A stretch of DNA of 64,000 bases. Source: a virus (lineage: Duplodnaviria > Heunggongvirae > Uroviricota > Caudoviricetes). The notes beneath the pieces are model-generated. The model was not told the DNA's origin and ran no database searches. It saw only the letters and a list, made by a program, of their open reading frames with translations. The DNA lies in the IMG/VR virus record IMGVR_UViG_2724679237_000005, positions 32,001 through 96,000 of that record; one strand, given 5' to 3'. The position numbers were made by a program, and so were the translations under genes. Shown here piece by piece: positions 1 to 64,000 of the stretch. Numbering within the stretch: position 1 is the first letter of the stretch; the number at the start of each line of letters is the position of its first letter.

Positions 1-141
1 CACAGTTTCGAATATGGCACGAATAGCCAGACGAGCCTCTCGATCGCTCATAAGCGACCGGGAATGTTCGTCCGCTACACGAATCAAAGCCTCTGTTGTT
101 TTCCGATCCAGTTCATCTTCAAGCAACAGTTCACTAAACAT
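1..141 (-). CDS. hypothetical protein, N-terminal part only (gene runs off the window start)
   Basis: ATG at 139-141 on minus strand preceded by AAGGAT; frame open to position 1. Confidence 0.3.
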   Translation of the reverse strand, partial: MFSELLLEDELDRKTTEALIRVADEHSRSLMSDREARLAIRAIFETV

Positions 142-202
142 TTTTTATCCTTAACCCATTTTGAGAGTTTTATTGTCGCAATGTCGAAGAGGCGAACAAT
201 TT

Positions 203-847
203 CTAATGAACGGTTACTCGGCCACAGAAGCGGTTTTCTATCTTTTCTACCGCGTTATCGAGCATTCTCATCACTGATCTGGCTCTTGCTTCAACCGTGC
301 GATATCGGTTGGAAACGACGAAGGTTTGCAGATCTCCCCTTTGCGGATGCAGGTGAATTTTTGTCAGTTCCCCGCACATCAACGCATCAATACGAGCGAC
401 ATACAGACGGTCTAATGATGCTCGTTGTGATCGCAAGTAATCTCGCTCTGAGAGAGCGACTCCCGGGCGTAAGCCAGCAATGGCGTTAAAGTTTGAAATA
501 GCAGTTTTGTGGCAAAACTTTTCGATATCGAGGGCTAACTCAATACACCGATCTTCATTTGTATGGCCGACCAAATCCAACGTGTAGGCCATAACATCAG
601 CAGGTGTGCGATCGATAACAAAGCCTTCAACACCACGTGTAAGTAGCTCTATATGCTTTGCTATTTCCATTTGAATCTGAAGCCGCTCATATAGAGGCAT
701 AGACTCACCTACTCGAACACCGAGGCGGCTCATCAAACTTCCGACACCAGCATCCACGTAAGGGATTCCGTAATGTTTGTCGATATATTTAGCCAGGGTT
801 GTTTTCCCACTGCCCTGAGCACCAGTGATCCCAATCCGGTAATCCAT
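203..847 (-). CDS. P-loop nucleotide kinase (dNMP kinase-like)
   Basis: Walker A GITGAQGSGKTT near N-terminus; start overlaps DHFR stop; sits in nucleotide-metabolism block. Confidence 0.5.
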   Translation of the reverse strand: MDYRIGITGAQGSGKTTLAKYIDKHYGIPYVDAGVGSLMSRLGVRVGESMPLYERLQIQMEIAKHIELLTRGVEGFVIDRTPADVMAYTLDLVGHTNEDRCIELALDIEKFCHKTAISNFNAIAGLRPGVALSERDYLRSQRASLDRLYVARIDALMCGELTKIHLHPQRGDLQTFVVSNRYRTVEARARSVMRMLDNAVEKIENRFCGRVTVH

Positions 848-1323
848 TACGACCTTCTGTATACGATCTGCGAAAAGCCAGGCTCTTCCTCGCTGGCTCG
901 TTGGGTATAAGCTGTTTCAACAGGCACAAAGCCTAAGTTACGCATCATGCTTGCCGGGAAGAATGCATCAGCGTTTGGTACATCAACGCCGATGTGGGAG
1001 AGCCAAATCTCTTCAACATGCGGCATGAATAGCGAGTAAATTTGTTCCCCGCCAATCACCCACACAGGCTCTGGTAATCGCAACACATCATCCACACCAG
1101 CAGGGTAGAATCCATTTGGTACAAAGCCATGAGAGCGCGTCAAAACGAGGTTATGACGCTCTGGAAGAGGGCGTTTGAGACTTTCCATCGTTTTACGCCC
1201 CATAACGACAGTGGCGTTTTTGGTGAGTCTCTTAAATAGCTTCAGATCGGTAGAACAGCGCCAGGGCAGTTCGTTCGCTATGCCGATCTCATAGTTACGG
1301 CCAACAGCAGCTATCATCTTCAT
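847..1323 (-). CDS. frd: dihydrofolate reductase
   Basis: MIAAVGRNYEIG...ELPW N-terminus and GGEQIY motif typical of DHFR; GAGGTGA RBS. Confidence 0.8.
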   Translation of the reverse strand: MKMIAAVGRNYEIGIANELPWRCSTDLKLFKRLTKNATVVMGRKTMESLKRPLPERHNLVLTRSHGFVPNGFYPAGVDDVLRLPEPVWVIGGEQIYSLFMPHVEEIWLSHIGVDVPNADAFFPASMMRNLGFVPVETAYTQRASEEEPGFSQIVYRRS

Positions 1324-1733
1324 TTGCTCACCTCATAGATGACCGGTCTATGATGAGAGTCAGCTAAAGCGGCACGGAGTCGAGGATCGTGCACCAGCGC
1401 AGCGATAAGCAGATCGCCTTTATGCTCCGCTAATGTGCGTTTAATATGCTTCTCATAACTGGTGCTATTCGGTACGAGATGAAGCCAGTCGTAATCAACG
1501 CCAAAATCTTTCAGCCATCGTTTAGTGGGCGCTTCAAGAGTTTCAGAGCGGCTACTGATAAGCACCACTTCAGCCCCTGAGCGAGCAAAACCACGCAACA
1601 TACGGCTGGTGGGGAAAATGAGTTCATCACCGGCAATGAGCTGGCCTGCATCCGCGTCAGATACAGATTTACGATGGCTGGTATTTGCCAGCACACCTTC
1701 AATTTCGCATAAGACATACATACCTCTTGCCAT
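1320..1733 (-). CDS. hypothetical protein (weak HAD-like motif, catalytic Asp not conserved)
   Basis: ORF with ATG immediately after thyA stop; motif LCEIEGVL resembles HAD motif I with E in place of D. Confidence 0.4.
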   Translation of the reverse strand: MARGMYVLCEIEGVLANTSHRKSVSDADAGQLIAGDELIFPTSRMLRGFARSGAEVVLISSRSETLEAPTKRWLKDFGVDYDWLHLVPNSTSYEKHIKRTLAEHKGDLLIAALVHDPRLRAALADSHHRPVIYEVSK

Positions 1734-1734
1734 A

Positions 1735-2838
1735 TCACACCGCCACTGGAACCTTGATCCACGGTAGAGGGTCATAGCCAAGAATTAAAACCTCGTCCCA
1801 TTTGAAATCATCCAACTCTGACCATTCATGAGGGAAAATAACGACCGGATCTGAATGCTCTGGAGCCTGTCGTTTCATTAGCTCACACACACCTTCCATG
1901 TGGTTGTTGTACAAATGCACGTCAAAGCCAAAATGCACAAATGCACCGGCCATGTGACCCGTAATCTTCGCGAGAAAATGAGTGAGAATGCCATAGCCAG
2001 CAATATTGAATGGCATACCAACAAAAGTGTCTACGCTACGCTGTACGAGGCAGGAGTTGAGGATGCGTTTGGGGATTCCAAGTTCATCCAGTTCGGCTTC
2101 AGTAACACTGCCGTCCATCTCCAGATCGTATAGCATCTTGGTGTAGATAGACTCGTAACCGAGGCGACTGTGTTGAAGACCAATGTCAGTTGCCATCGTT
2201 AAACGGGTTTCAAAATCCAGCTCACGACTCCACAAAGAGAAGACAAAGTGGCAAGGTGGCAGCTTCATATCCTCAAGCTCGCCTACGTTCCATGCGTTAA
2301 GCATGATGCGACGATCGGTAGGGTTCGTGCGCAGTGTATCGACAATACGCTGTAGCTGATCGATTTCACGGGACAGCACTACGCGATCTTCACAGATACC
2401 CAGGTATCCCTCGACTTTGTACCCGCGTTCACGGAAAGTAGCGATCTTGCTCAGATATTCACTATGGCTCACGATGCGGGTATCTTCCCATCGACGCCAC
2501 TGCTTACCGTAAACCGGCCCCAAATCGCCATTCTCATCGGCCCATGCATCCCAAATCTTAACGCCGTTATCCTTGAGAAATTGGATGTTGCCCGTGCCTT
2601 TCAGATACCACTCAAGTTCGACAAGTAGTGGCTTAAGATTTACCGCCTTTCCAGAAATAAGCGGCACAGTCCCACCAGTAAGCATGTAGTAAGAGGGAAC
2701 GTAGCAGGTGCTTAAAGTACCAGTGCCTGTGCGATCATCAGCCTGCACGCCGCTTTTAAGCACCGTCTCAATAACTTTTGCATACGATGCGTTTGTTACC
2801 TGACCGTTCGTATGCTCACGATTCAAAAGGAGTGACAC
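1735..2838 (-). CDS. thyA: thymidylate synthase
   Basis: DRTGTGT, GPVYGKQWR, DRRIMLNAWN and LPPCH motifs; GTG start with GAGGT RBS. Confidence 0.9.
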   Translation of the reverse strand: MSLLLNREHTNGQVTNASYAKVIETVLKSGVQADDRTGTGTLSTCYVPSYYMLTGGTVPLISGKAVNLKPLLVELEWYLKGTGNIQFLKDNGVKIWDAWADENGDLGPVYGKQWRRWEDTRIVSHSEYLSKIATFRERGYKVEGYLGICEDRVVLSREIDQLQRIVDTLRTNPTDRRIMLNAWNVGELEDMKLPPCHFVFSLWSRELDFETRLTMATDIGLQHSRLGYESIYTKMLYDLEMDGSVTEAELDELGIPKRILNSCLVQRSVDTFVGMPFNIAGYGILTHFLAKITGHMAGAFVHFGFDVHLYNNHMEGVCELMKRQAPEHSDPVVIFPHEWSELDDFKWDEVLILGYDPLPWIKVPVAV

Positions 2839-2853
2839 AATAACCTCACAAAG

Positions 2854-2869
2854 ATAAGTAATTACTTAT
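2854..2869. promoter_or_regulatory. perfect 16-bp palindrome ATAAGTAATTACTTAT upstream of thyA (member of ACTTACTTAT motif family)
   Basis: read directly; 16 nt upstream of thyA start. Confidence 0.5.
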
Positions 2870-2912
2870 TCATTGCGTGAGTTTACATTTATTGAGGGGA
2901 CAAGGCCAGATA

Positions 2913-2945
2913 GATAAAAAAATGGTGGCCATAGGCCACCAAAAA
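2913..2945 (-). terminator. rho-independent terminator after NTP-pyrophosphatase gene
   Basis: 8-bp stem tggtggcc/ggccacca followed by T-run on minus strand. Confidence 0.55.
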
Positions 2946-3009
2946 CGAATAGTTGTTTCAGGAATTTAACGCGCCAACACAATATACATAGATAGATAAC
3001 TACCTACAA

Positions 3010-3879
3010 TTATTTTTTGATCATTCCATACATTGCTGAGGATTTAGCTTGCTCAACAAAGGAGGATAAATCGACATCACTATAGGTTGGAGACTTCAGA
3101 ATCTTTCCATCGGAAATTCGAAAACCGATCATCTTATCGGTGCCATCAGCATGGCGGAATCCCAGATCTGAAGAGTCGTATTTGCAGTTGGCCACAGCCT
3201 GGCGACGTTCCTCGACATCAGCAGGCCATAATTTTGTCATGTTCGACCGATGAATTTCGCCAACCAGCTCGACTACATTGATACCGAGGAAATCAGCCAG
3301 TCGATAGGTCATCATGCACGCCACATAGATTTTGTTCATGACACGGCGCAGTTCCTGAATCAGTTCAGAATCCTTAACAGTCTTGTTCTCAAGTTTATCT
3401 GCCAGCTCTTCGAGCATACATGACGCCTCACGAGCTTCCTGAAATGGCATTGCCATATCATCGAAAACAGTGTTACCGGGCACAAAAATTGTCTGCATAA
3501 AGCGATCAATGCTCTGTTCCTGCGTGTAATAGGTCATGCCGGTAGAAATACCACCTTTGATGGCGACCATCGTACCAACACCAACGTATAAAAAGTCGGC
3601 CATTGCATCCAGCAGTTGCTCAATATCCCCATTCATTGCGGCTGGAATACCTTCCACTACAGCTTCTTCATGAATCAGGCTTGCACGGAGACGAAGCAGC
3701 TCTGGTGTCGGCATAACGCGTCTCGGATGCTGGAAGAGTTCATGAAACTGATCGACCATCTTGTAAATACTTTCAGTAGCTACACCATGACCTTCATGCA
3801 ACTCATATGGTTCTGGCTTAAATCCAATGAGACGATCGGTGGCAAGTTTCAGGTGGTCAGTCAGTTTGGTAAAGTTCAT
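3010..3879 (-). CDS. putative all-alpha NTP pyrophosphohydrolase (MazG or dimeric dUTPase-like)
   Basis: EExxE-type acidic helical motifs (LIHEEAVVEG, MLEELADKLE); start reassigned to internal ATG with AAGGAA RBS because upstream part overlaps nrdB. Confidence 0.4.
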   Translation of the reverse strand: MNFTKLTDHLKLATDRLIGFKPEPYELHEGHGVATESIYKMVDQFHELFQHPRRVMPTPELLRLRASLIHEEAVVEGIPAAMNGDIEQLLDAMADFLYVGVGTMVAIKGGISTGMTYYTQEQSIDRFMQTIFVPGNTVFDDMAMPFQEAREASCMLEELADKLENKTVKDSELIQELRRVMNKIYVACMMTYRLADFLGINVVELVGEIHRSNMTKLWPADVEERRQAVANCKYDSSDLGFRHADGTDKMIGFRISDGKILKSPTYSDVDLSSFVEQAKSSAMYGMIKK

Positions 3880-3956
3880 GCTAGTTTTGTTCCTTCTTAA
3901 TTCTTGTGATCCATTGTGGCCCAGCGTTGCCAGGCCACATAATGCTTTGTATCGGT

Positions 3957-5099
3957 TTACAGGTCTGCAAACTGGCTTAGAGAAGCCTTGTCCACGGTAG
4001 AATCGATCTGACCTACCAGATATGTGCTTTGCTCTGCCTCTTGTGGTGCAATTTGCAGTGTGTCGGTTAACAACCACTTGTTCATCCAGACCAGCGGATC
4101 TGTGGTAACTTCTGGAAATAAAGCCTTCAGGCCAAGACGATTCATAGCCAGATTGGTTCGGTATTTTACATAGGTCTTCAGAATATCCGCGTTTAAACCA
4201 ATCATCGAACCGTCTTTGAAGAGATAGTCTGCCCAGTTCATTTCTTGTTCGGCGACTGATTTCATGGTGTCGTAAATGACGTTTTCTTCATCAGCAGCAA
4301 TCTCTTTCCACAATAAACCTTCGCGACCGGTACGCATGAAGCGGATCATGCGTTCAGTTCCTTCGCAATGCAGAGCTTCATCACGGGCAATAAAGCGCAT
4401 AATTTTGGTGTTACCCTCAAGCAACTTCCGTTCGCCAAAGGCAAACGTACATGCAAAACTTACATAGAAACGGATCGCCTCAAGCGCATTAATGGACACC
4501 AACGTGCGGAAAAGCTGACGGTGCAAAGGGTATGGCTCCCAGCCATATTCATTTACGTACAGACGTTCAAACTCTTTCTCACCTAACGACTGGCGCTCGC
4601 AGGTCATCCCATAAAGCCTGTCATATTCAGCAGAGATACTGATCGCTCGGTTGATGATTTCTTCATCCGTAACAATACCGTCAAAAACAATGCTCGGATC
4701 GTCCACCATGCCACGAATAATGTGGGTGTAGCTGCGGCTATGGATAGTCTCAGAGAAAGACCATGTTTCAACCCACGTTTCCAGTTCAGGAATAGAGATA
4801 AGCGGCAGCAGCGTTGCATTTGGGCTACGTCCCTGAACTGAATCGAGTAACGTTTGATAACGGAGATTGCTCAGAAAAATGTGACGTTCGTGGTCCCGCA
4901 GCTTCGTGTTGAAGTCGATACGATCGCTCGAAATATCAACTTCTTCCGGCCGCCAGAAGAAAGACAATTGACGTTCAATCAACTTTTCAAAATCACGGTA
5001 TTTTTGCTGATCGTAACGTGCCACGTTGACAGATTGTCCGAGGAACATAGGTTCTTTGGTTGCATCATTAGCACCCAAACGGAACGTTGAATATGACAT
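3957..5099 (-). CDS. nrdB: ribonucleotide reductase class Ia small subunit
   Basis: Strong resemblance to enterobacterial NrdB N-terminus ([31 protein letters not shown]); start at ATG 5097-5099 with AAGGA RBS. Confidence 0.9.
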
Positions 5100-5129
5100 G
5101 TGTTTTTCCTTTTGTTTTTTGATGTGTTT

Positions 5130-5148
5130 AAACAAGTTGTTATCTTAT
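5130..5148 (-). promoter_or_regulatory. conserved palindromic element AAACAAnTTGTTnTCTTAT (site 1, upstream of nrdB)
   Basis: motif recurs at 23251, 29287, 42815, 45744. Confidence 0.5.
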
Positions 5149-5166
5149 TTGTTTAAACAAGGCTTA

Positions 5167-5199
5167 CAAATCAAAGAGAAGGTGGGGATACACCCCACC
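5167..5199 (-). terminator. terminator after nrdA
   Basis: stem ggtgggg/ccccacc, then T-rich tract on minus strand. Confidence 0.5.
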
Positions 5200-5204
5200 A
5201 TATG

Positions 5205-7520
5205 TCAGATTTTGCAGGCTCCGTCGCACTCATCTTCTGGCTCGACGGCTACAGCTTGCGTCAGTGGATTCTGCGGTTCGTCGTCATCACGCTTTCCTGC
5301 CCCATCTCTGGTGTTGTGGTAGTAAAGCGTTTTAACTCCCATCTTGTAGGCGAGAAGCAAATCTGACAGTAGCGTCATCATTGGGACTTTATCGCCTTCA
5401 AAGCGAGAAGGGTCATAGTTGGTATTGGCTGAAATAGCCTGGTCAAAGAACTTCTGGATGATCGCCACCTTTGTCAGATAGCCGCGGTTGTCCGGCATAT
5501 CCCACAGGTATTCATACTGTTCCTTCAGTTTTTCAAACTCAGGCACGACCATCTTAACGATGCCGTCCTTAGAAGATTTCACCGACACCGGGCCACGAGG
5601 CGGTTCGATGCCGTTGGTGGAATTAGTGATCTGGCTGGAAGTCTCGCATGGCATTTGTGCCGTCAGTGTGGAGTTGCGAAGGCCGTATTTTGCAATACGT
5701 TCACGCAGTTCTTCCCACGGCATCTTTAACTCAAAGTTGGTTTCGCCACTTTCGTCTAATGAAGAACGGTAATGGTCGATCGGCAACTGACCAATTGCGT
5801 ACTTGGTCTGCTCAAACCAGTCACACTCACCTTTTGCTTCAGCAAGTCGGCAGCTGGCATCAAGAAGGTAATACTGGATAGCTTCGAACGTTTCATGCAC
5901 CAGTTTATTGCCAGCGGTATCAGAATAACGAACGCCATTCTTTGCCAGGTAATAAGCAAAGTTGGTTACACCAATTCCCAAGCTACGACGAGCTTTGGCA
6001 GGCACTTCGGCTGCCTCCATCGGATAGTCTTGATAATCCAGTAACGAATCCAGTGCAGCAACGGCATAGAACGCCACCTCTTTAAGAGACTCCAGTGAAC
6101 GGATAGCTCCGAGGTTAAAAGCGGATAAAGTGCATAGCGCGATCTCACCGTTCGGGTCGTCGGTAAATGCCAGTGGACGAGTGGGTAGAGTGATCTCCAT
6201 GCACAGGTTTGACTGGCGGACAGGTGCAAGAGCAGGAATGAAAGCGCCATGCTCATTAATATGATCTACGTTCGCAATATAAATTCGGCCCGTGGACGCT
6301 CGTTCCTGCATCAGAGATGAGAACAGCTCAATGGCAGGTACTGACTTCTTGCGAATTGAATCATCGGCTTCGTATTTATGGTACAGCTTTTCAAACAGCT
6401 CCTGGTCTGTGAAGAAGGCTTCGTACATATCAGGCACATCATGCGGGCTGAACAGAGTGATGTTCTCGCTTCTGACGAGTCGACGGTACATTAGACGGTT
6501 ACTCATGACGCCGTAATCAAGATGGCGAACGCGGTTTTCATCAATACCACGGTTATTTTTCACCACCAGCAGACTTTCAACTTCAAGATGCCATATCGGG
6601 TAAAACGCTGTTGCTGCGCCACCACGAACACCTCCTTGCGAGCAAGATTTAACAGCAGTCTGGAAATGCTTCAGGAATGGAATAACTCCGGTATGGGTGG
6701 CTTCACCATTGCGGATCTCGCTGCCCAGCGCACGGATACGGCCAAAACCAATACCAATTCCAGCACGACGTGAAACGTAGTCGATAATTGCGGCTGAAGC
6801 TGCACTAATCCCTTTCAGACTATCGCCAGACTCAATCAGCACACAACTGGAGAACTGACGGGTTGGAGTACGGACGCCGGCCATGATTGGTGTGGGCAGA
6901 GACAGTTTGAACGTACTTGTAACGTCATAGAAACCTTTGACCATCTCCATACGTGTTTTGCCAGCGCAGTCGTCTTCCCAATTCTGGAACAGACACATGC
7001 CCACCAGCATATAGATATGTTGCGGCCCCTCATGAATCTCACCAGTAACACGGTTTTGAACGAGGTATTTGCTTTGCAATTGCACCGTAGCCGCATAGCC
7101 AAAAAGATCGTCACGTTTAGGCTTAATGTAATTGCCGAGTTCTTCGATCTCTTCAAATGAATAATGTGTCAGCAAATCCTTGTCATAAACGCCCTTGTTA
7201 ACGTTCTTGATAATGTGTTGGTAGAAGTTCGGATAGTCGTAACGACCGAAGGCATCTTTGCGGATTTTAAAAATGTTCAGGCGGGCAGCCACCTGTGAGT
7301 AATTTGGTGCTTCTGGTGAGATCAAATCAGCGGCAGATTTAACCAAAGCCTCATGCAACTGGCTGGTGGTAATCCCATCAAAAATGCTGGCCGCAGCTCC
7401 CATTGCTACAGCGGATGCGCTTACACCACGAATGCCTTCTACGCCATACATTACGACGCGGTTGTATTTTTCTTCGGATAACGGCTCTGTTTGGCCGTTA
7501 CGTTTTACGATGCTTATCAT
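5205..7520 (-). CDS. nrdA: ribonucleotide reductase class Ia large subunit
   Basis: Near full-length similarity to NrdA incl. PTPIMAGVRTPTRQFSSCVLIE, CSQGGVRGGAAT and C-terminal CDGACKI. Confidence 0.9.
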   Translation of the reverse strand: MISIVKRNGQTEPLSEEKYNRVVMYGVEGIRGVSASAVAMGAAASIFDGITTSQLHEALVKSAADLISPEAPNYSQVAARLNIFKIRKDAFGRYDYPNFYQHIIKNVNKGVYDKDLLTHYSFEEIEELGNYIKPKRDDLFGYAATVQLQSKYLVQNRVTGEIHEGPQHIYMLVGMCLFQNWEDDCAGKTRMEMVKGFYDVTSTFKLSLPTPIMAGVRTPTRQFSSCVLIESGDSLKGISAASAAIIDYVSRRAGIGIGFGRIRALGSEIRNGEATHTGVIPFLKHFQTAVKSCSQGGVRGGAATAFYPIWHLEVESLLVVKNNRGIDENRVRHLDYGVMSNRLMYRRLVRSENITLFSPHDVPDMYEAFFTDQELFEKLYHKYEADDSIRKKSVPAIELFSSLMQERASTGRIYIANVDHINEHGAFIPALAPVRQSNLCMEITLPTRPLAFTDDPNGEIALCTLSAFNLGAIRSLESLKEVAFYAVAALDSLLDYQDYPMEAAEVPAKARRSLGIGVTNFAYYLAKNGVRYSDTAGNKLVHETFEAIQYYLLDASCRLAEAKGECDWFEQTKYAIGQLPIDHYRSSLDESGETNFELKMPWEELRERIAKYGLRNSTLTAQMPCETSSQITNSTNGIEPPRGPVSVKSSKDGIVKMVVPEFEKLKEQYEYLWDMPDNRGYLTKVAIIQKFFDQAISANTNYDPSRFEGDKVPMMTLLSDLLLAYKMGVKTLYYHNTRDGAGKRDDDEPQNPLTQAVAVEPEDECDGACKI

Positions 7521-7523
7521 GTA

Positions 7524-7562
7524 TCACCAAATAAAGAGGGCCACTATATTTAGTGGCCCATG
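7524..7562 (-). terminator. terminator between RuvC-like gene and nrdA
   Basis: 9-bp stem gggccacta/tagtggccc followed by T-rich run on minus strand. Confidence 0.5.
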
Positions 7563-7593
7563 TTAATAGATAAGCACTTACCTATCAATGAGA

Positions 7594-8163
7594 TCAAATG
7601 AGAGACTTGAGAACATCGCGCACCTGGCGAAACTGATCCGTTTGCATACCGGTATGGATGGCAGCCACCGCATCAGCCAAATGTTCGTTTTTGTTCACGA
7701 GAACATCCTGTCCAGATTGCTTACGACGCAGCCACGGTGCTTTAGGGTGTTTTTTCGTAGCCCACTGGATAATCTCTTCTTTCGATGTAGTAAGTTTATT
7801 GCCGACAAAATGCTTAATTTCGTTTGGAGTAACCTGGATCAATGGCTTATCCACACACGCAAGTACACCGATACAAATACCGTAAGACGTCTGCGAACGA
7901 GAGTTTTGGCTCCCAACCGGTAGCTCACAAAAAACCATATTCGCCTTATCAATGATTGGCTTCGCAACACGCCATATTTCACTGGCACGGCGCAGATCGT
8001 CACTGTTCACACGAACGGTCTTTTTGTTACTCCCCGCTTTAGTCTCAACAAGAGTAAGGCCGTGAATCTCAAGTTCGTCCGTTTCAAGGTCTAAAGTGCC
8101 CACAGCAAGCCCAAAGTTGCTCATCGAGGGATCAACACCAACTACGCTGATTTTTTTACTCAT
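7594..8163 (-). CDS. RuvC-like Holliday junction resolvase
   Basis: N-terminal VVGVDPS acidic motif and C-terminal EHLADAVAAI resembling RuvC DAADALA motif; AAGGAGA RBS. Confidence 0.5.
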   Translation of the reverse strand: MSKKISVVGVDPSMSNFGLAVGTLDLETDELEIHGLTLVETKAGSNKKTVRVNSDDLRRASEIWRVAKPIIDKANMVFCELPVGSQNSRSQTSYGICIGVLACVDKPLIQVTPNEIKHFVGNKLTTSKEEIIQWATKKHPKAPWLRRKQSGQDVLVNKNEHLADAVAAIHTGMQTDQFRQVRDVLKSLI

Positions 8164-8172
8164 ATAGTCTCC

Positions 8173-8916
8173 TTACCATGTTCCCCATAGAGGGTTTTCC
8201 AATAATCTCGCCTCCAACGAATTGGCTACTATTGCCGTTTGCAACGTTGGTTGGGGATAGTTTGCAAAGTCTGAATACTCATTTTCCTGCGTGACACGTT
8301 TATCTACGGCATGTTTAACGCCACTTGCTATGAAATGACGCATGATGCCCAACAGCCTCCGACTGTCTGCACTATCGTTTGCTAAAACATGAGGGAGCTG
8401 AAGTTCGATTTCTACCATTTCTCCATACTTACCAACAAACTGTAGTTTGTCCGCACTGTACTTTTTATCCCTCCTTTGGATAAGGAAACCAGTAAAAGCA
8501 TCACCTGGCGATGCCAAACTATCCACCCGCTTATTGGCAAGTCGAATAAGGTTCGTGAAAGCCATACAGTGATGCGCACCCATTCCCCCAAAGAACCCTT
8601 CGCTATTAATGTTAAGATCTTCAGTTTCATGGGATGCAATAAACCCAGGCCCGACGTTGGGAAGATATCCCCCCTCAACAAAAGGATTAATCAGGATCGG
8701 CGCAATACATCCAGGTGGTAGTGATTTCAAACTTTGCATCAATGGCGTCTCGGATATTAGACCAAGCAACGCGGCGAATTGTACTCCGTCAATATTGTTG
8801 CTGCCCCACAGAATACGTGGAGCCGCACCATTGGAAGTATGCCCATTGATCAGTTTTATCGACTGCATCACTGCAAATACCTGCAAAAACTGCGAGCGGC
8901 TTAATTTAAACGACAT
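8173..8916 (-). CDS. hypothetical protein
   Basis: 247-aa ORF overlapping sbcC-like stop by 11 nt; no recognisable motif. Confidence 0.5.
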   Translation of the reverse strand: MSFKLSRSQFLQVFAVMQSIKLINGHTSNGAAPRILWGSNNIDGVQFAALLGLISETPLMQSLKSLPPGCIAPILINPFVEGGYLPNVGPGFIASHETEDLNINSEGFFGGMGAHHCMAFTNLIRLANKRVDSLASPGDAFTGFLIQRRDKKYSADKLQFVGKYGEMVEIELQLPHVLANDSADSRRLLGIMRHFIASGVKHAVDKRVTQENEYSDFANYPQPTLQTAIVANSLEARLLENPLWGTW

Positions 8917-10822
8917 AGCTGCGCCCCTCTTTAACTTCCAGCGTAATAGTTTCCCGGAACCATGACTTCATCTCTTTATGGGAGATAATCAGCACAGTAC
9001 CTCGCTCGCGAGCTTTGGACTCCAGAATACCCATGAGGCGTTCAAGACCGGCTGTATCGAGTGCATCGTCAATTTCGTCGCCGATAAACAAATCGATGTT
9101 TTTACTCGCCCGGTTACTAACCAGATCCTGCAATGCCAAAGAACACGCAATGCGAACCTTCCGCTTCTCACCACCAGAGAGGGTCTGGAACGACTTACTT
9201 GAACCTTTCTTCTGCACACTAATGTTGAATTTGTCGCGATACTCACCTTTTTTAGTGACATCCATCGTCGACCACTCAGCAGTAATATTCCCGTCAGACA
9301 ACGTATTGAGATACTCGGCTGTGCGTGTATTCAGGAAAGGCGTAACAGACGTCAAAATATGAGAACGCACCCCGGCAGGAGAGTAGACCTGACGAGCTTT
9401 TTCCAATAGCAACGTTTGTTCCTGAATAGCCTTTAACTCGTCTTTTAAGGACTTGAAGGTAGACTTACTGGATGCCAGGTTATCTTCGTGTCTGGCGATA
9501 AGAGCAATAAACGGATTAATCTCTTTTGATATACGATCGACCTCAGTACGAGCACGAGTAACAAGAGACTCAATAGCAACAACCTCCTTCTCACGATGAC
9601 GCAAAGTTGAGAGTTGTTTAGTAAGCTCTTCAATCCGGGCAATGATAGCCGTTACATCAGGTGTCGTTTTAACAAGGGCAGACTCAATGCTTAACGCCTT
9701 CTCAAGATTCGTTTTGTGTTTAGCCATTGCCTCTGCAAGTGTCTTCGCCTGACCAATTTCCTGACGTGCTTGTTCAATGAAACTCTCCTTCACCGTTGAT
9801 AGATCTTCTTCGCAGTAGGCTTTGCCACAAGTAGGGCATGGTGATCCCACTTTAGTACCAACCTCTTCTGCTTTGGTCTTAAAATTACGCGCGCGGTTCA
9901 TTGCATCAGCCTGACTATTTTCTGTAGCTTTGATGCTTGCCCGAATATCAGTTATCGCACCACGCACTTTGAGCAACTTGGCATCATGTTCTTCTTTTGA
10001 GGCTAACTTTTTGCGCTCACTTTCGATTGCCTTCTCGGTATCACGGATCTGTTCGGGAAGAGTGCGGATCTCAAGTTCAACTTCCGTTAACTCAACTTCG
10101 GCACTTGCCAACCCAGCTAGGGCATCGTCATAACGTTTAGAACGCTCTTGCTCCCATGATTCAGAGGAGGCTTTCGCGGACTCAATTTCTGACTGTGTTG
10201 CCTCAATGGTCGAGATTGTCGACTCCAATTTGGTTTTAATCACGTCCATACGTGCGGCAGCTGCGTTAGCTCGTTCACGAGCAATAGCGTAGGCGCGTGT
10301 CAGTCTGTCAACGCCAGCGGCTTCTTCTACGATGGTTTTGAGATTTTTGTCGGACATTCCAGGTAGATCTGGCATAGCTTCTTGGCTTGCATAGATGGAA
10401 GCCATGAAAACTTCTTTAGATGCACCGATCAGACGCTCGACGAACTCCTGCGTCAGCGCATCTTTGCCTTTCGTCATATCGCCATCTTCACCACGAACGA
10501 TAAGACGATTTTTGAACTCTTTGTGTTTACGGTGACGAATGATCGCGTATCTCTTGCCTTCATCCTCGATGGTTACTGCAACACGACAGTTCTTTTCATG
10601 GTCGGTAGACAACACATCGTCACCCTTCACACCATGAGCTGTTTCGCCATAAAGACACCACATCAGGCTATTCATTAGCGTTGACTTTCCAGAGCCATTG
10701 CTTGATGCGGAACTATCATCACTATTAACGCCCTGAATTAGCACTAAACCACGCTGATCTAACTCGACCTCCGCGCTGGCGATAGCCATAAAATTCTCAA
10801 CCTGGAGTTTTAAAAACTTCAT
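8906..10822 (-). CDS. sbcC: SbcC/Rad50-like recombination ATPase
   Basis: N-terminal Walker A GSGKST, long coiled coil with central CPTCG zinc hook, C-terminal signature and Walker B. Confidence 0.8.
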   Translation of the reverse strand: MKFLKLQVENFMAIASAEVELDQRGLVLIQGVNSDDSSASSNGSGKSTLMNSLMWCLYGETAHGVKGDDVLSTDHEKNCRVAVTIEDEGKRYAIIRHRKHKEFKNRLIVRGEDGDMTKGKDALTQEFVERLIGASKEVFMASIYASQEAMPDLPGMSDKNLKTIVEEAAGVDRLTRAYAIARERANAAAARMDVIKTKLESTISTIEATQSEIESAKASSESWEQERSKRYDDALAGLASAEVELTEVELEIRTLPEQIRDTEKAIESERKKLASKEEHDAKLLKVRGAITDIRASIKATENSQADAMNRARNFKTKAEEVGTKVGSPCPTCGKAYCEEDLSTVKESFIEQARQEIGQAKTLAEAMAKHKTNLEKALSIESALVKTTPDVTAIIARIEELTKQLSTLRHREKEVVAIESLVTRARTEVDRISKEINPFIALIARHEDNLASSKSTFKSLKDELKAIQEQTLLLEKARQVYSPAGVRSHILTSVTPFLNTRTAEYLNTLSDGNITAEWSTMDVTKKGEYRDKFNISVQKKGSSKSFQTLSGGEKRKVRIACSLALQDLVSNRASKNIDLFIGDEIDDALDTAGLERLMGILESKARERGTVLIISHKEMKSWFRETITLEVKEGRSYVV

Positions 10823-11010
10823 ATAACACCTCTGATACCGTGTGTTAGCTTTTGGCCTTCTTTCAATCTGAACTCCGTATGCGCCGGGAAGGATCTACGC
10901 CTCAATACGCCTTTTTTGGTTAACCTTCCTAGATAAAACGCTACGGGATTTCCTTGTGGCGGGTAGGGCTTGTGAAACATCACCGTCTGGCCTCGTTCAA
11001 GTCTTTTCAT
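10819..11010 (-). CDS. small hypothetical protein
   Basis: short ORF filling gap between sbcD-like and sbcC-like genes; weak. Confidence 0.2.
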   Translation of the reverse strand: MKRLERGQTVMFHKPYPPQGNPVAFYLGRLTKKGVLRRRSFPAHTEFRLKEGQKLTHGIRGVI

Positions 11011-11051
11011 CGTGATGGCAAAGTCTCGAAAGCTCCCATAACGACTTTGCC

Positions 11052-12137
11052 TCACACAGCCTCCGAACTCTCCGCTTCGGTGAGGATTTCCTGACACAAA
11101 ATATCCAACTTGCTCAGATCAAATCCGCCGTCAGTATCGTGAACAATCTTGCAATAAGCAGATACCGACTCTCCTAGGCTATCGATTTTGCTGGTTTCCG
11201 TTGTGCTTGCTGTCCCTTCCATCATTGATGACTTACGGATGAAGTTGCACACGACACCTTTTGCACCCATTGTTTTGAGGATGTTCTGGTACTTAATGCC
11301 TTCTTCATCGTTCTCAATTACGGCGCGGAAACGCACGTAGTTGCCGCGAATTTGGTCATCAGCAACATAATCTTCCAGGTTAATGAATTTAGGCGCACTG
11401 GTTTCGTAGTGACTGAAACTGCCGTCCGGGTTTACGATCATGTAACCAGCCAGAGATCCAACATCTCCCCAATTTTGATGGGTCAGTGCACCGACACTGA
11501 TAACTCCAGGAATGACCTCTTTGTGGTTGTGGTAATGCCCACTAAGCACGAGACGAAAGCCGATATCCTTTAACTCCTGCGCATCGATACCGACGTCAGG
11601 CATTGTTGGAATGGCTTTGTTAATGGATGTATGGATAACAACGTCATGATTATCACCTTCTACGCTCTTACGTAATGCTTTCAGATCGCTGATAAGCTCC
11701 GCATGATTGTTACGCCAGCTAATCAGGTGGACAGTCACATCACCAATTTTTATTGAGTGTGGGCGCTTGCCACATACGATTACCACGCCGATAGAACTCA
11801 GCGATGCTGCTGCGTTGGCGCTATATACTGAATCGTTGGTTTCAAGATCGTGATTACCGGCCAGCATTACTACTGTCAGATCAAGCTCGTTGATAATCCA
11901 CTTGTACGTTTCAGTTACGTAATGCAAAACAGAAGGGGACACAGTTCCTCGGACGTGAAATGTATCACCGGCAACCAACATGTACTTACAACCGGCCTTC
12001 TTCATGGCGATGGCTGCTTCTTTCGTTGCTTCCAACTGTATTTCAAGTCTGGAGTTAAGCCCCTCAGCGTTCGTCGTGGAGAACGCATCCCATTTGTGGT
12101 AGTGGCAGTCAGAAATGACGCCGTATGGCAAAGTCAT
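11052..12137 (-). CDS. sbcD: SbcD/Mre11-like nuclease (calcineurin-like phosphoesterase)
   Basis: DCHYH, GDTFH and GNHD metallophosphoesterase motifs; AAAGGA RBS. Confidence 0.8.
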   Translation of the reverse strand: MTLPYGVISDCHYHKWDAFSTTNAEGLNSRLEIQLEATKEAAIAMKKAGCKYMLVAGDTFHVRGTVSPSVLHYVTETYKWIINELDLTVVMLAGNHDLETNDSVYSANAAASLSSIGVVIVCGKRPHSIKIGDVTVHLISWRNNHAELISDLKALRKSVEGDNHDVVIHTSINKAIPTMPDVGIDAQELKDIGFRLVLSGHYHNHKEVIPGVISVGALTHQNWGDVGSLAGYMIVNPDGSFSHYETSAPKFINLEDYVADDQIRGNYVRFRAVIENDEEGIKYQNILKTMGAKGVVCNFIRKSSMMEGTASTTETSKIDSLGESVSAYCKIVHDTDGGFDLSKLDILCQEILTEAESSEAV

Positions 12138-12391
12138 GTGTTTTTCCTTTGTGGTTATTTTGATACAAATTTTAAGAGCAATGAGAAGGTAAACAACTAT
12201 GCATAACGGTATGTTAGGAATGAAACGAGCGTCTTAATATACAAAATTTATAAGTAAGTATATACCTATTTGTTGTGGCGCAACTTTGCTTGTCTGTATG
12301 ACTAAAAATAAGACAGGATCACTGTAGAACGCTATGAGAGCTATTTTGAGGGGGCGTAGATTCTATCTACGCCAATATACGATCTGGAGGG

Positions 12392-13036
12392 TTACAGCGC
12401 GTCAGTGGGCTTTTTACGCGCTGCGTTTATGCTTATGACGCCAGCTTTTGGACGTGGGTCAACAAGGTTAAGCTCTTCTTCGCTGTGGTATTCGAGGTCG
12501 AACTCACGTTTTACATGTCTGATGTAGATTGCGGTGAGCAGGCTATCTTTGGTCAGAAAGTGTCCGTAGGATTTGCGGATCACTTCTTCTACCTTCTCGA
12601 TTTTCTCACCACCCATACAGAGATGATTAAACCGGCTGTGTTTCCGCAACATTTCGTCTACTGGGCCTGAGTAAACCTTGTCTACTTTCCCAAAACGGAT
12701 GATTTTCCCTGTGTCTGCGGATACGAGGCAAATCAGCTTGTCTGGTGATAAACGATCTCGCCACGTCACACCTGAACGGAGTGTGTTGAAGTAGGGAGCA
12801 TCCAATCCGATGATCGGTTTACGAAATGCGAGTAATGGAACGTACCTGATGCAACTGTTTAAATGAAAATTCACACCAGCCTTATCAAGTTTAATTCTGG
12901 TTTCGTAGATCGGGCACTTCGCCGCTATACCGCAGATGTCACAAAGCAACTTCTGCTTATTCAGGTTGGAATTTGATTCGATAGTGTAGGAGCCGTCTTC
13001 AAGACGACGAACCCAGCGCGTGCGTTTTAGATCCAT
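12392..13036 (-). CDS. hypothetical protein
   Basis: 214-aa ORF with ATG start; no recognised domain. Confidence 0.45.
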   Translation of the reverse strand: MDLKRTRWVRRLEDGSYTIESNSNLNKQKLLCDICGIAAKCPIYETRIKLDKAGVNFHLNSCIRYVPLLAFRKPIIGLDAPYFNTLRSGVTWRDRLSPDKLICLVSADTGKIIRFGKVDKVYSGPVDEMLRKHSRFNHLCMGGEKIEKVEEVIRKSYGHFLTKDSLLTAIYIRHVKREFDLEYHSEEELNLVDPRPKAGVISINAARKKPTDAL

Positions 13037-13235
13037 ATGTCATTTTTCTGTGATTGTTAGCCGAGGCAACGATAACCCACCAGGTGCGCCGAAGGTAGTA
13101 AATGCCTGTTTTAATTATTCACATATCCACAGGATAGATCCTAATAAAGAGATCCATAGATAGATCCTTGTATAGATCAAATAAGATCCCCGATCGCTGT
13201 AAGCCGCTCCACGACTGGTCTGAAGCCATGTTCAT

Positions 13236-13341
13236 GTATGCTGCCAGCGGTAATTGATAGTCTGTCAACGGTTCGCCGTATGCTGCCAACTGTTTTTGGT
13301 ATGCTGCCAGCGGCAAATCAAGTATGCTGTCAGCGGTTGAA
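13236..13341. repeat. upstream iteron set (4 copies of GTATGCTG(C/T)CAGCGG) of replication origin
   Basis: direct repeats at 13236, 13278 (degenerate), 13299, 13323 immediately 5' of repA. Confidence 0.7.
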
Positions 13342-13357
13342 TGACAAAGGTGTCCAC

Positions 13358-14452
13358 ATGTCCACAAAAAATAAAAAAGGTAAAAATAACAAAGAAGTAG
13401 AAGATAATCTCGACAACTTTGAAGAAGGTTCCCTTGAATTGTACACAGGGGAACTTGTCCCTAATAGCAACAATACAGTCCAACCAATTGCGTTGATGCG
13501 GCTGGGGTTGTTCGTGCCCACGCTCAAGGGGACAAAATACAGCAAGCGTAACAAGCCAAATGAGATCGATGCTTCAAAGGAGCTTGTTCAGCTCGAAGTA
13601 GCCCGTTCTGAAGGCTATTCCGATATCAAGATAACCGGTCCTCGTCTCGACATGGATCATGATTTCAAAACGTGGGTGGGCGTTGTGCGTTCGCTGGCAG
13701 AATACGGCGAACCTAACGGTCGTGTCGAGTTAAGCATCACGAAATTTGCGAAGTTTTGTGGCTATCCATCGTCACAGATCCGCAAAACACTCCGCGACCG
13801 GCTTACAAACAGTCTTTTGAAGATCATGCGTACAACTCTGTCTTTCCAGAGAACGTATGAAGAAAAGAACGTCGACGGCTCTAACAAGATCTCGCTTCTG
13901 ATGGTGCACCTCATCAATAGCGTGGACTACAACGAGCAGAAAGATACGGTGGTGTTCTATGCAGAACCGAAGCTGGCCGAACTATATCGCTTTGACCATA
14001 AGGTTCTTTTGCAGTTAAAGGTTATCAATAAGCTACCACGCAAAGAAACAGCACAGGCTCTGTACACCTTCATCGAAAGTCTTCCAACCAAGCCTGCGCC
14101 GGTATCGCTTGCTCGATTGCGTGCGCGACTCAATTTGAGTAGTAGGAATGTCAGCTCGCAGAATCAGACTATACGTAACGGCTTAAAAGCTCTCCAAGAT
14201 TTGGGCTATCTCGAATACAGCGAGATTAAGCGTGGGCGGTCGATCTATATCCAGATTCACAGCCGCAATCCAAAACTCAAAGTCGCACCGCCAAAACCTG
14301 AAGACATCGAACCCAAAAAACCAGATGAGAAAGCTGGGGAAATTGATGCCAAACAGAACATTATCAACAAGATAACCGAACTTTCGCAGAATTTGACGCC
14401 TGAAAATATCAAGATGATTGAGATCCTTTCCAATAGTCTCAAACTGCTTTGA
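13358..14452 (+). CDS. repA: plasmid-type replication initiator (RepA-like, iteron-binding)
   Basis: 364-aa ORF flanked on both sides by iterons; start set at ATG 13358 because ORF-track N-terminus overlaps the iterons. Confidence 0.65.
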   Translation: MSTKNKKGKNNKEVEDNLDNFEEGSLELYTGELVPNSNNTVQPIALMRLGLFVPTLKGTKYSKRNKPNEIDASKELVQLEVARSEGYSDIKITGPRLDMDHDFKTWVGVVRSLAEYGEPNGRVELSITKFAKFCGYPSSQIRKTLRDRLTNSLLKIMRTTLSFQRTYEEKNVDGSNKISLLMVHLINSVDYNEQKDTVVFYAEPKLAELYRFDHKVLLQLKVINKLPRKETAQALYTFIESLPTKPAPVSLARLRARLNLSSRNVSSQNQTIRNGLKALQDLGYLEYSEIKRGRSIYIQIHSRNPKLKVAPPKPEDIEPKKPDEKAGEIDAKQNIINKITELSQNLTPENIKMIEILSNSLKLL

Positions 14453-14985
14453 TATGCTGTCAGCGGTGAAATGTATGCTATCAGCGGCTATTTTTCTGAA
14501 AAGTATGCTGTGAACGGTTAAAGATATGCTACCAGCGGTATAGTGAGATGAACGTATGCTGTGAGCGGTAAATCATCTATCACCACTCAATGCTCTGTCA
14601 TACCTCCCCAGTGGTTACTAACCTCGAAGAGTGCATTCCATATAGGTTTGCGCTCACTAACATTCTATTGCTATTGCGCTGATTGCTTGTAGTGAAAGGC
14701 ATTTATTGCCTGCTGCTCCTGATAGAACGTATGCTGTCAGAGGTGTTTTATTGAGGAATTTTTGTTTGGATATGCTATCAGCGGTAATTAATGGCATATG
14801 TCAGACCTTCGTATGCTGCCAGCGGTAATTTTGTTCTGGTTATACCCATACCGGTACATATTATTCATGCAATGTCTTAAGTATGCTGTCAGCGGTAAAA
14901 AATCGAGTAAAGTATGCTGTGAGCGGTGAGATAGACTCTCGATATGCTATCAGCGGCAGTTGATTGTGTATGCTGTCAGCGGTGA
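14452..14985. repeat. downstream iteron array (about 12 copies of the same 15-bp iteron, irregular spacing)
   Basis: TATGCT(G/A)(T/C)(C/G)AGCGG copies at 14452, 14473, 14503, 14524, 14544, 14728, 14770, 14810, 14880, 14902, 14942, 14967. Confidence 0.75.
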
Positions 14986-15030
14986 CGACTATGAAATATG
15001 ACTGCGGAACGAGCCGCAGTCAGTTTGCAT

Positions 15031-15243
15031 TTAGTGTATTTTCTTCAACAGACCCCAAAGTGTTCCGGCTTTTGTAGTCAGTTTTCCTGTTTCTGGATCG
15101 TACATACGCCATTCACGCCGCTGGTGGACGATATACCCATCTTCACGTTCCAGACGCTCAAGAACGCCAGGCTGCTTGAAACCCTTAGCACGCCAGTATC
15201 CGCTTGTTTTCTCGATTTCCAGACCTGCTAGTGTTAATGCCAT
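15031..15243 (-). CDS. hypothetical protein
   Basis: 70-aa ORF. Confidence 0.35.
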   Translation of the reverse strand: MALTLAGLEIEKTSGYWRAKGFKQPGVLERLEREDGYIVHQRREWRMYDPETGKLTTKAGTLWGLLKKIH

Positions 15244-15578
15244 TATCCAACCTCCTTGCAGTCATCGAAAAGGTAGCTTTGCTGAGAAGCGTGAACGCCA
15301 TAGAAGCCCTTGTATTTGTTGTATACGAAGTGATCTTCTCCGACGCCGGTTAATTTGCCATTACGGTTTGTGAGATATGGGGATGACAATACTCGATCGT
15401 CACGCACAACATAGAACTGGTCGCCGCTGTCTACGACCATCGCGCCATATGGTGCTTTTATGACGTCGGTAAGAGCGCCATTCTTAACGTCGGCTACAGA
15501 CATTTCACACTGATAAACAGTGGTGTCGGCCACAACGATCGAAGAAAGGAACAACAGCGCGAATGGGATGGCCTTCAT
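15243..15578 (-). CDS. secreted hypothetical protein
   Basis: N-terminal signal-peptide-like segment MKAIPFALLFLSSIVVA. Confidence 0.5.
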   Translation of the reverse strand: MKAIPFALLFLSSIVVADTTVYQCEMSVADVKNGALTDVIKAPYGAMVVDSGDQFYVVRDDRVLSSPYLTNRNGKLTGVGEDHFVYNKYKGFYGVHASQQSYLFDDCKEVG

Positions 15579-15754
15579 GCTGCCACCTCTTTGATTACAT
15601 CAAATGCTGAATTAAATACGAGCACGATAGCCAAAGCGTTTATGACTACGTCGTTCACCGGGGAAAAGACTTTACGAATGACACCAGTGAAAATGCTGTC
15701 GATGACAAAAGCTATTGACACGATGAGTAACAAGTATTCAATAAAAATCTTCAT
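15575..15754 (-). CDS. small membrane protein
   Basis: 59-codon ORF (below ORF-track cutoff), hydrophobic, stop overlaps downstream ATG (ATGA). Confidence 0.35.
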   Translation of the reverse strand: MKIFIEYLLLIVSIAFVIDSIFTGVIRKVFSPVNDVVINALAIVLVFNSAFDVIKEVAA

Positions 15755-15793
15755 GATAGGTAGATACTAACTTATATAAATTTTACTGTAAAC

Positions 15794-16069
15794 TCACTCA
15801 AAAGTGCTGATGCTTAAAATACGCTCAAGATGTGCGGCATCTTCATCACTGATTTGTTGAGTCTCTTCTACGTACCAACAGTTGCCGTTATGCCAACAAA
15901 CACCATCATCATCAACCATCACTGAATCAGCGTCATGACCTGTATATTCAACGAGAATACGCTGGATCAGCGCGTCAGTTTCCTCGTCGTTAAGGCCATT
16001 GGCTTTGACCATAAAAAGCGGAAACACGTCATAGACAGTGCTGGTAACGATTCGAACTAAAACTCTCAT
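15794..16069 (-). CDS. hypothetical protein
   Basis: 91-aa ORF preceded by conserved AAAAGGAAAAATAC leader. Confidence 0.45.
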   Translation of the reverse strand: MRVLVRIVTSTVYDVFPLFMVKANGLNDEETDALIQRILVEYTGHDADSVMVDDDGVCWHNGNCWYVEETQQISDEDAAHLERILSISTFE

Positions 16070-16124
16070 GTATTTTTCCTTTTGTGGTTAGTGTTTACTT
16101 ATTTTGTTAGTTATGAATAGGCGA

Positions 16125-16550
16125 TCAATCTTCTTGTTTAGGGAAAAACTGTTCAATAACTCTGTCAACGGCTGTGTCTATATGGAGTAGATGCCACACA
16201 ACCATATCTTTGCTCCCCATGCCTTGTGTGAATATCACGTCATACTTACGCCATGCGCAGTGGAACCAATATGCTGAGTCATCAATTGGTAAATCCTCTC
16301 CCGCCTCTTTGAAGTATTTCAGCAGCATTGCTTGCTCTGCCGTTGGCGTTGGGCCTATTTCCTGAGCGTACATACGGATAAATCGCTGCCAGTCTGTCTC
16401 GTCGGTGGTCGGATCTGGTGGATTCATTTCGGCGATAGCGTTTCGTAGCTGATGCGCCCAATCAGGTTCAGGAAAGCCTTTTGATACTTCATCATCAATA
16501 ACATCCAGAGCCGCGTTTGCGGCATCGTAGAGTTTCTTAATTGCTGCCAT
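16125..16550 (-). CDS. hypothetical protein
   Basis: 141-aa acidic ORF. Confidence 0.5.
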   Translation of the reverse strand: MAAIKKLYDAANAALDVIDDEVSKGFPEPDWAHQLRNAIAEMNPPDPTTDETDWQRFIRMYAQEIGPTPTAEQAMLLKYFKEAGEDLPIDDSAYWFHCAWRKYDVIFTQGMGSKDMVVWHLLHIDTAVDRVIEQFFPKQED

Positions 16551-16613
16551 GTTTTACTTCTCCTTATAAATAGGAAAATAATCACCTTTGAAAAAAATAA
16601 AGCAAAGATATAT

Positions 16614-16880
16614 TCACTCCGATACAAGACGTTTATATGCTTCAATATCTCGCCGTGCTTCACCGAGCTTCCTCCTTAGATCCATATTTTCCAATTCAAG
16701 TTTCTCCATGTCTTTTTGGTATCGATCGCGGTGTTCTTTCCATGCTTTTCGATACGCCTTCATGTATGTCGTATTAGCTTTTCTCTTTGCCTGACGAACA
16801 GCATGGTGGTTTTCTATAAACCAGTCAGGGTCGTTAAATGCGACCAACGCCAACCACTTCACCAATCCCTTTGTCTTCAC
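16614..16880 (-). CDS. hypothetical protein
   Basis: 88-aa basic ORF; overlaps alternative small lipoprotein ORF. Confidence 0.3.
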   Translation of the reverse strand: MKTKGLVKWLALVAFNDPDWFIENHHAVRQAKRKANTTYMKAYRKAWKEHRDRYQKDMEKLELENMDLRRKLGEARRDIEAYKRLVSE

Positions 16881-16989
16881 CTAATTTGTTTACTTTGATG
16901 CCAACGTATCCAGGCTCCACGCGATCGCAGCCAGTAAGACCCATTGTGCAAATAGCCGCCAGAGCAACTGCAAGTAAACCTTTCTTCAT
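16834..16989 (-). CDS. small lipoprotein candidate
   Basis: MKKGLLAVALAAICTMGLTGC signal peptide with lipobox; 51 codons. Confidence 0.3.
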   Translation of the reverse strand: MKKGLLAVALAAICTMGLTGCDRVEPGYVGIKVNKLGEDKGIGEVVGVGRI

Positions 16990-16992
16990 TAC

Positions 16993-17193
16993 TTATTTCC
17001 CCTTTGCTTTGATTAATGAGTTGATAAACTTACGACCAGCAATAAGACCGATTACAGGAGCACCAAAACCAACGATAACTCCAAACATGACGGCTAAATC
17101 ACTCTTGGTAGAAATCAGCGACGGAACCAGTAAACCGTAGATGAGAGCCACTGAAAGGCCTGTGGCTACTGCCAATAGATAGATTTTGATCAT
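16993..17193 (-). CDS. small membrane protein (2 predicted TM helices)
   Basis: 66-aa hydrophobic ORF. Confidence 0.45.
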   Translation of the reverse strand: MIKIYLLAVATGLSVALIYGLLVPSLISTKSDLAVMFGVIVGFGAPVIGLIAGRKFINSLIKAKGK

Positions 17194-17253
17194 GTGTTTT
17201 CCTATGTGGTTGTTATGCGAAAATAATAAGTAAGTACTTATATATTTTCAAGA

Positions 17254-17281
17254 GATAAAAAAGGCGTCCTGTGGACGCCTT
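17254..17281 (-). terminator. rho-independent terminator after recombinase gene
   Basis: stem aaggcgtcc/ggacgcctt followed by T6 on minus strand. Confidence 0.65.
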
Positions 17282-17285
17282 GTGT

Positions 17286-18359
17286 TTACTCTTCTACTGA
17301 CTCGGTGGGGTTGTCTTTTGCTCTTCGGTCGTCGATTGCCTGCAAAGCCGCAATGATTTCAGCCAGTGGCTTCTCCCGATACATCTCGACGATCTGCGAT
17401 TTGGTGTATTTCTTGTCACCAATTTCAACTCGCCCGCTGGCGTTCTTTGGCAGGTATCCTTCTTCCAGCATGTACTCGACGAGCGATTCGATAACGTCGA
17501 GGCCACGAGTAGGATCGAAGTAGAATTTCCAGGTGCATTTGCCATACGGTGGTGCAACTTTGTTTTTGATGCATTCTGCGCCTACGTCCTGGCCGATCTT
17601 CTCTTTACCATCCTTCATCACCGATGCACCAAGACGGATACGTACAGAAGCGTAGAACTTCGGTGAATCCCCACCTGGCGACGTAGTAGGGTCGCCAAAC
17701 ATTACACCGATTTTTGTGCGAACCTGATTCAAGAAGATGATGCAGGCGTTGTATTTGCGTGCCCACAAAGCCAGAGTAGGGAAGTTCGCACTCGTCGCAC
17801 GAGCCAGTGCCGTATTGTCGTTCATGTTTAGCTGATCTTTGTCTTTGGCAGTGCCTTCAGCCATCTTTTCGAACTTCTCGGCTTTGGAGTTCGGAACCAT
17901 AGACGCAAGAGAGTCAGCCACGATACAGATTGGTGCTGATTCGGGGATAAGCTCTTCATCACGAACCAATTTAAGTATTGTGCCGATCAACTCTACAGAG
18001 TCTTCGAAGGTATCTGGCTGCTTGTATACCCACTGACCGTCATCCTCATCTGCGTTCAGGCCATTGGCGACAGCCAGGCCAACGTCAAAACTGTTTTCAT
18101 GATCGAGGAATACCGCCAGACCATCTTGTTTTTGAGCGGAGATCATCGCTGCTGTTGCAAGGAACGTTTTCCCTGCACTTGGAGGACCGAATACTTCGAC
18201 GATACGACCACATGGGAAGCCGCCATCGTAACGACCAGAAATAGCTTTGTTTAACGGTGGAAAGCCTGTATCAATCCAATGAGTTACTTTCTGAATTTCG
18301 TCGTTGCTACCGATTTTCTTTTTCAGAGCAAGTGCCAGTGCGGATTTTCCTTTTGCCAT
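17286..18359 (-). CDS. RecA/UvsX-like recombinase
   Basis: Walker A GPPSAGKT in RecA-like context, Walker B IVADSLAS. Confidence 0.8.
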   Translation of the reverse strand: MAKGKSALALALKKKIGSNDEIQKVTHWIDTGFPPLNKAISGRYDGGFPCGRIVEVFGPPSAGKTFLATAAMISAQKQDGLAVFLDHENSFDVGLAVANGLNADEDDGQWVYKQPDTFEDSVELIGTILKLVRDEELIPESAPICIVADSLASMVPNSKAEKFEKMAEGTAKDKDQLNMNDNTALARATSANFPTLALWARKYNACIIFLNQVRTKIGVMFGDPTTSPGGDSPKFYASVRIRLGASVMKDGKEKIGQDVGAECIKNKVAPPYGKCTWKFYFDPTRGLDVIESLVEYMLEEGYLPKNASGRVEIGDKKYTKSQIVEMYREKPLAEIIAALQAIDDRRAKDNPTESVEE

Positions 18360-18361
18360 GA

Positions 18362-18634
18362 TCAGGCTCCTTTTGTTTCGTTGATTCGTTTTAAAGCGGC
18401 GGATTCATCGAATACAATCGCATCGTGGTTAAGGAGTCTGGATACACGAGCGAGGATTTTTACGACCTGCTCGCTGACTAATCCAAACTCGCGATCTGTC
18501 GCTTTCATTCCGGCAGCGCCTAGAATTGACGGCAGTGCGATGACAGCGTACTCACCGTGATAAAAGACAATCTCTTTTGCCAGTTGGGCAGGGGTGGTTG
18601 TAGCGCCATTGATAATCGATTTAAGCATTAGCAA
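18362..18634 (-). CDS. hypothetical protein
   Basis: 90-aa ORF between recombinase and FEN. Confidence 0.4.
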   Translation of the reverse strand: MLMLKSIINGATTTPAQLAKEIVFYHGEYAVIALPSILGAAGMKATDREFGLVSEQVVKILARVSRLLNHDAIVFDESAALKRINETKGA

Positions 18635-19572
18635 TACCTTTCGAATGGAAGAACAAACACTTCAAGGTCTTCAAGGAACGAACGGAAATTCAGCTCGTAG
18701 CACAGTTGCTCGAATGCTTTCACGTCACGATTGCCTTTGATTGTTTCGATTTCGGTAGGCGGAAACTTCGTCTCAATCAGGTTCATTAGCGTGATGTTTC
18801 TCTTGAACGCTTCGAGCATTCGACAGCCTGTTTTCTCGTTGAAGGCATTCTTCGCTAGTTTGTTGAAGGCGGTCTTATGACGCCCTTTATTAACCACGAT
18901 TGAGCCGTCGTTGATGCCGCGTACCATCGTTGCGACACTTCCCCATTCATGCAGCAGCTCTTTCGCACCGCCAGCACCAATGCCACCAACACCGCTAATG
19001 TTGTCCGAGTTATCGCCTTGTAATGCTTTTGCTTCCAAAAATGCGCGAGGCGTGGCGAATCCTGTCAGCTCCGCAAATTGCTCAAAATTAACCTGCTTGT
19101 TTTTGGCGTCTTCACGCAGGCTTACCCAGCTTACGTTTTCACGAACTAACTGAAGCCAGTCGCTATCGCCTGTTAACAGATAGATGTGTTCAACGGTTGG
19201 CTGCGGTGCCATGCGGGATACCAGCAGCCCGGCCAGATCATCCGCTTCTGCATCTTTTGCAATGAGTTGGGTAACTCCAAGCGCGGTCATCATTTTGAGG
19301 ATGTATGGCTTCTGGATAGCAAAGCCTTCCTTCATCTTTTTCATATCAGGATCGTCGTCGCGATTTGCTTTGTAGTCCGGGTAAAAGTCGCGACGCTTGT
19401 CACTAAATCCATCCCAAAGAATCATAGGTCGGGCATGGAGGATGGAGGCATAACGACGGACGTTCTTAACAAAGCCGAAAGCAGCCTGTACTTCCATTTC
19501 GCCGTTGTGCAATTTGTCAGATTGTTGGTGGTAATAACCCAGGCTATTGCCATCTACGAAGAGATAATTCAC
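18628..19572 (-). CDS. 5'-3' exonuclease / flap endonuclease (FEN)
   Basis: LFVDGNSLGYY, AEADD, GDSD, GDNSDNISGVGGIG motifs; start moved to in-frame GTG with GGAAGGA RBS because a terminator hairpin sits inside the longer ORF. Confidence 0.75.
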   Translation of the reverse strand: MNYLFVDGNSLGYYHQQSDKLHNGEMEVQAAFGFVKNVRRYASILHARPMILWDGFSDKRRDFYPDYKANRDDDPDMKKMKEGFAIQKPYILKMMTALGVTQLIAKDAEADDLAGLLVSRMAPQPTVEHIYLLTGDSDWLQLVRENVSWVSLREDAKNKQVNFEQFAELTGFATPRAFLEAKALQGDNSDNISGVGGIGAGGAKELLHEWGSVATMVRGINDGSIVVNKGRHKTAFNKLAKNAFNEKTGCRMLEAFKRNITLMNLIETKFPPTEIETIKGNRDVKAFEQLCYELNFRSFLEDLEVFVLPFERYC

Positions 19573-19585
19573 CGGTACATTCCTT

Positions 19586-19614
19586 CCAAAAAGTAAGGCG
19601 TCCGTAGACGCCTT
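19586..19614 (-). terminator. rho-independent terminator after SSB-like gene
   Basis: stem aaggcgtc/gacgcctt then T-run on minus strand. Confidence 0.6.
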
Positions 19615-19632
19615 ACTGGTCACGTAATGGGA

Positions 19633-20661
19633 TTACAGAGAGTCCAGCTCTCTCAGTAGGTCATCCAGACCTTCATCTTCCGTCGCAGATGCGGTTGCTA
19701 CAGATGTCGCTGCGACTGCTTCAGACTCTTTGACTGATACGGCAACGGCAGCGGAACTTGCCTCTGGTTTAAATTCAGTTTCAACGGCACGGAGGATTTC
19801 TTCATCAACCAGACTGGTTGGTTCAGAAGCCGGTGTGTGCGCGGTTGCTACAGCCGTCGCTCCTTCTGTATGACCAGTGACAGAGCCAAATCCAGGTAGT
19901 GCCGCAGCCGATGTTTTCGCGGTTGAGGAAATTGCTGGTGCAGATGCTGCGGCAGTTGGTGCAGCGATGCCAATCAGACGACCCATAGTGCGAACTGTCG
20001 ACAGAAGACGAGTTTCATCAGCCTGATTTGCGTATGCGATCAGATCATGCTGGGTGTTCCAGAATTTATCTTCGATATCGCCTTTGTAGACTTTACGCTT
20101 AGGCGAGACGTCATATTTGGTATCGCGACCAGAGCCAGTACGTTTAATCAGGAATGCGTAGCCTTCCTCTTTGCTCAGTGGATTGCCGATATCATCAGCG
20201 ATGTCTTCGGTGATTGCTTTGCAGATATCATCGAATACAGTAGACGGCAGCTCGATTAACTGGCATTTCTCAGCATCTGCGAAATCCTCACGAGCAGAAA
20301 GAATGCCGTTGACCAGGTAGCGAGGAGTGGCACGCATTTGACCGATGCGTTCTTCCATTGCTTTGTTACCCTTGTGACGAGCGCGACCTTCCATCACCAT
20401 TTCGCATAGCTGACAAGCGCGACCGTGAGTATGTTGCTCACAAATATAAGCGTTGGTTGCTTCTTTACCTTCCTCGTTCTGATACTTAACGTAGTGCATA
20501 CCGAAAGTCTGGAAGAACTTACCGTTTGGGTCGTCTTTATTCGGGAAGATGCGGATATAGTTGACGCCGTCTTTTAAGCGAGTCAGATCAACGTTGTTAC
20601 CACGTTTGGCGGCAATGTCTTCACGAGTTTTGTTAAGCAAATCAAGTAATGTCTTAGACAT
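19633..20661 (-). CDS. gp32-like single-stranded DNA-binding protein
   Basis: IRIFPNK resembles T4 gp32 IRFLPSK; C-x2-H-x-H...C-x2-C zinc motif; acidic C-terminal tail; AAGGAGA RBS. Confidence 0.55.
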   Translation of the reverse strand: MSKTLLDLLNKTREDIAAKRGNNVDLTRLKDGVNYIRIFPNKDDPNGKFFQTFGMHYVKYQNEEGKEATNAYICEQHTHGRACQLCEMVMEGRARHKGNKAMEERIGQMRATPRYLVNGILSAREDFADAEKCQLIELPSTVFDDICKAITEDIADDIGNPLSKEEGYAFLIKRTGSGRDTKYDVSPKRKVYKGDIEDKFWNTQHDLIAYANQADETRLLSTVRTMGRLIGIAAPTAAASAPAISSTAKTSAAALPGFGSVTGHTEGATAVATAHTPASEPTSLVDEEILRAVETEFKPEASSAAVAVSVKESEAVAATSVATASATEDEGLDDLLRELDSL

Positions 20662-20778
20662 GTGTTTCTCCTTGTTGTGATTTGGCCGATGGCGCTATGC
20701 GCGTTGGGCTTTCGTTCATTCGTGGCTCTTTCGAGCTGTTAAATGATAGATCAGTACTTACTTATTATCTATCAAAAA

Positions 20779-21234
20779 TCAACGGGGAGTAATAAAGCGT
20801 TCAGAGCCTAATCGCTCTAATTCAACGATGGCCATCTTTGACGCCTGAACGATCATGTCTCGGCGATGCGAAAAGGCGGCGACAGCATGTTTGTATATGT
20901 CTGCGATGTGCCGTGCTTCATCCAACTTCTGCCGTTTAGACAGATACTGTGGGTTTGTTTTAACCTTAGCGTCCAGTACAGATTCGTTGAACTTAATGCC
21001 GTTCATACTCAAGTTCTTACGCTCTGTGTCGTATAGCTTTGCTTCAACAGCTTCAAGGTTAAGTTTTGCTTCTGCGACACTTCTTTCTGCATGGGCGAGT
21101 TTTGAGCCATATTCCATCAACAGGCGGGGTTGTCTACGCCAGACTTCTTCCAGATTGTCTCGGTCAAACTCGAGATCAGACATTATTTTCTCGTAAATAT
21201 CGGCGATCATGCGCATTTCCTTATCACTTATCAT
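20779..21234 (-). CDS. hypothetical protein (coiled coil)
   Basis: 151-aa ORF. Confidence 0.45.
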   Translation of the reverse strand: MISDKEMRMIADIYEKIMSDLEFDRDNLEEVWRRQPRLLMEYGSKLAHAERSVAEAKLNLEAVEAKLYDTERKNLSMNGIKFNESVLDAKVKTNPQYLSKRQKLDEARHIADIYKHAVAAFSHRRDMIVQASKMAIVELERLGSERFITPR

Positions 21235-21335
21235 TTTGTATTGATTATATCATTGTAATGATGAGGCAATGAGCTTGAAGATAGGGGGGGGAGGGGATAA
21301 GGGAAAACATGGCCTTTATGGCCATGTTTATTGGA

Positions 21336-22505
21336 TCACGTCTTAATAGTTTCTGCTACGTCGGCTAATATCGCTTCTAGTCGTTCTCCCTCTTCAGGTC
21401 TGAAGTAAAGAATGTTGGGGTTAAACCCGTAAAAGACAGTAACGTCAAGGTCTGGAAGATACTCCTTCCTGCCGACCAAATCGGATGGCTTGTTTTTGTT
21501 GTTAAACAATGCCGTTGCCCGGCTGCCACACGTCAGCACATAGGTCGGACGCACCAGATTGATCTCTTCACGTATAAAGTCGGTGAACTGGCCGATCTCG
21601 TCTTTGGTGTAGTCTTTTTCTTTGTCTTTAACCTTCTTGCAAACGCCTGTGACATAGAGATCGCCCATGCGTAAATCTCCAGCCGTCAATAGCTTGGCCT
21701 TAAAGTCGTCGTATCCGTTCTCCATAAAGTAACCGGTTCGAGCATCATTGCCGTTCGCATTGTCCAGAATGATCATGATTTTCGGCTTAATACCAATGCT
21801 GGGGCGGATTAGTTCATCACCTAAGCCCATTTCAGCCGCCATCCGCGTCATGAGTACGTTAATTTCAGCCGAACGTTTGGGGTTCATCTCAAACGAACGT
21901 GAGGCTTTAACTGCGTCTATGACAAGATTTCCCATCAATTCAGCCTGGTCGCGTAGGCGCTCTGGAGCAGTTGCTGGCAGACTACCTGGCTCGATGGATG
22001 CAAACGCCCCTACTTTTTGCAGCGATTCGCGCACTCGACTATTACAGGCACGTTTCTCGACAGCTTCTTCGAATTGCGCCAGTGACTCGAATTTGCCGCC
22101 AACTTTTTCTCGCGCTCTCATGATGGCTTGGCAGCCATTCTCAGAACACCCCTTCACAGCAGAGAATGGCGCATACAGCACCTGGCTGCCATCTTCAAGC
22201 GTGCGGATCTCGATTCGGTTAGATGACACGTTAACGTCTGGTGGCAATACGCGAATTCCATAGGTCAGCGCATCTTTAACCAGCCCTTGGTGTTTATCTT
22301 CGCCAAGAATAGTGAGAGCAGCAGCGAAAAACTCTGCGGGATAATGAGTTTTCAACCACATAGATTGATAACTGATTAAGGAGTAAGCAACAGAGTGTGA
22401 TTTGTTGAAGGCATACGCGCCGGATTTCTCAAACATATTCCAGATTTCTTCGGCTCGTTCGTGCGTCAGGCCATTGCTCTCTTCAACTACACTGGTAATT
22501 TTCAT
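21336..22505 (-). CDS. dnaE: DNA polymerase III alpha (DnaE-type) C-terminal fragment
   Basis: YAFNKSHSVAYSLISYQSMWLKTHYPAEFFAA matches DnaE segment following the fingers domain. Confidence 0.8.
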   Translation of the reverse strand: MKITSVVEESNGLTHERAEEIWNMFEKSGAYAFNKSHSVAYSLISYQSMWLKTHYPAEFFAAALTILGEDKHQGLVKDALTYGIRVLPPDVNVSSNRIEIRTLEDGSQVLYAPFSAVKGCSENGCQAIMRAREKVGGKFESLAQFEEAVEKRACNSRVRESLQKVGAFASIEPGSLPATAPERLRDQAELMGNLVIDAVKASRSFEMNPKRSAEINVLMTRMAAEMGLGDELIRPSIGIKPKIMIILDNANGNDARTGYFMENGYDDFKAKLLTAGDLRMGDLYVTGVCKKVKDKEKDYTKDEIGQFTDFIREEINLVRPTYVLTCGSRATALFNNKNKPSDLVGRKEYLPDLDVTVFYGFNPNILYFRPEEGERLEAILADVAETIKT

Positions 22506-23236
22506 TCAGTCACCTCATCAATCTTCACGAACTCATACCCATTGGAGGCCAGCCAGTCCCGCTGGCGCTCCCAGCTCCATACCTTTTCACGCATTTCGCT
22601 ATGCAGGCGAATGTGGGCGTCTTCTGGAAGTGCCACCAGATTCCCAGGGGCGTTATCTACCGTATCGCGGTTAATATGGTGGACATGTTCATCGTCACGT
22701 AGCTCCCGACCGAGACGTTCTTTCGCTATCAACCGATGAACGTATTCGTATTGCGAAACGCCATTGTTACCAACCAGCTGCATCATGTAGCCGTTGGTTT
22801 TTACGATGATGCCATCTTTGTAGTTGTTCGCTTCTTCTCCGATCTTTCCGCGTTTGGCAGCCGCCAGCTTTTCCTTCGTCTCCGCGCGGATTGTTCTGCC
22901 GGTTAGCTTTTTCGAAACGGTGGCCACTCGCTCATCGATATCAGCACGCAGACCGGCATTCCACGAGGTTTTCCCATACATAGGGTTGCCAGTGCCAGTC
23001 CGGGCTTCGGAGAGTCGCTTCATACGTTCGTCATTATTTTTGTTTTTGCCACGATTCCAGGCTGGGGTAGCGGAGATCCGCGCGTTTCCGCGCCTGATCC
23101 CCCATTTGGCTAATAAGCGGTCAATATTTGCCTTGCTGCAACCAGCTTCGGCGGCAATGTCTTCTTTTCTCATCAGGTCAACCATGTAACGCTGACGTAA
23201 CCATTCTTCTGTGATTTTGTACTTCGTACTCGGCAT
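22502..23236 (-). CDS. HNH homing endonuclease inserted between dnaE fragments
   Basis: C-terminal HNH motif (EHVHHINRD...N) plus NUMOD-like repeats. Confidence 0.75.
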   Translation of the reverse strand: MPSTKYKITEEWLRQRYMVDLMRKEDIAAEAGCSKANIDRLLAKWGIRRGNARISATPAWNRGKNKNNDERMKRLSEARTGTGNPMYGKTSWNAGLRADIDERVATVSKKLTGRTIRAETKEKLAAAKRGKIGEEANNYKDGIIVKTNGYMMQLVGNNGVSQYEYVHRLIAKERLGRELRDDEHVHHINRDTVDNAPGNLVALPEDAHIRLHSEMREKVWSWERQRDWLASNGYEFVKIDEVTE

Positions 23237-23250
23237 TTCTAAGACTCACT

Positions 23251-23269
23251 AAACAAATTGTTTTCTTAT
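23251..23269 (-). promoter_or_regulatory. same element, site 2 (upstream of HNH endonuclease gene)
   Basis: AAACAAATTGTTTTCTTAT. Confidence 0.5.
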
Positions 23270-23284
23270 CTTATAAATTAATTC

Positions 23285-25648
23285 TCAAATATCGAAGCTC
23301 GTTATGTCGGCATTTATTGCCATTGCTTCGGCATAAGTGCGACGCTCACCATCAGCACAAAGTAGGCGTGCTGCTTTATGGATTTTTCTCGTAGAACCGT
23401 CATCCAGTGACACTGTCACCCAGCCTTCCTCCGCTCGCTTAATGAAGTCGCCGCCAATGGATTTCATTTTCTCCATATCTTTTTTCCCGATCGCTTTCCT
23501 GACCGAGTCTGCTTCCGCCATTGAGAACCCCGCCAAGATTCGCGTAGCAGCCATGATCTGTTCCTGATAAATCAGAACACCGTTTGTGTCGCGAGAGATG
23601 TCGTCCAGCATAGGGTGTAAGGAATGTGGAGCCATGAAGCCTTTGGCCACGGAGACATAGTCGTCCAACATGCCGGATTGAATCGGGCCTGGTCGGAAGA
23701 GTGCGGTCGTGGCGACAACGGTCTTGAAGCTCATTGGCTCGATGCCACCGCCCAGATCTTTAAGCAACTTACGCATGGGGCCGGACTCCAGCTGGAATAC
23801 GCCCTGCGTGTACCCTGCAGCGAACCCATCCAGAACCTTGCGATCGTCCAGTGGGATAGCGTCGAGATTGATATCTTCACCTGTGTTCTCTTTTATGTAG
23901 CGTTTTGCACTATCGAGCAAATCGAGAGTTGCCAGGCCAAGCACGTCCAGCTTAATTAGGCCCATAGCCTCGCAGTAACGCTTGTCAAATGCGATACAAC
24001 GCGCGTCACCACGTCGTTCAACCGGTGTACGTTCTGTCAGAGGAACACCTGCTACGATCATCCCTGCCGCATGTCTACCAAAGCCACGCATAAGGCTTTG
24101 TAACTTGCAGGCTGCATTGAATGCATCAGGATATTTTGTTGCGTATTTGTCGAGACTTGCCAGTTGTTCGCGCAGTTCTTCCAATGGAAGGCTATCATCC
24201 TCAGCGTTCTTCAGTTCTTTTGATACCGCCATATCTGCGGACTCCACACCATAAATACGAGCGGTGTCACGTAGTGCAGAGGCTGCGCCCAGGTAGGTGA
24301 AGTTCGGAATGCCTGCAACGTAATCTTCGCCGTAGCGTTCATTCAGATACTCGATCACCTCATGGCGACGTGCCTGGCTGAAGTCCAAATCCGCATCTGG
24401 CAAGTCGAGACGCTCAGGGTTGATGAAACGCTCAAACAGAAGACCGTGACGGATTGGGTCGACGTTGGTTATGCCTATGCACCACGCCACCAGAGAACCG
24501 GCAGAGGAACCACGACCAGGCCCAACGGGAATGCCAGTTTCACGACTATGATTCATCAGATCGCGCACCATCAGGAAGTAACCACAGAATCCCAGGCGAG
24601 TCAGCGTGTCCATTTCGTACTTTAGCCGCTCAACATAAACCCTGTTCTCAGAAGCAGGTGGTGTGTATCCAAACTCTTTTGTGGTAAGACGTTTACGCAG
24701 CCCTGCAACAGCCAGTTTCATCAGCGTTGCAGGTTCGTCGTCTGCCATCTTGGGCAGTGCTGGTGGCAATTCATGCCAGCGCCATGTGCAGGAATCGATA
24801 ATGGTATCCTGCGTTGTTGAGGCCATTGCAGCTGTTACAGGCACATCCATGCGAACGGAGAAGGCTTTAAGCGCCTCAAGGAGATGGCGGCGACCATTGA
24901 CGGCGTTATCTCGCTGGTGGGGGATACGCAGACGATGCGGCTGGTCGATTTTGATGTTGTTCGTAACCATGTGCGCAATGTCTTTAATGTCTGCATCGTC
25001 GATCGATTCGTAATAAGCGGGATAGAACGCCACTGGCTCTATTTTCAATGCGCTGGCGACTTTCATCGCCCGGACGTTAATCTGGTCGTAGAATGGGGTA
25101 GGGTGCGGATAAACCACACTATAGAAGTTGTCTTTTCCACCCGCTGTAATCAGTGTGCTTATGATTTTTGCAAAATCGTTGCGTTGGAACACGCTACCGA
25201 TGTCGGAAGTAAGCAGGATGATGTTGCCTTTGGCATATGTAGAAACCAACTGTTCGAGCGAGAGACGCGGTACAAAGTAGAACTGTTCTCGTGTGTTGGC
25301 CGCCGTCATTAGTTCGCAGATGTCGCGATATCCTTGCTCATTTTTAATTAGAGCGGTAAACGAGTAGTTACGTCCCCGCTCTAATGATTCCATACATCTC
25401 ATAGATTCTTTAGCAAGTTTAGCCCGGTGCTCGTATGTGGGATCATCAACAATGTTTAGTTTCACACCACAAATAACCGCCATGTCGTCACCAGCGGCAC
25501 GTTGTAGTGGAATAACGCTCGCAATATTCATGCTATCTGCTGAAATTACAGCGGTGTAGCCAGCTTCTCTGGCAATCTTCACCGCGTTTTCTGCTTTTAG
25601 AGCCGACTCCCCAAGTGAGAAGTCAGTTCGAACCATCAGTGCCTTCAT
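23285..25648 (-). CDS. dnaE: DNA polymerase III alpha (DnaE-type) N-terminal fragment (PHP, palm, fingers)
   Basis: GFCGYFLMVRD, PVGPGRGSSAGSLVAW, FQLESGPMRKLL, LFRPGPIQSGM, IYQEQIMAA align to DnaE. Confidence 0.85.
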   Translation of the reverse strand: MKALMVRTDFSLGESALKAENAVKIAREAGYTAVISADSMNIASVIPLQRAAGDDMAVICGVKLNIVDDPTYEHRAKLAKESMRCMESLERGRNYSFTALIKNEQGYRDICELMTAANTREQFYFVPRLSLEQLVSTYAKGNIILLTSDIGSVFQRNDFAKIISTLITAGGKDNFYSVVYPHPTPFYDQINVRAMKVASALKIEPVAFYPAYYESIDDADIKDIAHMVTNNIKIDQPHRLRIPHQRDNAVNGRRHLLEALKAFSVRMDVPVTAAMASTTQDTIIDSCTWRWHELPPALPKMADDEPATLMKLAVAGLRKRLTTKEFGYTPPASENRVYVERLKYEMDTLTRLGFCGYFLMVRDLMNHSRETGIPVGPGRGSSAGSLVAWCIGITNVDPIRHGLLFERFINPERLDLPDADLDFSQARRHEVIEYLNERYGEDYVAGIPNFTYLGAASALRDTARIYGVESADMAVSKELKNAEDDSLPLEELREQLASLDKYATKYPDAFNAACKLQSLMRGFGRHAAGMIVAGVPLTERTPVERRGDARCIAFDKRYCEAMGLIKLDVLGLATLDLLDSAKRYIKENTGEDINLDAIPLDDRKVLDGFAAGYTQGVFQLESGPMRKLLKDLGGGIEPMSFKTVVATTALFRPGPIQSGMLDDYVSVAKGFMAPHSLHPMLDDISRDTNGVLIYQEQIMAATRILAGFSMAEADSVRKAIGKKDMEKMKSIGGDFIKRAEEGWVTVSLDDGSTRKIHKAARLLCADGERRTYAEAMAINADITSFDI

Positions 25649-25832
25649 GTGTTTTTACCTTTCTGGTTTTTTTGATTTTGTCATTGGGGAAGCCTACGAA
25701 CTTCCCATGCATCGAAATCGCAACTTCTTTTGCTGATTGGTGACAATCGGGCTTGTCTGGACACACCAGACAAGCCTTACCAGTTTCAGAAGCAGCGATA
25801 AGAGAGCCGAAACATCCTTTACGCACGATCAA
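25623..25832 (-). CDS. small Cys-rich hypothetical protein
   Basis: 69-aa ORF with C-x4-C...C-x2-C-x5-C-H; overlaps both neighbours; weak. Confidence 0.25.
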   Translation of the reverse strand: MIVRKGCFGSLIAASETGKACLVCPDKPDCHQSAKEVAISMHGKFVGFPNDKIKKTRKVKTHEGTDGSN

Positions 25833-27064
25833 CCAAATATTTTTTGAACAACTTCACGAGCCGCTTGTGCAGAAGCTGAAGGGAGTTTGTTAATGAAAGA
25901 ACGCTCAATACCTGTCACAAAGTCGCCTCGCATCATTCCAATCTTGGCCGACAACAAAAGTTCACGAGGGCCAATTGGCTGACTGATAAGGTGTTCTTCG
26001 TATCCATCGCGAACGATACCGGCAAACTTAACCATCTTTTCTGCGTATTCATCCACGATACCGGCATTTATCAACATGTTGATCTCTGCCTCTTTGCTCA
26101 TGTATTTCACATTCGAAACGATGCCAAAACGCGAAAAGTTCGCGGCGTTCTGGATGTTTGTACCCTGGTACAAGCCGGTTTCATCACCAGATCCGTTCGT
26201 GTTGCCAGTGCCAATGAAAGCAAACCGTTCATGCGGAGTAATGCGACGCCATTCTGGAGTCGCCTCTTTGATGACCAACGCTTCACCTTCCAGCACTGGC
26301 TGATACACGCCAAGAATCTGTGGAAACGCAAAGTCGTATTCATCCGCGAGGTAAACCCAGCCATGCTTCATTGCGAGCGCAAGCAAGCCAGGTTCGAAAT
26401 ACGTAGAGCCATCACGCGCCAGAATTTGCCCCGTAACATGTGCCTCTTCCATTGATGCTGTATGTTGGGCACGGATCAACGGACGATTGAGCAAAGCACA
26501 TAGCTGTGTAGGCAATGACGATTTGCCTGTTCCTGCATGACCCCACAAATAGCCAGGTATGCCAAGTTCAAGCATCATGAAAATATCTTTGATCAGTTCG
26601 AAGTCGCCATATACGTAGCCTTTCTTCACTTCGGGAACGAACTCTGGAAACGGCGTATTGACGTTGACGCTAACCATGAGCGGCGTCCCACGTTTTGTTC
26701 CGAGTTCTTCCACCGTTACGTCTAGCAGTTCGTGAGCTGCGACCAGATCTGTCTTGTACTCAACTGTGCCTGTGTAGCCTGGGCTACTGGTCACGCCAGA
26801 TGATTTGGCCATTTCGCTTTTTTGCTCGGCACGTTTAGCTTGAATTGCATCAAGTGCCTTTTTCGATAGCGTTGGCTCATCTGGAAACTGTGTTGTGTAC
26901 ATTTTCAGTACGGTGTCAGGATCGGCATCTTTTACTGACTCAGGAATGCCCTCGCAATTACCATTGGCTACATGGGACTTAAAATAGTGAAATGATTTTC
27001 CGCACCACTTGCAAACAAGGTAATCAGAAGGATTTTTTTCATTTTGCAGTGCAGTAGTCGTCAT
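25829..27064 (-). CDS. CobS-like / MoxR-type AAA+ ATPase
   Basis: Walker A GHAGTGKSS, Walker B LADEYD; paired with vWA gene. Confidence 0.7.
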   Translation of the reverse strand: MTTTALQNEKNPSDYLVCKWCGKSFHYFKSHVANGNCEGIPESVKDADPDTVLKMYTTQFPDEPTLSKKALDAIQAKRAEQKSEMAKSSGVTSSPGYTGTVEYKTDLVAAHELLDVTVEELGTKRGTPLMVSVNVNTPFPEFVPEVKKGYVYGDFELIKDIFMMLELGIPGYLWGHAGTGKSSLPTQLCALLNRPLIRAQHTASMEEAHVTGQILARDGSTYFEPGLLALAMKHGWVYLADEYDFAFPQILGVYQPVLEGEALVIKEATPEWRRITPHERFAFIGTGNTNGSGDETGLYQGTNIQNAANFSRFGIVSNVKYMSKEAEINMLINAGIVDEYAEKMVKFAGIVRDGYEEHLISQPIGPRELLLSAKIGMMRGDFVTGIERSFINKLPSASAQAAREVVQKIFG

Positions 27065-27159
27065 GCGTTTTTCCTTTGTTTTCTAATGAGCGTTCAACTT
27101 CTTATATAAATATATCATTAACTATCGTAAGTGGTTACTTATCATTAAGGCTGTTTTGT

Positions 27160-29268
27160 TCACTTTAAAATGATACGAGATAGTTCAGTAACTACAGATG
27201 AACCAAGACTATCAACGCTCGTTACCAGGGCATGATTTGAGTAAAATCTCTCCGGTGCGTCAGTCATGATGCCAATTGCCATCAAATCAATGTCAGTCTG
27301 CGTTTCAATTTGTTTCGCAACCGAACGCAAATGAGCGTCAAAACCTCTCCCAACAGCCCACGGCGCGCCATCACTCAGAACAAGCATGATCTTCCTGTCC
27401 TCCATGCGACCGGAAAATAACGATGCAAGGCTGGCTATGCTTTCACCATCCACGTTATTAAGAAGTGGGAATGTGTAGCCTACGCACCCCATACGTGAGC
27501 GAACTTCGCGAGAATTTACCTTTTCATTCCAATTTTTGATGATAGGTAGCATTAAAGATTCAAAGCGAGAGAACTCATACTTGACAGCCTTAAGTTCTCC
27601 TGCCGCCATATGACTACCAAATGTAGTGAAGCCGGTGATAATGTTGGGAACATTTATTCGATCAAGGGCATCGGCGATGGTATATGCACTTGCAAGAGCC
27701 AATTGTATCGTTATACCACTCATTGAACCTGATAAATCAATCACTTGTTGAACACAGGCGTTAACGGCTTTAGATTCTTCTTTTTTACGAAACACGCGAT
27801 CATCATTCATTGCTAATCTGTAGATACTAGAACCATGAATGCGCCCCCGACGCTGGCCCGGTATAAACTGAACTCTGTTTCTGCTTGCTATTGCTCGCTC
27901 TAGGTCTTTTGCCAGCGTCGACGAAACACCTGACGAAAGATGCTTTTCAATATATTTGTCGAAGAGCTGGTTGCCTTCAGGAACGATGCGATAGCGGCTG
28001 ATTGGATATCCTCCCAAATCAATATCGGAGAATGTTTTAATAAGCCGTTTGATATGGGCTTCTGCCTGATCAATCGAGCCGATGAAGTCGTATGAGCGAT
28101 TGTATGGCCTGTATTCGCTTTTCGAGCTTTCTGTTAACTCGCTTTTAATCGTTTCGGATAGAGCATCTTCTGTCATGCCTCCGACTTCATCTTCTATGCT
28201 ATCCAGCTCCTCTAAAGCCTCTTCCAGACTCATTTTTGACGGAGTTGGAATATCTGAAGAGCCGTCTTCTGTCGTTTTTCTTTTTTCGTGGTCAGCGGTT
28301 AATGATTCTGACGCCGCGTTATCAGAAGCATCAGAATCTGATACCTCTTCATCATTTTCTGTATCATCGAATATTGTTTCTGATGATTCAGAATTATCTG
28401 AATCATCACTGTCGTTATTATCATGTTTGTGCTTACTGTGTGATTCTGGTTTGATAGATTTGTGATTATCTAACGCTGAGGGTGTCTCATAATCTTCGTT
28501 ATCTTCATTGTTTTCTCCAGAGGCATCCGTCTGGTCAGCGTCTGAAGGATCGGAAGTTTTTCCCGGAGCTGACTCCTTACCTTTGCTTTCACTTTCAGTG
28601 TCTTTGAGGATCTTAGCTATGGTCGCAGCCACCTTTACACAATCCTCGGTGCAAGACATGTTACGCACAGCCACATCGATACCATGTTCTTTTAATAATG
28701 AAATTGGTTTCTCAATGACAGGCCAGTATTCATCCATGAAATCTACGAACGGTGCTTGGCCATCCCAGGCTCTTACAACCGGACAGAGAAAGAAGTTTAG
28801 AAAAAGCGCGCGCTGATCTTTGCCACAATAAGCAATAGCCTCTGAAGCCTTTGGTTTAAAGACTTTTTCGATTATAAGGCGCTGAGTTGCCATCAGATTA
28901 CGTCTTGTTCCGTTAAAGACCTGCCCCATTTTTCGCTCGATGAACACGTCTTCTAAGGCATTCCATAGCGACCAGGAAGGAACGCGTCCTTTTTCTCTCA
29001 TTTTGTTGGACACACGAATATCGGTAAACAAAATGTGAGCAACCTCATGATCGAGAAATCCGCGCACAGCATTCATCAATGCCGGTGTTGCGTTATCCGG
29101 GATTGATGGGATGTTTACGAGAATTGGCTCTCCATCATCGTTATAGCGTACATAAGCGTCGTCCCCTCGTTCTGCAACAGGGATGTTTTTACCTGAAAGG
29201 AGAGCGACAACTCGTTTTACACTGTCACGGAAGTCCTGAACCTCTTTGATGGAACGTTTTTTAGACAT
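27160..29268 (-). CDS. CobT-like protein with C-terminal von Willebrand A domain
   Basis: MIDAS motif VIDLSGSMSG; long central Asp/Ser/Glu-rich acidic low-complexity linker. Confidence 0.7.
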   Translation of the reverse strand: MSKKRSIKEVQDFRDSVKRVVALLSGKNIPVAERGDDAYVRYNDDGEPILVNIPSIPDNATPALMNAVRGFLDHEVAHILFTDIRVSNKMREKGRVPSWSLWNALEDVFIERKMGQVFNGTRRNLMATQRLIIEKVFKPKASEAIAYCGKDQRALFLNFFLCPVVRAWDGQAPFVDFMDEYWPVIEKPISLLKEHGIDVAVRNMSCTEDCVKVAATIAKILKDTESESKGKESAPGKTSDPSDADQTDASGENNEDNEDYETPSALDNHKSIKPESHSKHKHDNNDSDDSDNSESSETIFDDTENDEEVSDSDASDNAASESLTADHEKRKTTEDGSSDIPTPSKMSLEEALEELDSIEDEVGGMTEDALSETIKSELTESSKSEYRPYNRSYDFIGSIDQAEAHIKRLIKTFSDIDLGGYPISRYRIVPEGNQLFDKYIEKHLSSGVSSTLAKDLERAIASRNRVQFIPGQRRGRIHGSSIYRLAMNDDRVFRKKEESKAVNACVQQVIDLSGSMSGITIQLALASAYTIADALDRINVPNIITGFTTFGSHMAAGELKAVKYEFSRFESLMLPIIKNWNEKVNSREVRSRMGCVGYTFPLLNNVDGESIASLASLFSGRMEDRKIMLVLSDGAPWAVGRGFDAHLRSVAKQIETQTDIDLMAIGIMTDAPERFYSNHALVTSVDSLGSSVVTELSRIILK

Positions 29269-29286
29269 GGCTAATCCTTTGTTATG

Positions 29287-29305
29287 AAAACAAATTATTT
29301 ACTAG
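29287..29305 (-). promoter_or_regulatory. same element, degenerate site 3 (upstream of CobT-like gene)
   Basis: AAACAAATTATTTACTAGT. Confidence 0.35.
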
Positions 29306-29366
29306 TGTGTTTAATGTAGCACTGCGCGAACAGGGAACTAAGCCATTCGCGCAGGGAGAAGAGGGG

Positions 29367-29579
29367 TTAACAGATTCTGACGGCTAAAGACCCGGAGCCG
29401 GTATTGAGAAGCGTGAAGCGTTTGTTGTTAAGTTCGAATATAAAGCCAGTTGTGTCATTCACACCAACCTGAATCTGCTCATTCGGTAGATCGGTGAGGA
29501 TGTCAGCTACACACTCATCAGCTAATTTCTGTACGTGTCCGATCTCAAGAGCGATTAGGCTGGAAATAGTGGTTTTCAT
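29367..29579 (-). CDS. hypothetical protein
   Basis: 70-aa ORF. Confidence 0.4.
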   Translation of the reverse strand: MKTTISSLIALEIGHVQKLADECVADILTDLPNEQIQVGVNDTTGFIFELNNKRFTLLNTGSGSLAVRIC

Positions 29580-29830
29580 TCAATCAATCCATTCTAACTT
29601 ATACTATGGTAAGGAATACTACTAAAATTTGTATCAATACTGAATACATCTATATCAGATGCAAGTTAATTTTCTTACCTATTTTGGGCTGGTTTTTCTC
29701 CATGCATGGACCTTTGCTCGGTCTTACAAGTGCCTGCCGAAAAAAATGATAATAGCTTTACAACCCTAATCTTTGATGTAATATCGGTAAGCACTTACCA
29801 GAGAGAATTAAACGCGCAAAGGTTGTAATA

Positions 29831-30217
29831 ATGTCTGACAACAAGATTGAATTTATAGAAAGTCGCTATGCTGCTTTTATCGCAGGGCTGATTGAATCCT
29901 CACCTATGAGTCAGGCCCAAATAGCCAGACTTATTGGTTATAAAAATGCCAACAACCTTTCTTTAATTAAAAGTGGCAAAATTCCTTTGCCTATCGATAA
30001 GGTTCGTCCGCTGGCGCTGGCGCTGGGTATTGAGCCAAGTCGTCTTATGATGATGGTGCTGGAAGAACGCCAACCTGAACTCGCAGCATTTTTATACAAA
30101 GAAGGCACCGCTCCTCTTAACGAGGACGAAAAACAGGTTCTTGCTGCATATAACGAGCGATTCGGTAAAGAGAAAGGCGCATCACAAAAGGTTGTTGAGG
30201 CCATAAAGTCTCTATGA
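29831..30217 (+). CDS. XRE-family helix-turn-helix transcriptional regulator
   Basis: SQAQIARLIGYKNANNLSLIKSGK HTH; convergent with recombinase gene. Confidence 0.7.
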   Translation: MSDNKIEFIESRYAAFIAGLIESSPMSQAQIARLIGYKNANNLSLIKSGKIPLPIDKVRPLALALGIEPSRLMMMVLEERQPELAAFLYKEGTAPLNEDEKQVLAAYNERFGKEKGASQKVVEAIKSL

Positions 30218-31315
30218 AAAATTTACACGAATAAGCTCTGTTGATAGACGATCTCCCTTGAATTTGTGGTCAATTTCGTCTAAATCCGGTTGCTCTACGA
30301 TTGATGCGATGTACGTCGAGAAACTTTCTAAGGCGTCTCGCATCTCGTCCATATAATCGTGCCGGTCGTAGACCCGATCTATCCCCTCAAGACTGTGGTT
30401 CATGATTTTGCGTGATACCTCCTGGCTTATGCCTAATGCTGGGAAGTAACTACGCGCAGTACGGCGCAAATCTCGGGGTGTAAATGGCTCAAGCTCCATC
30501 AGTTCTGGTCGTTCCAGAATACGACGTAATGCCTGGGCTATTGCCACTTTAGACATAGGAAGGTCTTTCCCGATTTTTTTATTCGAAGGCACGAGCCACT
30601 GGCTATCTTTACCGTATTCGAACAACTCTTCAATGCATGTGCGCATTAATGTGCTTAAAGGCAGCGAATGCTCACGTGCTGACTTGTTTCTTTTGCCTTG
30701 ATTCCAAACCCCACGCTTAAGATTGAACTCACTTTTTTTAGCCCGCAGTACTTCGTCAGGTCGTCTTGCTGATACAAGACACAGCCTGGCCGCCCATTTT
30801 GTACCAGCGCACACATTGAAGTAGTCCCATATATTCCAGAACACCCATACCTCTGCGTCGGTCAGCTTCCGCTCGCGAGGTGTGGGCTTTGCGCCACCGG
30901 CAACTTTGTTTAGTGACATATCGTTTAACGGTGACACGTCTATCATTCCCTGGAAGGCGCACCAGCTAAGGAACTGCTTCATCAGAGAGAAAACGCGGCG
31001 GCCCATAACAATTTTGCCATCCAGTATTAGTGGGTTGACCAGTTGGTTCACCATGAACCTATTAATGTCACTTACTTTTACATCGGCAATGTGCGGCAAA
31101 ACATGTATCAAAATACAATGAACAGCGATCTCTGGCCGACGTCTTGTTATCAGCAGAGATAAGCGAGTGAATAACATGAATGCGTCCGAGAATCTCATGT
31201 CATTGCTGACCTGGGAGATCATAACGGCCTGCATTTGAGATGCTCTTTCGAGATACTCAATCGCCTCTTTTGAGGTGTTCTCCGCAGCGCGTGCTCTGTC
31301 AAAGCTATTTTTCAT
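30212..31315 (-). CDS. tyrosine site-specific recombinase (integrase or resolvase)
   Basis: C-terminal catalytic region with LRRTA, NHS and YDRHDY (R-H-R-Y family layout). Confidence 0.85.
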   Translation of the reverse strand: MKNSFDRARAAENTSKEAIEYLERASQMQAVMISQVSNDMRFSDAFMLFTRLSLLITRRRPEIAVHCILIHVLPHIADVKVSDINRFMVNQLVNPLILDGKIVMGRRVFSLMKQFLSWCAFQGMIDVSPLNDMSLNKVAGGAKPTPRERKLTDAEVWVFWNIWDYFNVCAGTKWAARLCLVSARRPDEVLRAKKSEFNLKRGVWNQGKRNKSAREHSLPLSTLMRTCIEELFEYGKDSQWLVPSNKKIGKDLPMSKVAIAQALRRILERPELMELEPFTPRDLRRTARSYFPALGISQEVSRKIMNHSLEGIDRVYDRHDYMDEMRDALESFSTYIASIVEQPDLDEIDHKFKGDRLSTELIRVNFS

Positions 31316-31413
31316 ATGACAATCACCGAGTTACGCCGATGTACTGTATAAGTAAACAGTATATTAGGCATAGATTCTTATAGGATCAAGAGTAAAAGTA
31401 ACTCATTTTCAGT

Positions 31414-31446
31414 AATGATTCCATACATAGTAGGTATGGAATCATT
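31414..31446. promoter_or_regulatory. lox-like site: perfect 13-bp inverted repeats AATGATTCCATAC/GTATGGAATCATT around a 7-bp spacer
   Basis: read directly; lies about 100 bp upstream of the tyrosine recombinase start. Confidence 0.6.
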
Positions 31447-31525
31447 TAGACGTTGTTTTTTGAATTTTAAGGGAAACAGGAGTGAGTTTGGTGGGAATAA
31501 AAACGGCTCCTGTGAGCCGTTTAAA

Positions 31526-31771
31526 TCAGAGGGTGCTGACGTATGCAGCCAGTTCTGTGTATCCGCCAATCGGTTGGCCATCGATCAGTACCTGGGGGAT
31601 AGTCTCTACCGGTTTACCAACAATTTCACTAAGTTTTTCCTTGTCGATACCGGCAGTGGTGATGTCGATGTACTCATAATCACCGTAGCCATGTCCCTTT
31701 AGTTGCTTCGCCAGCTCGACCGCACGTTTGCAGTATGAGCAGTTATCTCGTCCGTAGATAGTGATCGTCAT
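31526..31771 (-). CDS. glutaredoxin
   Basis: TIYGRDNCSYCKRA CxxC motif and GKPVETIPQVLIDGQPIGGY; start at internal ATG with GAGGT RBS. Confidence 0.8.
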   Translation of the reverse strand: MTITIYGRDNCSYCKRAVELAKQLKGHGYGDYEYIDITTAGIDKEKLSEIVGKPVETIPQVLIDGQPIGGYTELAAYVSTL

Positions 31772-31945
31772 TGTTACCTCATAGAATTGATATGCAACTT
31801 TACTTACAAAGAAGATAGGTATGTGCATACTTATCATTGCAGTCTGCATTATAAAGCTATTAAAGCCTCGATCAATCTATTAATTAAGGCATTGTTTGGT
31901 TAACATTACCCTAATATTTTATAGTTAGTAGAGTGAAATACATAC

Positions 31946-33208
31946 ATGCCTTTTTTAATTTTCATTATTATACTACTGCTCACCGTGATTTTTTGGGATT
32001 GGGTTGTTTTAAATGGTCAAATTGTTGGAACATTGGCTACAGCATTTGCTTTTATAGCAACAGCATGGAATGCCTACGAAGCGAGAAAAAGTGCAAAAGC
32101 AGCTTTTTCAGCCCTTCAATTAACAACAGAATCATTGTTCGAAATGCGAAAGAGTGCATTTAAACAATGGTTTGATTCCTTATTAAATCAACATGATGAG
32201 CTATGTCTTCTTGCAAAACAAATTATCGATAAACGCAAAGTTAATTTAAACAGCGATGAGTTACATAGACTATATTACCCATTGGTAAAACAGCATGAGG
32301 TAATACAGTATGTGAAGCATATTATTAATATTTTTGAGTATGTGGATAGTTCATTTTATATTGATGGGGAATGTCTAAAGGAAAAAAGAGCGTATGTGTC
32401 ACAATTAATTTTCAAAATCCCACCTCAGATGAAGTTGATCATTGCTATCTTTGGATTAAAAATCGATTATTGTGAACATATTAATTCGGGAAAACTGTGT
32501 TGTTTATTGAATAAATATGATTTTTTCAATGATGAAATATTTTTTGATGATGCTTATTCAGATATGCCTTATCTGGATGCATTCATAAACCTTAGATTCA
32601 ACAAAATATTCAAATCTCGAATGATAAATTATTTTGATAATATCATTAAAAGTTATTATGTTCCATCGGACGTTAAAAGGGACTGGATGTTTCGAAACCC
32701 AAAGCTCGTGCCGTCGGTTCTTATGAATTATAAAACTCCTTGTTCTCCTATAATTAATGATTACTTTGAGAAGTTGCCTTTACATGTAAGAAACTACTTT
32801 GAGGAACTACTTAAAACCGCGAATGATAGAGTTACTCATTTTGACGTTTACATCCCACGCCTTATTGGTTGTTCAATCGTGCAACATTACGAAGATGTGC
32901 CTTCCGAAAAAAACAGGTTAAATGACAGGAATGATGTAATAGCTATGGCTGAAGATTACATCGAGAAAAGAAAATATAATCAACTGGATTACATACTTGA
33001 AGATATATACTTCAAGAGTGACGAAGATATAATCCCTGGCCACCATTTGATTGTGGCATTTGATGACTATGAATTTAAATTATCACTCATTAAGATAAAT
33101 GAGAATAAAGATAGCGATAATCTTTTAAATCGAATTTATACTGAATCCAGTAGCATGGTTAAAGAATATAAGCGCGAAATATTAAAACTGGGCGACTATG
33201 TAAAGTAA
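31946..33208 (+). CDS. membrane-anchored protein of unknown function in AT-rich island (candidate defence or exclusion protein)
   Basis: 420-aa ORF, two N-terminal hydrophobic helices, strongly AT-rich versus surroundings, own terminator. Confidence 0.6.
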   Translation: MPFLIFIIILLLTVIFWDWVVLNGQIVGTLATAFAFIATAWNAYEARKSAKAAFSALQLTTESLFEMRKSAFKQWFDSLLNQHDELCLLAKQIIDKRKVNLNSDELHRLYYPLVKQHEVIQYVKHIINIFEYVDSSFYIDGECLKEKRAYVSQLIFKIPPQMKLIIAIFGLKIDYCEHINSGKLCCLLNKYDFFNDEIFFDDAYSDMPYLDAFINLRFNKIFKSRMINYFDNIIKSYYVPSDVKRDWMFRNPKLVPSVLMNYKTPCSPIINDYFEKLPLHVRNYFEELLKTANDRVTHFDVYIPRLIGCSIVQHYEDVPSEKNRLNDRNDVIAMAEDYIEKRKYNQLDYILEDIYFKSDEDIIPGHHLIVAFDDYEFKLSLIKINENKDSDNLLNRIYTESSSMVKEYKREILKLGDYVK

Positions 33209-33223
33209 ATTGCACTGTTCAAC

Positions 33224-33255
33224 AAAAAAGGGGCCGAAGCCCCTTTGAATTTTGC
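33224..33255 (+). terminator. rho-independent terminator (bidirectional character)
   Basis: stem ggggc/gcccc with cgaa loop, flanked by A-run and T-run. Confidence 0.6.
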
Positions 33256-33320
33256 GCTGAAAAAAGTGTTGCTAGGATGTTAGCAAGCTATGGTTAAGAA
33301 CGTCTGCCGTAATTATCTAT

Positions 33321-33398
33321 CACAGCGTTGAGCGGTCTGGTTTATGTTAGCGGAGTCTTAATCGAGTTGATTAAAAGGCCAAACCGCTCAACGCTGTG
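33321..33398. repeat. 16-bp inverted repeat (cacagcgttgagcggt / accgctcaacgctgtg) with about 46-nt loop abutting tRNA-Ser 3' end
   Basis: read directly. Confidence 0.4.
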
Positions 33399-33400
33399 TC

Positions 33401-33487
33401 TGGCGGAGAGTAATGGAATCGAACCATCATCGTTTGCACAATGGGACGGTTTTCAAGACCGCTTGAGCACCATGCTCCCTACTCTCC
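33401..33487 (-). tRNA. tRNA-Ser (anticodon UGA), type II with long variable arm
   Basis: hand-folded cloverleaf: acceptor GGAGAGT/ACTCTCC, anticodon loop CTTGAAA, T-loop GGTTCGATTCC, encoded CCA. Confidence 0.75.
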
Positions 33488-33807
33488 AGCTATTGTGATG
33501 GTCGGTGCTGAACTCCGACACAGGGTTGTAGCAAGCCCCGCAAAGCGCGCACTACTGTAGTTGCGGCACATCAGCCTGTGCATTCATCACAATGGTAAGA
33601 TCACTACCTTTCGACCAGTCATTGTGCACATGAACGACGATTAACCGTAATGATATTATCGTTGTGTTGTGAAGCCAGATGCTTATCTTCTGGTTGCTTC
33701 AAAGAGCTGCACTTCCTCACAACGGTAAGAGCACTGGTCTGACTCTATCGATTTACGGCCTTGTGGGTCAGTATCGCCGATTCGCCCAATGCTCTTACCT
33801 GTTGTGT

Positions 33808-33883
33808 TGGTGCCGGTTAACGGACTTGAACCGCTGGCCATTCGCTTACAAAACGACTGCTCTACCAACTGAGCTAAACCGGC
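33808..33883 (-). tRNA. tRNA-Thr (anticodon UGU)
   Basis: acceptor GCCGGTT/AACCGGC, D-arm GCTCAGTTGGTAGAGC, anticodon loop TTTGTAA, T-arm AGCGGTTCAAGTCCGTT, CCA. Confidence 0.8.
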
Positions 33884-33887
33884 AATT

Positions 33888-33974
33888 TGGTGGGGAGTGA
33901 TGGAGTCGAACCACCCGAGTCGCCATGACAGTAGATTTACAGTCTACACCGCTACCTCTACGGACTAACTCCCC
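33888..33974 (-). tRNA. tRNA-Tyr (anticodon GUA), long variable arm
   Basis: acceptor GGGGAGT/ACTCCCC, anticodon arm GTAGA-CTGTAAA-TCTAC, T-loop GGTTCGACTCC, CCA. Confidence 0.7.
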
Positions 33975-33979
33975 TAAAT

Positions 33980-34054
33980 TGGCGATGGTGGGTGGATTCG
34001 AACCACCGACCAGTTGGTTAACAGCCAACTGCTCTACCGCTGAGCTACACCATC
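33980..34054 (-). tRNA. tRNA-Asn (anticodon GUU)
   Basis: acceptor GATGGTG/CACCATC, anticodon arm GTTGG-CTGTTAA-CCAAC, T-arm GGTGGTTCGAATCCACC, CCA. Confidence 0.8.
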
Positions 34055-34832
34055 AATTCAGCACTGCCAGTATTTATTACTCAACAGTGCCAATCGCGAC
34101 GGTTTAGTTTCTGCCAGGAAACGCACCGCTACTTGCACTTTTCGTTAGTGCCAGACGCTTTCGACTTCGCTCAATAGTAGAAGGCAAAATCTTTAAGTAG
34201 ATGATGTTTCTGAGGACAGCACCTACTTTGTAATTTATACAATGTGATGTATGGAATCATTTGTTGTGAAAACAGGCACCAATGGCAACAGTGGTTAAAC
34301 CTACACAACAATCCCGTCTTCACAACGTTGAGGCCACTACTCCGATTGAATGTTTGCCCAACATGTTACATATCAACGCTCGCCGGTATCTCTGTGAATA
34401 GAACCTTAGAATTGATAAAAATGTAATGGCCTCAACGTTGTGTGCTGGCTAACCATACCAGCCGGGCTACGTCGCCGCTTTTTAACCCAGTATAAACGAC
34501 ATAATTGAACAAAATGACGTAACAGGATGGGCGGTCAGTGGCTAAGAATCCGGGAGTCATATGGAGTTGAAAATATACCAACCGCCCATTCTGTTACTTC
34601 ATCGGAGGGAACATGAATGTTCCCTCCTGCGTTCTGCAATCACACTCGCTCAGTGTGTCCCATTTCGGTAACGAGGCTGGAAACTGACCTCGCTGGTGTT
34701 TGGCTTATTAGGCTACTGCCAGATAGACTTCTTCGTTTGCACTTGTATTTAAGTTCAAACAGTCGCGTCTCAACGAAAACAAAGTCATCTTATACATAAA
34801 AGATAAGTAAGTAAACACTTATCGCTGTGTTT

Positions 34833-35123
34833 TTATTCGGTTGTGACTTTTTTGATCAAGGCCACTCTACGACTAGGTGTTCTTGTGATGGTGGCAGTGA
34901 ATCGTTTCGCTTGGATAGTAATGGTTTCGTTCTCCTTAAGTTGCCCGTAGCGAGTTTCAACCAGGGTGCCAAGACGCCACAGACCATCATCGATACGTTT
35001 ATGACTAGCAAATTTAATCAGCAACAGTTTTACGACTAACTGACCTACGTAAAAGGCGAATGCGACTCCGGCCGCTAAGAAATAGGTGGCCAACCACCAT
35101 TCCCAAGAAGTTAACTTGCTCAT
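34833..35123 (-). CDS. membrane protein (N-terminal TM helix)
   Basis: 96-aa ORF, AAAGGTGA RBS, ATGA overlap with upstream small ORF. Confidence 0.5.
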   Translation of the reverse strand: MSKLTSWEWWLATYFLAAGVAFAFYVGQLVVKLLLIKFASHKRIDDGLWRLGTLVETRYGQLKENETITIQAKRFTATITRTPSRRVALIKKVTTE

Positions 35124-35272
35124 TTTTTCACCTTTGTTTCATGAACTACCCGATACACGCGCTTTCCGATGCACAGTGTTTTGGTTTTAAGTTCCTGCTT
35201 AATCAAATCACGACAGATGCCGAAGCCGATAAGGAAGCCACCCATAAAAGCCAATGAGATGTATGGAATCAT
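35120..35272 (-). CDS. small membrane protein
   Basis: 50-aa ORF starting MIPYI inside the GTATGGAATCATTT motif, AGGAG RBS 7 nt upstream, ATGA-coupled both sides. Confidence 0.4.
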   Translation of the reverse strand: MIPYISLAFMGGFLIGFGICRDLIKQELKTKTLCIGKRVYRVVHETKVKK

Positions 35273-35484
35273 TTCAACGCTCCTGACTCTACTAGTTGCT
35301 GTAGCAATACTTTCCCTTTATCAGTTAACTGGTAGTTGGCCGAACACTTCGTTTCAGAAACGTTTGCAACCAACCCTAACCGCTCTAACTTAGCCCGCGT
35401 TTTAGGCTTCCAGTACTCAGGGAACTCTGACCACTTACTGATTTCATGAAGTGTTTCCTTCTCCCGTTTACTTAATACGATCAT
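35269..35484 (-). CDS. hypothetical protein
   Basis: 71-aa ORF with strong AAGGAGA RBS. Confidence 0.5.
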   Translation of the reverse strand: MIVLSKREKETLHEISKWSEFPEYWKPKTRAKLERLGLVANVSETKCSANYQLTDKGKVLLQQLVESGALK

Positions 35485-35647
35485 CCTTAATCTCCTTCAC
35501 GGTGTTGGTTATTTCTACAATGCGATAAATACGACCGCGTCTTTCTATAACACCGCTTTTAATGTAGTCATTGATGCAACTGGACATCACCACAATACCT
35601 ATGAAAAAACCAACTGCTAAAAATGCAATCATCCAACCGAGCATCAT
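35471..35647 (-). CDS. small membrane protein
   Basis: 58-codon ORF with N-terminal TM helix; ATGATG start overlaps ligase stop. Confidence 0.35.
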
Positions 35648-36966
35648 TCTTTATCTCCGATTCGATCTTCTGTATCGCGTAAGCAACGCGGCCATTTCAG
35701 TCGTGGGTGGCGTAAGCTGCCATCCGGCGTTTTCTCGTGACAATGAACCTCGACAATACGACCACGGTACTTCTCTTTGTTGTTCCAGATCTCGTCCAGA
35801 TATTTATGCTTAATGCCGCTCGCACGAACAATCACACCGTTTTCAAGGCGAATAACAATTTTTCCAAGCGTGTTGGCAAAACCAGAGTCCGGGTCGCCCG
35901 GCTCAAAGTCGATAATTTCACCATCTTCTGAATCTTCGTCTTTTAACTTCCACCAGCTGCGGGTACGTTTAAACTCGTAAACAGAGTTCGGATCTTTGCC
36001 CATCTCCCCTTCTTCGTTATCGTCCAGGCGTTTCATGAAGCGTTCGATGAAGTCTTCGTGGCTATGGATGATATAGAACGGATGCAGGTGAATGTCTTGT
36101 GTGTAGCCTTCACTGCGATCGTTTTTGAACAACGCCACCAGCATAGCCAGGCGCTCTTTCAGCTTCATACCTGTCTTTGCATACTCTTTGGATTTAGCCT
36201 GTGCTCGCCATTCCGGTAGGAAGAAGTCGAAAACATGATAAATAGCGCCAATTGCCTGCACGTTCTTTTTGCGCAATGCAGATACGGACTGGTTAAATGA
36301 ACCGGCTGTTCCTTCACCATCGAAGAAGATGTGTTTGTGGCCTGAAAGTTTGCCTAATTCGAGCATGGCTGGCTTTAGGTGATCGAGAGACGTGATTGGA
36401 TTACCAGTACGAGAAAGGAAGTTAACCTCTTCCTCGTCAACAATAACCTCACAAATTACTCGCAAACCATCGAGCTTAAGGCTGCCAATCATCGGCCATT
36501 TGGCTTTAGGATTTGGCTTGAAGGGGTATTTGTCGCCTTTTTCTTTATACGGTGACGCCAGCTGCACCTCGAATTTCGGAATGGGATTTTCAAAAACCTT
36601 GTTGCATAGGCTAATCCCAACGCCAGCTTTCGGATCTTTTAAGAGGAAACGACGGAAGACGTCCTGCCCATCGGCGCACATTGACGCAACGATAGACTCA
36701 ACAGCAGCTATTGCTGCGTTCCCCGTCAGCTCGCGAGAGGCCAGCTTATTCAGTATATCAATGGCTTTTTCGTCACTAGGGACGGACTCACTAAGCGGCT
36801 CTGCCACTTTGTATTTCTTTACCCCAAAACGGATGAAAGGGTTGAGCATCAATGAAACCATGCTTTGCTCGAAGTCATCCATGTTGGCTAATGCCTCTTT
36901 TTTTGCATTGGTTCCCATAGCTTTCATTTCGTCCAGCTTATGCTTAAGTGCGATCAACTTTTTCAT
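35644..36966 (-). CDS. ATP-dependent DNA ligase
   Basis: KLDGLR (motif I KxDG), FDGEG, WWKLK motifs of nucleotidyltransferase ligases. Confidence 0.8.
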   Translation of the reverse strand: MKKLIALKHKLDEMKAMGTNAKKEALANMDDFEQSMVSLMLNPFIRFGVKKYKVAEPLSESVPSDEKAIDILNKLASRELTGNAAIAAVESIVASMCADGQDVFRRFLLKDPKAGVGISLCNKVFENPIPKFEVQLASPYKEKGDKYPFKPNPKAKWPMIGSLKLDGLRVICEVIVDEEEVNFLSRTGNPITSLDHLKPAMLELGKLSGHKHIFFDGEGTAGSFNQSVSALRKKNVQAIGAIYHVFDFFLPEWRAQAKSKEYAKTGMKLKERLAMLVALFKNDRSEGYTQDIHLHPFYIIHSHEDFIERFMKRLDDNEEGEMGKDPNSVYEFKRTRSWWKLKDEDSEDGEIIDFEPGDPDSGFANTLGKIVIRLENGVIVRASGIKHKYLDEIWNNKEKYRGRIVEVHCHEKTPDGSLRHPRLKWPRCLRDTEDRIGDKE

Positions 36967-37445
36967 TGTTGTTTTGCCTCCATATGTTGATCGATTTGCT
37001 CATGTGTTTCTTTTGTTGTTTCTTCAAGCAACGCCGCATACACGTCAGTGATCGCTGTTTGTGATGTGGTGCTCTTCTTAACCATGCTATTAATCGTTAC
37101 ACTGTCACGTTTTCGTTTTATAGTTCTGGCTTGTTTATTCCGTTCTTCAACCTCCTTAATGAGTGCGGTCATATCTTCAAAATACAGAGATTCTCCTTTA
37201 CGAATCTCTTCAACCATCATTTTTAACGCCTTGCATTTGCCTGCTTTAATAGCGGTTGCGCACGACTGGAAAGAAGTTCGAGGAAGACGGTTTTCTTTGA
37301 AGGCAAGAATGGTGTGCTGGCAAACGGAATAGCTGCAATATGCCGACTCACCGTTTATCTTTACTTCCTCACAACGAAGTGAATAACCGTTATTTCCTGA
37401 AATAGAAGGGATTTTTGACAAATCAGCTTTCACAATTACCGCCAA
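36963..37445 (-). CDS. hypothetical Cys-rich protein
   Basis: 160-aa ORF; start codon uncertain (TTG in ORF track). Confidence 0.4.
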   Translation of the reverse strand: MAVIVKADLSKIPSISGNNGYSLRCEEVKINGESAYCSYSVCQHTILAFKENRLPRTSFQSCATAIKAGKCKALKMMVEEIRKGESLYFEDMTALIKEVEERNKQARTIKRKRDSVTINSMVKKSTTSQTAITDVYAALLEETTKETHEQIDQHMEAKQQ

Positions 37446-37500
37446 AAATAATCTTGTGCTTACCTATCATTATTTGCGTAAAAAACGACACACTGAGAGC

Positions 37501-38283
37501 TTACCAACTTCCCCAGCTAATCATCTTGCGCTGATCGCTTTCTAAGCGATAGGGGGCAAGAAGCTCTGTGACATGATTGGTGGCGTATGATTTAGCCTCT
37601 TGCTCTATCATCGGTAATTCGTTAGCAATCCTGACCATCTTCCCAGCAAATTCCGCCATTACGCCATCACATGCCTTACCCGCATCAACAACGATATGCA
37701 CCAGATCCAACTGGCTTTTGCACATGTCCCAAAGAGTCGAATATTCGCTCTCCCTGATTAGGTTTACAGCATCATTAGCCCCTTTATTAATCAAAACCTC
37801 CAACAGATTTGTCGGGGTGACGAAATCGGCTTTCAGAGACAATGTTGGTTCAGCTTTTACCGACAGCAAGTAATCTTCAAAGTTTTGCTTGTCTTCCAGC
37901 AAAGCTAAACTACGCATAGCTCGAATTGATTCTCGAATAACGGCTTCAATATGTTCGTCACCTGGAGGACAGATAATAGTATCTGTATAGATGACTCTGC
38001 CATCAAACCACGCCCCAACCTGCACTTTTAGAGTTCGTAAGTTTTCTTTGCGTACAAAAACAACTAATGCAGAACGTCGTGCATGTGCAGGTTCGCCCCA
38101 TACGCACAACTTAACCTTCAGATAAGGTAGCCCCGGTAGAGGGATCTCGACCAAACGAGTGGCGATATGATCCATTGCCGTATTGACGGCTTTTTCAATG
38201 ATGTCTAGCCGATTGCTCTCGCTGATTTCTAAACCAGTTTTATCAATGATGTTGCAGGCTAATCTCTTAATTTCTTCTTTCAT
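37501..38283 (-). CDS. hypothetical protein
   Basis: 260-aa ORF with AGGAG RBS. Confidence 0.5.
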   Translation of the reverse strand: MKEEIKRLACNIIDKTGLEISESNRLDIIEKAVNTAMDHIATRLVEIPLPGLPYLKVKLCVWGEPAHARRSALVVFVRKENLRTLKVQVGAWFDGRVIYTDTIICPPGDEHIEAVIRESIRAMRSLALLEDKQNFEDYLLSVKAEPTLSLKADFVTPTNLLEVLINKGANDAVNLIRESEYSTLWDMCKSQLDLVHIVVDAGKACDGVMAEFAGKMVRIANELPMIEQEAKSYATNHVTELLAPYRLESDQRKMISWGSW

Positions 38284-38408
38284 ACCAACTCCTAGCTAAC
38301 GGATGAAAGTATTCTTACAAAAACTTAAGTATGTATCTACTTATCATTTTAGATGCAATAGTTCTTTATACTAAGATGCCGGGCATATCCTCAGCCCAGC
38401 ATTCACCT

Positions 38409-38822
38409 TTAATGAGCTACAGCCTCACTGTTGCACATCTTTCTGTAGACCTGCTTATAACGCTGTAAATCATGAGGATCATTAGGTGCCAACGACTTCG
38501 ATAGGATTTTGTATACCACCCCTTTTGAAAACATGCCCTTTGGCTTCATTTCGAGTTCAACAACATATGAGTGATAGCCCACGTATGCACCAAAGCCATT
38601 TTTGGCGTTTAATTCACCACACACAAAGCCTGTCACACTCCCATCATCATGATCAGTCCTGACAAACTTATCTTTCCTAAACATCACCGACGTGGGATCT
38701 TTCATATCATCCGCAATTGCCTGTTGGCCCAGAGTAATAGCCTTCTCGTCTGTAGGCTTACACCCAACTAATGCAAACAAAGACAATAAAGCACCTGTTA
38801 AAATCAACTTCTTTTTGCTCAT
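38409..38822 (-). CDS. lipoprotein of unknown function
   Basis: signal peptide with lipobox LVGC. Confidence 0.6.
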   Translation of the reverse strand: MSKKKLILTGALLSLFALVGCKPTDEKAITLGQQAIADDMKDPTSVMFRKDKFVRTDHDDGSVTGFVCGELNAKNGFGAYVGYHSYVVELEMKPKGMFSKGVVYKILSKSLAPNDPHDLQRYKQVYRKMCNSEAVAH

Positions 38823-39052
38823 TTTGACTTCCCTTTATTTATATTTATCGTAGGTATTAGTTAACCAAAACACGAGCCGTGTCACAATAATTCCATAGCT
38901 CATTATCTCTATCGGTGATTAATATCACATCAACTTTACAGTCCATAAATTAAATTATCAAAGCTGACAGATTAACTAAATTTAAGTACCCTTTTCGCAC
39001 ACTTGACGCTTGCCGCGTCTAAACTATTCATCCTATATCAACAGAAAAAAAC

Positions 39053-40198
39053 ATGAAATACATAAAACCTTCATCGTTGCTGGCATTAACTTTGCTTTTT
39101 AGCTCTGGATTCGTTAACGCAGACAATAAACAAACGCTGATAGAAGCCGCTAACGCAGGTGATACCGCAGCACAAAGTGAGTTAGGGACAAATTATTTGG
39201 ATGGTGTCAATGGTTTTGATAAGGATGTAGTTGAGGCCAAGAAGTGGATTGATCTCGCTGCAGAAAAGGGAGATAAAGTAGCATATTATGCACTTGGAGT
39301 TATGTACACATTTGGCGAGGGTGTAGATAAAGACCTAAATAAAGCTGTTGAGTACTACAAACTTGCGGGGGATGCTCGTGAAGGTAGAGCCTACAACAAT
39401 CTTGGTGCTATTTATCAAAAGGGGATGCTTGGTAAAGTAGATCATGCACTCGCCATTAAATACTTCAAACTAGCCTCTGATGCCGGGTATGTTAAAGCAA
39501 CTTCAGTTCTTGGGGCGTATTACCAATATGGTAAAGGCGTTCAAAAGAATTATAAAAAGGCTTTTACTTATTACAAAAAGGCGGCAGACCAAGGCAGTTC
39601 AGAAGCTATGATAGGATTAGGAATACTATACGATGATGGGTTAGGCGTTAAACGCAATGATGCAGAAGCAGTTAAGTGGTATAAAAAGGCAGCGGAACTT
39701 GGAAACGCCGACGCCATAACCAATCTTGGCATTATGTATGAGAATGGGGAAGGAGTAAAAAAGGACTATAAAAAAGCAGCCGACCTTTATCAGACTGCTT
39801 GCAATAAAGGAGAAAAAAGAGGCTGTGAATACATTACTGAACTGAAAGAAAGCGGAAAATATCGAGTATCTGATTCCAAAGCCAAATCAAAATCAGATGT
39901 ACAGCGACTTATTGCTAAATCCATTGATAAAGGCGTTAACGCAACTTTTACCTGGCAAGGTGATGACGCCACATTCACCGCTAATGGCGGCAAAATTGAC
40001 TGCACTTTCCTAAAGGATTTTTCAGAGAAAGGAGGCAATCTGGCTACCTCGTTTGTTTGCACCGATAACGTTCAAATCATCCTGAAGCAATTCAGAGATA
40101 CCAAGAATGCCTACCTCGCGGTAATGACTGACAACTTCAACACAGAAGTTAAATCATTTTCGGTCAATGTTTACGTGACTAATACTGGTTCAAACTAA
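39053..40198 (+). CDS. secreted Sel1-like repeat (SLR/TPR-like) protein with extra C-terminal domain
   Basis: signal peptide then about 6 repeats of A..W(Y)..AA..G...A...LG.MY..G.GV..D; plus strand, lower GC. Confidence 0.75.
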   Translation: MKYIKPSSLLALTLLFSSGFVNADNKQTLIEAANAGDTAAQSELGTNYLDGVNGFDKDVVEAKKWIDLAAEKGDKVAYYALGVMYTFGEGVDKDLNKAVEYYKLAGDAREGRAYNNLGAIYQKGMLGKVDHALAIKYFKLASDAGYVKATSVLGAYYQYGKGVQKNYKKAFTYYKKAADQGSSEAMIGLGILYDDGLGVKRNDAEAVKWYKKAAELGNADAITNLGIMYENGEGVKKDYKKAADLYQTACNKGEKRGCEYITELKESGKYRVSDSKAKSKSDVQRLIAKSIDKGVNATFTWQGDDATFTANGGKIDCTFLKDFSEKGGNLATSFVCTDNVQIILKQFRDTKNAYLAVMTDNFNTEVKSFSVNVYVTNTGSN

Positions 40199-41371
40199 TG
40201 CTGCTATGCCTTTTACCTTGCTTAAAAGTTCAAGCTGTCGTGAGTAAGGTTTTGCGCAATAGTAGGCTTTGATAATCTTCCCCGGTGTCGCATCGCCGGG
40301 GTCGAGTCCTTCCTCGCCCAAACACGCAACTTTGACATTAAGACCGATACTGGTCAGTCGCCTGGCTGCGGCCATAGTGTTGCGTATAGCTTGCTTTTCA
40401 CTATCCCACATCATGATCACATTACGTAACCCACGCGCCTTGAGCGTCAGGAACGCGCCTAACTGATCTTCTGCATCCTGAGTGGTGTTACCAGATAGAT
40501 GCATCCCGAACGTTCCTATTGGTTCCACGTAATCACGTAATGTTTCTTCGTCAAAAATAGCTCGTTTAACCCCCATAACATCGAACGCCCCCTCACAGAC
40601 AACTACAGTCTGTTTGCCGACTGCATTATGGCCGTTGTAGAGAAACTTACCTGAAGCTGGAAGCTGCATAGGAAAGAGGTAGCGGCGTTCTGCTGTACCG
40701 GTAATGTCTCGTCCCTGAAATGTCTTCATTACCCCATCCAGATCGTAAACCGGTATCAGTATTCGCATATCGAATATCTGCCCTTTTACCTGATCTGTAT
40801 ACGGATCTACATAAGCGTGCTTGCCTTCGACGCAGTATCGTAGGTCAAAATACTTTGCCATTTCAGGTGATATGTTTCGTTCAACCAGATAGTCTGGAAG
40901 ACGGCCATCTATAGGAAGCTCGTAATGACGAGGGAGTGCAACTGGCCCCTCTAACTCGACTGTGCTTGCAAGCACTAGCTCTTCTTTCTTTGGTGCCCAC
41001 CCCTGGGAAAGAAGGGCGTTCTGCACATATTCCTCGAACTGTCGTCGTGATTTGCCGCTGTAGTGCTTGAGGAAGACCAGCTTATTGAACTGAATCTCTT
41101 CGGGATGATCACCAGCGAAGCATTTACCGACGCCACTGGTCAGATTGAAATATACCTTCCAGTTGGAGCTGCCGCATACCGGACACTCTTTGATATTCAC
41201 TTCACGACCGCGAGCACTCACGCCTCCACGTCGATAAACGATACCTTCAGTATCCAACCATTGTTCAAAATCTAATTCGGCAATTAGCTCTTTCAGCTCG
41301 CTCACGATAATTCCACTTTTAACAGGCAATATTGTGACCAACCTAAATGTTGATATAACATAAAGGCTCAT
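40190..41371 (-). CDS. DnaG-like DNA primase (zinc finger + TOPRIM)
   Basis: CPVCGSS...C zinc ribbon, TOPRIM VVVCEGAFD; start taken at internal ATG (ORF-track start is GTG at 41443). Confidence 0.7.
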   Translation of the reverse strand: MSLYVISTFRLVTILPVKSGIIVSELKELIAELDFEQWLDTEGIVYRRGGVSARGREVNIKECPVCGSSNWKVYFNLTSGVGKCFAGDHPEEIQFNKLVFLKHYSGKSRRQFEEYVQNALLSQGWAPKKEELVLASTVELEGPVALPRHYELPIDGRLPDYLVERNISPEMAKYFDLRYCVEGKHAYVDPYTDQVKGQIFDMRILIPVYDLDGVMKTFQGRDITGTAERRYLFPMQLPASGKFLYNGHNAVGKQTVVVCEGAFDVMGVKRAIFDEETLRDYVEPIGTFGMHLSGNTTQDAEDQLGAFLTLKARGLRNVIMMWDSEKQAIRNTMAAARRLTSIGLNVKVACLGEEGLDPGDATPGKIIKAYYCAKPYSRQLELLSKVKGIAALV

Positions 41372-41424
41372 GTGTTTTTCTTTTGTGGTTTGGCAAAAGA
41401 AAAGTTGTTTCACCAATGAATCAA

Positions 41425-41456
41425 GCGTGGAGGTGTTCTCCACGCTTATTTTTTAG
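41425..41456. terminator. hairpin with flanking T/A runs between helicase and primase genes
   Basis: stem gcgtggag/ctccacgc; overlaps the alternative primase GTG start. Confidence 0.35.
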
Positions 41457-42793
41457 GTAACGTCTAAGATTCGCTCAATGAAGCGCATTTGTTCGAGGTT
41501 TTGTTTAACGCGAATGCTGATCCCTCCCTGCTGGTTACGCGAACCAGCAAAGTAGAGACGAGCCTCTCCTTTCGCTTCTTCTTCTTCGGTTTTGTTGATC
41601 GTTATTACCAGGTCAGCAATACGTACTTTTTCGATGTTGTCGGCAGCGTGCATCATTGTGGCAACTTCTGACGCGCCACCTTCACGGTTTGTTTGCGACG
41701 CCGTGATACCAGCAACGTTATGCTTGTCATAAAGAGCACGTAAATCGGTGTAGATACTACGAATGTTGGCGCGATCATCACGAAGGTCATAACTGGCACG
41801 CATCAAATCTGCGTAGTCGACAACAACCATGTCAGGCACCATGCCATTGGCTTTCATACTGTTAAGCATACGGTCCAGATCTGCCGGTGACATACTTCCT
41901 GACGGACGCTCAACAACCCACAAACTACCAATCCCCTTAGAGGCTCCCAACTCTGCCAACTTACGATGAACTTCATCGCGCCGTTCCACCAACTTGGACA
42001 TTTCCGTCTCCGACAATCTTGCATCAAAACGGTCGGACAAAATGTTGGTGTGAACCTCCAGCGAGAGATACAGAACATTGTAGCCAGCAAGCGTTGCGTT
42101 TATGGAAAACTCACCCATTGCGGTCGATTTACCGGATTTAGCGAACCCCATGAAGAGCACCATTTCGCGCTTTGCCCAGCCTTTTTGGTACAGCAACCTA
42201 TCGAGAAGAGGGAGTCCAGTTGTAATACTGTTTGGTACATACTCCTCTGAAGCCTCATATTCACGCGCTTTCAATCGCTCACTTGCGGAGGTGTAGTAGT
42301 CATAGATTCCGGTCGCTTCGTTCGATCCAATCTGCTGAACCTTGGCCATGATTGCCATCGCCCCCTGAAAGTCGCCCTTCTCTTTCAGTTCAGCAGCCTT
42401 AATCAGAGCATCATCAAACGCTACGCTTTTTGCGAAGGTTGATACCTGGTCAACCATGTACGAGGTATCGGACAATTTTTCTGCAAGGATGCGCTTAAAC
42501 GCAGCAACAACATCGGCGAATAGTTCCTCACGGATAGTCTTATCGCGTTTCGCACGCTTAAGCATATCCAGAATTGCAGATGAAGAGGGCGCGCTCTTGT
42601 ACATACGGTAATAGCCCGAAACCATATTAACCAATATGGCATTGGCCGCATTGGCAAATTGGCTAGGCACAACCAGATCTCCCGCACGAGTAAGAAACTC
42701 GTGATCACGACAAAAATATGCCGTCAGTCTGTTCTGGAAATCTTCATCAAACTCTTCGGACAGCCCGCGTCCTGTATGGCAAAGTTCGGTCAT
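41453..42793 (-). CDS. DnaB-like replicative helicase
   Basis: RecA-fold Walker A GFAKSGKST, Walker B VVVDYADL; ATG start with AAGGA RBS. Confidence 0.8.
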   Translation of the reverse strand: MTELCHTGRGLSEEFDEDFQNRLTAYFCRDHEFLTRAGDLVVPSQFANAANAILVNMVSGYYRMYKSAPSSSAILDMLKRAKRDKTIREELFADVVAAFKRILAEKLSDTSYMVDQVSTFAKSVAFDDALIKAAELKEKGDFQGAMAIMAKVQQIGSNEATGIYDYYTSASERLKAREYEASEEYVPNSITTGLPLLDRLLYQKGWAKREMVLFMGFAKSGKSTAMGEFSINATLAGYNVLYLSLEVHTNILSDRFDARLSETEMSKLVERRDEVHRKLAELGASKGIGSLWVVERPSGSMSPADLDRMLNSMKANGMVPDMVVVDYADLMRASYDLRDDRANIRSIYTDLRALYDKHNVAGITASQTNREGGASEVATMMHAADNIEKVRIADLVITINKTEEEEAKGEARLYFAGSRNQQGGISIRVKQNLEQMRFIERILDVT

Positions 42794-42814
42794 GTGCTTT
42801 CCTTTGTTTTTTTT

Positions 42815-42833
42815 AAACAAATTGTTTTCTAGT
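42815..42833 (-). promoter_or_regulatory. same element, site 4 (upstream of helicase gene)
   Basis: AAACAAATTGTTTTCTAGT. Confidence 0.5.
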
Positions 42834-42838
42834 ATTAG

Positions 42839-43579
42839 TTAATTAGATAGGGGATCAATAAACCGCCGTGCTTCTTCCAGTTCTTCTGGAAAGTGGGCGG
42901 AAATAAGGCGCTCTGGAACGATTTCCATTAGCCAGATAGCGGAGAAAATTGCGCGTATGCGCTTGCTGCGGGGGATGGTGCGTAAACGCTCCAGAATCCA
43001 CTCAAAATAGCTTTCCTGAATCGGGTTGAACTGCATGTCTCCCATATGCTTAAAGCTAACCAGAGAGTCATCCAGACGGGTTGTTGCGCGTCTGGCTAAT
43101 TTCTCTTCGAATATCTCAATCAACTCTGGCTGCCACAAATGCTGTGGGCGCGGCAGCTTGTCCCACAGACGTCGTGCAGCTGCGGAAAGAACGGTGGAAA
43201 TAAAGTAGTCGTATGAGCAGCAATAGCGGTCAGCAAACTGGCGTGCTTTCCATAGCGACGTTTTATTGGCAGTCGACAACTCCTGATAAGGCAGGCGTTT
43301 TAACCCGGTGGTGAACGGAGCTGTTTCAAAGTGTTCGCGACCGTGCGTCAGCATGATATTTGAGTACTGACGTTTGTATGCCTCCGTAAAAAGACAGGTG
43401 GCCATGAGAGGATGCATGTCGCGGTAATCAAACCACTTCGTCTCGAAGAGTTCAGCCTCGTCTTTACAGCGCGACAAACCAATGTTTTCAGCGACCCACT
43501 TGTCCATAACAGCGGTATTCCACTCTGTCATGAAGTCGTACTGGTCGTTGTCGATGGTATCGAAAAAGATTTGGCTCAT
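42839..43579 (-). CDS. hypothetical protein (position suggests helicase loader or replication accessory)
   Basis: 246-aa ORF directly upstream of helicase; AGGTGA RBS. Confidence 0.4.
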   Translation of the reverse strand: MSQIFFDTIDNDQYDFMTEWNTAVMDKWVAENIGLSRCKDEAELFETKWFDYRDMHPLMATCLFTEAYKRQYSNIMLTHGREHFETAPFTTGLKRLPYQELSTANKTSLWKARQFADRYCCSYDYFISTVLSAAARRLWDKLPRPQHLWQPELIEIFEEKLARRATTRLDDSLVSFKHMGDMQFNPIQESYFEWILERLRTIPRSKRIRAIFSAIWLMEIVPERLISAHFPEELEEARRFIDPLSN

Positions 43580-43860
43580 GTGGCTCACCTGGTAGGTAGT
43601 TACTTACTTATCACAATGAGCGGATGATAGCGACTGGTGGCAGTTTTTGGAAGTGGAAACGGAAGGGAGTTGTTCTGGTGGTGTCTTTTAAAAGACCTGC
43701 TTCCGTATATATTTAATAAGTTACTTATTATTTATATATACAGAAGCAGGCATAACTTGTCGTCTTAGACGCCCAGAAGCTCTACACTTTGAGCCTGTTA
43801 AATTGATTAAAACCTATGTGTAAAATAGAACGCATTAGTCAGTAGCAAAGAGATGCAATA

Positions 43861-44628
43861 ATGGACGATTTATCGGTATACGCGAGATCATTGGATAAGG
43901 CTAAATACTATGTTTACTGTCTCTATGATACAGAAGACAAGATGAAAAGACCGTTTTACATAGGAAAAGGCAAATCGACTCGTTGTCTCGATCACATCAA
44001 GTATCCCGATGACTCTCCCAAATCCATGCGGATCAAAGAACTTTTGGCTAATAAAAAATTAGGCATAGATATTCTTCGTCATGGTATGGATGAAACCACA
44101 GCCAAACTTGTTGAGGCGACATGCATCGACCTTATGGGGGTCGGAGAGCTTACGAATAAGGTTCGAGGAAGTGGTTCCATGATGGGCAGAATATCACTGG
44201 ACGCCTACCATCACTTAGTGCTGCAAGAGGAAACTGAAATTGCTCCTGAGCACGCCGGTCTTGCCTTCCTGCTAAACAGCACCTACAAGTCAGGAATGTC
44301 CGCTCTGGCATTATATGAAGCTACGCGTGGCGTATGGGCAAAGGTTCCAAGAGACGAGAATCTCAAATATGCCTACGCTACATATGGTGGGCTGATAATG
44401 GAAGTTTATCAGATTGAATGCTGGGTCAAAGCCGGTTCTCAGCAGTACTTTACAAGGGATATAGCTCTTGGCCCCGACACAAAACGTTATGAATTTGTTG
44501 GCAGAATAGCCGATGAGCATATTAGAAAACTGTATGTAGGCAAATTAATCAAGAAGCCACCAAGCTACGGTAGCCCTTTTGTGAAGGTTGGGATGGTTAG
44601 GACTGAACATAGTGTTAGCGCGGCATAA
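43861..44628 (+). CDS. GIY-YIG domain nuclease
   Basis: N-terminal YYVYCLYD...FYIGKGKSTRCLDH matches GIY-(8-10)-YIG-R spacing; plus strand. Confidence 0.6.
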   Translation: MDDLSVYARSLDKAKYYVYCLYDTEDKMKRPFYIGKGKSTRCLDHIKYPDDSPKSMRIKELLANKKLGIDILRHGMDETTAKLVEATCIDLMGVGELTNKVRGSGSMMGRISLDAYHHLVLQEETEIAPEHAGLAFLLNSTYKSGMSALALYEATRGVWAKVPRDENLKYAYATYGGLIMEVYQIECWVKAGSQQYFTRDIALGPDTKRYEFVGRIADEHIRKLYVGKLIKKPPSYGSPFVKVGMVRTEHSVSAA

Positions 44629-44645
44629 AGCTGACACTGTAGTTA

Positions 44646-44683
44646 TGCATTGGCGCAATGTACGCGCCAATGCATGATTTTTA
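44646..44683 (+). terminator. rho-independent terminator after GIY-YIG gene
   Basis: 12-bp perfect stem atgcattggcgc/gcgccaatgcat, 7-nt loop, T-run. Confidence 0.55.
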
Positions 44684-45040
44684 ACCTTTCTTCATCAACT
44701 CTCGTTTGATTTCATCGGTACGCATCGTGACATCGGCAGCGGTGATCGCCTCATTCAATTTCACGATGTCCTCGATTTCCTGCGGTGACTTCTCTGCCAG
44801 ATGGAAAATGGCTGCTCGAATCACGTCAGAACGAGTGAACTTCTCGAAGCGAGGGATGAACTTCATCATCTCCAGCAGTTCGAAGTATTCGTCCTCCAGT
44901 GACATTGTGCGGCTTTTAATTTTCTCTTTGCCACGAGTCGGGCGTCCCTGTGGTCTGACTGGTTGGCGCAAAGGAGTTGTGTTCTTAGCCGGTGCATCAG
45001 GCTCTTTGCGCTTTGCTAGGTCACCCATTTTCATGGACAT
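44681..45040 (-). CDS. ParG-like partition protein (putative ribbon-helix-helix)
   Basis: small basic protein immediately downstream of parA-like gene, start overlaps its stop. Confidence 0.45.
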   Translation of the reverse strand: MSMKMGDLAKRKEPDAPAKNTTPLRQPVRPQGRPTRGKEKIKSRTMSLEDEYFELLEMMKFIPRFEKFTRSDVIRAAIFHLAEKSPQEIEDIVKLNEAITAADVTMRTDEIKRELMKKG

Positions 45041-45708
45041 TATTCTTCTTCCTCCAGACTCAACAGATAATCTACAAATTCTTCAAACTCGGCTTCCGCC
45101 TTTTTGTCGCGCTCGCTACCGGTCATTTCAAAGATAGAACGACCAGACTCTTCCGCATCATCATAGACGTTGCGGTTATATAGATTGACTGGCGCAGACT
45201 CGATTCCAAACGTCTCAACAATCTCTTTAGCCGCCAGAATGCGAGACACTTGTGATGGCAAAGCCGGGCACTGGTTCATGACCGCGCGGACCTTCACTTT
45301 ATCGTTTACATTGCGAACATTGTCGATAATAGGATCGATGTCACGTAAAGATTTCAAATCACGACGCTTAGGACGCAGCGGGATAATGATAACGTCAGCC
45401 ATCAGCATCGCTTGTCGCTGAATTTCGGAGTCAAAGCCACCAGCATCTACCACTACATACTCAGCTCTACCCTGAAGCGATTTTAGGTGCTTAATGATGT
45501 CATCCTGAACGTATGCAAAAGGAATCAGCTCAAGGTCTTCGTTCTGTCGACGGTCTTCACACCAGCTCGTTGTCGTGCGCTGAATATCTATATCGGTGAT
45601 ATAAACCTTCTTCTTCTTTTTGACTTTCAGGCAAACGGCAATTTGCTGGGCAACGGTGGATTTGCCAGGCCCGCCCTTTGTGCCGCCAACCACAAAGATC
45701 TTGGTCAT
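45040..45708 (-). CDS. parA: ParA/ParF-type partition ATPase
   Basis: deviant Walker A GGTKGGPGKST, short type Ib form. Confidence 0.8.
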   Translation of the reverse strand: MTKIFVVGGTKGGPGKSTVAQQIAVCLKVKKKKKVYITDIDIQRTTTSWCEDRRQNEDLELIPFAYVQDDIIKHLKSLQGRAEYVVVDAGGFDSEIQRQAMLMADVIIIPLRPKRRDLKSLRDIDPIIDNVRNVNDKVKVRAVMNQCPALPSQVSRILAAKEIVETFGIESAPVNLYNRNVYDDAEESGRSIFEMTGSERDKKAEAEFEEFVDYLLSLEEEE

Positions 45709-45743
45709 TGGAGAGTTCCCTTTGCGTATATAATTATCGTCTG

Positions 45744-45762
45744 AAACAACTTGTTTTCTTAT
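45744..45762 (-). promoter_or_regulatory. same element, site 5 (upstream of parA)
   Basis: AAACAACTTGTTTTCTTAT. Confidence 0.5.
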
Positions 45763-45854
45763 ATGTGATATAGCCTAAATGCCTACGGCTGTGGTGTAAA
45801 GGTTAAATGGTAGGTGCTGCCTTAGAATTTTTAGGCGAGAATCAATGGCTGTTA

Positions 45855-45888
45855 ACAAAAAAGGCGACCAAAGTCGCCTGATTTTTAA
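45855..45888 (-). terminator. rho-independent terminator
   Basis: stem aggcgac/gtcgcct flanked by A-run and T-run. Confidence 0.5.
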
Positions 45889-46637
45889 TCTTTTAGGTAT
45901 AAACCTACTGGAGTTCTTGTTTTGCGGGAGATGATAAGTACGATAAATTTCTGAACGTTAACTTGCACTTTGTTTGGGAGCCAAGAGCTTAACTCTGCAT
46001 CAAGCAACAATCCTCTGTTCCACGGCAAAAATCCGGTTTCTTTCCCCATCCCGTACTCGCCTAACACATCCTCGAACGTTTCTGTTTTGGCATTGTATAT
46101 ACGCACATCGCCGGTTCGCATGAGAGGCCCTGCCCAGATCTTAGCACCAGGAATGGTTTGTGTATCGTCGCAGACTAAATGCTCATACCAATGAAGAAGA
46201 AAGAGATAGGTACGGTGACACAATCCTCGCTGACGACGCTCTCTGACAGTTTCGACACCAGCTACCTGGTAACATTCGATCTCATTACCGTCTTCAACAA
46301 AACTATATTCACGCAGAGCTATCCTACCAGCGATCGTATTTTTGTTTTCGTCCAGAAGCCCGGACTGGAGCACCTCTTTGATAATCTCTTCTTCAGGGGC
46401 ATCTTCATCCGCTCGATCTAAGATGAATTCGCTCAGGTCGCCTTGGTCGCGCGCACCTACACGTTCCATAGAGACATACAGGCAAATGTCATCTTCTGGT
46501 TCAATGATTTCAATTTCTGAGATTTTATAGAGGGAGGCTTCATTGATAAGAAAGCCAAAACGAACAACACGAGTCTCCCCTTTATGAGGAAACTCGCTTA
46601 GATCTTTTGAATATGCGCTATCTAGTGTAGGAGCCAT
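45885..46637 (-). CDS. hypothetical protein
   Basis: 250-aa ORF. Confidence 0.45.
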   Translation of the reverse strand: MAPTLDSAYSKDLSEFPHKGETRVVRFGFLINEASLYKISEIEIIEPEDDICLYVSMERVGARDQGDLSEFILDRADEDAPEEEIIKEVLQSGLLDENKNTIAGRIALREYSFVEDGNEIECYQVAGVETVRERRQRGLCHRTYLFLLHWYEHLVCDDTQTIPGAKIWAGPLMRTGDVRIYNAKTETFEDVLGEYGMGKETGFLPWNRGLLLDAELSSWLPNKVQVNVQKFIVLIISRKTRTPVGLYLKD

Positions 46638-47005
46638 TTTGTAGCAGAATCATCAGCCTTAACCGTGCTGACAATGCTACCATGATTGCGTAAGAAGCGG
46701 CGAATAGAATGTTCAATAACCTCCGAAAAAGCCTCGATAAAACGAGACAGCTCAGGGTACTGTTTAGCTGGCTTGACTACAAAACGAACACGACCATTCA
46801 GGTAAATTGCTTCAGCTAATGGCTTCACGCTTGCACCAGCGCGCTCAACATCGTCTTTGAAGGTAACGATGAAGCGTGAGTCTTCCGGTTCAATAGCGTC
46901 ATTATTGAGCTTACGTACTTCAAGCTTGTGCTGATTCAGCACATGAGTCTCGATAATACTCGTGCAATCGCGAATAGTTTGTATAGAACGTTTCTCGTTC
47001 AGCAT
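46622..47005 (-). CDS. hypothetical protein
   Basis: 127-aa ORF with AAGGTGGA RBS. Confidence 0.45.
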   Translation of the reverse strand: MLNEKRSIQTIRDCTSIIETHVLNQHKLEVRKLNNDAIEPEDSRFIVTFKDDVERAGASVKPLAEAIYLNGRVRFVVKPAKQYPELSRFIEAFSEVIEHSIRRFLRNHGSIVSTVKADDSATKWLLH

Positions 47006-47229
47006 GTGTCCACCTTAGCCGTTAACACAAGTGTCATTGCGGCACCCCTCTCGGGGTTGAAGGCTACGAGGATGCGTAGCCTGTATGTGCCCACTTACGT
47101 GGATGCCTAATAAATCTACATCAAATTACTAAATGATTCAACATGAGCTTGAGTGAACAGGCGTGTATATGAGTGAAGATGCCATCTTTAGGATAAAAGG
47201 TAAACTGAGACCACTCATCAATCATCGAC

Positions 47230-47457
47230 TCAGTTCAGGTGCCCCCACTCACACAGCCTTTCACCTATCGTATTGTGGATAAGCAACTGTCGCTCCGTTT
47301 CCTCAGTCATAAAATCCTCTCTACTCACATAGATAGGATTTGCAGCATCGCAGAATAGCACGCCTGGAGCCTGCGTCTTAATCACGCACCCATTTATCAA
47401 ACAGCTCGCGATGAACACCAGAGGCATCTTTTTGCCGCACTTCATTAACCGTTTCAT
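47230..47457 (-). CDS. o-spanin (Rz1-like lipoprotein) in alternative frame overlapping Rz
   Basis: signal peptide with lipobox LINGC; start codon uncertain. Confidence 0.45.
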   Translation of the reverse strand: MKRLMKCGKKMPLVFIASCLINGCVIKTQAPGVLFCDAANPIYVSREDFMTEETERQLLIHNTIGERLCEWGHLN

Positions 47458-47629
47458 TTTTGACATCCACTGTGCTTTGAAGTCGTTTTCTGTCTTCCTG
47501 TTTTGCCTTCTCTTCCATTGCTCGTCGCGCCGCATTTCCGCCCATCGTGTAAGCGCCGACCAGAACGAAAAGAACGGCAGCCAGCGTAATCAAAGCAACT
47601 TTTAGCTTTGTCATCAGGCTGCCTAGCAT
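47378..47629 (-). CDS. i-spanin (Rz-like)
   Basis: N-terminal TM helix followed by charged coiled-coil region; AAAGGGA RBS. Confidence 0.55.
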   Translation of the reverse strand: MLGSLMTKLKVALITLAAVLFVLVGAYTMGGNAARRAMEEKAKQEDRKRLQSTVDVKNETVNEVRQKDASGVHRELFDKWVRD

Positions 47630-47630
47630 A

Positions 47631-48323
47631 TTAGACCATCCCTTTCTGGTGTCTTCTTACCTGCGACCAGGCGATAAATCCAGCCACAACAATAGTGGCA
47701 ATACCGAAGATGATGCGTACTGTATCCCCGCTAGAGATATGACCTTGTGCTTTATCCATAGCAGCGGAAACCTGCGGCATAACATCGGCCAGCTGCGCCA
47801 GACCAATACCTGCTGTAACAGTTGCGCCTGCTGTTTCTTTAGTTACAGGAACAGCCTTCACGGTTTTCACCGGCTTAACGACGCCAGCTCGACGCAGACC
47901 TTCCTCAATAACTTCTGCCGCATACCAGGTGTTCAGCGTTTTTAGCGGACCTCGCCCATTCTCATGGCGAATGATTGCCTCAACCAAAGGTCGAAGAATG
48001 TCGTAATCATGCAGATCGATAATCATGTCTGCGGTTACACCAACGGCTTTAGACACCTCATTAATGTAGGCGTCAGTATTGTTTTCATTCGGCGGTGCCC
48101 AGCGTTCAATAACTTCACGAATGGTATCGATACTTGAGCCGTCTTTTGCGCGACGTTTGTCGTGGTAGGTAATTAGAGTCACCGCCAGCGCACGAATCCC
48201 CCAAACAGGGTCTTTAAACGTGCAAAAGCGCGGTTCGTCTGGATTCGCAACCAGACCTTGCCACGGTGATCCTTTATCAAGATTACCGGGGTTATTATTA
48301 CGAATGCCTCTCGGAGTCTTCAT
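47631..48323 (-). CDS. putative endolysin (peptidoglycan hydrolase) with C-terminal hydrophobic segment
   Basis: position between holin-like gene and spanins; IRNNNPGNL motif; enzymatic family not confirmed. Confidence 0.4.
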   Translation of the reverse strand: MKTPRGIRNNNPGNLDKGSPWQGLVANPDEPRFCTFKDPVWGIRALAVTLITYHDKRRAKDGSSIDTIREVIERWAPPNENNTDAYINEVSKAVGVTADMIIDLHDYDILRPLVEAIIRHENGRGPLKTLNTWYAAEVIEEGLRRAGVVKPVKTVKAVPVTKETAGATVTAGIGLAQLADVMPQVSAAMDKAQGHISSGDTVRIIFGIATIVVAGFIAWSQVRRHQKGMV

Positions 48324-48336
48324 CCTTGATCTCCTG

Positions 48337-48660
48337 TTATTGCAGTCCATTTTTTACGCCATACGCGGCTAACCCCAAAAGCAGTGCAGTAATAATGAAC
48401 GACGTTATTTTAGAAACAATGCCGCCAAAGAACCCACTGGAGATGGAATCTAACCGGTTAAGGAGCTTGTCCAGGTTGGAGTGTTGAATACTATGTTGCG
48501 CTGGGGTCATATCACCAAAGTAGGTTTTCAGCTGATCATTGACCTCCTGGCCAATTTCTTCACGTAGCTCTTTGCCTAATTTGCCAACAACCTCCCGAGC
48601 AACGATCGCGGCAATACGCTCAACTTGCTCTGTTGTAACGCCCGCCATCTCGTTCGACAT
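48337..48660 (-). CDS. holin-like small membrane protein
   Basis: single C-terminal TM helix; first gene of lysis cluster; GGAGG RBS. Confidence 0.35.
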   Translation of the reverse strand: MSNEMAGVTTEQVERIAAIVAREVVGKLGKELREEIGQEVNDQLKTYFGDMTPAQHSIQHSNLDKLLNRLDSISSGFFGGIVSKITSFIITALLLGLAAYGVKNGLQ

Positions 48661-48738
48661 GTTTTCCTCCATGAAAAGTCAAATCGGGATGGCGGATTTA
48701 TATCACATTTCACCCTTTTGTTGTAGGTGTGTACTTAC

Positions 48739-48975
48739 CTACCATTCAGCATTGCAACGGACTGATGAGAAAGCACCTACTCCTACCCATCGCCAGTTAT
48801 AGATGCTACCCGCTTTGTATAAGGTATAGTCGTTCACTTTTTTAACAGCATATATGGGTATGACTGTCTCCTGTCCACCAATGATAGCCTCACCATAACA
48901 TATAGGTGTCGGCAATTTCTGGCAGCCAGTAAGAGAGAGAACAACAGCTATTGTTAGAAATAATCTTTTCATCAT
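48739..48975 (-). CDS. lipoprotein (candidate superinfection-exclusion factor)
   Basis: signal peptide with lipobox LTGC; sits between tail-fiber accessory genes and lysis genes. Confidence 0.5.
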   Translation of the reverse strand: MMKRLFLTIAVVLSLTGCQKLPTPICYGEAIIGGQETVIPIYAVKKVNDYTLYKAGSIYNWRWVGVGAFSSVRCNAEW

Positions 48976-48982
48976 TTACTCA

Positions 48983-49591
48983 TCAGTTATACAGATTTCT
49001 ATTTATTACCGGTACTCTGCCATTTACGCTAAAACTATGGCCGCCATTAAGTTGGTTTACGAATATAGAGCTAACAGTATTTCCATATGCCGCATATCCA
49101 TAAACCATTGTCATGGCCCCGCCCGGTACTGGAACCGCGAACACATTTGCATATGTTGGGATTATCGCTGGCGGGTAATCAAAAACATGCCCTCCAGAAC
49201 TGTTCCACTCCGTATTATTAAGAAAGGTAAATGAAAGTGGGATATTTGCCGTATTATAGATCTCCTCTCCTCGCGCATTGAAAAAACTCATGCCCCAAGT
49301 TTCTTTTTTGGCTATACCTTTCGAAAATACGTATATCGTGGCACTAGAGTCGCTACCCTGACCTCCGAAACTGTAAATCACCTGGTTGTTACGCACTATT
49401 CTGTTGGCTATTAATGAAACAGCTTTCGAATAGGCAACAAAAATCATCGGTGAACGATCTGGAGATATTTGGGTGTTAAACTCTGTCCCGCCGGACAAAG
49501 AAACAACCTGCTTTCTCTGAAAAACGATAGGAGACAAAGAAGGAGACATCCAGACCTTCCCGTCAGATCGATATATCTTGCTTCCGTACAT
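48983..49591 (-). CDS. hypothetical protein downstream of tail fiber
   Basis: 202-aa ORF. Confidence 0.45.
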   Translation of the reverse strand: MYGSKIYRSDGKVWMSPSLSPIVFQRKQVVSLSGGTEFNTQISPDRSPMIFVAYSKAVSLIANRIVRNNQVIYSFGGQGSDSSATIYVFSKGIAKKETWGMSFFNARGEEIYNTANIPLSFTFLNNTEWNSSGGHVFDYPPAIIPTYANVFAVPVPGGAMTMVYGYAAYGNTVSSIFVNQLNGGHSFSVNGRVPVINRNLYN

Positions 49592-49845
49592 TATTTTTGA
49601 AAAACCAATATGTTTAAATTACCACTAGCTCCAGACCACGAAATGGTATTTCCAGAAACCGTAAGACTTGTGTATTTTCCATTGGTTACGTCCATTATGT
49701 AATAGTCGATTCCCAATCCCGCCTCAACCTCATATGTTCTACTTCCTGAACCAGAGGGAGTAAAATAATCGAGATAATAAACAGGGGCCAACGCATCGAC
49801 CATCTCCTGTCTTGATGGCGACCAAACCTGTGCACCATAGCTCAT
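49591..49845 (-). CDS. hypothetical protein downstream of tail fiber
   Basis: 84-aa ORF with AAGGA RBS. Confidence 0.45.
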   Translation of the reverse strand: MSYGAQVWSPSRQEMVDALAPVYYLDYFTPSGSGSRTYEVEAGLGIDYYIMDVTNGKYTSLTVSGNTISWSGASGNLNILVFQK

Positions 49846-49905
49846 AAATATATCCTTATACTTTTAAGCAGGGGCTGGTTTAGTTCCAGCCCCGATTGAA
49901 GTTGT

Positions 49906-52900
49906 TTATTCTTTAGGTGAATTTAACTTCGTTTCAAGCTCCTCAACCCTTTTGGTCAATTGCTGAATATGATGAATGAGTGGTACAACCAAACGCTCAT
50001 ACATCACTCCTTCAGCGACCATACCATTTGAGGAAATATCTCCTGGAGAATCATTATTTGTTGGTTCACGCCAATGGACATATTGCGGGGCAATCTCACC
50101 AACCTCTTCAGCAATAAGGCCGTAATACCCCCAATCCTTTCGGTCACCTCGACAAATTGAACGATACCAAACAGGTCTTAATGACAAAAGTTCATCAGCA
50201 TATCGATCTTGTAATGTTTCAATATCCTTTTTATAGCGCCTTGAAGATGTTGAACGCCAAACTGTATTGATACCTGGGTTTGGATCAATGTACATATTGG
50301 CACCGCTAGTAGTTGTGCCAATATCCCATATAGCAAACCCTCCACTACCGCCTGATTTGACAACCAGTGTTTCAGCAATAATATCCAGGTTGCCACTATA
50401 GCCTGTCAGTGATGATCTGCTTGCATAGGAACTTAGAAGGTTTGTTACCTCTGTTTTCGTATAAGCATTAAGGTTAGCCGCAGTCAAAGTAATATCGGCA
50501 GAGCCATCAAACGCCACACCAGCAATTTTCCTTGCTGTCTGCAATTTTGTGGCTGTTGCGGCATTACCAGTAGTATTCTGATTACCGGTTGTATTCACAC
50601 CAGGGATTGAATCCTTAGCGGTATATACCTGCGCCCACGCTGACCATGCCGCATCAGTGGTATCTCTTCTGGAGCGAATGAAAACCGGCGCATGTGCACC
50701 GCTCGTACCACTCCAGCCAATAAGCAACTCGCCCTCACCAGCAGCACTCGCACCTTTCATGTGCAATACGTTGCCATACGTGGTCGGGTAGCTATTGTTG
50801 TACGCCTCGTACATTTGAATGCCAGCAGTACCTTGAGTAGAACCGCTTAAAGCCGTAACTCGACCACGAGAAACCAATGTATTAATATTGATATCACCTG
50901 AACCATCAAACTTAACACCATTGATGTTTCTCGCTGTTTGCAACTTCGTAGCTGTTGAAGCATTGCCATTCAAGCTACCATTTACGCCACCAGTAACATT
51001 TAGTCCATTACCAATAGACACAACACCGCTGCTATTATTAATTATAATCGGTCGCAAACTGTTCCATGAACCTAACGTATCTCCTGATGCTGTTAGCATG
51101 AAATATGTGCTGCCGCCGTCATTACGGATAAAGAACCCGTAGTTACCGTAAGCAATGCGGAAACCATTTGCATATTTTGAAACGATCTCACCAGAAGACG
51201 TTAACCCTCCAGATAATGTGCCACCTGAAAGCGGTAATGCTCCTACATCAGAAGCTGTTGGTTTGTTTCTAGTGTTATAAGAACGACGCCAGCCTGGTGC
51301 ATAATCACTTCCATTGTACACATAAATAAATTCCGCATTGTTAACACCACCATGACCCGATGTTGTTGTCGTTGTAACACGAATAGTGTAGTGGCTTGTT
51401 GCCTTATTACTAAACACCTCAATCACGGAACCAGATAGATCGATCCTACCGCAACCAGTGTCGTCTATATAATTATTGTTGGCGTAAGTCCATGAGCACC
51501 GTGCGATCCAATGTTTGTTTGTAAATGCCCCCTGATTATTTAGCCAAGTTATAAATTGAGCAGTCGTAAATGCCGTTCCGTTACCACTATTTAACCATCC
51601 AGCGGCAGCGGTTGGCGCGTTTATATCAGCCGGCTGAGGCATAAATCCAGTCGTGTAAACCTGCTCCCAACCACTTTCAAAACCATAGCCATCTCTTGAG
51701 GAACGGTAGAACAGACCACCATTTTTATAGTGAGCTTTAATTTGAAGCGTACGGCAACTACCTACACCGGTATAAAAGTTGGCAAGAATATAACTGTCGC
51801 CTGTTCTAGTTACATTGTAAGCACCAGATTCAGCATTCCACGGCACGCCACCATCAGCATCCGCATATGACCCTGTTGCCCTTCTTGCGAAAGCGGCAAC
51901 ATGCGCAGCGGTTAAAGTGATATCAGTAGAACCATCAAATGGAACACCGGATATTTTTCTTGCAGTCTGAAGTTTTGTAGCAGTTGCAGCATTACCAGTG
52001 GTGTTCTGATTACCCGTAGTGTTTACACCTGGAAGGTTGATATTTGCAGAACCGTCGAAACCAACTCCACCGATAGATCTTGCCGTCTGCAATTTCGTTG
52101 CTGTACTTGCATTACCATTTAATGTTCCGGTGATCCCACCAGTAACAGACAACGGACCTGAAACTGTTCCTCCGGTTGTTGGCAGTGCTCCAATATCTAA
52201 CGGCGTCGGTTTCTGATGTGTGCTATACATCGTATAAACAACACCATCGGTAACGCTGGAAGGCTTACTCGCTGAATATGTTGGCGATGTATAAATAGAA
52301 ACTGACGCATTTGCAGTACAATCCCAATGGATATTTACACTCGTCGCATAATTGCCAATTTCAACGTAAATATCATATGTATCGCCGGATGTGTTGATCC
52401 AGGCGAAATTCGTTAATCCGACAGCTGTACGCTTCCACAAAGCACCTGTAATCCCTTTGGGGTTTCCATTGCCTGCTCGTAGAACCAGTTCTGAAATGCC
52501 TGCCTGATGTGGGGAGCCGACGTTGTAACCAGCGCCACCAATCAATGCGATGTAAACGATGGAACTCGCTTGTGGCATTGTAACAGTAGCCAGTTTGAAC
52601 CACCCGGCCCCGCCAGAGAAAGACATCGTTATTGAATTTAAAGTACCAATATCTTTCGGCGTTAATGTGATATCCGCAGTCAGTGCTTTCCCGTTAATTT
52701 TTCGGTTAGATGGCACCCTGCTGTTCGCATTGTCATTGACTACTTTAACTGCTTTTGGCGTTGCGGCCAGCGATTCACTGGTGCTGTCGACAGCACTGCT
52801 AAGTTTCACAACACCTTTAGTTGTAAGGCTTGCGTCTTCCATCGCAACTGCACCGGCAATCTCTTCAGCACGATCAGCAGCAGCTTCCGCACGGGTCGCA

Positions 52901-54204
52901 GCGGATTCAGCAGCAGTTTTGCTCTGAGATGCTGCCGTCGCACTGCCTGCCGCCTCTGTTGCTTTCGTGGATGCCGTCGTGGCGCTGCCCTTCGCTGCTG
53001 ACGCCTGTCTGGTCGCCTCATCTTTTGAAGCAGACGCAGATGATGCCGATGACGCTGCCGAACTGGCGGACGATGCGGCTGCCGTTTTTGAGGATTCTGC
53101 ACGGGTTTCCGACGCTTTCGCGTTCGTTTCGGATGTCTTCGCTGCGGAAGCAGACCTCGCTGCTGCGCTGGCCTGTTCAGTGGCTTCGCCAGCCTTCGTT
53201 GTGGCTGTTGAAGCAGACGATGCGGCACTTTCTGCCGATTTTCCGGCGGCGGTGGCACTGGCTGAGGCCTGCCCGGCACTTGTTGACGCGGCACTGGCAG
53301 ACGACGCAGCCGCTGTTTTTGAGCCTGCCGCAGCCGAGGCGCTCTGTCCCGCTGCCGTTTCAGAAGACCTGGCGTTCGTCTCGGACGTTTTTGCCGCCTT
53401 CGCGGAATTTCCTGCCGCCGTTGCCGAGGAAGCGGCATTACTGGCGCTCGAGGCTGCGCTCGTTTCTGATGATTTCGCTGCCTCTTTTGAGGCCGCCGCA
53501 TCCCGGGCTGAGGTGGCAGCTTCTGACGCCTTCGTGGTCGCGGTGGATGCAGAAGTGGCTGCAGATTTTTGTGACGCTGCAGCATTCGTTTCAGACGTTT
53601 TCGCGGCACCGGCACTGGTGGCCGCCGCGCTTTTTGAGGACTCTGCAGCGGATGCACTTTGAGACGCTTGAGAGGCTTTTTCTCCAGCGGTATTGGCGCT
53701 TTCTGCTGCTGCGGCAGCACTGGCCGCCGCCTCACGAGCTTTGTCGCCAGCAGCATCAATCGCGTCAGTGTTATTTTTATACCACTCAACGTTTTCGTTG
53801 TGCTCGTTGACGATCTGCATTAGCGGCTTAACGGTCACTTCTGTACCGTCTTCACGCTCGATTGTCACCTCATCCAGAGCAGTCAACCAACTGCGCATGG
53901 ACTTGGAATCAGCCGACATACGCGACATTAGTGCTGTAAAGCGCGCGCTAAACTGTGTTAAGTCGCCTTCATAGGTCGTAATGATTCGGCACGGAACTTC
54001 AGACTGAGTTTCGCCGGTATAAGGTTCTGAGAGAACAATGTTCGTATCACTGGTTACGCGCTTGATCTCATACAGCTTATTGTCGGGGCCAATGACGATC
54101 ATCCCCGGCAACACACCATTAGCTGTTACGTTCCAGGCTGTCCCTGCCCCAACCAGAGTATTGCTGCCCTGTGTAAATGTGATAGTACCTTCCCTGTACC
54201 ACAT
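49906..54204 (-). CDS. side tail fiber with C-terminal intramolecular-chaperone-like domain
   Basis: repeated NGNASTATKLQTAR-I-GV-FDGS fiber repeats; long Ala/Ser/Thr-rich region; C-terminal region resembles self-cleaving chaperone domains. Confidence 0.75.
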   Translation of the reverse strand: MWYREGTITFTQGSNTLVGAGTAWNVTANGVLPGMIVIGPDNKLYEIKRVTSDTNIVLSEPYTGETQSEVPCRIITTYEGDLTQFSARFTALMSRMSADSKSMRSWLTALDEVTIEREDGTEVTVKPLMQIVNEHNENVEWYKNNTDAIDAAGDKAREAAASAAAAAESANTAGEKASQASQSASAAESSKSAAATSAGAAKTSETNAAASQKSAATSASTATTKASEAATSARDAAASKEAAKSSETSAASSASNAASSATAAGNSAKAAKTSETNARSSETAAGQSASAAAGSKTAAASSASAASTSAGQASASATAAGKSAESAASSASTATTKAGEATEQASAAARSASAAKTSETNAKASETRAESSKTAAASSASSAASSASSASASKDEATRQASAAKGSATTASTKATEAAGSATAASQSKTAAESAATRAEAAADRAEEIAGAVAMEDASLTTKGVVKLSSAVDSTSESLAATPKAVKVVNDNANSRVPSNRKINGKALTADITLTPKDIGTLNSITMSFSGGAGWFKLATVTMPQASSIVYIALIGGAGYNVGSPHQAGISELVLRAGNGNPKGITGALWKRTAVGLTNFAWINTSGDTYDIYVEIGNYATSVNIHWDCTANASVSIYTSPTYSASKPSSVTDGVVYTMYSTHQKPTPLDIGALPTTGGTVSGPLSVTGGITGTLNGNASTATKLQTARSIGGVGFDGSANINLPGVNTTGNQNTTGNAATATKLQTARKISGVPFDGSTDITLTAAHVAAFARRATGSYADADGGVPWNAESGAYNVTRTGDSYILANFYTGVGSCRTLQIKAHYKNGGLFYRSSRDGYGFESGWEQVYTTGFMPQPADINAPTAAAGWLNSGNGTAFTTAQFITWLNNQGAFTNKHWIARCSWTYANNNYIDDTGCGRIDLSGSVIEVFSNKATSHYTIRVTTTTTSGHGGVNNAEFIYVYNGSDYAPGWRRSYNTRNKPTASDVGALPLSGGTLSGGLTSSGEIVSKYANGFRIAYGNYGFFIRNDGGSTYFMLTASGDTLGSWNSLRPIIINNSSGVVSIGNGLNVTGGVNGSLNGNASTATKLQTARNINGVKFDGSGDININTLVSRGRVTALSGSTQGTAGIQMYEAYNNSYPTTYGNVLHMKGASAAGEGELLIGWSGTSGAHAPVFIRSRRDTTDAAWSAWAQVYTAKDSIPGVNTTGNQNTTGNAATATKLQTARKIAGVAFDGSADITLTAANLNAYTKTEVTNLLSSYASRSSLTGYSGNLDIIAETLVVKSGGSGGFAIWDIGTTTSGANMYIDPNPGINTVWRSTSSRRYKKDIETLQDRYADELLSLRPVWYRSICRGDRKDWGYYGLIAEEVGEIAPQYVHWREPTNNDSPGDISSNGMVAEGVMYERLVVPLIHHIQQLTKRVEELETKLNSPKE
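52760..53770. repeat. low-complexity Ala/Ser/Thr-rich coding repeats inside tail fiber gene
   Basis: GC-rich repetitive codons leave all frames open (source of spurious overlapping ORFs). Confidence 0.6.
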
Positions 54205-54296
54205 GTTGAATATGCTCCTTGATTTGGTGGGCTATCCTTGCCCACCATTAAGTATGTACCTACTTATTTTTACCGATATAAATATTTTTTTCTACA

Positions 54297-57200
54297 TTAC
54301 AGAAGGCCAATTCTTACTCGTAGGACGTTGTTATCGTCATAAACGTCAATCCGCTGACCATTTATGACCAGTCGCCCATTACCCCCGCTATTACCGTTGA
54401 TCTCAAGCGTTCCATTTTTGCCGAACCGCCATCCAGATCTACCGCTAACAAAATTGGTAGATTGCAGATCGCCTACTTTTGCATTGGTGATTGTGCCATC
54501 CTTGATATACGCACCATTCATATAGGCGATACTGTTTTCGATAACAAATGGCGTGGTGATCTTCCCGTTAACAGAGTTGACCAAACCAAACCTGTCAGCC
54601 TGCACCAAAAACTGAGAAAGGCCAGTGGTGTCGATACCAAGCGCAATACCAGCAACATACTTCTGCCCTCCGCTCGTTGAAGTTTCCATTTTCAACGTCC
54701 ACGCGGTTGACACTTTTTTGTTGGTATCAGCAATAGCTGTTGCCTGCTGTTGAATTGTCGCGGTATTTCCATCCACCTCTGCTTTCAGAGTATCGATTCG
54801 CCCACTCAGAGCATTATCTGCCTGCGTTCTCGCTGTCGTTTCAGTTGTTACCGCCGCGGAAATGTTGGCTGCCGTTTGAGACTCTAAGTTTGTGATTTGA
54901 GTCGCCAATGCAGCATCTTGCTCTGTACGCGTTTTCGTTTCGGTTGCTACAGCCGCTTTAATATCCTCTTTGTATTGAGAGGTCAGCTTGGTGATCTGAG
55001 ACGACAACGCCGAGTCAGCATCAGTTCGAGCCTGCGTTTCAACTGCAACGGCCGCACTAATATCTTTCGCTGTCTGTGCTTTTAAACTTGAAACCTCTTT
55101 TGTTAAAGCGGTATCACCATCAGCACGAGCCGTTGTTTCTCTGGCAAGAGATGCCTCGAGATCATTAGCTTTTGCTGTAAGAGACGAAATCTGAGTGGAC
55201 AATGCACTATCGGCATCAGTCCTTGCCTTTGTCTCTACAGCAACCGCTGCGGCAATATCAGTTCCGGTTTGTGCTCGCAGGCTGTTAATTTCTCGTGAGA
55301 GCGCCTGGTCAGCACTTGCTCTGGCCTCCTGCTCCTGAGTGATGGCAGCGGATATATCACCGTCAACCTTTGACTGAAGCTGGTTTATTTGTTTGGCTAA
55401 CGCAGAGTCCCCGCTTGCTCGGGCCTCCTGCTCACTACGTATTGCAGCAGAAATATCATCATCAACCTTTGCCTGAAGTTGGGTGATCTGGCTTGCCAGA
55501 GCCGAATCTTCCGTTGCTCGGGCTTCTTGCTCTTCCTTAATAGCTGCGACGATATCGTTGCTTACTTTCGACTCAAGCTGAGTGATCTGTGTCGTCAGAG
55601 CTTCATCGGCAGATGTGCGAGCCTCCTGCTCTGTACTAATCGCCGCGCTGATATCTCCTTCAAACTTAGATTGCAGCTGAGTGACACGCTTTGCCAACGC
55701 TTCATCGCCATCGGCACGAGCGGTGGACTCTTCCAGAATACTGGCCTTAATGTCTTCGCCAATTTCTACGCGAATTTCCTCAACCTTCGTGGCCATTGCA
55801 GACATATCATCAGCAAAGGTTTTCTGTGTTGTTGCGATCTTCGCGTTATTGACCATCTGCTTGTGCTGGTCTTCATCTTGACGAAGAGCCAGGTCAATAT
55901 TTGTTTTGGCTAACGCCTCAATGTTCGTAGTCAGTTCTGCACTGGCACGATCGACCTCTGCAACCGTCTTTTTCATTTCTTCAACGGCAGCGGAGCTTTC
56001 CTCTACCGTTGACTGCAACACTTCCAGTTGTTTAGCGTTTGCAGCATCGCCTTCAACACGAGCCTCGCTTTCCTTAGCAATAAGAGCCGCCGCTTCATCT
56101 CTTGCAGCCTTTATTGCCTCGACTGTATTAGCGAGAGCTTTATCGTGTTCAGATACGGTGTTTTCGATTTCAACAATTGCAGCATCAGTAGCATCAATTT
56201 TTTCAAACGCTTCATTGACCTTGTCGATCGTTGCCGAAACCTCACCTTTAAGCTCGGTTTGTGCGTTCTCCAAAGCATCGCTACGCTCGTTGAATTTTAT
56301 TTCAAAACCCGCGAGGTTATCGCTGAACTGCTTATCTAATTCAGCTATATCTTCCTTAACGTCGTTTACCGACCCCTCCAAAGATTCGACGCTCTGGTTG
56401 ATATGCTCATTTAACTCGTCAACTGCTTCTTGAGAGGCTTTGCTGTTGATGTCCTCAAGCAGAGCCTGACCAAGCTCGGAAGATGTAATTTTGCCAGCCA
56501 GGAACGACAGTACATCGCGAGTTGTCGCCTCTGTACCCAAGTTTGAGTTCGGAGGGCTTAACATACCTCGCTTGTTCGATGCTCGAACCCAGTAATACCA
56601 CGTTTCGCTATCCCCAAGACCAGCATGTGTAAAGGTGGTGCTTGCAGACTCTGCGATCAGTTTCGCCGTATCCAGATTGTTGGTCTGGGATGCGTAAACA
56701 TTAATGTGATCAAGGTCTACCGAATCTGGATTAACCCAATTCAGTATCACATTACGATAGTCTCCAACGGCCGTTAATGACGTTGGTGCATCCGGCGGTG
56801 TCATTGTGCCCAGCACCTGATAAACGGTACTGATAATTTCTGTTTTTTTACCGTTGAATGAAACCGCATACAGTTGGAAGTCGTAGCGTCCATTCTCCGC
56901 GACATTAACGATTTCGTATTGCTCTTCGGTTACACGCGCCGATTGCCAGTTCGATACATTGTTTTCATCAGAACGTCGCCAACTGATCCAATACTCTGGA
57001 GATTTTCCTTCCCATGTTGCAGTCAGTTTTACTGACAGGTTGCCCGGGCTTGAGAGATAAGTCCCTTCAGTGATTTGCAGATTAGATGGCTTGGAGTAAG
57101 TTGGGTCCAATACCGTCGTATTCTGCGGGATCAGCGTTGCGCCATTGTCGATTGCCTCATATTTAGACGGATTGTTCTCAACAGCGGTGATGTCAAAGCT

Positions 57201-59024
57201 ACCCGGCGTTTCCCCCTGCGCGATGTTAACGATGCGAACGCGCATAGGTTCGAGATCTGGTTCTGTAATTGTCCAGACACCGTTCAAAACAGGCGTTTCC
57301 GCTGACGACAGGGCTTTTGAAAACGTAACCTTTGTTATGTTTTCGCCAGTTTCAAGAACATCGCGTTCAACGATTTTGCCTTCCTGATTCAATATCCGAA
57401 TAAAGCTGCCGCTTTTAGCTAACGACACAGGCGCATCGAGAGTGATGCTGTTTTTGGTAAACTCCACAATTCGACCGGAGTTACGTTTACCTGCACGATA
57501 TTTGTTCTGAATCAGAACGGTTTCACCAGGCATCAGAAATGAGGCGTCTAAGCCGGCAGTAAATGTAATTACATCCGACTCCATTCTGGCGGTATACAAA
57601 AGCCACAAACCAACTCGGTGAGCCTGGCCTCGGCTTGTACATCCAAATGCTACGACTTCTGTTTTACGCTCACCATAACGGCGCATTGCGTCCTGATCTT
57701 CAACGTATTCGATGTTTTGCTTATAACCGTCCTCCTTGTTGTTGTAGGTTACGAGCGCAACGGATGGGCGATCTTTACGCGCAGAACCTTTATAGGTAAA
57801 CAGTCCATCTTTGACGTTGGAGTTGGTAAACATCATTACCGGATCTGATGGGCTATCCTGCATGATGTTAACCATGCCACCAGCCCAAAACACCATGCCG
57901 CGGAATGCACCGGCAATATCCTGAATTAATCGGTATGCGTCTTGTCGACTGGTGATCTGCGTATTGATTGCAAAGCGTTTCTCTTTACCCCCAAAGCCAT
58001 CATCGACCTCTTCGTCACAATATCGACCAATCTGGTAGAGCTGGCCGAGGTCAATCATGGATTCCGACACAAATTGCCCAAGACCATACCGAGTATTGGT
58101 AAGCAAATCGTAGAGAATCCACGCAGGGTTTGAAGAAGACAACAGCTTAAAAGTACCGTCCCATACGCCGACATAAGTATTGGTGTATTCGTTGTAGTTT
58201 GACGGTACTCGGATTTTGATACCGCGCACCAAATACGAACGGGAAGGCATTGTGCTACCAAACTGCTCTGAATTGACCTTCAAGCCAACAAGAGCAGAGT
58301 TAGGGTAGTTCATTGGCGTGTCGACAATCTCACCTATGGAATCAACCCATGTGTCGTTGTAGAGGTACTGGCTACTGTTATCATCTGTAAGACGAATCAC
58401 CCTAACCTTGTATGCACGACCAGGCTTAGGTAGTTTCAGCTCATAGCTACGGTAATACACGCCTGTTTTCTTTGCCGTTAGCGTGATATCAACGCTTTTT
58501 TCACCTTCAGCGACCACATCTACAAATGTTGAGTCGCCATTTGCTATCTGGAACTTGTACTCAACAGTCGTACCGTTCGTGTCACCAGTTTTTTTATCTA
58601 TGCTTCGCAAAGAAGGAAACTTCATGATGACACGAACCCGATCAGCTTCATCGTTATCGATTGAAACCGTTACATAATGTGTTTTTTTTAACTGGATATT
58701 GACGGATTTAGGCGTTTCAACGAAATCAAAGCCAGACATTGGAGTCTGGTCTTGTGAACCGTCGCGAAAATCCCATGTGATTCCGCTGAAGTTGGAGGAA
58801 CCGTCTTCATTTACAATCGGCAGATCGTCGATAAAAATAGATCTTGCGCCATTTACTAAGCCGCCAATTACCCCTTCCCCAAGAAGATCGAGGATAGCGG
58901 CCATTGCACGAGAATTTACGGTATCGTCGGCTTCAACCGGTGTACGGCTGGAGCTTTTGCTGCTTTTTTTACCACCCGCACCGGCAATAAACAGCGGTAG
59001 CTTTTTCTTCTTGAACTGTTCCAT
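54297..59024 (-). CDS. lambda J-like tail tip / host-specificity protein with internal coiled-coil repeat array
   Basis: N-terminal half collinear with J-type central tail fiber proteins; position after I/K/L/M homologs; start at ATG 59024. Confidence 0.8.
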   Translation of the reverse strand: MEQFKKKKLPLFIAGAGGKKSSKSSSRTPVEADDTVNSRAMAAILDLLGEGVIGGLVNGARSIFIDDLPIVNEDGSSNFSGITWDFRDGSQDQTPMSGFDFVETPKSVNIQLKKTHYVTVSIDNDEADRVRVIMKFPSLRSIDKKTGDTNGTTVEYKFQIANGDSTFVDVVAEGEKSVDITLTAKKTGVYYRSYELKLPKPGRAYKVRVIRLTDDNSSQYLYNDTWVDSIGEIVDTPMNYPNSALVGLKVNSEQFGSTMPSRSYLVRGIKIRVPSNYNEYTNTYVGVWDGTFKLLSSSNPAWILYDLLTNTRYGLGQFVSESMIDLGQLYQIGRYCDEEVDDGFGGKEKRFAINTQITSRQDAYRLIQDIAGAFRGMVFWAGGMVNIMQDSPSDPVMMFTNSNVKDGLFTYKGSARKDRPSVALVTYNNKEDGYKQNIEYVEDQDAMRRYGERKTEVVAFGCTSRGQAHRVGLWLLYTARMESDVITFTAGLDASFLMPGETVLIQNKYRAGKRNSGRIVEFTKNSITLDAPVSLAKSGSFIRILNQEGKIVERDVLETGENITKVTFSKALSSAETPVLNGVWTITEPDLEPMRVRIVNIAQGETPGSFDITAVENNPSKYEAIDNGATLIPQNTTVLDPTYSKPSNLQITEGTYLSSPGNLSVKLTATWEGKSPEYWISWRRSDENNVSNWQSARVTEEQYEIVNVAENGRYDFQLYAVSFNGKKTEIISTVYQVLGTMTPPDAPTSLTAVGDYRNVILNWVNPDSVDLDHINVYASQTNNLDTAKLIAESASTTFTHAGLGDSETWYYWVRASNKRGMLSPPNSNLGTEATTRDVLSFLAGKITSSELGQALLEDINSKASQEAVDELNEHINQSVESLEGSVNDVKEDIAELDKQFSDNLAGFEIKFNERSDALENAQTELKGEVSATIDKVNEAFEKIDATDAAIVEIENTVSEHDKALANTVEAIKAARDEAAALIAKESEARVEGDAANAKQLEVLQSTVEESSAAVEEMKKTVAEVDRASAELTTNIEALAKTNIDLALRQDEDQHKQMVNNAKIATTQKTFADDMSAMATKVEEIRVEIGEDIKASILEESTARADGDEALAKRVTQLQSKFEGDISAAISTEQEARTSADEALTTQITQLESKVSNDIVAAIKEEQEARATEDSALASQITQLQAKVDDDISAAIRSEQEARASGDSALAKQINQLQSKVDGDISAAITQEQEARASADQALSREINSLRAQTGTDIAAAVAVETKARTDADSALSTQISSLTAKANDLEASLARETTARADGDTALTKEVSSLKAQTAKDISAAVAVETQARTDADSALSSQITKLTSQYKEDIKAAVATETKTRTEQDAALATQITNLESQTAANISAAVTTETTARTQADNALSGRIDTLKAEVDGNTATIQQQATAIADTNKKVSTAWTLKMETSTSGGQKYVAGIALGIDTTGLSQFLVQADRFGLVNSVNGKITTPFVIENSIAYMNGAYIKDGTITNAKVGDLQSTNFVSGRSGWRFGKNGTLEINGNSGGNGRLVINGQRIDVYDDNNVLRVRIGLL
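54920..56030. repeat. about 11 tandem 99-bp (33-aa) coding repeats within J-like gene
   Basis: periodic DISAAI..EQEAR..AD.AL..QI.QL units; DNA periodicity visible. Confidence 0.6.
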
Positions 59025-59041
59025 GTTCAAAAAATCCTTGT

Positions 59042-59635
59042 TTACATTAGCTGGTCAATCGTGATTGAAGAACTCACAACCTGTGAGCCAACCAGAATTT
59101 CCTCGCCATAGATAAGTTGTACTGGGTTGCCCTGGTTTTCTGTATTTTGAGGGCCGTCGAAATAATAAGAGTTCGAGTTATCTGCCTGTCTCACACTTTC
59201 GTTAGTGGCTTGCGGCGATATGATTTGTGATATGCCGCCCATCATCAGTGACAAACCGAGAGGTGCTAAAGCAGGCATCACTACCGCCGATACAACCAAC
59301 AAAGCGGCCCCTACTACCGTCTGAAACCACCCAAAAGCAGATCCACCGCTTCCTCGCGGAACAGGTGTAATGCGGATTTTGGCAATGTTGTCAGACTGCC
59401 CCATCATCTGATATTCACTCTCGTCCACAGACCACTTGTGGCCCTGTTTATTGGTGATCTGGATGTGGTATCTGTCATAGGTTTTGATGTTGCGCTTCAT
59501 CCATGCTTTAAACCCTGGCTTGTTGGCCTCAATTAAATCCAGAGCCTGTTTTGTATTGCGCACCTTTAGATGCCAGTGGCGGCCAAAATGTTTGGCCATA
59601 GGGCCGCCAAGCTGCACATGAACTAACTCAGACAC
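59042..59635 (-). CDS. tail assembly protein I-like
   Basis: position between K-like and J-like genes; hydrophobic C-terminal half; GTG start. Confidence 0.55.
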   Translation of the reverse strand: MSELVHVQLGGPMAKHFGRHWHLKVRNTKQALDLIEANKPGFKAWMKRNIKTYDRYHIQITNKQGHKWSVDESEYQMMGQSDNIAKIRITPVPRGSGGSAFGWFQTVVGAALLVVSAVVMPALAPLGLSLMMGGISQIISPQATNESVRQADNSNSYYFDGPQNTENQGNPVQLIYGEEILVGSQVVSSSITIDQLM

Positions 59636-60420
59636 GTCTCATCTCCCTTGAGCAAGTCTCTGTGACGCAAGTGATGCGTCGTATGTTTCTGATACATCCC
59701 GCCGTAATAAGCACGACAACTAAGGCGGTCGATCTGGTGATGAAGAATCATTCCATCGCCGATATAAACCGCACAGTGGTCAGGCATTTTTCCGTATTGG
59801 ATAAAGAAGACGTCCCCACGTTGAGGTTCTGTTCCGGACGCAAGCCGTACCAATCCTTCGTTTCGGTAGTTCTGATCGAGAATGTCGTTATCGCCGGTGT
59901 ACCACGATGGAATATGCAGGTGTGCGTTCGGGTTTAGTTCGACGTTAAACTCACGCTTCAAATAGTCCCGACACAACATCCAGCAATCAAATACGCCAAA
60001 TACATACGGTCTGCCCAGGTATGGCATTTCGAAACCATCAGGTGTGATCACATTCATCTCGCTAAAATGGAAAGGGGCATCTCCCTCAACATTCTTGCGA
60101 ATAGCCAGAATCATCCACGGAACTTCCGTCGCTTCGCAGCCTGCACGATCGGCATAAGATGCTTCTGCTGATTCATCAGTATGTGAATGCCAGATTGCGA
60201 TAACATCACCCGCATCCTCTGCCGCCATAATGTCGTCAACGTGCATTACAAAAGTGTTCTGCGGGTTCTCCGAAACATTCCGCGCTTCCATAAAGCGATA
60301 TTTGTCGCCATTAGTTCTAACCAGAAAGCCACACGCTTCATTAGGGTAGCGATTTATGGCGCAGAGATAGATTTGCTGCATAACGTCAGAGCCAAGCTCA
60401 GGGATTGCTTTATTACCCAT
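59623..60420 (-). CDS. tail assembly protein K-like (MPN/JAB + NlpC/P60 domains)
   Basis: HSHTDESAEAS (JAMM-like) and Cys/His NlpC-like motifs; start overlaps L stop. Confidence 0.75.
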   Translation of the reverse strand: MGNKAIPELGSDVMQQIYLCAINRYPNEACGFLVRTNGDKYRFMEARNVSENPQNTFVMHVDDIMAAEDAGDVIAIWHSHTDESAEASYADRAGCEATEVPWMILAIRKNVEGDAPFHFSEMNVITPDGFEMPYLGRPYVFGVFDCWMLCRDYLKREFNVELNPNAHLHIPSWYTGDNDILDQNYRNEGLVRLASGTEPQRGDVFFIQYGKMPDHCAVYIGDGMILHHQIDRLSCRAYYGGMYQKHTTHHLRHRDLLKGDETCLS

Positions 60421-61111
60421 ACCGCGTAGCTCCAATAAATCCGCCAAAATGGATCACACCGTCGGCAAAATAATTCCGACGCGCATTACAGGCGTCATAA
60501 CGTTTTGTGCAGTAATCCGCACCAGACATAGACGTCTGCTGGTTATTTTTGTCGAAATATGGACCGGTATAGCCGCATTCTGGCCCTCGGTATTTCCACG
60601 GGCAGGTGTTTTTAATGATCTGACGATACGGCAGTTGCACCCCCATCAAATCGAACACACTGGACAATTCAAACTCGACAACCTGATGAGTTTCGAGAGT
60701 TTTCTGTTCGATAAACCACATTTCATCCGGAAAATGTTGGTTTGGATCTGCTGTTGGGTTGCCGTCTTTAAAATTAACGGCATCGAGGAAGCGAGCCAGC
60801 GTCATCTTGCGAATAATGCGGCAGCCAACAAGATCGTCGTTCGCCTGAACTTCCGCAGAGACGGTTCCGGCAAAGTTCGATACCTGAATTTTTGGACGTG
60901 GCAACGTTCCCTGGCCAGTTTTGTCAAAGCCTGATGCTTTGATTGGCCACGGCTCGTATGTCACTCCTTGCCAGACGACCGGTTGCATCAGTTCGTTTGT
61001 TCCGGCGTGGAAGAATAGCTTTCCCCCTGAAGTTGTGTTCGACATATCCAATACGAACAACTCAATGAGTGCAGAGGGAGATAAGCTCTGAATATCAGCT
61101 TTAATTCCCAT
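60413..61111 (-). CDS. minor tail protein L-like
   Basis: VVWQGVTYEPWPIKASGF, RFLDAVNF, NTCPWKYRGPECGYTGP match lambda L; AAGGA RBS. Confidence 0.85.
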   Translation of the reverse strand: MGIKADIQSLSPSALIELFVLDMSNTTSGGKLFFHAGTNELMQPVVWQGVTYEPWPIKASGFDKTGQGTLPRPKIQVSNFAGTVSAEVQANDDLVGCRIIRKMTLARFLDAVNFKDGNPTADPNQHFPDEMWFIEQKTLETHQVVEFELSSVFDLMGVQLPYRQIIKNTCPWKYRGPECGYTGPYFDKNNQQTSMSGADYCTKRYDACNARRNYFADGVIHFGGFIGATRYG

Positions 61112-61193
61112 TGTTTCATCCTTGAAATAAGTAGGCGCTAACATCCTGTCAGCGCCACAATGATAGTAAATTAGTACTTACTTATCCAGATGC

Positions 61194-61529
61194 TTAAGCC
61201 TCAAATACTTGTCTGAATGTGGCAGTTAAGACACAGTACCCCTGATATCGCTTGACCGTATGACTGTCACATACAACTACAATCTGCTTGCCTCTTGGAT
61301 TAACCCAATAGAACGATTCAACACCTGATCGCTCAGTCAGGAAGTCATCGATTGCATTAATTTCGTTGTATGATCTGGTAAAGGTTAACGACCATTCTTC
61401 TTTAATACGATTAAGACCTTGAGCCTGTCGCTGCTCGTAGTCATCACCAAAATTAAGTACCGTTACATTCGGTTTTACGCTCTTTTCAGATTCGTAATCT
61501 GGATACCAATTAAACGTTTGTCTTTCCAT
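61194..61529 (-). CDS. minor tail protein M-like
   Basis: about 110-aa protein immediately upstream of L-like gene, downstream of tape measure. Confidence 0.65.
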   Translation of the reverse strand: MERQTFNWYPDYESEKSVKPNVTVLNFGDDYEQRQAQGLNRIKEEWSLTFTRSYNEINAIDDFLTERSGVESFYWVNPRGKQIVVVCDSHTVKRYQGYCVLTATFRQVFEA

Positions 61530-61571
61530 CTCACATCCTTGTGAGACTGCCCCGGTCGGGGCAGTCGATAG

Positions 61572-64000
61572 TTAGTTACGTTGAGTGTTTGGGTTGAGTG
61601 ATCCGCCAGGGCGTTTCTCTTGAGCGATAGTCTCAAGCGCGATTGCTTTCATCCGTTGAGCGGCATTGTTCCATATGCTTTCTGTATCGCCGGATTCTGT
61701 CGTGCTACCGTCACTATGGACGTTGATCTCAATTGATACAGGAGAAAGAACATTTCCGCCTCCACTCATACCATCGGTACTGAGCGTTACAGGGATTGTT
61801 CGGCCATCAGGCAATGGAACATACGCCTCATTCATAGAACCTTCCCCAAACAACGCTAATTGAGGCGAGTTAGCAATACCGCCTTTCTGGTATGCCCGGA
61901 GCGGGATCACGCCGTCTTTTCCGAATATTCCTCCATTTGCAAACTTCGGGATTGCAGGAATGCCTTTAGTTCCGTCAGCCACACTGCTGGTTGCGGTTTT
62001 AGCAGAGCTTGATGTCACGCTGTCGAAACCACCGCCAGTCCAAGCTGAAACAAGACCAGATGCAACCGTTGCTCCAAAACTCAACCACTTATTACCAGAG
62101 CCGGAAGCATTAGCTCCAAGCATTGCAAACGCGGCAGACAGAGCGCCGGTAACAGAGCTGAGGTTCTGCATCGAGAAGATGGAGTCCTTCACTGCTTTTG
62201 TCTCAGCATCTTTGGCTTCGGTGCTATCAAATAGCCCCGATACCCAGCTACCAATCGCATTTGTTGCAGTGCCAATTGCGCTGGTGGTCTGCTGTGTTGT
62301 TTGCCCCAATCCAGTTACCGAACTGGACGTCTCCTTCGTGGCTTCTCCTACTGACTTGTCGCCGTTAACAGTGTTGCCCATTCGTACCCCTTGATTGGCA
62401 ACGGCGGAAGCAACCCCGGCCAGCAAATTACCACTCTGTGAACTACCAGCTGCGGTGGTTCCCATCCCCAACATGTTCATTAGAGGCAGCGTGATCTGCG
62501 ACTTCACGACCATATTGGTGATATCTTTCAAAATGGACTGAGACAGGCTGGAGAAGCTCATCTTCCCGTTAATAACGAAATCAGTCAGGACATCAGTTAA
62601 GCCACTAAACAAATCAGTCCAGGTGCTTTCGATCTGCTCTGCCAAGTTTTCGTATTCCAGTGCCAACTTCTGCGTCGCAATCCCCGTCTCTTTAATAAGC
62701 GCGGTATTGCCAGCAGCAATAAGTTGATTGATTTTCTTTGTATAAAGCGCCACGACTTTAGGATCAGACGCCTTATCACGAAGTTCTATCAACGCTTTGA
62801 GATTGCGGTTGTAAGTGTCTTCGAAATCAGCAACTTTCTCTTCACGAGACGGCGTATAGCCAGCACTAATAATGGAATCCGCCTCCGGTGCCCAAGTGGA
62901 GATCATCTGCTCAACATTGCGGCGATTAAACATCTCGCGATATTCAGGTGTCGCATTTTTGAGGTCTTCAAGACGTTTTTTCGCCTTGTCGATCATCTCT
63001 TGAGTGATGAACTCGTTAGGAATCGCATTAGCCAAATCAGTTAGCGATTTTGTTGTATCGCGAAGAGACTGATCAAACGATACCGTAGCCTTAGAGCTTT
63101 CACCCATTTGCCCCATAAGCTGATCGGCTTTATCCAGAGCCTTCTGATATCCGGCCGCCAGTTTCTGTTGCGCTGCCTGTTCTTTCTTGGCCGCACGCTG
63201 CGAGGCATTAGCTGATCGTTGGGCTGCTTTCTCGGCGGCTGCGGCATCCTGTTCACGAGCTTTAGTAAGTGCGGCAATGGCTGCGGCACGCTCTTCATCG
63301 CTCATTTTCTCCAGAGAGCTGGCACTGGATGCTTTCTGCAAATTAAGCTGCGTCTTGAGTTGTTTAGGCCCAATAATCGGCTTACCTTCGAAGTCCATCA
63401 TCGGAGTGCCGTCAGGCAAAGTACGTTGATAAGTCGCAGAATCCATCTGGTTTCGCATATATTGCGCCAGCGCCTTCTGAGCAGCTTTATCAGTTGTACC
63501 TAACCCCAGAACAGTCCCCTGGTTTGACATTACGCCCTTACCAGTTTTGGCAGCGTTATCTCTCTCGAACTCTGCCTGAGTCAGTTCCTGAGCGACGACT
63601 TCCAAATTCTCCTGATAACCACGAATACTGCCTTGCAGTTTCTTGATCTGCTCGGTGTTTCCTTCCTTTTTCGCTTTTTCAAGCTGATCATTAAGAGTGG
63701 CTATTTGCCCCTCGACAGCATTCTTACGAGAAGAAAGTGAATCAACCAGTTTTTGCGCAGGCTCCAGATAGCTTTTGTTTACCGTTTCACGTAACGGTGC
63801 CAATAGCTTGTTCTTTTCGTCATCTGAAAGTGAACCGTCATCATTGATTTTCTGGATCTTATCCAGAGCCTCCTGCCGGGCTTTCACGAATGTTGCCGCA
63901 AAGTCTCTATTCTCTTCCCGTATTTTCTCTATCTGTGATTCTGCCGCATCTTTTGCAAGACGTTTGGCTACAGCAATGTCTCCGCGTTCAATTGCCCCAG
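61572..64000 (-). CDS. tail tape measure protein, C-terminal part (gene continues past window end)
   Basis: long helical Ala/Gln/Lys-rich protein upstream of M/L/K/I/J; frame stays open to position 64000. Confidence 0.7.
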   Translation of the reverse strand, partial: GAIERGDIAVAKRLAKDAAESQIEKIREENRDFAATFVKARQEALDKIQKINDDGSLSDDEKNKLLAPLRETVNKSYLEPAQKLVDSLSSRKNAVEGQIATLNDQLEKAKKEGNTEQIKKLQGSIRGYQENLEVVAQELTQAEFERDNAAKTGKGVMSNQGTVLGLGTTDKAAQKALAQYMRNQMDSATYQRTLPDGTPMMDFEGKPIIGPKQLKTQLNLQKASSASSLEKMSDEERAAAIAALTKAREQDAAAAEKAAQRSANASQRAAKKEQAAQQKLAAGYQKALDKADQLMGQMGESSKATVSFDQSLRDTTKSLTDLANAIPNEFITQEMIDKAKKRLEDLKNATPEYREMFNRRNVEQMISTWAPEADSIISAGYTPSREEKVADFEDTYNRNLKALIELRDKASDPKVVALYTKKINQLIAAGNTALIKETGIATQKLALEYENLAEQIESTWTDLFSGLTDVLTDFVINGKMSFSSLSQSILKDITNMVVKSQITLPLMNMLGMGTTAAGSSQSGNLLAGVASAVANQGVRMGNTVNGDKSVGEATKETSSSVTGLGQTTQQTTSAIGTATNAIGSWVSGLFDSTEAKDAETKAVKDSIFSMQNLSSVTGALSAAFAMLGANASGSGNKWLSFGATVASGLVSAWTGGGFDSVTSSSAKTATSSVADGTKGIPAIPKFANGGIFGKDGVIPLRAYQKGGIANSPQLALFGEGSMNEAYVPLPDGRTIPVTLSTDGMSGGGNVLSPVSIEINVHSDGSTTESGDTESIWNNAAQRMKAIALETIAQEKRPGGSLNPNTQRN

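Follow-up and report, generated by a model that had tools for sequence, protein, structure and literature searches.

A predicted plasmid-state replicon

The analysed window, a stretch of 64,000 nucleotides (64 kb), carries at positions 13115-15022 what is in all likelihood (probability about 0.9) the replicon that maintains an SSU5-supergroup phage-plasmid in its plasmid, lysogenic state, a homologue of the P1 oriR-repA-incA replicon and of the IncFIB replicon. The source element belongs to the SSU5 supergroup; about 120 E. coli plasmids (e.g. p09EL50) and phage PhiR41_1 share more than 95% identity with it. A P1-like replicon had been proposed in a preliminary description of this DNA, and this reading was borne out by the homology of RepA to P1 RepA (BLASTP, 46% identity across 278 residues, E = 4e-86) together with an origin whose nucleotide sequence runs colinear with that of P1 oriR. 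The layout also agreed with the proposed P1 arrangement of origin iterons and downstream iterons, with five slots upstream of the gene and twelve copies downstream, beginning at the stop codon. However, the proposed start of the replicon at 13236 was too far to the right: the origin reaches about 125 bp further left and includes the DnaA boxes and the GATC/AT-rich region at 13115-13196 (Table 1).

The replicon thus delimited is well formed and essentially ordinary in kind, following the known P1/IncFIB order of origin repeats, initiator gene and copy-control repeats. By homology to P1 incC/incA and to RepFIB, we infer an origin role for the upstream array and a copy-control role for the downstream array. 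The distance of RepA to P1 RepA (46% identity), classical IncFIB RepA (about 50%) and SSU5 RepA (48%) is roughly the same. Hence, "P1/RepFIB family" is a more exact label than "P1-like". Plasmids 99-100% identical across the whole module are typed by MOB-suite as rep_cluster_488, and the complete relatives contain a single annotated Rep gene and are typed with this cluster as their sole replicon. Judging from its sequence, the replicon would be P1-like in its working but lie outside the P1 incompatibility type (IncY). An Rfam scan of 12900-15300 at E values up to 1 matched no RNA family, so that an antisense or control RNA is unsupported. The IHF consensus WATCAANNNNTTR had no match in 13000-15100.

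Table 1. Coordinates of the predicted replicon features within the window
Feature	Position	Strand	Remarks
Two tandem DnaA boxes, TTATTCACA and ATATCCACA	13115-13131	+	Predicted; outer edge of the origin
AT-rich region whose (T/A)AGATCC-type repeats carry six GATC (Dam) sites	13133-13196	+	Presumed unwinding element and methylation/SeqA target
GC-rich spacer between GATC region and iterons	13197-13235	+	GC 54%; GATCGCTGTAAGCCGCTCCACGACTGG aligns with P1 GATCGTTGCAGGCCGCGCCACGTCTGG
Origin iteron array, five direct copies	13236-13341	+	Unit starts 13236, 13257 (degenerate), 13278, 13299, 13322
Tandem TGTCCACA TGTCCACA, weakly DnaA-box-like	13350-13366	+	Two mismatches each; overlaps the repA start codon; putative DnaA binding
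repA, putative iteron-binding initiator of 364 aa	13358-14452	+	Rep_3 WH1 domain; P1 RepA/RepFIB family
Control iteron block 1, five direct copies	14452-14573	+	Starts at the repA stop codon; spacing 21/30/21/30 bp
Iteron-free spacer splitting the control array	14574-14728	+	About 155 bp; holds the conserved AGTGGTYACTAAC box pair
Control iteron block 2, seven direct copies	14729-14987	+	Spacing 41/41/70/31/30/26 bp
GC-rich hairpin, 9 pairs, two-way terminator-like	14999-15022		Closes the replicon against the convergent gene 15031-15243(-)

The initiator gene repA

RepA matched Pfam Rep3_N with an E value of 3.9e-9 (37.5 bits against a cut-off of 22.4) and PHROG 775 with an E value of 5e-133, and a tblastn search with the protein matched the repA genes of P1, P7 and SSU5. 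The RepA search returned at least 5000 plasmid records, and among the matches listed most were annotated as RepB-family or RepFIB initiators. No NCBIfam match was obtained for RepA or its neighbours, and phmmer with RepA gave no match among PDB sequences. A single-sequence AlphaFold2 model of RepA was too poor for use (mean pLDDT 39, pTM 0.26). The Pfam WH1 match points to a putative Rep_3 fold, the double winged-helix type known from RepE, pi and pPS10 RepA.

The repA gene most likely starts at ATG 13358 and not at ATG 13238 within iteron 1, the start chosen by PGAP in relatives, which would give a protein of 404 aa. The start at 13358 is backed by the N-terminal alignment with P1 RepA, the upstream AAAGGTG and the annotation of PhiR41_1. 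When RepA was aligned with the Klebsiella, SSU5, JK004 and P1 proteins, it exceeded P1 RepA by 12 N-terminal residues and by a C-terminal tail of 55 residues that is absent from the P1 protein. Such a tail, with a total length of about 340-365 aa, is typical of the RepFIB group, into which the window RepA fits. The gene is under purifying selection; the relatives vary at 0.5% of first and second codon positions and at 12% of third positions.

Organization of the origin

The 250 bp upstream of repA can be aligned base-for-base with P1 oriR and display the P1-type order of tandem DnaA boxes, AT-rich stretch with six GATC sites, GC-rich spacer and five iterons. The two DnaA boxes differ from TTWTNCACA by 0 and 1 mismatch, respectively; in the alignment with P1 oriR they coincide with its annotated DnaA-binding site (K02380 729-746). 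The GATC region (sites at 13137, 13151, 13163, 13175, 13185 and 13192) likewise falls on the Dam sites annotated there. It is the densest GATC cluster and the only span with six GATC within 75 bp in the 64-kb window, and its GC content is 35% compared with 46% for the whole window.

The iteron core TATGCTGYCAGCGG was found 17 times in 64 kb when up to two mismatches were allowed, against 0.91 matches expected, and none of 100 shuffles reached this number. Sixteen of the 17 matches lie on the + strand around repA, four upstream (13237, 13279, 13300, 13323) and 12 downstream (14453, 14474, 14504, 14525, 14555 in the first block; 14730, 14771, 14812, 14882, 14913, 14943, 14969 in the second). The conserved iteron unit extends from one base 5' of the 14-nt core through a T 3' of it, and the four positions 3' of this unit show a weak A/T bias. 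The four upstream copies previously noted are clear, but the count was incomplete, as a fifth, degenerate copy, TAGTCTGTCAACGG at 13258, fills the 42-bp gap between copies 1 and 2. This copy has three mismatches here and two in p09EL50 and PhiR41_1, and is perfect in the Klebsiella relatives. Thus the origin array consists of five iterons, as in P1, at 21/21/21/23 bp. The same spacing was observed in Klebsiella pJN2-26, and P1 and Cronobacter JK004 have 21/21/21/22. In the alignment these iterons are in register with those of P1 incC, and by this homology the array is the equivalent of P1 incC and of the upstream FIB origin iteron block.

The seventeenth match is inverted, contains two mismatches and lies within repA (13691-13704). 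It is absent from relatives with 79-93% RepA identity, in which the protein sequence at this place is nevertheless unchanged, and is probably a chance or recent occurrence. Outside the replicon, no iteron copies were found in a complete 114-kb relative. The idea that the window iteron is an inverted SSU5 iteron, because its reverse complement ATTACCGCTG resembles ATAACCGCTG, was rejected as an over-interpretation: a palindrome, GCTGNCAGC, is part of the core, and a same-orientation alignment with the P1 iteron (GTRTGCTG) fits the colinear origins.

At the place of the weak DnaA-like boxes before repA, TATCCACA-type boxes are found in the alignment in P1, JK004, SSU5 and Klebsiella, the Klebsiella copy being GTATCCACA with one mismatch. 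A sigma-70 scan of the + strand upstream of repA, with 9/12 matches required, detected no promoter, and the hexamers lying where P1 has its promoter are weak. The repA promoter was placed solely by its position relative to P1.

The downstream array and its conservation

Downstream of repA, about twelve irregularly spaced copies had been noted. The count is exactly 12, in blocks of five and seven, and the spacing is indeed irregular (Table 1). The first of these iterons abuts the repA stop codon, as in P1. The array would be the counterpart of P1 incA and of the E-K type control locus of FIB replicons. All 12 are in direct orientation, unlike those of P1 and most distant relatives, so the pairing geometry may differ. 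PhiR41_1 has 9 copies instead of 12 because 87 bp between two identical iterons are missing. Small ORFs within the array (40-46 aa) were rejected as genes, being iterons read as codons.

The same iteron, a five-slot origin array and 8-12 downstream copies were present in 70 complete relatives, with 3-5 upstream iterons at up to two mismatches. In a set of 22 distinct close relatives, the DnaA/GATC region varies at only 1 of 91 positions (1%) and the iteron cores at 5.5% of theirs, compared with 12% for the third codon positions of repA. Iteron and initiator co-vary by RepA clade: TATGCTGYCAGCGG is common to the window and Klebsiella, whose RepA proteins are 85% identical, TGTGYGCTGGAGGG occurs in P1 and JK004, and AACCACTGTAGAGAG in SSU5. 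In every one of these replicons, five copies about 21 bp apart lie upstream and a further array lies downstream.

A conserved box pair within the control array

The first box in the iteron-free spacer, CCCCAGTGGTTACTAACC, occupies 14605-14622 and includes a near-palindrome, GGTTA-C-TAACC, at 14612-14622. The second, GGTTTGCGCTCACTAAC, is degenerate and lies at 14644-14660, 39 bp from the first. As a 15-mer, the first box has no close copy elsewhere in the window, and its 11-nt near-palindrome occurs once more, at 9111-9121. None of the 35 box positions sampled varies among close relatives, whereas 16 of 125 positions elsewhere in the spacer do (p = 0.024). The pair is retained in most sub-lineages, in which the flanks are unalignable, and is missing from three relatives. 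The AGTGGTYACTAAC boxes are also kept across the replicons of the window's clade, SSU5, pMT1, Kluyvera and Rahnella, while the full iteron differs between clades.

One explanation is that the two boxes form a distinct regulatory site and not a decayed relic. We consider this rather unlikely. Such boxes might act as a "half-iteron" for RepA in a non-initiating mode, possibly via dimers or the C-terminal tail, or alternatively be bound by a host factor. As half-iterons, they would have parallels in the 39-mers of Vibrio cholerae chromosome II or in the half-iteron operators of F and pSC101. By-eye comparison with Tus Ter, SlmA, XerCD/dif and DnaA sites gave partial matches, none of them convincing. 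If the boxes were such a site, they would, together with the all-direct control iterons, make this clade an iteron copy-control variant with a second class of site.

Comparison with known replicons

P1 and the window element both have prophage-plasmid maintenance replicons. They share a colinear, alignable origin with five iterons at 21/21/21/22-23 bp and DnaA-like boxes before repA. The P1 iteron TGTGTGCTGGAGGG has the 5' half GTRTGCTG in common with TATGCTGYCAGCGG, whereas the 3' half differs and two extra bases are present. The P1 control array has nine iterons (three direct, six inverted), in contrast to the 12 direct copies in two blocks described here. In addition, P1 is without the AGTGGTYAC box, and its parAB-parS lies immediately downstream, whereas the sole ParA-type ATPase gene of the window is about 30 kb off (45040-45708, - strand) with a small partner gene.

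RepFIB replicons (P307, F, pO157) comprise origin iterons, rep, downstream control iterons and a DnaA site, and a handcuffing model has been described for them (PMC11983097). The window has this layout, and its RepA is about 50% identical to the products of thousands of IncFIB-type plasmid Rep genes. However, the RepFIB/IncFIB iteron differs from that of the window, distant relatives mostly have mainly inverted downstream iterons, and the RepFIB host is a conjugative F-like plasmid instead of a siphovirus-type phage-plasmid.

The Klebsiella pKPHS1/pKpn replicons ("IncpKPHS1") have the same iteron core as the window, 85-87% RepA identity and five origin iterons spaced 21/21/21/23 bp, and their control array is likewise bipartite with direct copies throughout. 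They differ in having 8-9 control iterons and a spacer of about 73 bp, against 12 and about 155 bp, and in having the box pair after the second block and not between the blocks. SSU5, pHCM2 and pMT1 have the phage-plasmid backbone and local synteny in common with the window, as well as a RepA with 48% identity and a C-terminal tail, origin iterons at 21 bp and an AGTGGTYAC box pair inside the control array. Their iteron is AACCACTGTAGAGAG and not TATGCTGYCAGCGG, and their control copies are direct and then inverted. Unlike the window, SSU5 has a duplicated origin module.

Proposed mechanism and alternative explanations

A working model was drawn from P1, RepFIB and mini-F. Host DnaA on the outer boxes and RepA monomers on the five origin iterons would open the AT-rich GATC region, and the Dam methylation state of this region would gate re-initiation. 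RepA would repress its own gene from a promoter among the iterons. The 12 downstream iterons would titrate RepA by binding it and would pair with those of the origin, both in cis and in trans ("handcuffing"), which would hold the copy number at about one per chromosome and set incompatibility. Because the iteron is unlike those of P1 and SSU5, the replicon should be compatible with both. The distinct origin and copy-control roles of incC and incA have been shown experimentally in P1. For the two FIB arrays, experimental evidence of these roles is given in PMC11983097.

Instead of acting chiefly as a negative controller, the downstream array might serve as another origin, as known from replicons with more than one, or as a store of RepA that favours initiation. 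It is both long and bipartite, and in SSU5 a second module resembling an origin, with DnaA boxes, GATC repeats and five iterons, lies farther upstream of repA, so origin modules can be duplicated within the SSU5-type group. However, the array contains no 0-mismatch DnaA box, GATC cluster or AT-rich stretch (GC 43%), and it adjoins the stop codon in the manner of P1 incA and the downstream control iterons of FIB, both of which acted as inhibitors in experiments. Its variation between 8 and 12 copies, with three fewer in PhiR41_1, is expected of a dosage element and not of an origin, and we regard this explanation as very unlikely. Centromeres such as F sopC typically comprise a dozen or so direct repeats, so the downstream repeats could in principle be a partition centromere or serve a protein other than RepA. 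This seems the least probable alternative, as the downstream repeat is identical in sequence to the origin iterons and changes along with the RepA clade, the only ParA-type ATPase in the window is distant, and the replicon is flanked by small convergent ORFs.

The element also encodes a DnaB-like helicase, primase, DnaE and ligase, and F carries a crippled FIB replicon (PMC11983097); both would suit a module that is an inactive relic in a phage-plasmid kept by another replicon. The codon-position pattern of repA and the conservation of the DnaA/GATC region and iterons speak against such decay, as do the presence of the intact module in about 120 circular plasmids and one isolated phage and the lack of any other annotated plasmid Rep gene in complete relatives; a relic is thus highly improbable. 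An active maintenance replicon with a downstream copy-control array remains our preferred reading.

Implications

The value of this analysis is practical, with no new concept: it provides a complete, coordinate-level anatomy of the maintenance replicon of a common phage-plasmid group. Members of this group occur in E. coli, Shigella and Klebsiella, and some carry resistance genes. Existing annotation can be corrected on two points, namely the repA start over-extended through the iterons and the labelling of iterons as attL/attR in one GenBank record. The published description of the Klebsiella "IncpKPHS1" replicon, which reported four downstream iterons and recognised no known domain in RepA (PMC6735626), is corrected as well. 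In FIB replicons the downstream iteron block by itself displaces a plasmid (PMC11983097), and, on the model of FIB curing cassettes, the predicted curing fragment for these elements is the array downstream of repA with the gene itself left out. More broadly, the P1/RepFIB-type replicons of phage-plasmids have kept a conserved scaffold on which three or more iteron specificities have arisen, and such iteron diversification would explain how P1-like and different SSU5-like elements coexist in one cell.

Iteron arrays on both sides of repA

With up to two mismatches allowed, the 14-nt iteron core TATGCTGYCAGCGG has 17 matches in the 64-kb window, where shuffling gives an expectation of 0.91 and no shuffle reached 17. 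All but one of these (16/17) lie on the + strand and flank a single ORF, repA, with four copies upstream and 12 downstream. These 16 copies also emerged from an independent repeat search, grouped into a single family of 20-nt units, and the column profile delimited the conserved unit as the base preceding the core through the T directly following it, with a weak A/T bias at the four positions past that T. The iteron contains the palindrome GCTGNCAGC. A degenerate copy was found at 13258, within the 42-bp gap separating upstream copies 1 and 2; this slot is better preserved in plasmid p09EL50 and phage PhiR41_1 and is perfect in a Klebsiella relative. Because this copy fills the gap, the upstream array comprises five iterons spaced by 21, 21, 21 and 23 bp. 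The preliminary description of repA bracketed by four upstream and about twelve downstream iterons was confirmed with small corrections: the 16 + strand copies stand, the upstream slots number five and the downstream copies are exactly 12. The first downstream iteron starts at the repA stop codon, as in P1, and in a full 114-kb relative the iteron is confined to this module.

Some annotations in related records touch these arrays. Part of control block 2 (window 14798-14929, PhiR41_1 3977-4093) is annotated in PhiR41_1 as a 'hypothetical protein' of 39-43 aa; this ORF consists of iterons read as codons and is almost certainly not a gene. In the GenBank record of Klebsiella phage pJN2-26 (MZ779062), two 20-bp iterons on either side of repA (2378-2397 and 3648-3667) are labelled as the attachment sites attR and attL, most likely because a prophage tool that relies on direct repeats misassigned them. 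An inverted iteron-like site also lies inside repA (13691-13704, - strand), and 13695-13713 is 95% complementary over 19 nt to 13270-13288 (iteron 2 and its 5' flank). This site is limited to the near-identical E. coli class; as the peptide SLAEYGE is encoded there by other codons in relatives of 79-93% RepA identity, it is probably chance or recent.

Origin region

The classical P1 sequence (K02380) is annotated with a DnaA site, four Dam sites, five incC repeats (origin iterons), the repA promoter and incA (control iterons). Window 13095-13365 aligns feature by feature with K02380 and with the corresponding regions of Klebsiella, Cronobacter and SSU5. No denser GATC cluster exists anywhere in the window, and its stretch has a GC content of 35% vs 46% for the window overall. 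As the DnaA boxes and GATC region align with P1, the replicon start formerly placed at 13236 is too late, cutting off ~125 bp of the origin. The TGTCCACA tandem overlaps the ribosome-binding region and the repA ATG; because the boxes of relatives at the same place are closer to a DnaA box (TATCCACA), binding of DnaA at the repA translation start is conceivable.

In Salmonella phage SSU5, two tandem origin-like modules lie upstream of repA (1750-2000 and 2120-2400), and both combine DnaA-like boxes with a GATC region and five iterons. The GATCC repeats are intact in the distal module, and several are decayed (GAACC, GACCC) in the repA-proximal one.

Features of the replicon module and the likely partition genes (window coordinates)
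Feature	Position	Remarks
Tandem DnaA boxes	13115-13131	aligned with P1
Six GATC sites in (T/A)AGATCC-type repeats	13137-13195	aligned with P1
GC-rich spacer	between GATC stretch and iterons	sequence like P1's (alignment)
Five upstream iterons	13236-13341	in register with P1 and other counterparts (alignment)
TATCCACA-type boxes, in the window TGTCCACA TGTCCACA in tandem	13350-13366	just before repA
repA	13358-14452 (+)	364 aa
Downstream control iterons, 12 in two blocks of 5 then 7	14452-14573; 14729-14987	split by ~155 bp without iterons
First spacer box, CCCCAGTGGTTACTAACC	14605-14622	between control blocks
Second spacer box, degenerate copy	14644-14660	39 bp further on
ParA-type ATPase and small partner	44681-45708 (-)	~30 kb from replicon

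The repA gene and its product

The ORF finder gave a 404-aa frame from 13238, within iteron 1. The PGAP start in relatives is also an ATG inside the first iteron (404-405 aa; 6239-7453 in related locus L001, 19881-21095 in NZ_CP010144.1), and the pJN2-26 GenBank annotation (2381-3598) likewise begins repA there. This frame is open only because the 21-bp-spaced iterons read through without stop codons, and its over-extended part (13238-13357) translates the origin iterons as 'MLPA...' repeats. Three observations favour the ATG at 13358 as the true start: how the N-terminus aligns with that of P1 RepA, an AAAGGTG immediately before the ATG, and the start given in the PhiR41_1 GenBank record.

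RepA matched Pfam Rep3_N (E=3.9e-9) and PHROG 775 (E=5e-133), and shares 46% identity with P1 RepA across 278 residues (E=4e-86); together with the alignment of the origin to K02380, this direct homology supports the P1-like replicon reading. Among phages, tblastn retrieved the repA genes of P1, P7, SSU5 and Cronobacter JK004. At least 5000 plasmid records matched at ~50% identity, and among the matches listed these were mostly annotated as RepB-family or RepFIB initiators. The C-terminal tail of 55 residues, made up of a linker rich in Pro and charged residues and then two predicted helices, is common to the Klebsiella and SSU5 proteins in the alignment, whereas P1 and JK004 RepA lack it. In distant relatives RepA is 341-365 aa long, which suggests that the tail is the rule in RepFIB-like proteins.

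Comparison with P1 and related loci

The window iteron keeps the P1-like 5' half GTRTGCTG, but its 3' half differs from that of P1 and is longer. All twelve control iterons are direct, compared with three direct and six inverted in P1. De novo repeat finding in four related loci gave, with the window, three iteron specificities on the same scaffold: TATGCTGYCAGCGG in the window and Klebsiella (85% RepA identity), TGTGYGCTGGAGGG in P1 and JK004, and AACCACTGTAGAGAG in SSU5. Each locus has five upstream copies at ~21 bp plus a downstream array. This co-variation of repeat and initiator clade is the strongest indication at the sequence level that RepA binds the iteron.

Of 75 IMG/VR loci with 78-100% RepA identity, we analysed the 70 with complete flanks. 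The upstream array holds 3-5 copies at <=2 mismatches, always in a 5-slot frame, and the downstream array 8-12 copies, in two blocks in every locus. All copies are direct, except one reverse-strand match ~500 bp past the array in three loci. In PhiR41_1 (~4061-4075, vs window 14882-14982), 87 bp were lost between two identical iterons, which removed three control iterons and left 9 instead of 12; this indicates that array copy number changes by iteron-iteron recombination or slippage. A rough de novo search of 80 more distant loci (49-58% identity, plus one at 83%) again found upstream arrays phased at 21 bp, and downstream mostly one to three direct copies, then many inverted, P1-like. On these comparisons, the all-direct downstream array is a feature of the window's clade.

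When 22 distinct close relatives were compared, 12% of third codon positions in repA were variable vs 0.5% of first and second positions. Relative to the repA third positions, iteron cores varied less (5.5%, p=0.007), and 1% of the DnaA/GATC region was variable (p=0.0006).

A conserved box pair in the spacer

The iteron-free spacer between the control blocks carries two AGTGGTYACTAAC-type boxes, and a near-palindrome, GGTTA-C-TAACC, lies within the first. Most relatives retain the pair, which hardly varies across sub-lineages with otherwise unalignable spacers; in close relatives 0/35 sampled box positions are variable vs 16/125 in the rest of the spacer (p=0.024). Searched as a 15-mer, the first box gave no close match in the rest of the window, while its 11-nt near-palindrome is present one more time, at 9111-9121. 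The box also occurs in the SSU5, Yersinia pestis pMT1, Kluyvera and Rahnella replicons, which use a different iteron, and sits there where direct and inverted control iterons meet. Reverse-complemented, its core equals the 5' half of the SSU5-type iteron (TAACCACT). Neither P1, JK004 nor three relatives of the window's clade had the box, and the pair is thus dispensable. It may be either a remnant, in slow decay, of an SSU5-type array or a regulatory site of a second kind.

Genomic context

The 2.1-kb module is present at >=95% identity and >=80% coverage in ~120 plasmids of E. coli, E. albertii and Shigella, including p09EL50 of O104:H4, with further matches in Escherichia phage PhiR41_1 and two CMS-2020a records. 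Complete relatives are circular, ~110 kb, typed as rep_cluster_488, and encode siphovirus structural genes, nrdAB, dnaE, a DnaB-like helicase, primase, ligase and one Rep gene. The element belongs to the SSU5 supergroup of phage-plasmids (PMC7969092; 10.1101/2025.09.12.675607). The likely partition system, a 222-aa ParA-type ATPase (AAA_31/MipZ/CbiA hits) with a 119-aa partner gene, is unlinked to the replicon, whereas the par genes of P1 are adjacent. Relatives encode a phage N-6-adenine methyltransferase (4052-4645 in NZ_CP010144.1) ~16 kb upstream of repA, a position just beyond the window's left end. If it targets GATC, methylation of the GATC-rich origin could be independent of host Dam.

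The Klebsiella relatives were described as IncpKPHS1, with four iterons 48-218 bp downstream of repA and a RepA of no known domain (PMC6735626). Here, the Klebsiella group has five upstream and eight to nine downstream iterons, and Rep3_N was found in the window homologue, 85% identical to the Klebsiella RepA. p09EL50 was described only as an IncF plasmid resembling pLF82, pHCM2 and pMT1 (PMC3486847). No experimental work on this replicon itself was found in the literature searched.

Proposed mechanism and alternative readings

The proposed mechanism takes its homologies and anatomy from the comparisons presented here, and its remaining steps from P1, RepFIB and mini-F; for P1 it follows the established literature on that replicon. 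The RepFIB and mini-F model is used as summarised in PMC11983097. DnaA and RepA monomers would bind the origin and open the AT-rich GATC region, with re-initiation gated by Dam methylation and sequestration, and iteron-bound RepA would repress repA. Downstream iterons would pair with origin iterons via RepA and also titrate RepA, limiting copy number and causing incompatibility. In FIB replicons, the downstream block alone displaced a plasmid and the upstream block did not (PMC11983097).

Unlikely alternatives are that the downstream repeats mark a second origin or a centromere, or that the module is an inactive relic; specific evidence speaks against each of the three. The module is very probably a functional replicon of the P1/RepFIB type (probability about 0.9). 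Judged from its sequence, it is a well-preserved member of the P1/RepFIB family of iteron replicons and serves a common lineage of phage-plasmids as maintenance replicon; only its all-direct control array in two blocks and the conserved pair of boxes go beyond the known model.

Follow-up and report, generated by a model that had tools for sequence, protein, structure and literature searches.

Genes that are interrupted by a homing endonuclease gene are known in several forms. In the fractured genes described by Dassa et al. 2009 (PMC2677866), which include three metagenomic DnaE loci, the halves of a split intein flank a free-standing endonuclease gene located between them. Genes in pieces of T4-like phages comprise nrdA/mobE of Aeh1 and gene 39-60/mobA of T4, and the split of gene 43 into 43A and 43B is accompanied by a seg gene in Aeromonas phage 25 and by an untranslated spacer only in phage 44RR (PMC2988022). 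Finally, introns in phage DNA polymerase genes may encode HNH endonucleases, as illustrated by I-HmuI of SPO1 and I-PfoP3I of Pf-WMP3 (PMC3428280). Here we describe a dnaE locus within a stretch of 64,000 nucleotides, in the following termed the window, which originates from an SSU5-like E. coli phage-plasmid and carries dnaE-N, an HNH gene and dnaE-C co-oriented on its minus strand. We consider it probable, with a confidence of roughly 0.7, that this locus encodes a two-piece DnaE whose old break lies inside the vestige of a decayed DnaE-type split intein, with the HNH gene being mobile between the halves.

The division of the polymerase gene into two ORFs separated by an HNH gene, which was noticed in an initial annotation, is confirmed at the coordinates listed in Table 1. 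The N-terminal product contains the PHP domain, the polymerase core and most of the fingers (Pfam: PHP, DNA_pol3_alpha, DNA_pol3_finger), its alignment to E. coli alpha reaching residue 730, and it continues after ...FIKRAEEGW into a 44-residue tail (VTVSL...SFDI). The C-terminal product, which from about its residue 8 aligns with residues 731-893 of E. coli alpha, contains the remainder of the fingers with the FNKSHS motif at residue 33, a HhH domain and a UDG-like C-terminal domain. Its ATG overlaps the stop codon of the HNH gene (ATGA) and its Shine-Dalgarno sequence is located within the 3' end of the HNH ORF. Besides a palindromic motif, the spacer upstream of the HNH gene harbors a predicted RNA hairpin over the weak ribosome-binding site of this gene (fold z = -2.8; 0/200 shuffles equally stable).

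Table 1. Features of the divided dnaE locus, with positions referring to the window.
Feature	Position	Strand	Basis and remarks
dnaE-N cistron, 787 aa + TGA stop	23285..25648	minus	ORF list, Pfam, alignment to E. coli alpha
Vestigial IntN-like tail, aa 744-787, VTVSLDDGSTRKIHKAARLLCADGERRTYAEAMAINADITSFDI	23288..23419	minus	
Intercistronic spacer, 48 nt, dnaE-N stop to HNH start	23237..23284	minus	Sequence
Palindromic motif AAAACAATTTGTTTA within the 48-nt spacer	23250-23264		Motif statistics; conserved in spacers of relatives
HNH homing endonuclease gene, free-standing, 'type A', 244 aa	22502..23236	minus	Pfam NUMOD3 + C-terminal HNH_3; PHROG 21964
Shine-Dalgarno sequence GAGGTG of dnaE-C	22511..22516	minus	Read from sequence; 5 nt upstream of ATG
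dnaE-C cistron, 389 aa + stop	21336..22505	minus	ORF list, Pfam HHH_6 + weak UDG match
IntC-like head MKITSVVEE, first strand after the break	22479..22505	minus	C-fragment starts in divergent lineages; hhalign
Imported (co-converted) tract, ~1.47 kb	22401..23868	minus	Sliding identity + per-site mismatch maps

The dnaE flanks abut at residues 730/731 of E. coli alpha in HMMER alignments and the ~55-56 residues between them thus constitute an insertion, which falls within the fingers, downstream of the RKAIGKK and upstream of the FNKSHS motif. A comparison with intact DnaE of related elements, as proposed in the initial annotation, turned out to be informative: in SSU5, PhiR41_1 and CMS-2020a, a single dnaE takes the place of the three ORFs of the window and its product of 1168-1172 residues holds the equivalents of tail and head as one contiguous in-frame segment, which is also retained in the contiguous alleles P0079 and P0115. 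The tail had been claimed to have no DnaE equivalent, which applies to canonical DnaE proteins but not to these intact phage-plasmid relatives. Similarly, the resemblance of the two junctions (cga gcg gag gaa ggc tgg and cga gcc gaa gaa atc tgg), proposed to reflect a near-duplication, is real at 14 of 18 nucleotides but does not exceed chance level, with 25% of codon-shuffled 300-nt flanks matching as well or better. The two sequences encode neighboring helices of DnaE, KRAEEGW corresponding to residues ~727-735 and ERAEEIW to ~738-745 of E. coli alpha. Intact relatives contain both motifs, 48 residues apart, and in DnaE proteins without insert the counterparts of both helix segments are separated by a few residues only.

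Sequencing error, a cause that had initially been considered, does not account for the split, since the same three-ORF arrangement recurs at 90-99.8% identity in 25 plasmids from PLSDB and in 23 complete E. coli genomes. Relatives from Buttiauxella and K. oxytoca that lack the HNH gene likewise stop and restart at this point, the spacer amounting to only 69-70 nt and, in Buttiauxella, preserving an equivalent Shine-Dalgarno sequence (AGGTGG). Altogether, the split architecture extends to at least 20 divergent clusters below 50% identity, among which the positions of start and stop do not vary. Both dnaE halves evolve under strong purifying selection (dN/dS 0.02-0.05), including in comparisons between split lineages, and neither frameshifts nor premature stops were detected in eight full-length split loci including the window. 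Insertion of the endonuclease gene could in principle have inactivated dnaE, leaving decaying remnants in an element replicated by host polymerases, as might be read from the pseudogene label that PGAP assigns to the C-fragment in some records. This scenario is very improbable in view of the described selection, the intact reading frames, the conserved architecture and the strong Shine-Dalgarno sequence retained by dnaE-C. Of the two possibilities raised in the initial annotation, the split polymerase is the one favored by the separate start codons, the ribosome-binding site of dnaE-C, the selection on both halves and the persistence of the split in the absence of an endonuclease gene, and we infer that DnaE is made as two separate polypeptides.

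The second possibility placed the HNH gene inside a group I intron, with the tails of the ORFs resulting from read-through and a spliced mRNA encoding one full-length DnaE. In phage polymerase genes, HNH genes are frequently carried by introns, which would fit with an intron of group I or II. Still, the chances of this explanation are minute. The suggested search for intron structure with Rfam release 15 did not reveal any group I or II family between positions 21000 and 26000 at E<=10, and non-coding sequence at the locus amounts to 48 nt on the 5' and 0 nt on the 3' side of the HNH ORF. Moreover, the stop and restart persist in relatives devoid of the HNH gene, the tails are conserved as coding sequence and recur in contiguous homologs, and in other lineages this break harbors an unrelated HNH gene.

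The endonuclease gene itself shows features of a mobile element. Its endonuclease domain is recognizable (Pfam HNH_3, E 8e-8, and NUMOD3) with an intact motif HVHHINRD...N...AHIRLH, and the protein matches PHROG 21964 'HNH endonuclease' over its full length. The gene has a dN/dS of 0.23 and a dS that is 4-9 times below that of the flanking dnaE halves. In elements of Klebsiella, Enterobacter, Aeromonas and Acinetobacter, the slot is occupied by an unrelated NUMOD4-HNH gene. A homing signature is found in the polymorphic presence of the gene and the co-conversion of flanking dnaE. Outside of a tract delimited by breakpoints at 23872-23865 and 22409-22393, the window matches the phages CMS-2020a and PhiR41_1, which contain an intact dnaE, at 99-100% identity, whereas inside the tract it shares 96-98% identity with split-A plasmids from Enterobacter and Buttiauxella and 50-88% with intact alleles. 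This tract encompasses the final ~580 nt of dnaE-N, the spacer, the HNH gene and the initial ~105 nt of dnaE-C. Judged from these comparisons, the HNH gene represents a selfish homing endonuclease gene. Its product would presumably cut the intact dnaE of co-resident relatives, and recombinational repair would then copy in the HNH gene together with flanking dnaE sequence; on the same grounds, the imported tract of the window is exactly of the kind expected from such homing.

With respect to the origin of the break, the tail of dnaE-N and the head of dnaE-C are homologous in sequence and predicted fold to parts of the DnaE split intein, placing Hint-fold (intein) halves beside the break. The tail resembles the C-terminal half of IntN, roughly residues 57-100, and the head, which is too short for significance by itself, the first strand of IntC. 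The hhalign alignment is collinear through the break, which deviates by no more than 1-2 residues from the IntN|IntC split of Npu, and the C-fragments of divergent lineages all begin with M(K/R)(I/V)xx(I/V/L).... The natural split site of inteins is also where their endonuclease domains sit. In sequence and structure, the vestige most closely matches the cyanobacterial split DnaE intein (Ssp, Npu; PDB 1ZD7, 2KEQ, 4KL5, 4QFQ, 7QIL), with the similarity extending over only ~40 residues at ~20% identity.

Homology to split-intein halves and a break at the natural split site would also be found if the tails formed an active, atypically small split intein that joins the halves into one DnaE by trans-splicing, in the manner known from cyanobacteria. 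There are fractured DnaE genes that are active (PMC2677866), and one example within the same family looks complete. For the window, however, this mechanism has next to no probability. The entire vestige spans ~55 residues compared to ~125-160 for the split inteins examined with both halves joined (Npu 138, Ssp 159, gp41-1 125). Cys/Ser1 and block A are absent, with the tail starting as ...EEGW|VTVSL and ~55 N-terminal intein residues missing, and the Thr-x-x-His of block B is replaced by His and Ala in the window and by His and Glu in the SSU5 type. Equally absent are blocks F and G, the terminal (His-)Asn, the Cys/Ser/Thr at position +1 and any HN[CST] motif, the head of ~9-12 residues being directly followed by canonical DnaE (…EESNG|LTHERAEEIW, the latter corresponding to E. 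coli 731...). Since all catalytic parts are missing, protein splicing is impossible. Contiguous DnaE proteins, instead of lacking the intein, retain the same residues.

The likeness to inteins might alternatively be convergent or coincidental, reflecting a generic small beta-meander, in which case a surface loop particular to this DnaE lineage would have received the HNH gene. There are well-known examples of genes split by an endonuclease gene in which no intein is involved (PMC2988022). In line with such a plain gene in pieces, Pfam Hint models do not match the vestige, for which noise such as SH3-like matches was obtained, and a genuine intein of the same gene family, located at the GPGRGS site in A. 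baumannii, does not resemble its profile significantly. Furthermore, the initial third of this profile corresponds to a widespread beta-hairpin motif (V-x-V-x-L-x-D-G), which retrieves unrelated repeat proteins as well, and AF2 models of the vestige may be biased toward known folds. We regard this account as unlikely. The favored reading is a decayed fractured gene, in which tail and head are both intein-like, the break coincides with a natural split site and the splicing residues are gone.

For the decayed fractured gene, the following scenario can be envisaged. The ancestor would have been a fractured gene consisting of a split intein and a free-standing endonuclease gene, which would have lost splicing and then been trimmed, while the endonuclease slot would later have been emptied or refilled by different HNH genes. 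In the extant protein, the acidic strands of the N-tail would, by analogy, pair with the basic strand of the C-head as in the halves of split inteins, and the two polymerase halves would assemble non-covalently to rebuild the fingers and the active site. More tentatively, and with somewhat less than even chances, the vestige would be a half-Hint module of ~55 residues whose sole present job is that of a non-covalent clasp of the polymerase halves, the split state would be ancestral for a large family of DnaE proteins from phages and phage-plasmids and have been healed independently several times by fusion through the vestige, and the slot would have been recycled by unrelated HNH genes. Several contiguous vestige alleles exist (SSU5 type, CMS type, P0079 and P0115) and a later split of a contiguous form is therefore possible. 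The order of events could thus have been the opposite, with a stuck contiguous mini-intein later being split by insertion of an endonuclease gene into a hairpin loop.

Split inteins and endonuclease-split genes are both known, but we are not aware of a description of a decayed split intein serving as non-splicing association module in the literature searched. If correct, our proposal would reveal the fate of a fractured gene once splicing is lost. It would also provide a natural minimal intein-derived strand pair (~44 + ~10 residues) that may suffice to assemble a large enzyme, which would be of interest for protein engineering. Finally, it would explain the 'broken' dnaE in hundreds of clinically common phage-plasmids of Klebsiella, Enterobacter, E. 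coli and Acinetobacter. Annotation pipelines label the fragments as pseudogene, 'helix-hairpin-helix protein' or 'uracil-DNA glycosylase', and where PGAP calls the C-fragment a pseudogene, the reason given is a 'missing N-terminus'. The coexistence of intact and split alleles on backbones of 99% identity would offer a tractable system in E. coli, where homing, co-conversion and the turnover of endonuclease genes are measurable.

The cyanobacterial split DnaE intein (Ssp, Npu) resides in the same host protein and there in the same part of the fingers, but it is complete, splices in trans, is encoded at two separate loci and contains no endonuclease gene. Its integration point is AEY|CFNKSHS, at residues 754/755 of E. 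coli alpha. The break described here is found ~24 residues further upstream, and both are thus not the result of the same integration event. Fractured genes (PMC2677866) share with our locus the order of host-N with an IntN-like part, endonuclease gene and IntC-like part with host-C on one strand at one locus, a dnaE host gene broken at the intein split site and two long antiparallel strands of complementary charge. They differ in that the vestige of ~55 residues contains none of the five catalytic residues required for splicing, in that contiguous 'healed' alleles retain this vestige, and in their endonucleases, which are of the GIY-YIG or Vsr-like type instead of HNH proteins with NUMOD3 or NUMOD4. 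As in the case of I-HmuI and I-PfoP3I, the interrupted gene encodes a phage polymerase and the interrupting gene an HNH protein, although here there is neither a detectable intron RNA structure nor space for one. In T4-like genes in pieces, an essential replication gene is equally divided by a free-standing HNH or seg gene and its two parts function as separate polypeptides, as we also suppose for our locus. Relatives with a short untranslated spacer only exist in both cases, here those from Buttiauxella and K. oxytoca. Conversely, T4-like splits do not carry intein-derived flanks, and the present case concerns a C-family (DnaE) polymerase of phage-plasmids whose split is older and far more widespread, with two unrelated HNH families occupying one slot.

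The DnaE-type polymerase locus of the window, at 21336-25648 on the minus strand, comprises three co-oriented ORFs, as is evident from the ORF list and the sequence. The proposal of the initial annotation that a gene for an HNH endonuclease splits dnaE into an N-terminal and a C-terminal ORF (dnaE-N and dnaE-C) is borne out by this list and by the Pfam assignments. The start codon of dnaE-C shares an ATGA with the stop codon of the HNH gene and is preceded by GAGGTG.

Coordinates of the dnaE locus and of associated elements in the window
Feature	Position	Strand	Description
dnaE-N	25648..23285	minus	787 aa; Pfam PHP, DNA_pol3_alpha, DNA_pol3_finger
HNH ORF	23236..22502	minus	244 aa; Pfam NUMOD3 + HNH_3
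dnaE-C	22505..21336	minus	389 aa; Pfam HHH_6 + weak UDG match
Cys-rich ORF (…CLVCPDKPDCH…)	25623-25832	minus	67-69 aa; overlaps the dnaE-N start by 26 nt
UDG-like domain	21336-21700		C-terminal third of dnaE-C; Pfam PF03167, E 0.003
Predicted spacer RNA structure	23215-23300	minus	-15.8 kcal/mol, z = -2.8
Palindromic motif sites	5129-5143, 23250-23264, 29287-29301, 42814-42828, 45743-45757	minus-strand sense	A(T/C)(A/T)AG-AAAACAAnTTGTTTA

The window stems from an SSU5-like phage-plasmid. The phage records nearest to it are those of Escherichia phages CMS-2020a, PhiR41_1 and Cyrano and of Salmonella phage SSU5, and in three of them (PhiR41_1, SSU5 and CMS-2020a) dnaE is a single contiguous gene coding for 1168-1172 aa. 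Because the identical three-ORF layout recurs with 90-99.8% identity in 25 PLSDB plasmids of E. coli, Enterobacter and Cronobacter and in 23 of 5,426 complete E. coli genomes, a sequencing or assembly error as cause of the split is ruled out; dnaE of the SSU5 type in any form is found in about 244 E. coli genomes. The locus very probably consists of two polymerase cistrons and a homing endonuclease gene. Neither promoters nor terminators were predicted on the minus strand between the three cistrons, which hints that they are probably co-transcribed.

The Cys-rich ORF overlapping the start of dnaE-N is conserved in relatives, where it is annotated as hypothetical (SSU5_051), and has no Pfam match. 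At the other end of the locus, the UDG-like domain, whose Pfam match is precomputed on many homologs, stands where the alpha subunit of cellular polymerases carries an OB-fold and a tau-binding tail. The C-fragment is named 'uracil-DNA glycosylase' or 'helix-hairpin-helix domain protein' by PGAP and belongs to PHROG 4335 of unknown function. In a locus of NZ_CP070135 (L008, 3997-5115) and in other RefSeq records, PGAP calls it a pseudogene ('incomplete; missing N-terminus') beginning 51 nt downstream of the true ATG, and thereby systematically mislabels a cistron that is conserved.

The initial annotation had also described a near-duplicated junction and a 44-aa tail of dnaE-N without DnaE equivalent. 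The match of 14 of 18 nt at the junction is present, but its interpretation as a duplication is rejected, since 25% of codon-shuffled flanks equal it and the two motifs are adjacent helices. In HMMER alignments to E. coli Pol III alpha (2HNH), FIKRAEEGW corresponds to residues ~722-730(735) and ERAEEIW to ~738-745, with the ~56 aa between them constituting an insertion at alpha 730/731 in the fingers domain, and both motifs (KRAEEGW and ERAEEIW) are found 48 aa apart in intact relatives. The tail is indeed an insertion relative to E. coli alpha, but it is contiguous in intact related alleles. As an alternative to a split gene, a group I intron had been considered, with the ORF tails as read-through into its sequence. 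A group I or II intron is rejected because no such family was found in Rfam at E<=10 and the non-coding sequence flanking the HNH ORF amounts to only 48 nt on one side and 0 nt on the other; nor are the tails read-through, as the 44-aa tail and the ~10-aa head of dnaE-C are conserved protein sequence that is uninterrupted in intact alleles. The same stop and restart exist in Buttiauxella p1WJP83 with only 69 nt between them, a deletion derivative, since this spacer keeps the start codon context and the final ~20 nt of the HNH gene, and a 70-nt spacer separates the dnaE pieces of K. oxytoca pCAV1099-111.

The inserted tail and head are absent from the contiguous plasmid DnaE proteins of A. baumannii (L014) and Sinorhizobium (L015), as they are from E. 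coli alpha, and the former shares 64% of its residues outside of the insert with the split protein of A. baumannii. In a search of 177,635 PDB sequences, made with a profile of 10 insert sequences and with no targets chosen beforehand, cyanobacterial and halophilic DnaE inteins accounted for 14 of the 17 top matches (best E = 0.0012). With a deeper profile of 32 N-tails, gathered with HMMER in an exhaustive scan of 1.84 billion representative proteins, all top 12 PDB matches were DnaE inteins (E = 1.5e-5 to 2e-3), with tail positions 6-41 aligning to intein residues ~60-100, a stretch that spans block B and the strands beyond it (LEDGSxIRATKDHKFMTxDGxMLPIDEIFExELDL). In hhalign comparisons with the Npu, Ssp and gp41-1 inteins (PDB alignments confirmed the relevant Npu segment), the first profile gave P = 1.6e-5 and the deeper one P = 2.3e-7 (probability 93.5%), and none of 400 column-permuted profiles came near the real score. 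The alignment is collinear through the break, placing the stop and restart of dnaE no more than 1-2 residues from the natural boundary between IntN and IntC (…MRVDNLPN/MIKIATRK versus …ITSFDI/MKITSVVE). Pfam at E<=10 returned no Hint or intein family for seven insert sequences, only noise, and hhalign of the insert profile against a genuine A. baumannii intein, located at the GPGRGS site in the same gene family, was not significant; at the sequence level, the resemblance is confined to inteins of the DnaE lineage. Searches for homologs with the junction region and the insert profile recovered mostly short fragments and C-fragments and no intermediate intein. The signal specific to DnaE inteins, together with the fold predicted in AlphaFold models of two contiguous homologs (P0001 and P0059), makes an intein ancestry of the tails probable, at roughly 80%.

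The insert nevertheless lacks the ~55 N-terminal intein residues including Cys1 and block A, carries substitutions at the Thr and His positions of block B, and is devoid of blocks F and G, the terminal Asn and the +1 nucleophile. It is also retained in contiguous alleles. Having none of the catalytic features that define an intein, it cannot splice. The insert is thus a vestige, homologous to an intein without being one.

Concerning the history of the split, the 1.84 billion representatives, clustered at 50% identity, contained 63 significant matches, at least 20 of which are N-fragments of 745-791 aa ending right after the vestige whereas only about two are contiguous proteins, which makes the split the usual state. 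All recovered C-fragments begin with M(K/R)(I/V) and contain FNKSHS at residue 33. A codon-by-codon comparison of intact junctions with those of NUMOD4-type split alleles revealed a Met in the contiguous SSU5-type allele precisely at the would-be start of the C-fragment (…KLP-M-AAVRV…); removing FGV-stop…MKIAK from the Klebsiella split allele yields the CMS-type allele. This pattern fits an independent 'healing' of contiguous alleles by fusion. We consider it an evenly balanced question whether the split state is ancestral; in the opposite order of events, a stuck contiguous mini-intein would later have been split by insertion of an endonuclease gene into its hairpin loop. The dnaE of A. baumannii pM175-3.1 (L013, NZ_CP059475; 74-2667) also contains a complete-looking split intein at GPGRGS/C, with an IntN carrying Cys1 and TKDH before a stop, an IntC ending in VHN/C, and a 343-aa Cys-rich ORF without Pfam match between the halves. 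In conjunction with the downstream break, where the NUMOD4 ORF is degenerate (63 aa), this dnaE is therefore in three pieces. Judging by the sequence of its split intein, live fractured genes occur in the family. Some contigs seem to carry the locus in a deleted or rearranged form, as indicated by a 304-aa database protein (P0038) that joins the first ~63 residues of a dnaE-C from a NUMOD4-type allele (MKIAKVISEQ...PAEFFAAA) with a RecA-like domain (PF00154).

Sliding identity and per-site mismatch maps show that the window is 99-100% identical to intact-dnaE phages from 25648 to ~23870 and from ~22400 to 21336, whereas the intervening ~1.47 kb is 96-98% identical to split alleles of Enterobacter and Buttiauxella and only 50-88% to intact alleles. 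Starting ~580 nt before the end of dnaE-N, this tract takes in the spacer and the HNH gene and stops ~105 nt into dnaE-C; such a pattern is classically left by co-conversion during homing. In keeping with this, the HNH gene has a dS of 0.12-0.28, a 4-9-fold reduction relative to the dnaE halves on either side (0.6-1.4); dN/dS is 0.23 for HNH, 0.03-0.05 for dnaE-N and 0.02 for dnaE-C. A tblastn search of a phage collection with the HNH protein found distant matches only (<60% identity). On the intact allele, this protein may cut close to the sequence coding for FNKSHS, at which all alleles converge. The same break is occupied by another endonuclease gene in Klebsiella and Enterobacter elements (243 PLSDB plasmids) and in plasmids of Aeromonas and Acinetobacter, whose DnaE is just 39-47% identical. 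Its product, a NUMOD4-HNH(-HTH) protein, is unrelated in architecture to the window HNH, and the NUMOD4 proteins share 33-43% identity, being about as divergent as their host genes. Since the junction architecture, (D/E)-I-x-x-F-x-x-stop followed by M-K-I-x-x-(V/I/L), is kept throughout while unrelated endonucleases reside at one break, the break is old and the window HNH gene a later arrival.

The RNA structure predicted upstream of the HNH gene, whose stability was reached by none of 200 shuffled sequences, pairs the final dnaE-N codons with the first HNH codons and encloses the weak HNH Shine-Dalgarno region in a hairpin, an arrangement which suggests that endonuclease translation is coupled or repressed and which recalls the way Aeh1 mobE is translationally controlled (PMC2988022). 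Separately, five minus-strand genes have a palindromic motif 14-36 nt ahead of their ATG, with three sites matching the exact core compared to 0.09 expected. The motif also occurs in the dnaE spacers of Buttiauxella, K. oxytoca (in two copies) and Acinetobacter plasmids and probably serves as an operator or RNA element at gene starts across the family.

The break falls between the fingers motifs RKAIGKK and FNKSHS, and the active site would therefore need both polypeptides. The N-tail ends in an acidic stretch (mean -2.5, negative in 28 of 32 tails) and the C-head is basic (mean +1.7), the same charge polarity as in Npu IntN and IntC, whose association begins with the electrostatic capture of disordered strands (PMC11766414; Dassa et al., PMC2677866). 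The vestige might act as a non-covalent clasp joining the polymerase halves by β-strand pairing, in which the strand of the C-head would lie antiparallel to the final strand of the N-tail and complete a half-Hint barrel, a role to which we give neither more nor less credence than to its absence.

In literature searches, we found no paper on a split dnaE in SSU5-like elements and no description of a natural intein relic of this kind. In its way of working, the locus resembles endonuclease-split 'genes in pieces' such as Aeh1 nrdA/mobE and, in Aeromonas phages 25 and 44RR, gene 43A/43B, for which a spacer-only variant exists as well (PMC2988022). Its organization is that of the fractured genes described by Dassa et al. 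in 2009, three of which are DnaE loci, and it differs from them in that its intein has decayed.

Follow-up and report, generated by a model that had tools for sequence, protein, structure and literature searches.

The window, by which we mean the whole stretch of 64,000 nucleotides that was analysed, belongs to an SSU5-type E. coli phage-plasmid, a temperate element of 108 kb with 99% identity to Escherichia phage Cyrano. Two neighbouring minus-strand genes in it encode a CobS-like AAA+ ATPase and a CobT-like protein with a von Willebrand factor A (vWA) domain, and their open reading frames, 25829-27064 and 27160-29268, agree exactly with the coordinates of the original prediction. The cobT-like gene lies 95 bp upstream of the cobS-like gene. 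The features of the locus, all on the minus strand, are as follows.

25623-25832, minus strand: 69-aa Cys-rich open reading frame (orf69) between cobS and dnaE; match to phrog_6337 (2e-45); annotated in SSU5 as SSU5_051.
25829-27064, minus strand: cobS-like gene, 411-aa AAA+ ATPase (motor), with AAA_5, phrog_249 and PDB CobS matches.
26642-27064, minus strand: N-terminal extension of the CobS-like protein, aa 1-141, with a zinc-finger-like CxxC-x4-H-x4-H-x5-C motif at aa 18-37 (nt 26954-27013).
[quoted passage not shown]
27163-27759, minus strand: vWA domain, aa 504-702 (Pfam CobT_C, 1.3e-82), with MIDAS residues D511, S513, S515, N605 and D633.
27760-27888, minus strand: aa 461-503, putative shaft that would enter the CobS ring pore.
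28114-28248, minus strand: aa 341-385 (MSLEEALEELDSIEDEVGGMTEDALSETIKSEL), a conserved acidic helical segment with which the folded C-terminal half begins.
28249-28572, minus strand: acidic intrinsically disordered linker, aa 233-340, assigned from composition, AlphaFold2 confidence and its occurrence as a family-wide trait.
28573-29268, minus strand: N-domain of the CobT-like protein, aa 1-232, with helix a1, a three-stranded sheet and a helical bundle; putative M48-like zincin fold.
28936-28953, minus strand: EDVFIE, aa 106-111, which may supply the third zinc ligand or the catalytic acid of a gluzincin.
29035-29049, minus strand: HEVAH, aa 74-78, a zincin HExxH motif (translation checked).

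The pair is located in an early replication/recombination module, where it adjoins the repressor/early region and stands more than 15 kb away from the block that runs from terminase to tail fibre. The junction sequences show that orf69 begins with a TTG codon overlapping the cobS stop and that its 3′ end shares 26 nt with the start of dnaE. The cobT and cobS genes are also adjacent in SSU5, RHEph10, nickie, ICP2, CRP-810 and Gordonia phage Woes. The original statement that the pair is conserved is supported, with 77 phage and 1843 plasmid records and an adjacent CobS-like or AAA gene in the 5 phage contexts inspected.

The CobS-like protein matched Pfam AAA_5 (2e-15) and phrog_249 (3.5e-106, aa 11-410), and its residues 142-411 matched the solved Brucella CobS (9ujv, 1.8e-25). 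Using the 9ujv alignment and the residue numbers in bioRxiv 10.64898/2026.07.21.739949, we assigned the catalytic residues manually. This gave Walker A GHAGTGKS at aa 175-182, Walker B D241-E242, sensor-1 N288, Arg finger R312 and sensor-2 R367, and the translations of both Walker motifs were checked. In an alignment of seven sequences, G175, G178, G180, K181, E242, N288, R312 and R367 were invariant. The protein therefore possesses a CobS-homologous AAA+ domain in which Walker A and B, sensor-1, the Arg finger and sensor-2 are all intact. The extension of about 140 aa preceding this domain is present in SSU5, RHEph10 (which lacks the second Cys) and nickie, and is absent in the same alignment from Sinorhizobium CobS, the IncC plasmid protein Vcrx089 and the ICP2 homologue. 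The extension gave no Pfam match, and its cysteine-histidine motif suggests that it may bind zinc.

The CobT-like protein matched Pfam CobT over aa 9-294 (7.9e-27), CobT_C over aa 492-701, phrog_1576 over aa 5-702 (3.3e-301) and the solved CobT chains 21vt (1e-15) and 9uka (1.9e-13). These matches, together with those of its neighbour, bear out the original identification of a CobS/CobT-like pair of an AAA+ ATPase and a MIDAS-containing vWA protein. The MIDAS residues D511-x-S513-x-S515, N605 and D633 show no variation across 69 aligned relatives and correspond, in the alignment to solved CobT, to Brucella D422/S424/S426/N518/D546, so that a vWA protein with a complete MIDAS adjoins the AAA+ gene. 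The putative shaft aligns with the Brucella CobT region just before MIDAS D422, a region that includes the Brucella shaft, described as Q373-R413 (bioRxiv 10.64898/2026.07.21.739949). AlphaFold2 predicted a hairpin-like element of lower confidence at this position. In the segment at aa 341-385, which is conserved across the SSU5 group, unlike the linker, it predicted helices at 348-356 and 366-382 with pLDDT values of 82-90.

The N-domain could not be aligned by sequence with true CobT_N. Its HEVAH motif lies inside helix 62-81, and E106, D107 and E111 lie in helix 98-117, so that an HExxH motif on a helix is followed by a downstream acidic residue, as in gluzincins. Conservation of both motifs is nearly complete among 147 relatives of 30-59% identity: H74 and E75 are each kept in 145, H78 in 144, E106 in 146, D107 in 145 and E111 in all 147. 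The third zinc ligand would presumably be found among E106-E111, and the motif as a whole suggests that the domain may act as a peptidase. Sinorhizobium CobT has GDSMALR in place of HExxH. Pseudomonas phage nickie has lost the motif (LDSEISK), and catalysis therefore cannot be universally required.

The central region rich in Asp, Ser, Glu and Asn was confirmed; by composition the low-complexity span runs from about aa 222 to 345, and acidic helices continue to about aa 385. Over aa 222-385, D+E amounts to 32%, Ser to 18% and the net charge to -38. The coding DNA of the linker contains no tandem repeat. That the linker is flexible, as originally suggested, agrees with pLDDT values below 50 for aa 237-337, with divergence much faster than that of its flanks and with its variable length: within the SSU5 group linker identity is 28-48%, compared with 75-82% for the flanks, and linker length is 149-253 aa. 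It also agrees with the Brucella CobST structures, in which the CobT linker of about 90 aa is invisible and is called disordered (bioRxiv 10.64898/2026.07.21.739949).

Two other attributes originally given to the linker did not hold up. Its acidity is not extreme, for D+E and net charge both fall below the medians of 39% and -46 found in 147 diverged relatives, although it is relatively Ser-rich (rank 16 of 147). A phosphorylatable linker finds no support either, since Ser content ranges from 2 to 25% in these relatives and negative charge is the sole conserved trait (99% are net negative). The comparison of linker length among homologs that the original prediction had called for did reveal variation, from 42 to 292 aa (n=147), but it also showed that an acidic linker is not unique to the window protein. 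Judged by composition, the acidic linker is a family trait that also occurs in true bacterial CobT, and it is special neither to this protein nor to phages. Because true CobT has such a linker too, a role as a specific DNA mimic is excluded.

Several findings bear on whether the pair could serve vitamin B12 synthesis. The CobS-like protein scored 84.8 bits against the NCBIfam CobS equivalog TIGR01650 (cut-off 558.55), compared with 651 for the Sinorhizobium CobS control, and the CobT-like protein, of which only aa 295-697 aligned, scored 66.4 bits against the CobT equivalog TIGR01651 (cut-off 759.05), compared with 1164 for Sinorhizobium CobT. By these scores the two proteins are not orthologous to the cobaltochelatase subunits. 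About 96% of the Cyrano genome, which is 99% identical, was inspected, and no product there is annotated as CobN. The annotation does list a ribonucleotide reductase with alpha and beta subunits, ThyX and DHFR; because alpha and beta subunits are of the class I type (Ia-type), the reductase of the element is not B12-dependent. To our knowledge, E. coli has no de novo B12 pathway and is not known to possess CobN, which makes the hijacking of a host CobN implausible in this species. Thus, by the Cyrano annotation and the E. coli background, CobN is available from neither element nor host. The CbiK route operates in Salmonella and Klebsiella, and V. cholerae, the host of ICP2, is not known to make corrins. 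B12 synthesis in E. coli required heterologous cobN, cobS and cobT (PMC6249242). Since the adaptor keeps a protease-type zinc motif that is missing from true CobT, and since no CobN is annotated in the inspected part of the Cyrano genome, the pair is probably not a vitamin B12 enzyme.

We consider it probable that the two proteins form a mobile-element motor and adaptor of the CobST type (MoxR class) that acts on a client other than CobN. This confidence is meant for the statement in its general form; which protein serves as the client is much less certain. If the machine is built like the solved Brucella CobST(N) complex, its ring would consist of six CobS-like subunits and be driven by ATP, with the N-domain of the CobT-like protein seated on a CobS small subdomain at the rim. 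The C-terminal half would plug its shaft (about aa 461-503) into the central pore, a placement suggested by the published structures (bioRxiv 10.64898/2026.07.21.739949) and by the alignment of the shaft region, and the MIDAS face of the vWA domain would be directed away from the ring. The disordered acidic linker of about 105 aa would tether the two halves of the adaptor while leaving them room to separate and grip a client protein from both sides. CobN plays this part in the true enzyme. Here the client would have to be another protein, given the apparent lack of CobN on the element and the E. coli background described above, and because the N-domain keeps HExxH and the downstream Glu, the machine may cut its client in addition to remodelling it. 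The position of the genes in an early replication/recombination module suggests that the pair probably acts at establishment or during early lytic growth. Our leading guess for the client would be some host protein, perhaps one of restriction or another line of defence, that endangers DNA as it enters or replicates; a component of the element's own DnaE replisome comes next.

The version of this explanation that we favour, tentatively, is that the machine removes or inactivates a host nuclease on entry, for example a type I restriction-modification enzyme, in the manner of Vcrx089-090. When vcrx089-090 was deleted, restriction by type I systems rose 25-fold in V. cholerae (Roy et al. 2020, PMC7498323), and for EcoBI/EcoKI the increase was 424- to 906-fold (PMC11602122), so that plasmids without the two genes become sensitive to type I systems. 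Vcrx089 is a CobS-like AAA+ protein with 30% identity to the window CobS (E 1e-27 to 2.9e-25), and one ssb-bet-exo module of the IncC plasmids encodes both it and an HExxH-vWA protein to which the window CobT is 23% identical over its full length and 33% identical in the N-domain. The occurrence of the family across phages, phage-plasmids and conjugative plasmids irrespective of host B12 metabolism is consistent with such a function, as is the neighbouring repressor/early region. However, the homology is remote, the window CobS being equally distant from Vcrx089 and from true CobS. Vcrx090, the proven partner of Vcrx089, had no match better than E 0.24 anywhere in the window; of the two partners that define the AntiDefenseFinder vcrx089_090 system, only the Vcrx089-like ATPase was thus found. 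In addition, the IncC vWA gene is not among the required genes reported from a TnSeq screen and has no reported role, and the acidic linker of the window adaptor cannot be a specific DNA mimic, since true CobT has one too.

A role as a replication or recombination accessory, in which the machine would mature, metallate, load or recycle some part of the element's own DnaE-based replisome or one of its recombination proteins, is conceivable but doubtful. SSU5, RHEph10 and nickie, three diverged groups with CobT proteins of about 32% identity, all keep the order primase-ligase-cobT-cobS-dnaE, and the cobS, orf69 and dnaE reading frames overlap in the window. The ICP2 pair lies upstream of primase, helicase and polymerase genes, the IncC pair lies beside ssb-bet-exo, and other MoxR/vWA pairs mature metalloenzymes (NorQD, CoxDE, CbbQO; bioRxiv 10.64898/2026.07.21.739949). 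On the other hand, the dnaE synteny may simply reflect common descent of phages of about 110 kb, with no functional link, the ICP2 polymerase is of a different family, IncC plasmids have no polymerase of their own, and the pairs of CRP-810 and Woes lie away from recognisable replication genes.

We also raise, as a speculation that we hold to be rather unlikely, that the whole mobile-element branch of CobS/CobT, on phages, phage-plasmids, IncC and SXT elements, is an ATP-driven, vWA-targeted zinc protease. On entry it would trap a host defence or DNA-metabolism protein between the MIDAS face and the HExxH domain and destroy it, and the B12 enzyme would be a derived, catalytically dead offshoot, or the reverse. 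SXT elements reportedly carry this branch, according to the published SXT core gene list. If this were true, many virome “cobS/cobT auxiliary metabolic genes” would be mislabelled counter-defence or takeover genes.

A chaperone or protease for virion assembly, which would help to assemble structural proteins and process them proteolytically, is improbable. Iyer et al. 2021 (PMC7824862) described the same architecture in group 2.2 jumbo phages and proposed this role for it, and the tails of Acidianus two-tailed virus reportedly require a MoxR-vWA pair, but the location in the replication module, far from the structural block, makes the window pair a poor fit to such a role, and relatives reside on conjugative plasmids, which make no virions. 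The usual annotation as auxiliary metabolic genes, by which phage CobS/CobT and host CobN form a cobalt chelatase and yield more B12, draws on the family matches (Pfam and TIGR), on the solved chelatase subunits and on a proposed viral hijack of host CobN (Liu et al. 2021, PMC8651126), and we regard it as highly improbable in view of scores 7- to 11-fold under the equivalog cut-offs, a CobN-contacting N-domain that carries HExxH and cannot be aligned with that of true CobT, the E. coli background, the Cyrano annotation and the class I reductase.

Compared with CobNST of Brucella, Pseudomonas and Sinorhizobium (9ujv, 9uka, 21vt), the window pair shares the AAA+ ring motor class, the catalytic residues, the adjacent genes and an adaptor in which a putatively M48-like N-domain is followed by an acidic disordered linker, a shaft region and, at the C-terminal end, the vWA domain with its MIDAS. 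It differs in the missing CobN partner and in scores far below the equivalog cut-offs, in the HExxH and Glu of the N-domain where Sinorhizobium CobT has GDSMALR, in the additional 140-aa N-terminal extension of CobS with its zinc-finger-like motif and in a longer linker (about 105-165 aa versus about 90). Mg-chelatase BchI/BchD (ChlI/ChlD), likened here by description, also combines an AAA+ motor with an adaptor that has an acidic linker and a C-terminal integrin-I/vWA domain, but the N-domain of BchD is AAA+-like, not M48-like, and BchI belongs to another AAA+ clade (bioRxiv 10.64898/2026.07.21.739949).

The IncC/SXT locus (Vcrx089, Vcrx090, ssb-bet-exo, DUF3150 and vWA; PMC7498323) resembles the window in joining a CobS-like AAA+ protein and an HExxH-vWA protein within a recombination module of a mobile element. 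In the IncC locus, however, the ATPase lacks the N-terminal extension, the two genes are about 5 kb apart rather than adjacent, and the vWA protein has a Gln/Asn/Gly-rich linker, seemingly less acidic by eye, and a marginal CobT_C match; the window has no equivalent of Vcrx090 or DUF3150. The group 2.2 jumbo phages encode a MoxR AAA+ protein with a metallopeptidase-vWA protein (PMC7824862), which by description follows the same logic of a MoxR-class ATPase gene beside a vWA protein with an N-terminal zincin-like domain, whereas the window pair occupies the replication module of a temperate phage-plasmid of 108 kb. The original prediction had named an unrelated MoxR chaperone system as the alternative that would overturn it; this opposition is a false one, as CobS/CobT are themselves counted with the MoxR-type motor-adaptor pairs by those who solved the CobST structures (bioRxiv 10.64898/2026.07.21.739949). 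Three features went unremarked in the original prediction: the HExxH motif of the N-domain, the N-terminal extension of about 140 aa in CobS and the absence of CobN. Full-length matches to both PHROG 249 and PHROG 1576, together with gene adjacency, assign the locus to the two-gene cobST clusters known from viruses (Liu et al. 2021, PMC8651126), with which it shares gene pair and architecture and from which it shows no structural difference. Both these clusters and the MoxR/metallopeptidase-vWA pairs had already been described before the present pair.

The region containing the gene pair is 97.7-99.1% identical to the Escherichia phages Cyrano, CMS-2020a and PhiR41_1 and 75% identical to Salmonella phage SSU5, and we therefore assign the window to the SSU5-type phage-plasmids, a well-described group (PMC7969092). 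The coordinates of the original prediction were recovered by ORF calling as two minus-strand genes, both preceded by good ribosome-binding sites. The pair and the two small ORFs that flank it are as follows.

29367-29579: 70-aa ORF, phrog_2627, just ahead of an inverted repeat at 29325-29375
27160-29268, minus strand: cobT-like gene, 702 aa
25829-27064, minus strand: cobS-like gene, 411 aa, 95 bp downstream of cobT
25623-25832, minus strand: Cys-rich 69-aa ORF, phrog_6337 (2e-45), with C7, C21, C24, C30 and H31

The 411-aa protein is a CobS-like AAA+ ATPase (Pfam AAA_5, 2e-15; PHROG 249, 3.5e-106; Brucella CobS structure, 1.8e-25). To locate its catalytic residues, the structure alignment was matched manually to the numbering of the Brucella CobST structural preprint (bioRxiv 10.64898/2026.07.21.739949), which placed Walker A at GHAGTGKS (aa 175-182), Walker B at D241-E242, sensor-1 at N288, the arginine finger at R312 and sensor-2 at R367. 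All of these positions are invariant in the homologue alignment except D241, which is not among the invariant columns. An N-terminal extension of 141 aa (26642-27064, minus strand) bears a C2H2-like CxxC-x4-H-x4-H-x5-C motif (CKWCGKSFHYFKSHVANGNC); in the alignment the SSU5, RHEph10 and nickie groups share it, and it is missing in Sinorhizobium CobS, the IncC plasmid protein Vcrx089 and the ICP2 homologue, and a Pfam scan of the extension returned zero families. The 702-aa protein is CobT-like, with matches to Pfam CobT (aa 9-294, 7.9e-27), CobT_C/vWA (aa 492-701, 1.3e-82), PHROG 1576 (3.3e-301) and solved CobT (1e-15 and 2e-13). The MIDAS residues D511, S513, S515, N605 and D633 showed no variation among 69 relatives.

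The N-domain of the window CobT carries a zincin motif, in which HEVAH spans aa 74-78 and EDVFIE spans aa 106-111. Residues H74, E75, H78, E106, D107 and E111 are each conserved in 144-147 of 147 relatives of 30-59% identity. The N-domain profile did not match CobT among the PDB sequences, and the comparison was made instead with a Sinorhizobium CobT encoded on one replicon of the plasmid collection, which reads GDSMALR and VEQARVE at the same positions. HExxH is also retained in the SSU5-type proteins, Rhizobium phage RHEph10, Vibrio phage ICP2 (HECYH) and an IncC plasmid protein (HEAAH); a match in Xanthomonas phage JGB6 was left out because its annotation is riddled with frameshifts. On its motif residues, the N-domain of the mobile-element branch looks catalytically competent. 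Pseudomonas phage nickie is an exception, as nearly all other mobile-element relatives retain the motif: its CobT-like protein (locus L004, 6974-9058) has LDSEISK for LDHEVAH and LESFFCE for LEDVFIE, so that the motif is lost. The sole match of the N-domain profile in the PDB search was to AcrIIA26 (9zq6_B), at CobT aa ~93-111 (window 28936-28990), across the N..ED..IE....G motif; at E 0.007 and 19 bits it is marginal and probably due to chance.

Between the N-domain and the vWA domain, a composition scan delimited a stretch poor in hydrophobic residues and enriched in Asp, Glu, Ser and Asn at about aa 222-345, with acidic helices continuing to about aa 385. In the AlphaFold2 model of full-length CobT (overall pLDDT 82.6), disorder (pLDDT <50) is placed at aa 237-337, and aa 341-385 form two confident helices as part of the C-terminal half. 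Across the 147 relatives, the linker is 42-292 aa long (median 155), with a median D+E content of 39% and a median net charge of -46, and is net negative in 99%. Within the SSU5 group it ranges from 149 to 253 aa and from -22 to -79 in net charge, and its identity to the window linker is only 28-48%, against 75-82% for the flanks. An acidic linker is also seen in true bacterial CobT, and a linker of ~90 residues is invisible in the Brucella CobST structures, whose authors call it disordered (bioRxiv 10.64898/2026.07.21.739949). From the family statistics, the predicted disorder and the invisibility in the Brucella structures, we conclude that the linker is real and flexible, as had been proposed, and that it is a family trait under selection for negative charge. 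The linker of the window is not extreme in acidity as had been claimed; with 32% D+E and a net charge of -38, it is less acidic than the family median. Nothing was found in favour of its being phosphorylatable; charge alone is conserved and Ser content varies from 2 to 25% among the 147 relatives. We rejected the idea that it serves as a phosphorylation target or specifically mimics DNA on the same grounds, and because the true chelatase subunit has a similar linker. DNA tandem repeats were ruled out as the origin of the linker, since there are none in the encoding DNA.

On the NCBIfam equivalog models, the window CobS scored 84.8 bits against a cut-off of 558 and the window CobT 66.4 bits against a cut-off of 759, whereas the Sinorhizobium control pair scored 651 and 1164 bits. 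Judged by these profile scores, the pair is not orthologous to the subunits of the B12 enzyme. No CobN-annotated product occurs in the inspected parts (~96%) of the Cyrano record, which is 99% identical to the window. Cyrano encodes ThyX, DHFR and a ribonucleotide reductase of the B12-independent class I type, composed of alpha and beta subunits. E. coli lacks a de novo B12 pathway and is not known to encode CobN; the route taken by Salmonella and Klebsiella is that of CbiK, and V. cholerae is not known to synthesise the corrin ring. Engineering of B12 synthesis in E. coli needed heterologous cobN, cobS and cobT (PMC6249242). The hijacking of host CobN that Liu et al. proposed for viral CobST (PMC8651126) is a poor fit to these hosts and cannot readily apply to them. 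Because no CobN is annotated in the inspected parts of Cyrano or known from E. coli, the scores are far below threshold and a protease-type zinc site is retained in the adaptor, the reading of the pair as a vitamin B12 auxiliary metabolic gene is very probably wrong for this element. The Cyrano record (OV696614.1; locus L001, 9230-12669) gives the two genes the product names 'cobalamin synthetase' and 'dimethylbenzimidazole phosphoribosyltransferase', a misannotation by name collision with the unrelated CobS and CobT enzymes of Salmonella nomenclature.

By homology with the Brucella complexes, a CobS hexamer would hydrolyse ATP while the CobT N-domain docks at the rim on a CobS small subdomain and a shaft that directly precedes the vWA domain (~aa 461-503 here) enters the pore. 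The N-domain and the MIDAS face would grip the client from two sides, and the disordered acidic linker would allow the two halves of CobT to sit at separate sites. Since the client is probably not CobN and the N-domain appears competent, we anticipate that some other protein is remodelled, and perhaps cleaved, at establishment or early in infection.

Our first-ranked candidate for the client, put forward tentatively, is a host protein of defence or DNA targeting. The CobT-like protein was found by tblastn in 1843 plasmid records, 825 of them predicted to be conjugative; SSU5-like phage-plasmids from Escherichia, Salmonella, Klebsiella, Enterobacter, Yersinia pestis (pMT1) and Acinetobacter are among the matches. 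Weaker matches to the N-domain alone (aa 1-187, 33% identity) lay on large plasmids in a spread sample of those listed; most are annotated 'VWA domain-containing protein', and one that was inspected is of the IncC type. The module of this IncC plasmid, pAMA566 (locus L010, 1804-9797), encodes a CobS-like AAA ATPase, a hypothetical protein, ssb, bet, exo, DUF3150 and an HExxH-vWA protein. The ATPase shares 30% identity with the window CobS and, judged by gene order and by the Pfam domains given in Roy et al., corresponds to Vcrx089; the hypothetical gene was taken as Vcrx090. Deletion of vcrx089-090 reduced transfer to V. cholerae 25-fold, an effect that depends on hsdR (PMC7498323), and raised EcoBI and EcoKI restriction 424- and 906-fold (PMC11602122), and the system has an entry in AntiDefenseFinder (PMC11724313). 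The IncC vWA gene is not among the genes reported as required, and a search of the window found no homologue of Vcrx090 or DUF3150. PADLOC defence models returned DrmE alone, at a meaningless E of 0.0014.

The genomic setting bears on a client within the element's own replication or recombination machinery, which we rank a close second and likewise put forward tentatively. In Cyrano, the pair (43-46.6 kb) lies within a replication/recombination block in the order helicase, primase, ligase, tRNAs, integrase, repressor, small ORF, cobT, cobS, dnaE, HicAB, UvsY, SSB, exonuclease and RecA. In the window, the TTG start of the 69-aa ORF overlaps the cobS stop and its end overlaps the dnaE ATG by 26 nt, which suggests that the pair is co-expressed with the DnaE polymerase. 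This ORF is annotated in SSU5 as SSU5_051; RHEph10 and nickie have other small ORFs in its place, and share the order primase-ligase-cobT-cobS-dnaE with CobT ~32% identical. In ICP2 the pair is upstream of primase, helicase and polymerase, and in CRP-810 and Gordonia phage Woes its neighbours are uninformative. A structural client is improbable. Iyer et al. proposed a virion-assembly role for a MoxR AAA+ and metallopeptidase-vWA pair in jumbo phages (PMC7824862). The structural and lysis genes of Cyrano lie at 0-28 kb. CobN itself is highly improbable as the client, and the remainder falls to something else.

Several further features were seen around the pair. Directly upstream of the cobT operon (29831-31315) are a 128-aa HTH repressor-like gene (plus strand) and a 367-aa integrase-like gene (minus strand), and the pair thus adjoins a likely lysis-lysogeny control region. 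Between the 70-aa ORF and cobT, a 9-bp inverted repeat (CTGCGCGAA ... TTCGCGCAG; 29325-29375, minus strand) without a T-run could be a processing or attenuation element. Promoter and terminator scans near the pair were uninformative, with site counts no higher than in shuffled sequence. Three tRNA genes are clustered at 33811-34054 (minus strand), in positions that match the Cyrano Ser, Thr and Asn tRNAs. In the window, the gene for the alpha subunit of DNA polymerase III is split (21336-25648, minus strand), with residues 1-781 of the intact Cyrano DnaE aligning to 25648-23306 and residues 778-1166 to 22511-21345. The ~800-bp insert between the halves bears a 244-aa ORF (22502-23236), a putative HNH-type endonuclease judging by its sequence; Rfam identified neither a group I nor a group II intron there, and the insert resembles either an intron that escaped recognition or the insertion of a free-standing homing endonuclease.

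The viral cobST cluster has already been described (PMC8651126), and the M48-like CobT_N fold and disordered linker are in the structural preprint (bioRxiv 10.64898/2026.07.21.739949). What is added here is the retention of HExxH in the mobile-element branch as opposed to its loss in true CobT, together with the failed equivalog tests, the connection with the IncC host-defence-evasion module and the family-wide linker statistics. Surveys of cyanophages and of marine and gut viromes customarily tally cobS and cobT as B12 auxiliary metabolic genes; the pair is a caution against that label and a tractable candidate for functional work. SSU5-like phage-plasmids are frequent in clinical Enterobacteriaceae and bear resistance genes. 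Vcrx089 of IncC, the closest relative that has been studied by experiment, aids plasmid escape from restriction (PMC7498323), and a defined function of the pair could therefore bear on establishment in new hosts. The solved CobST structures offer a concrete template for mutants in the shaft, MIDAS, HExxH and linker. The IncC vWA protein differs from the window CobT in having a Gln/Asn/Gly-rich linker that by eye is less acidic, and the window CobS is equally distant from Vcrx089 and from true CobS.
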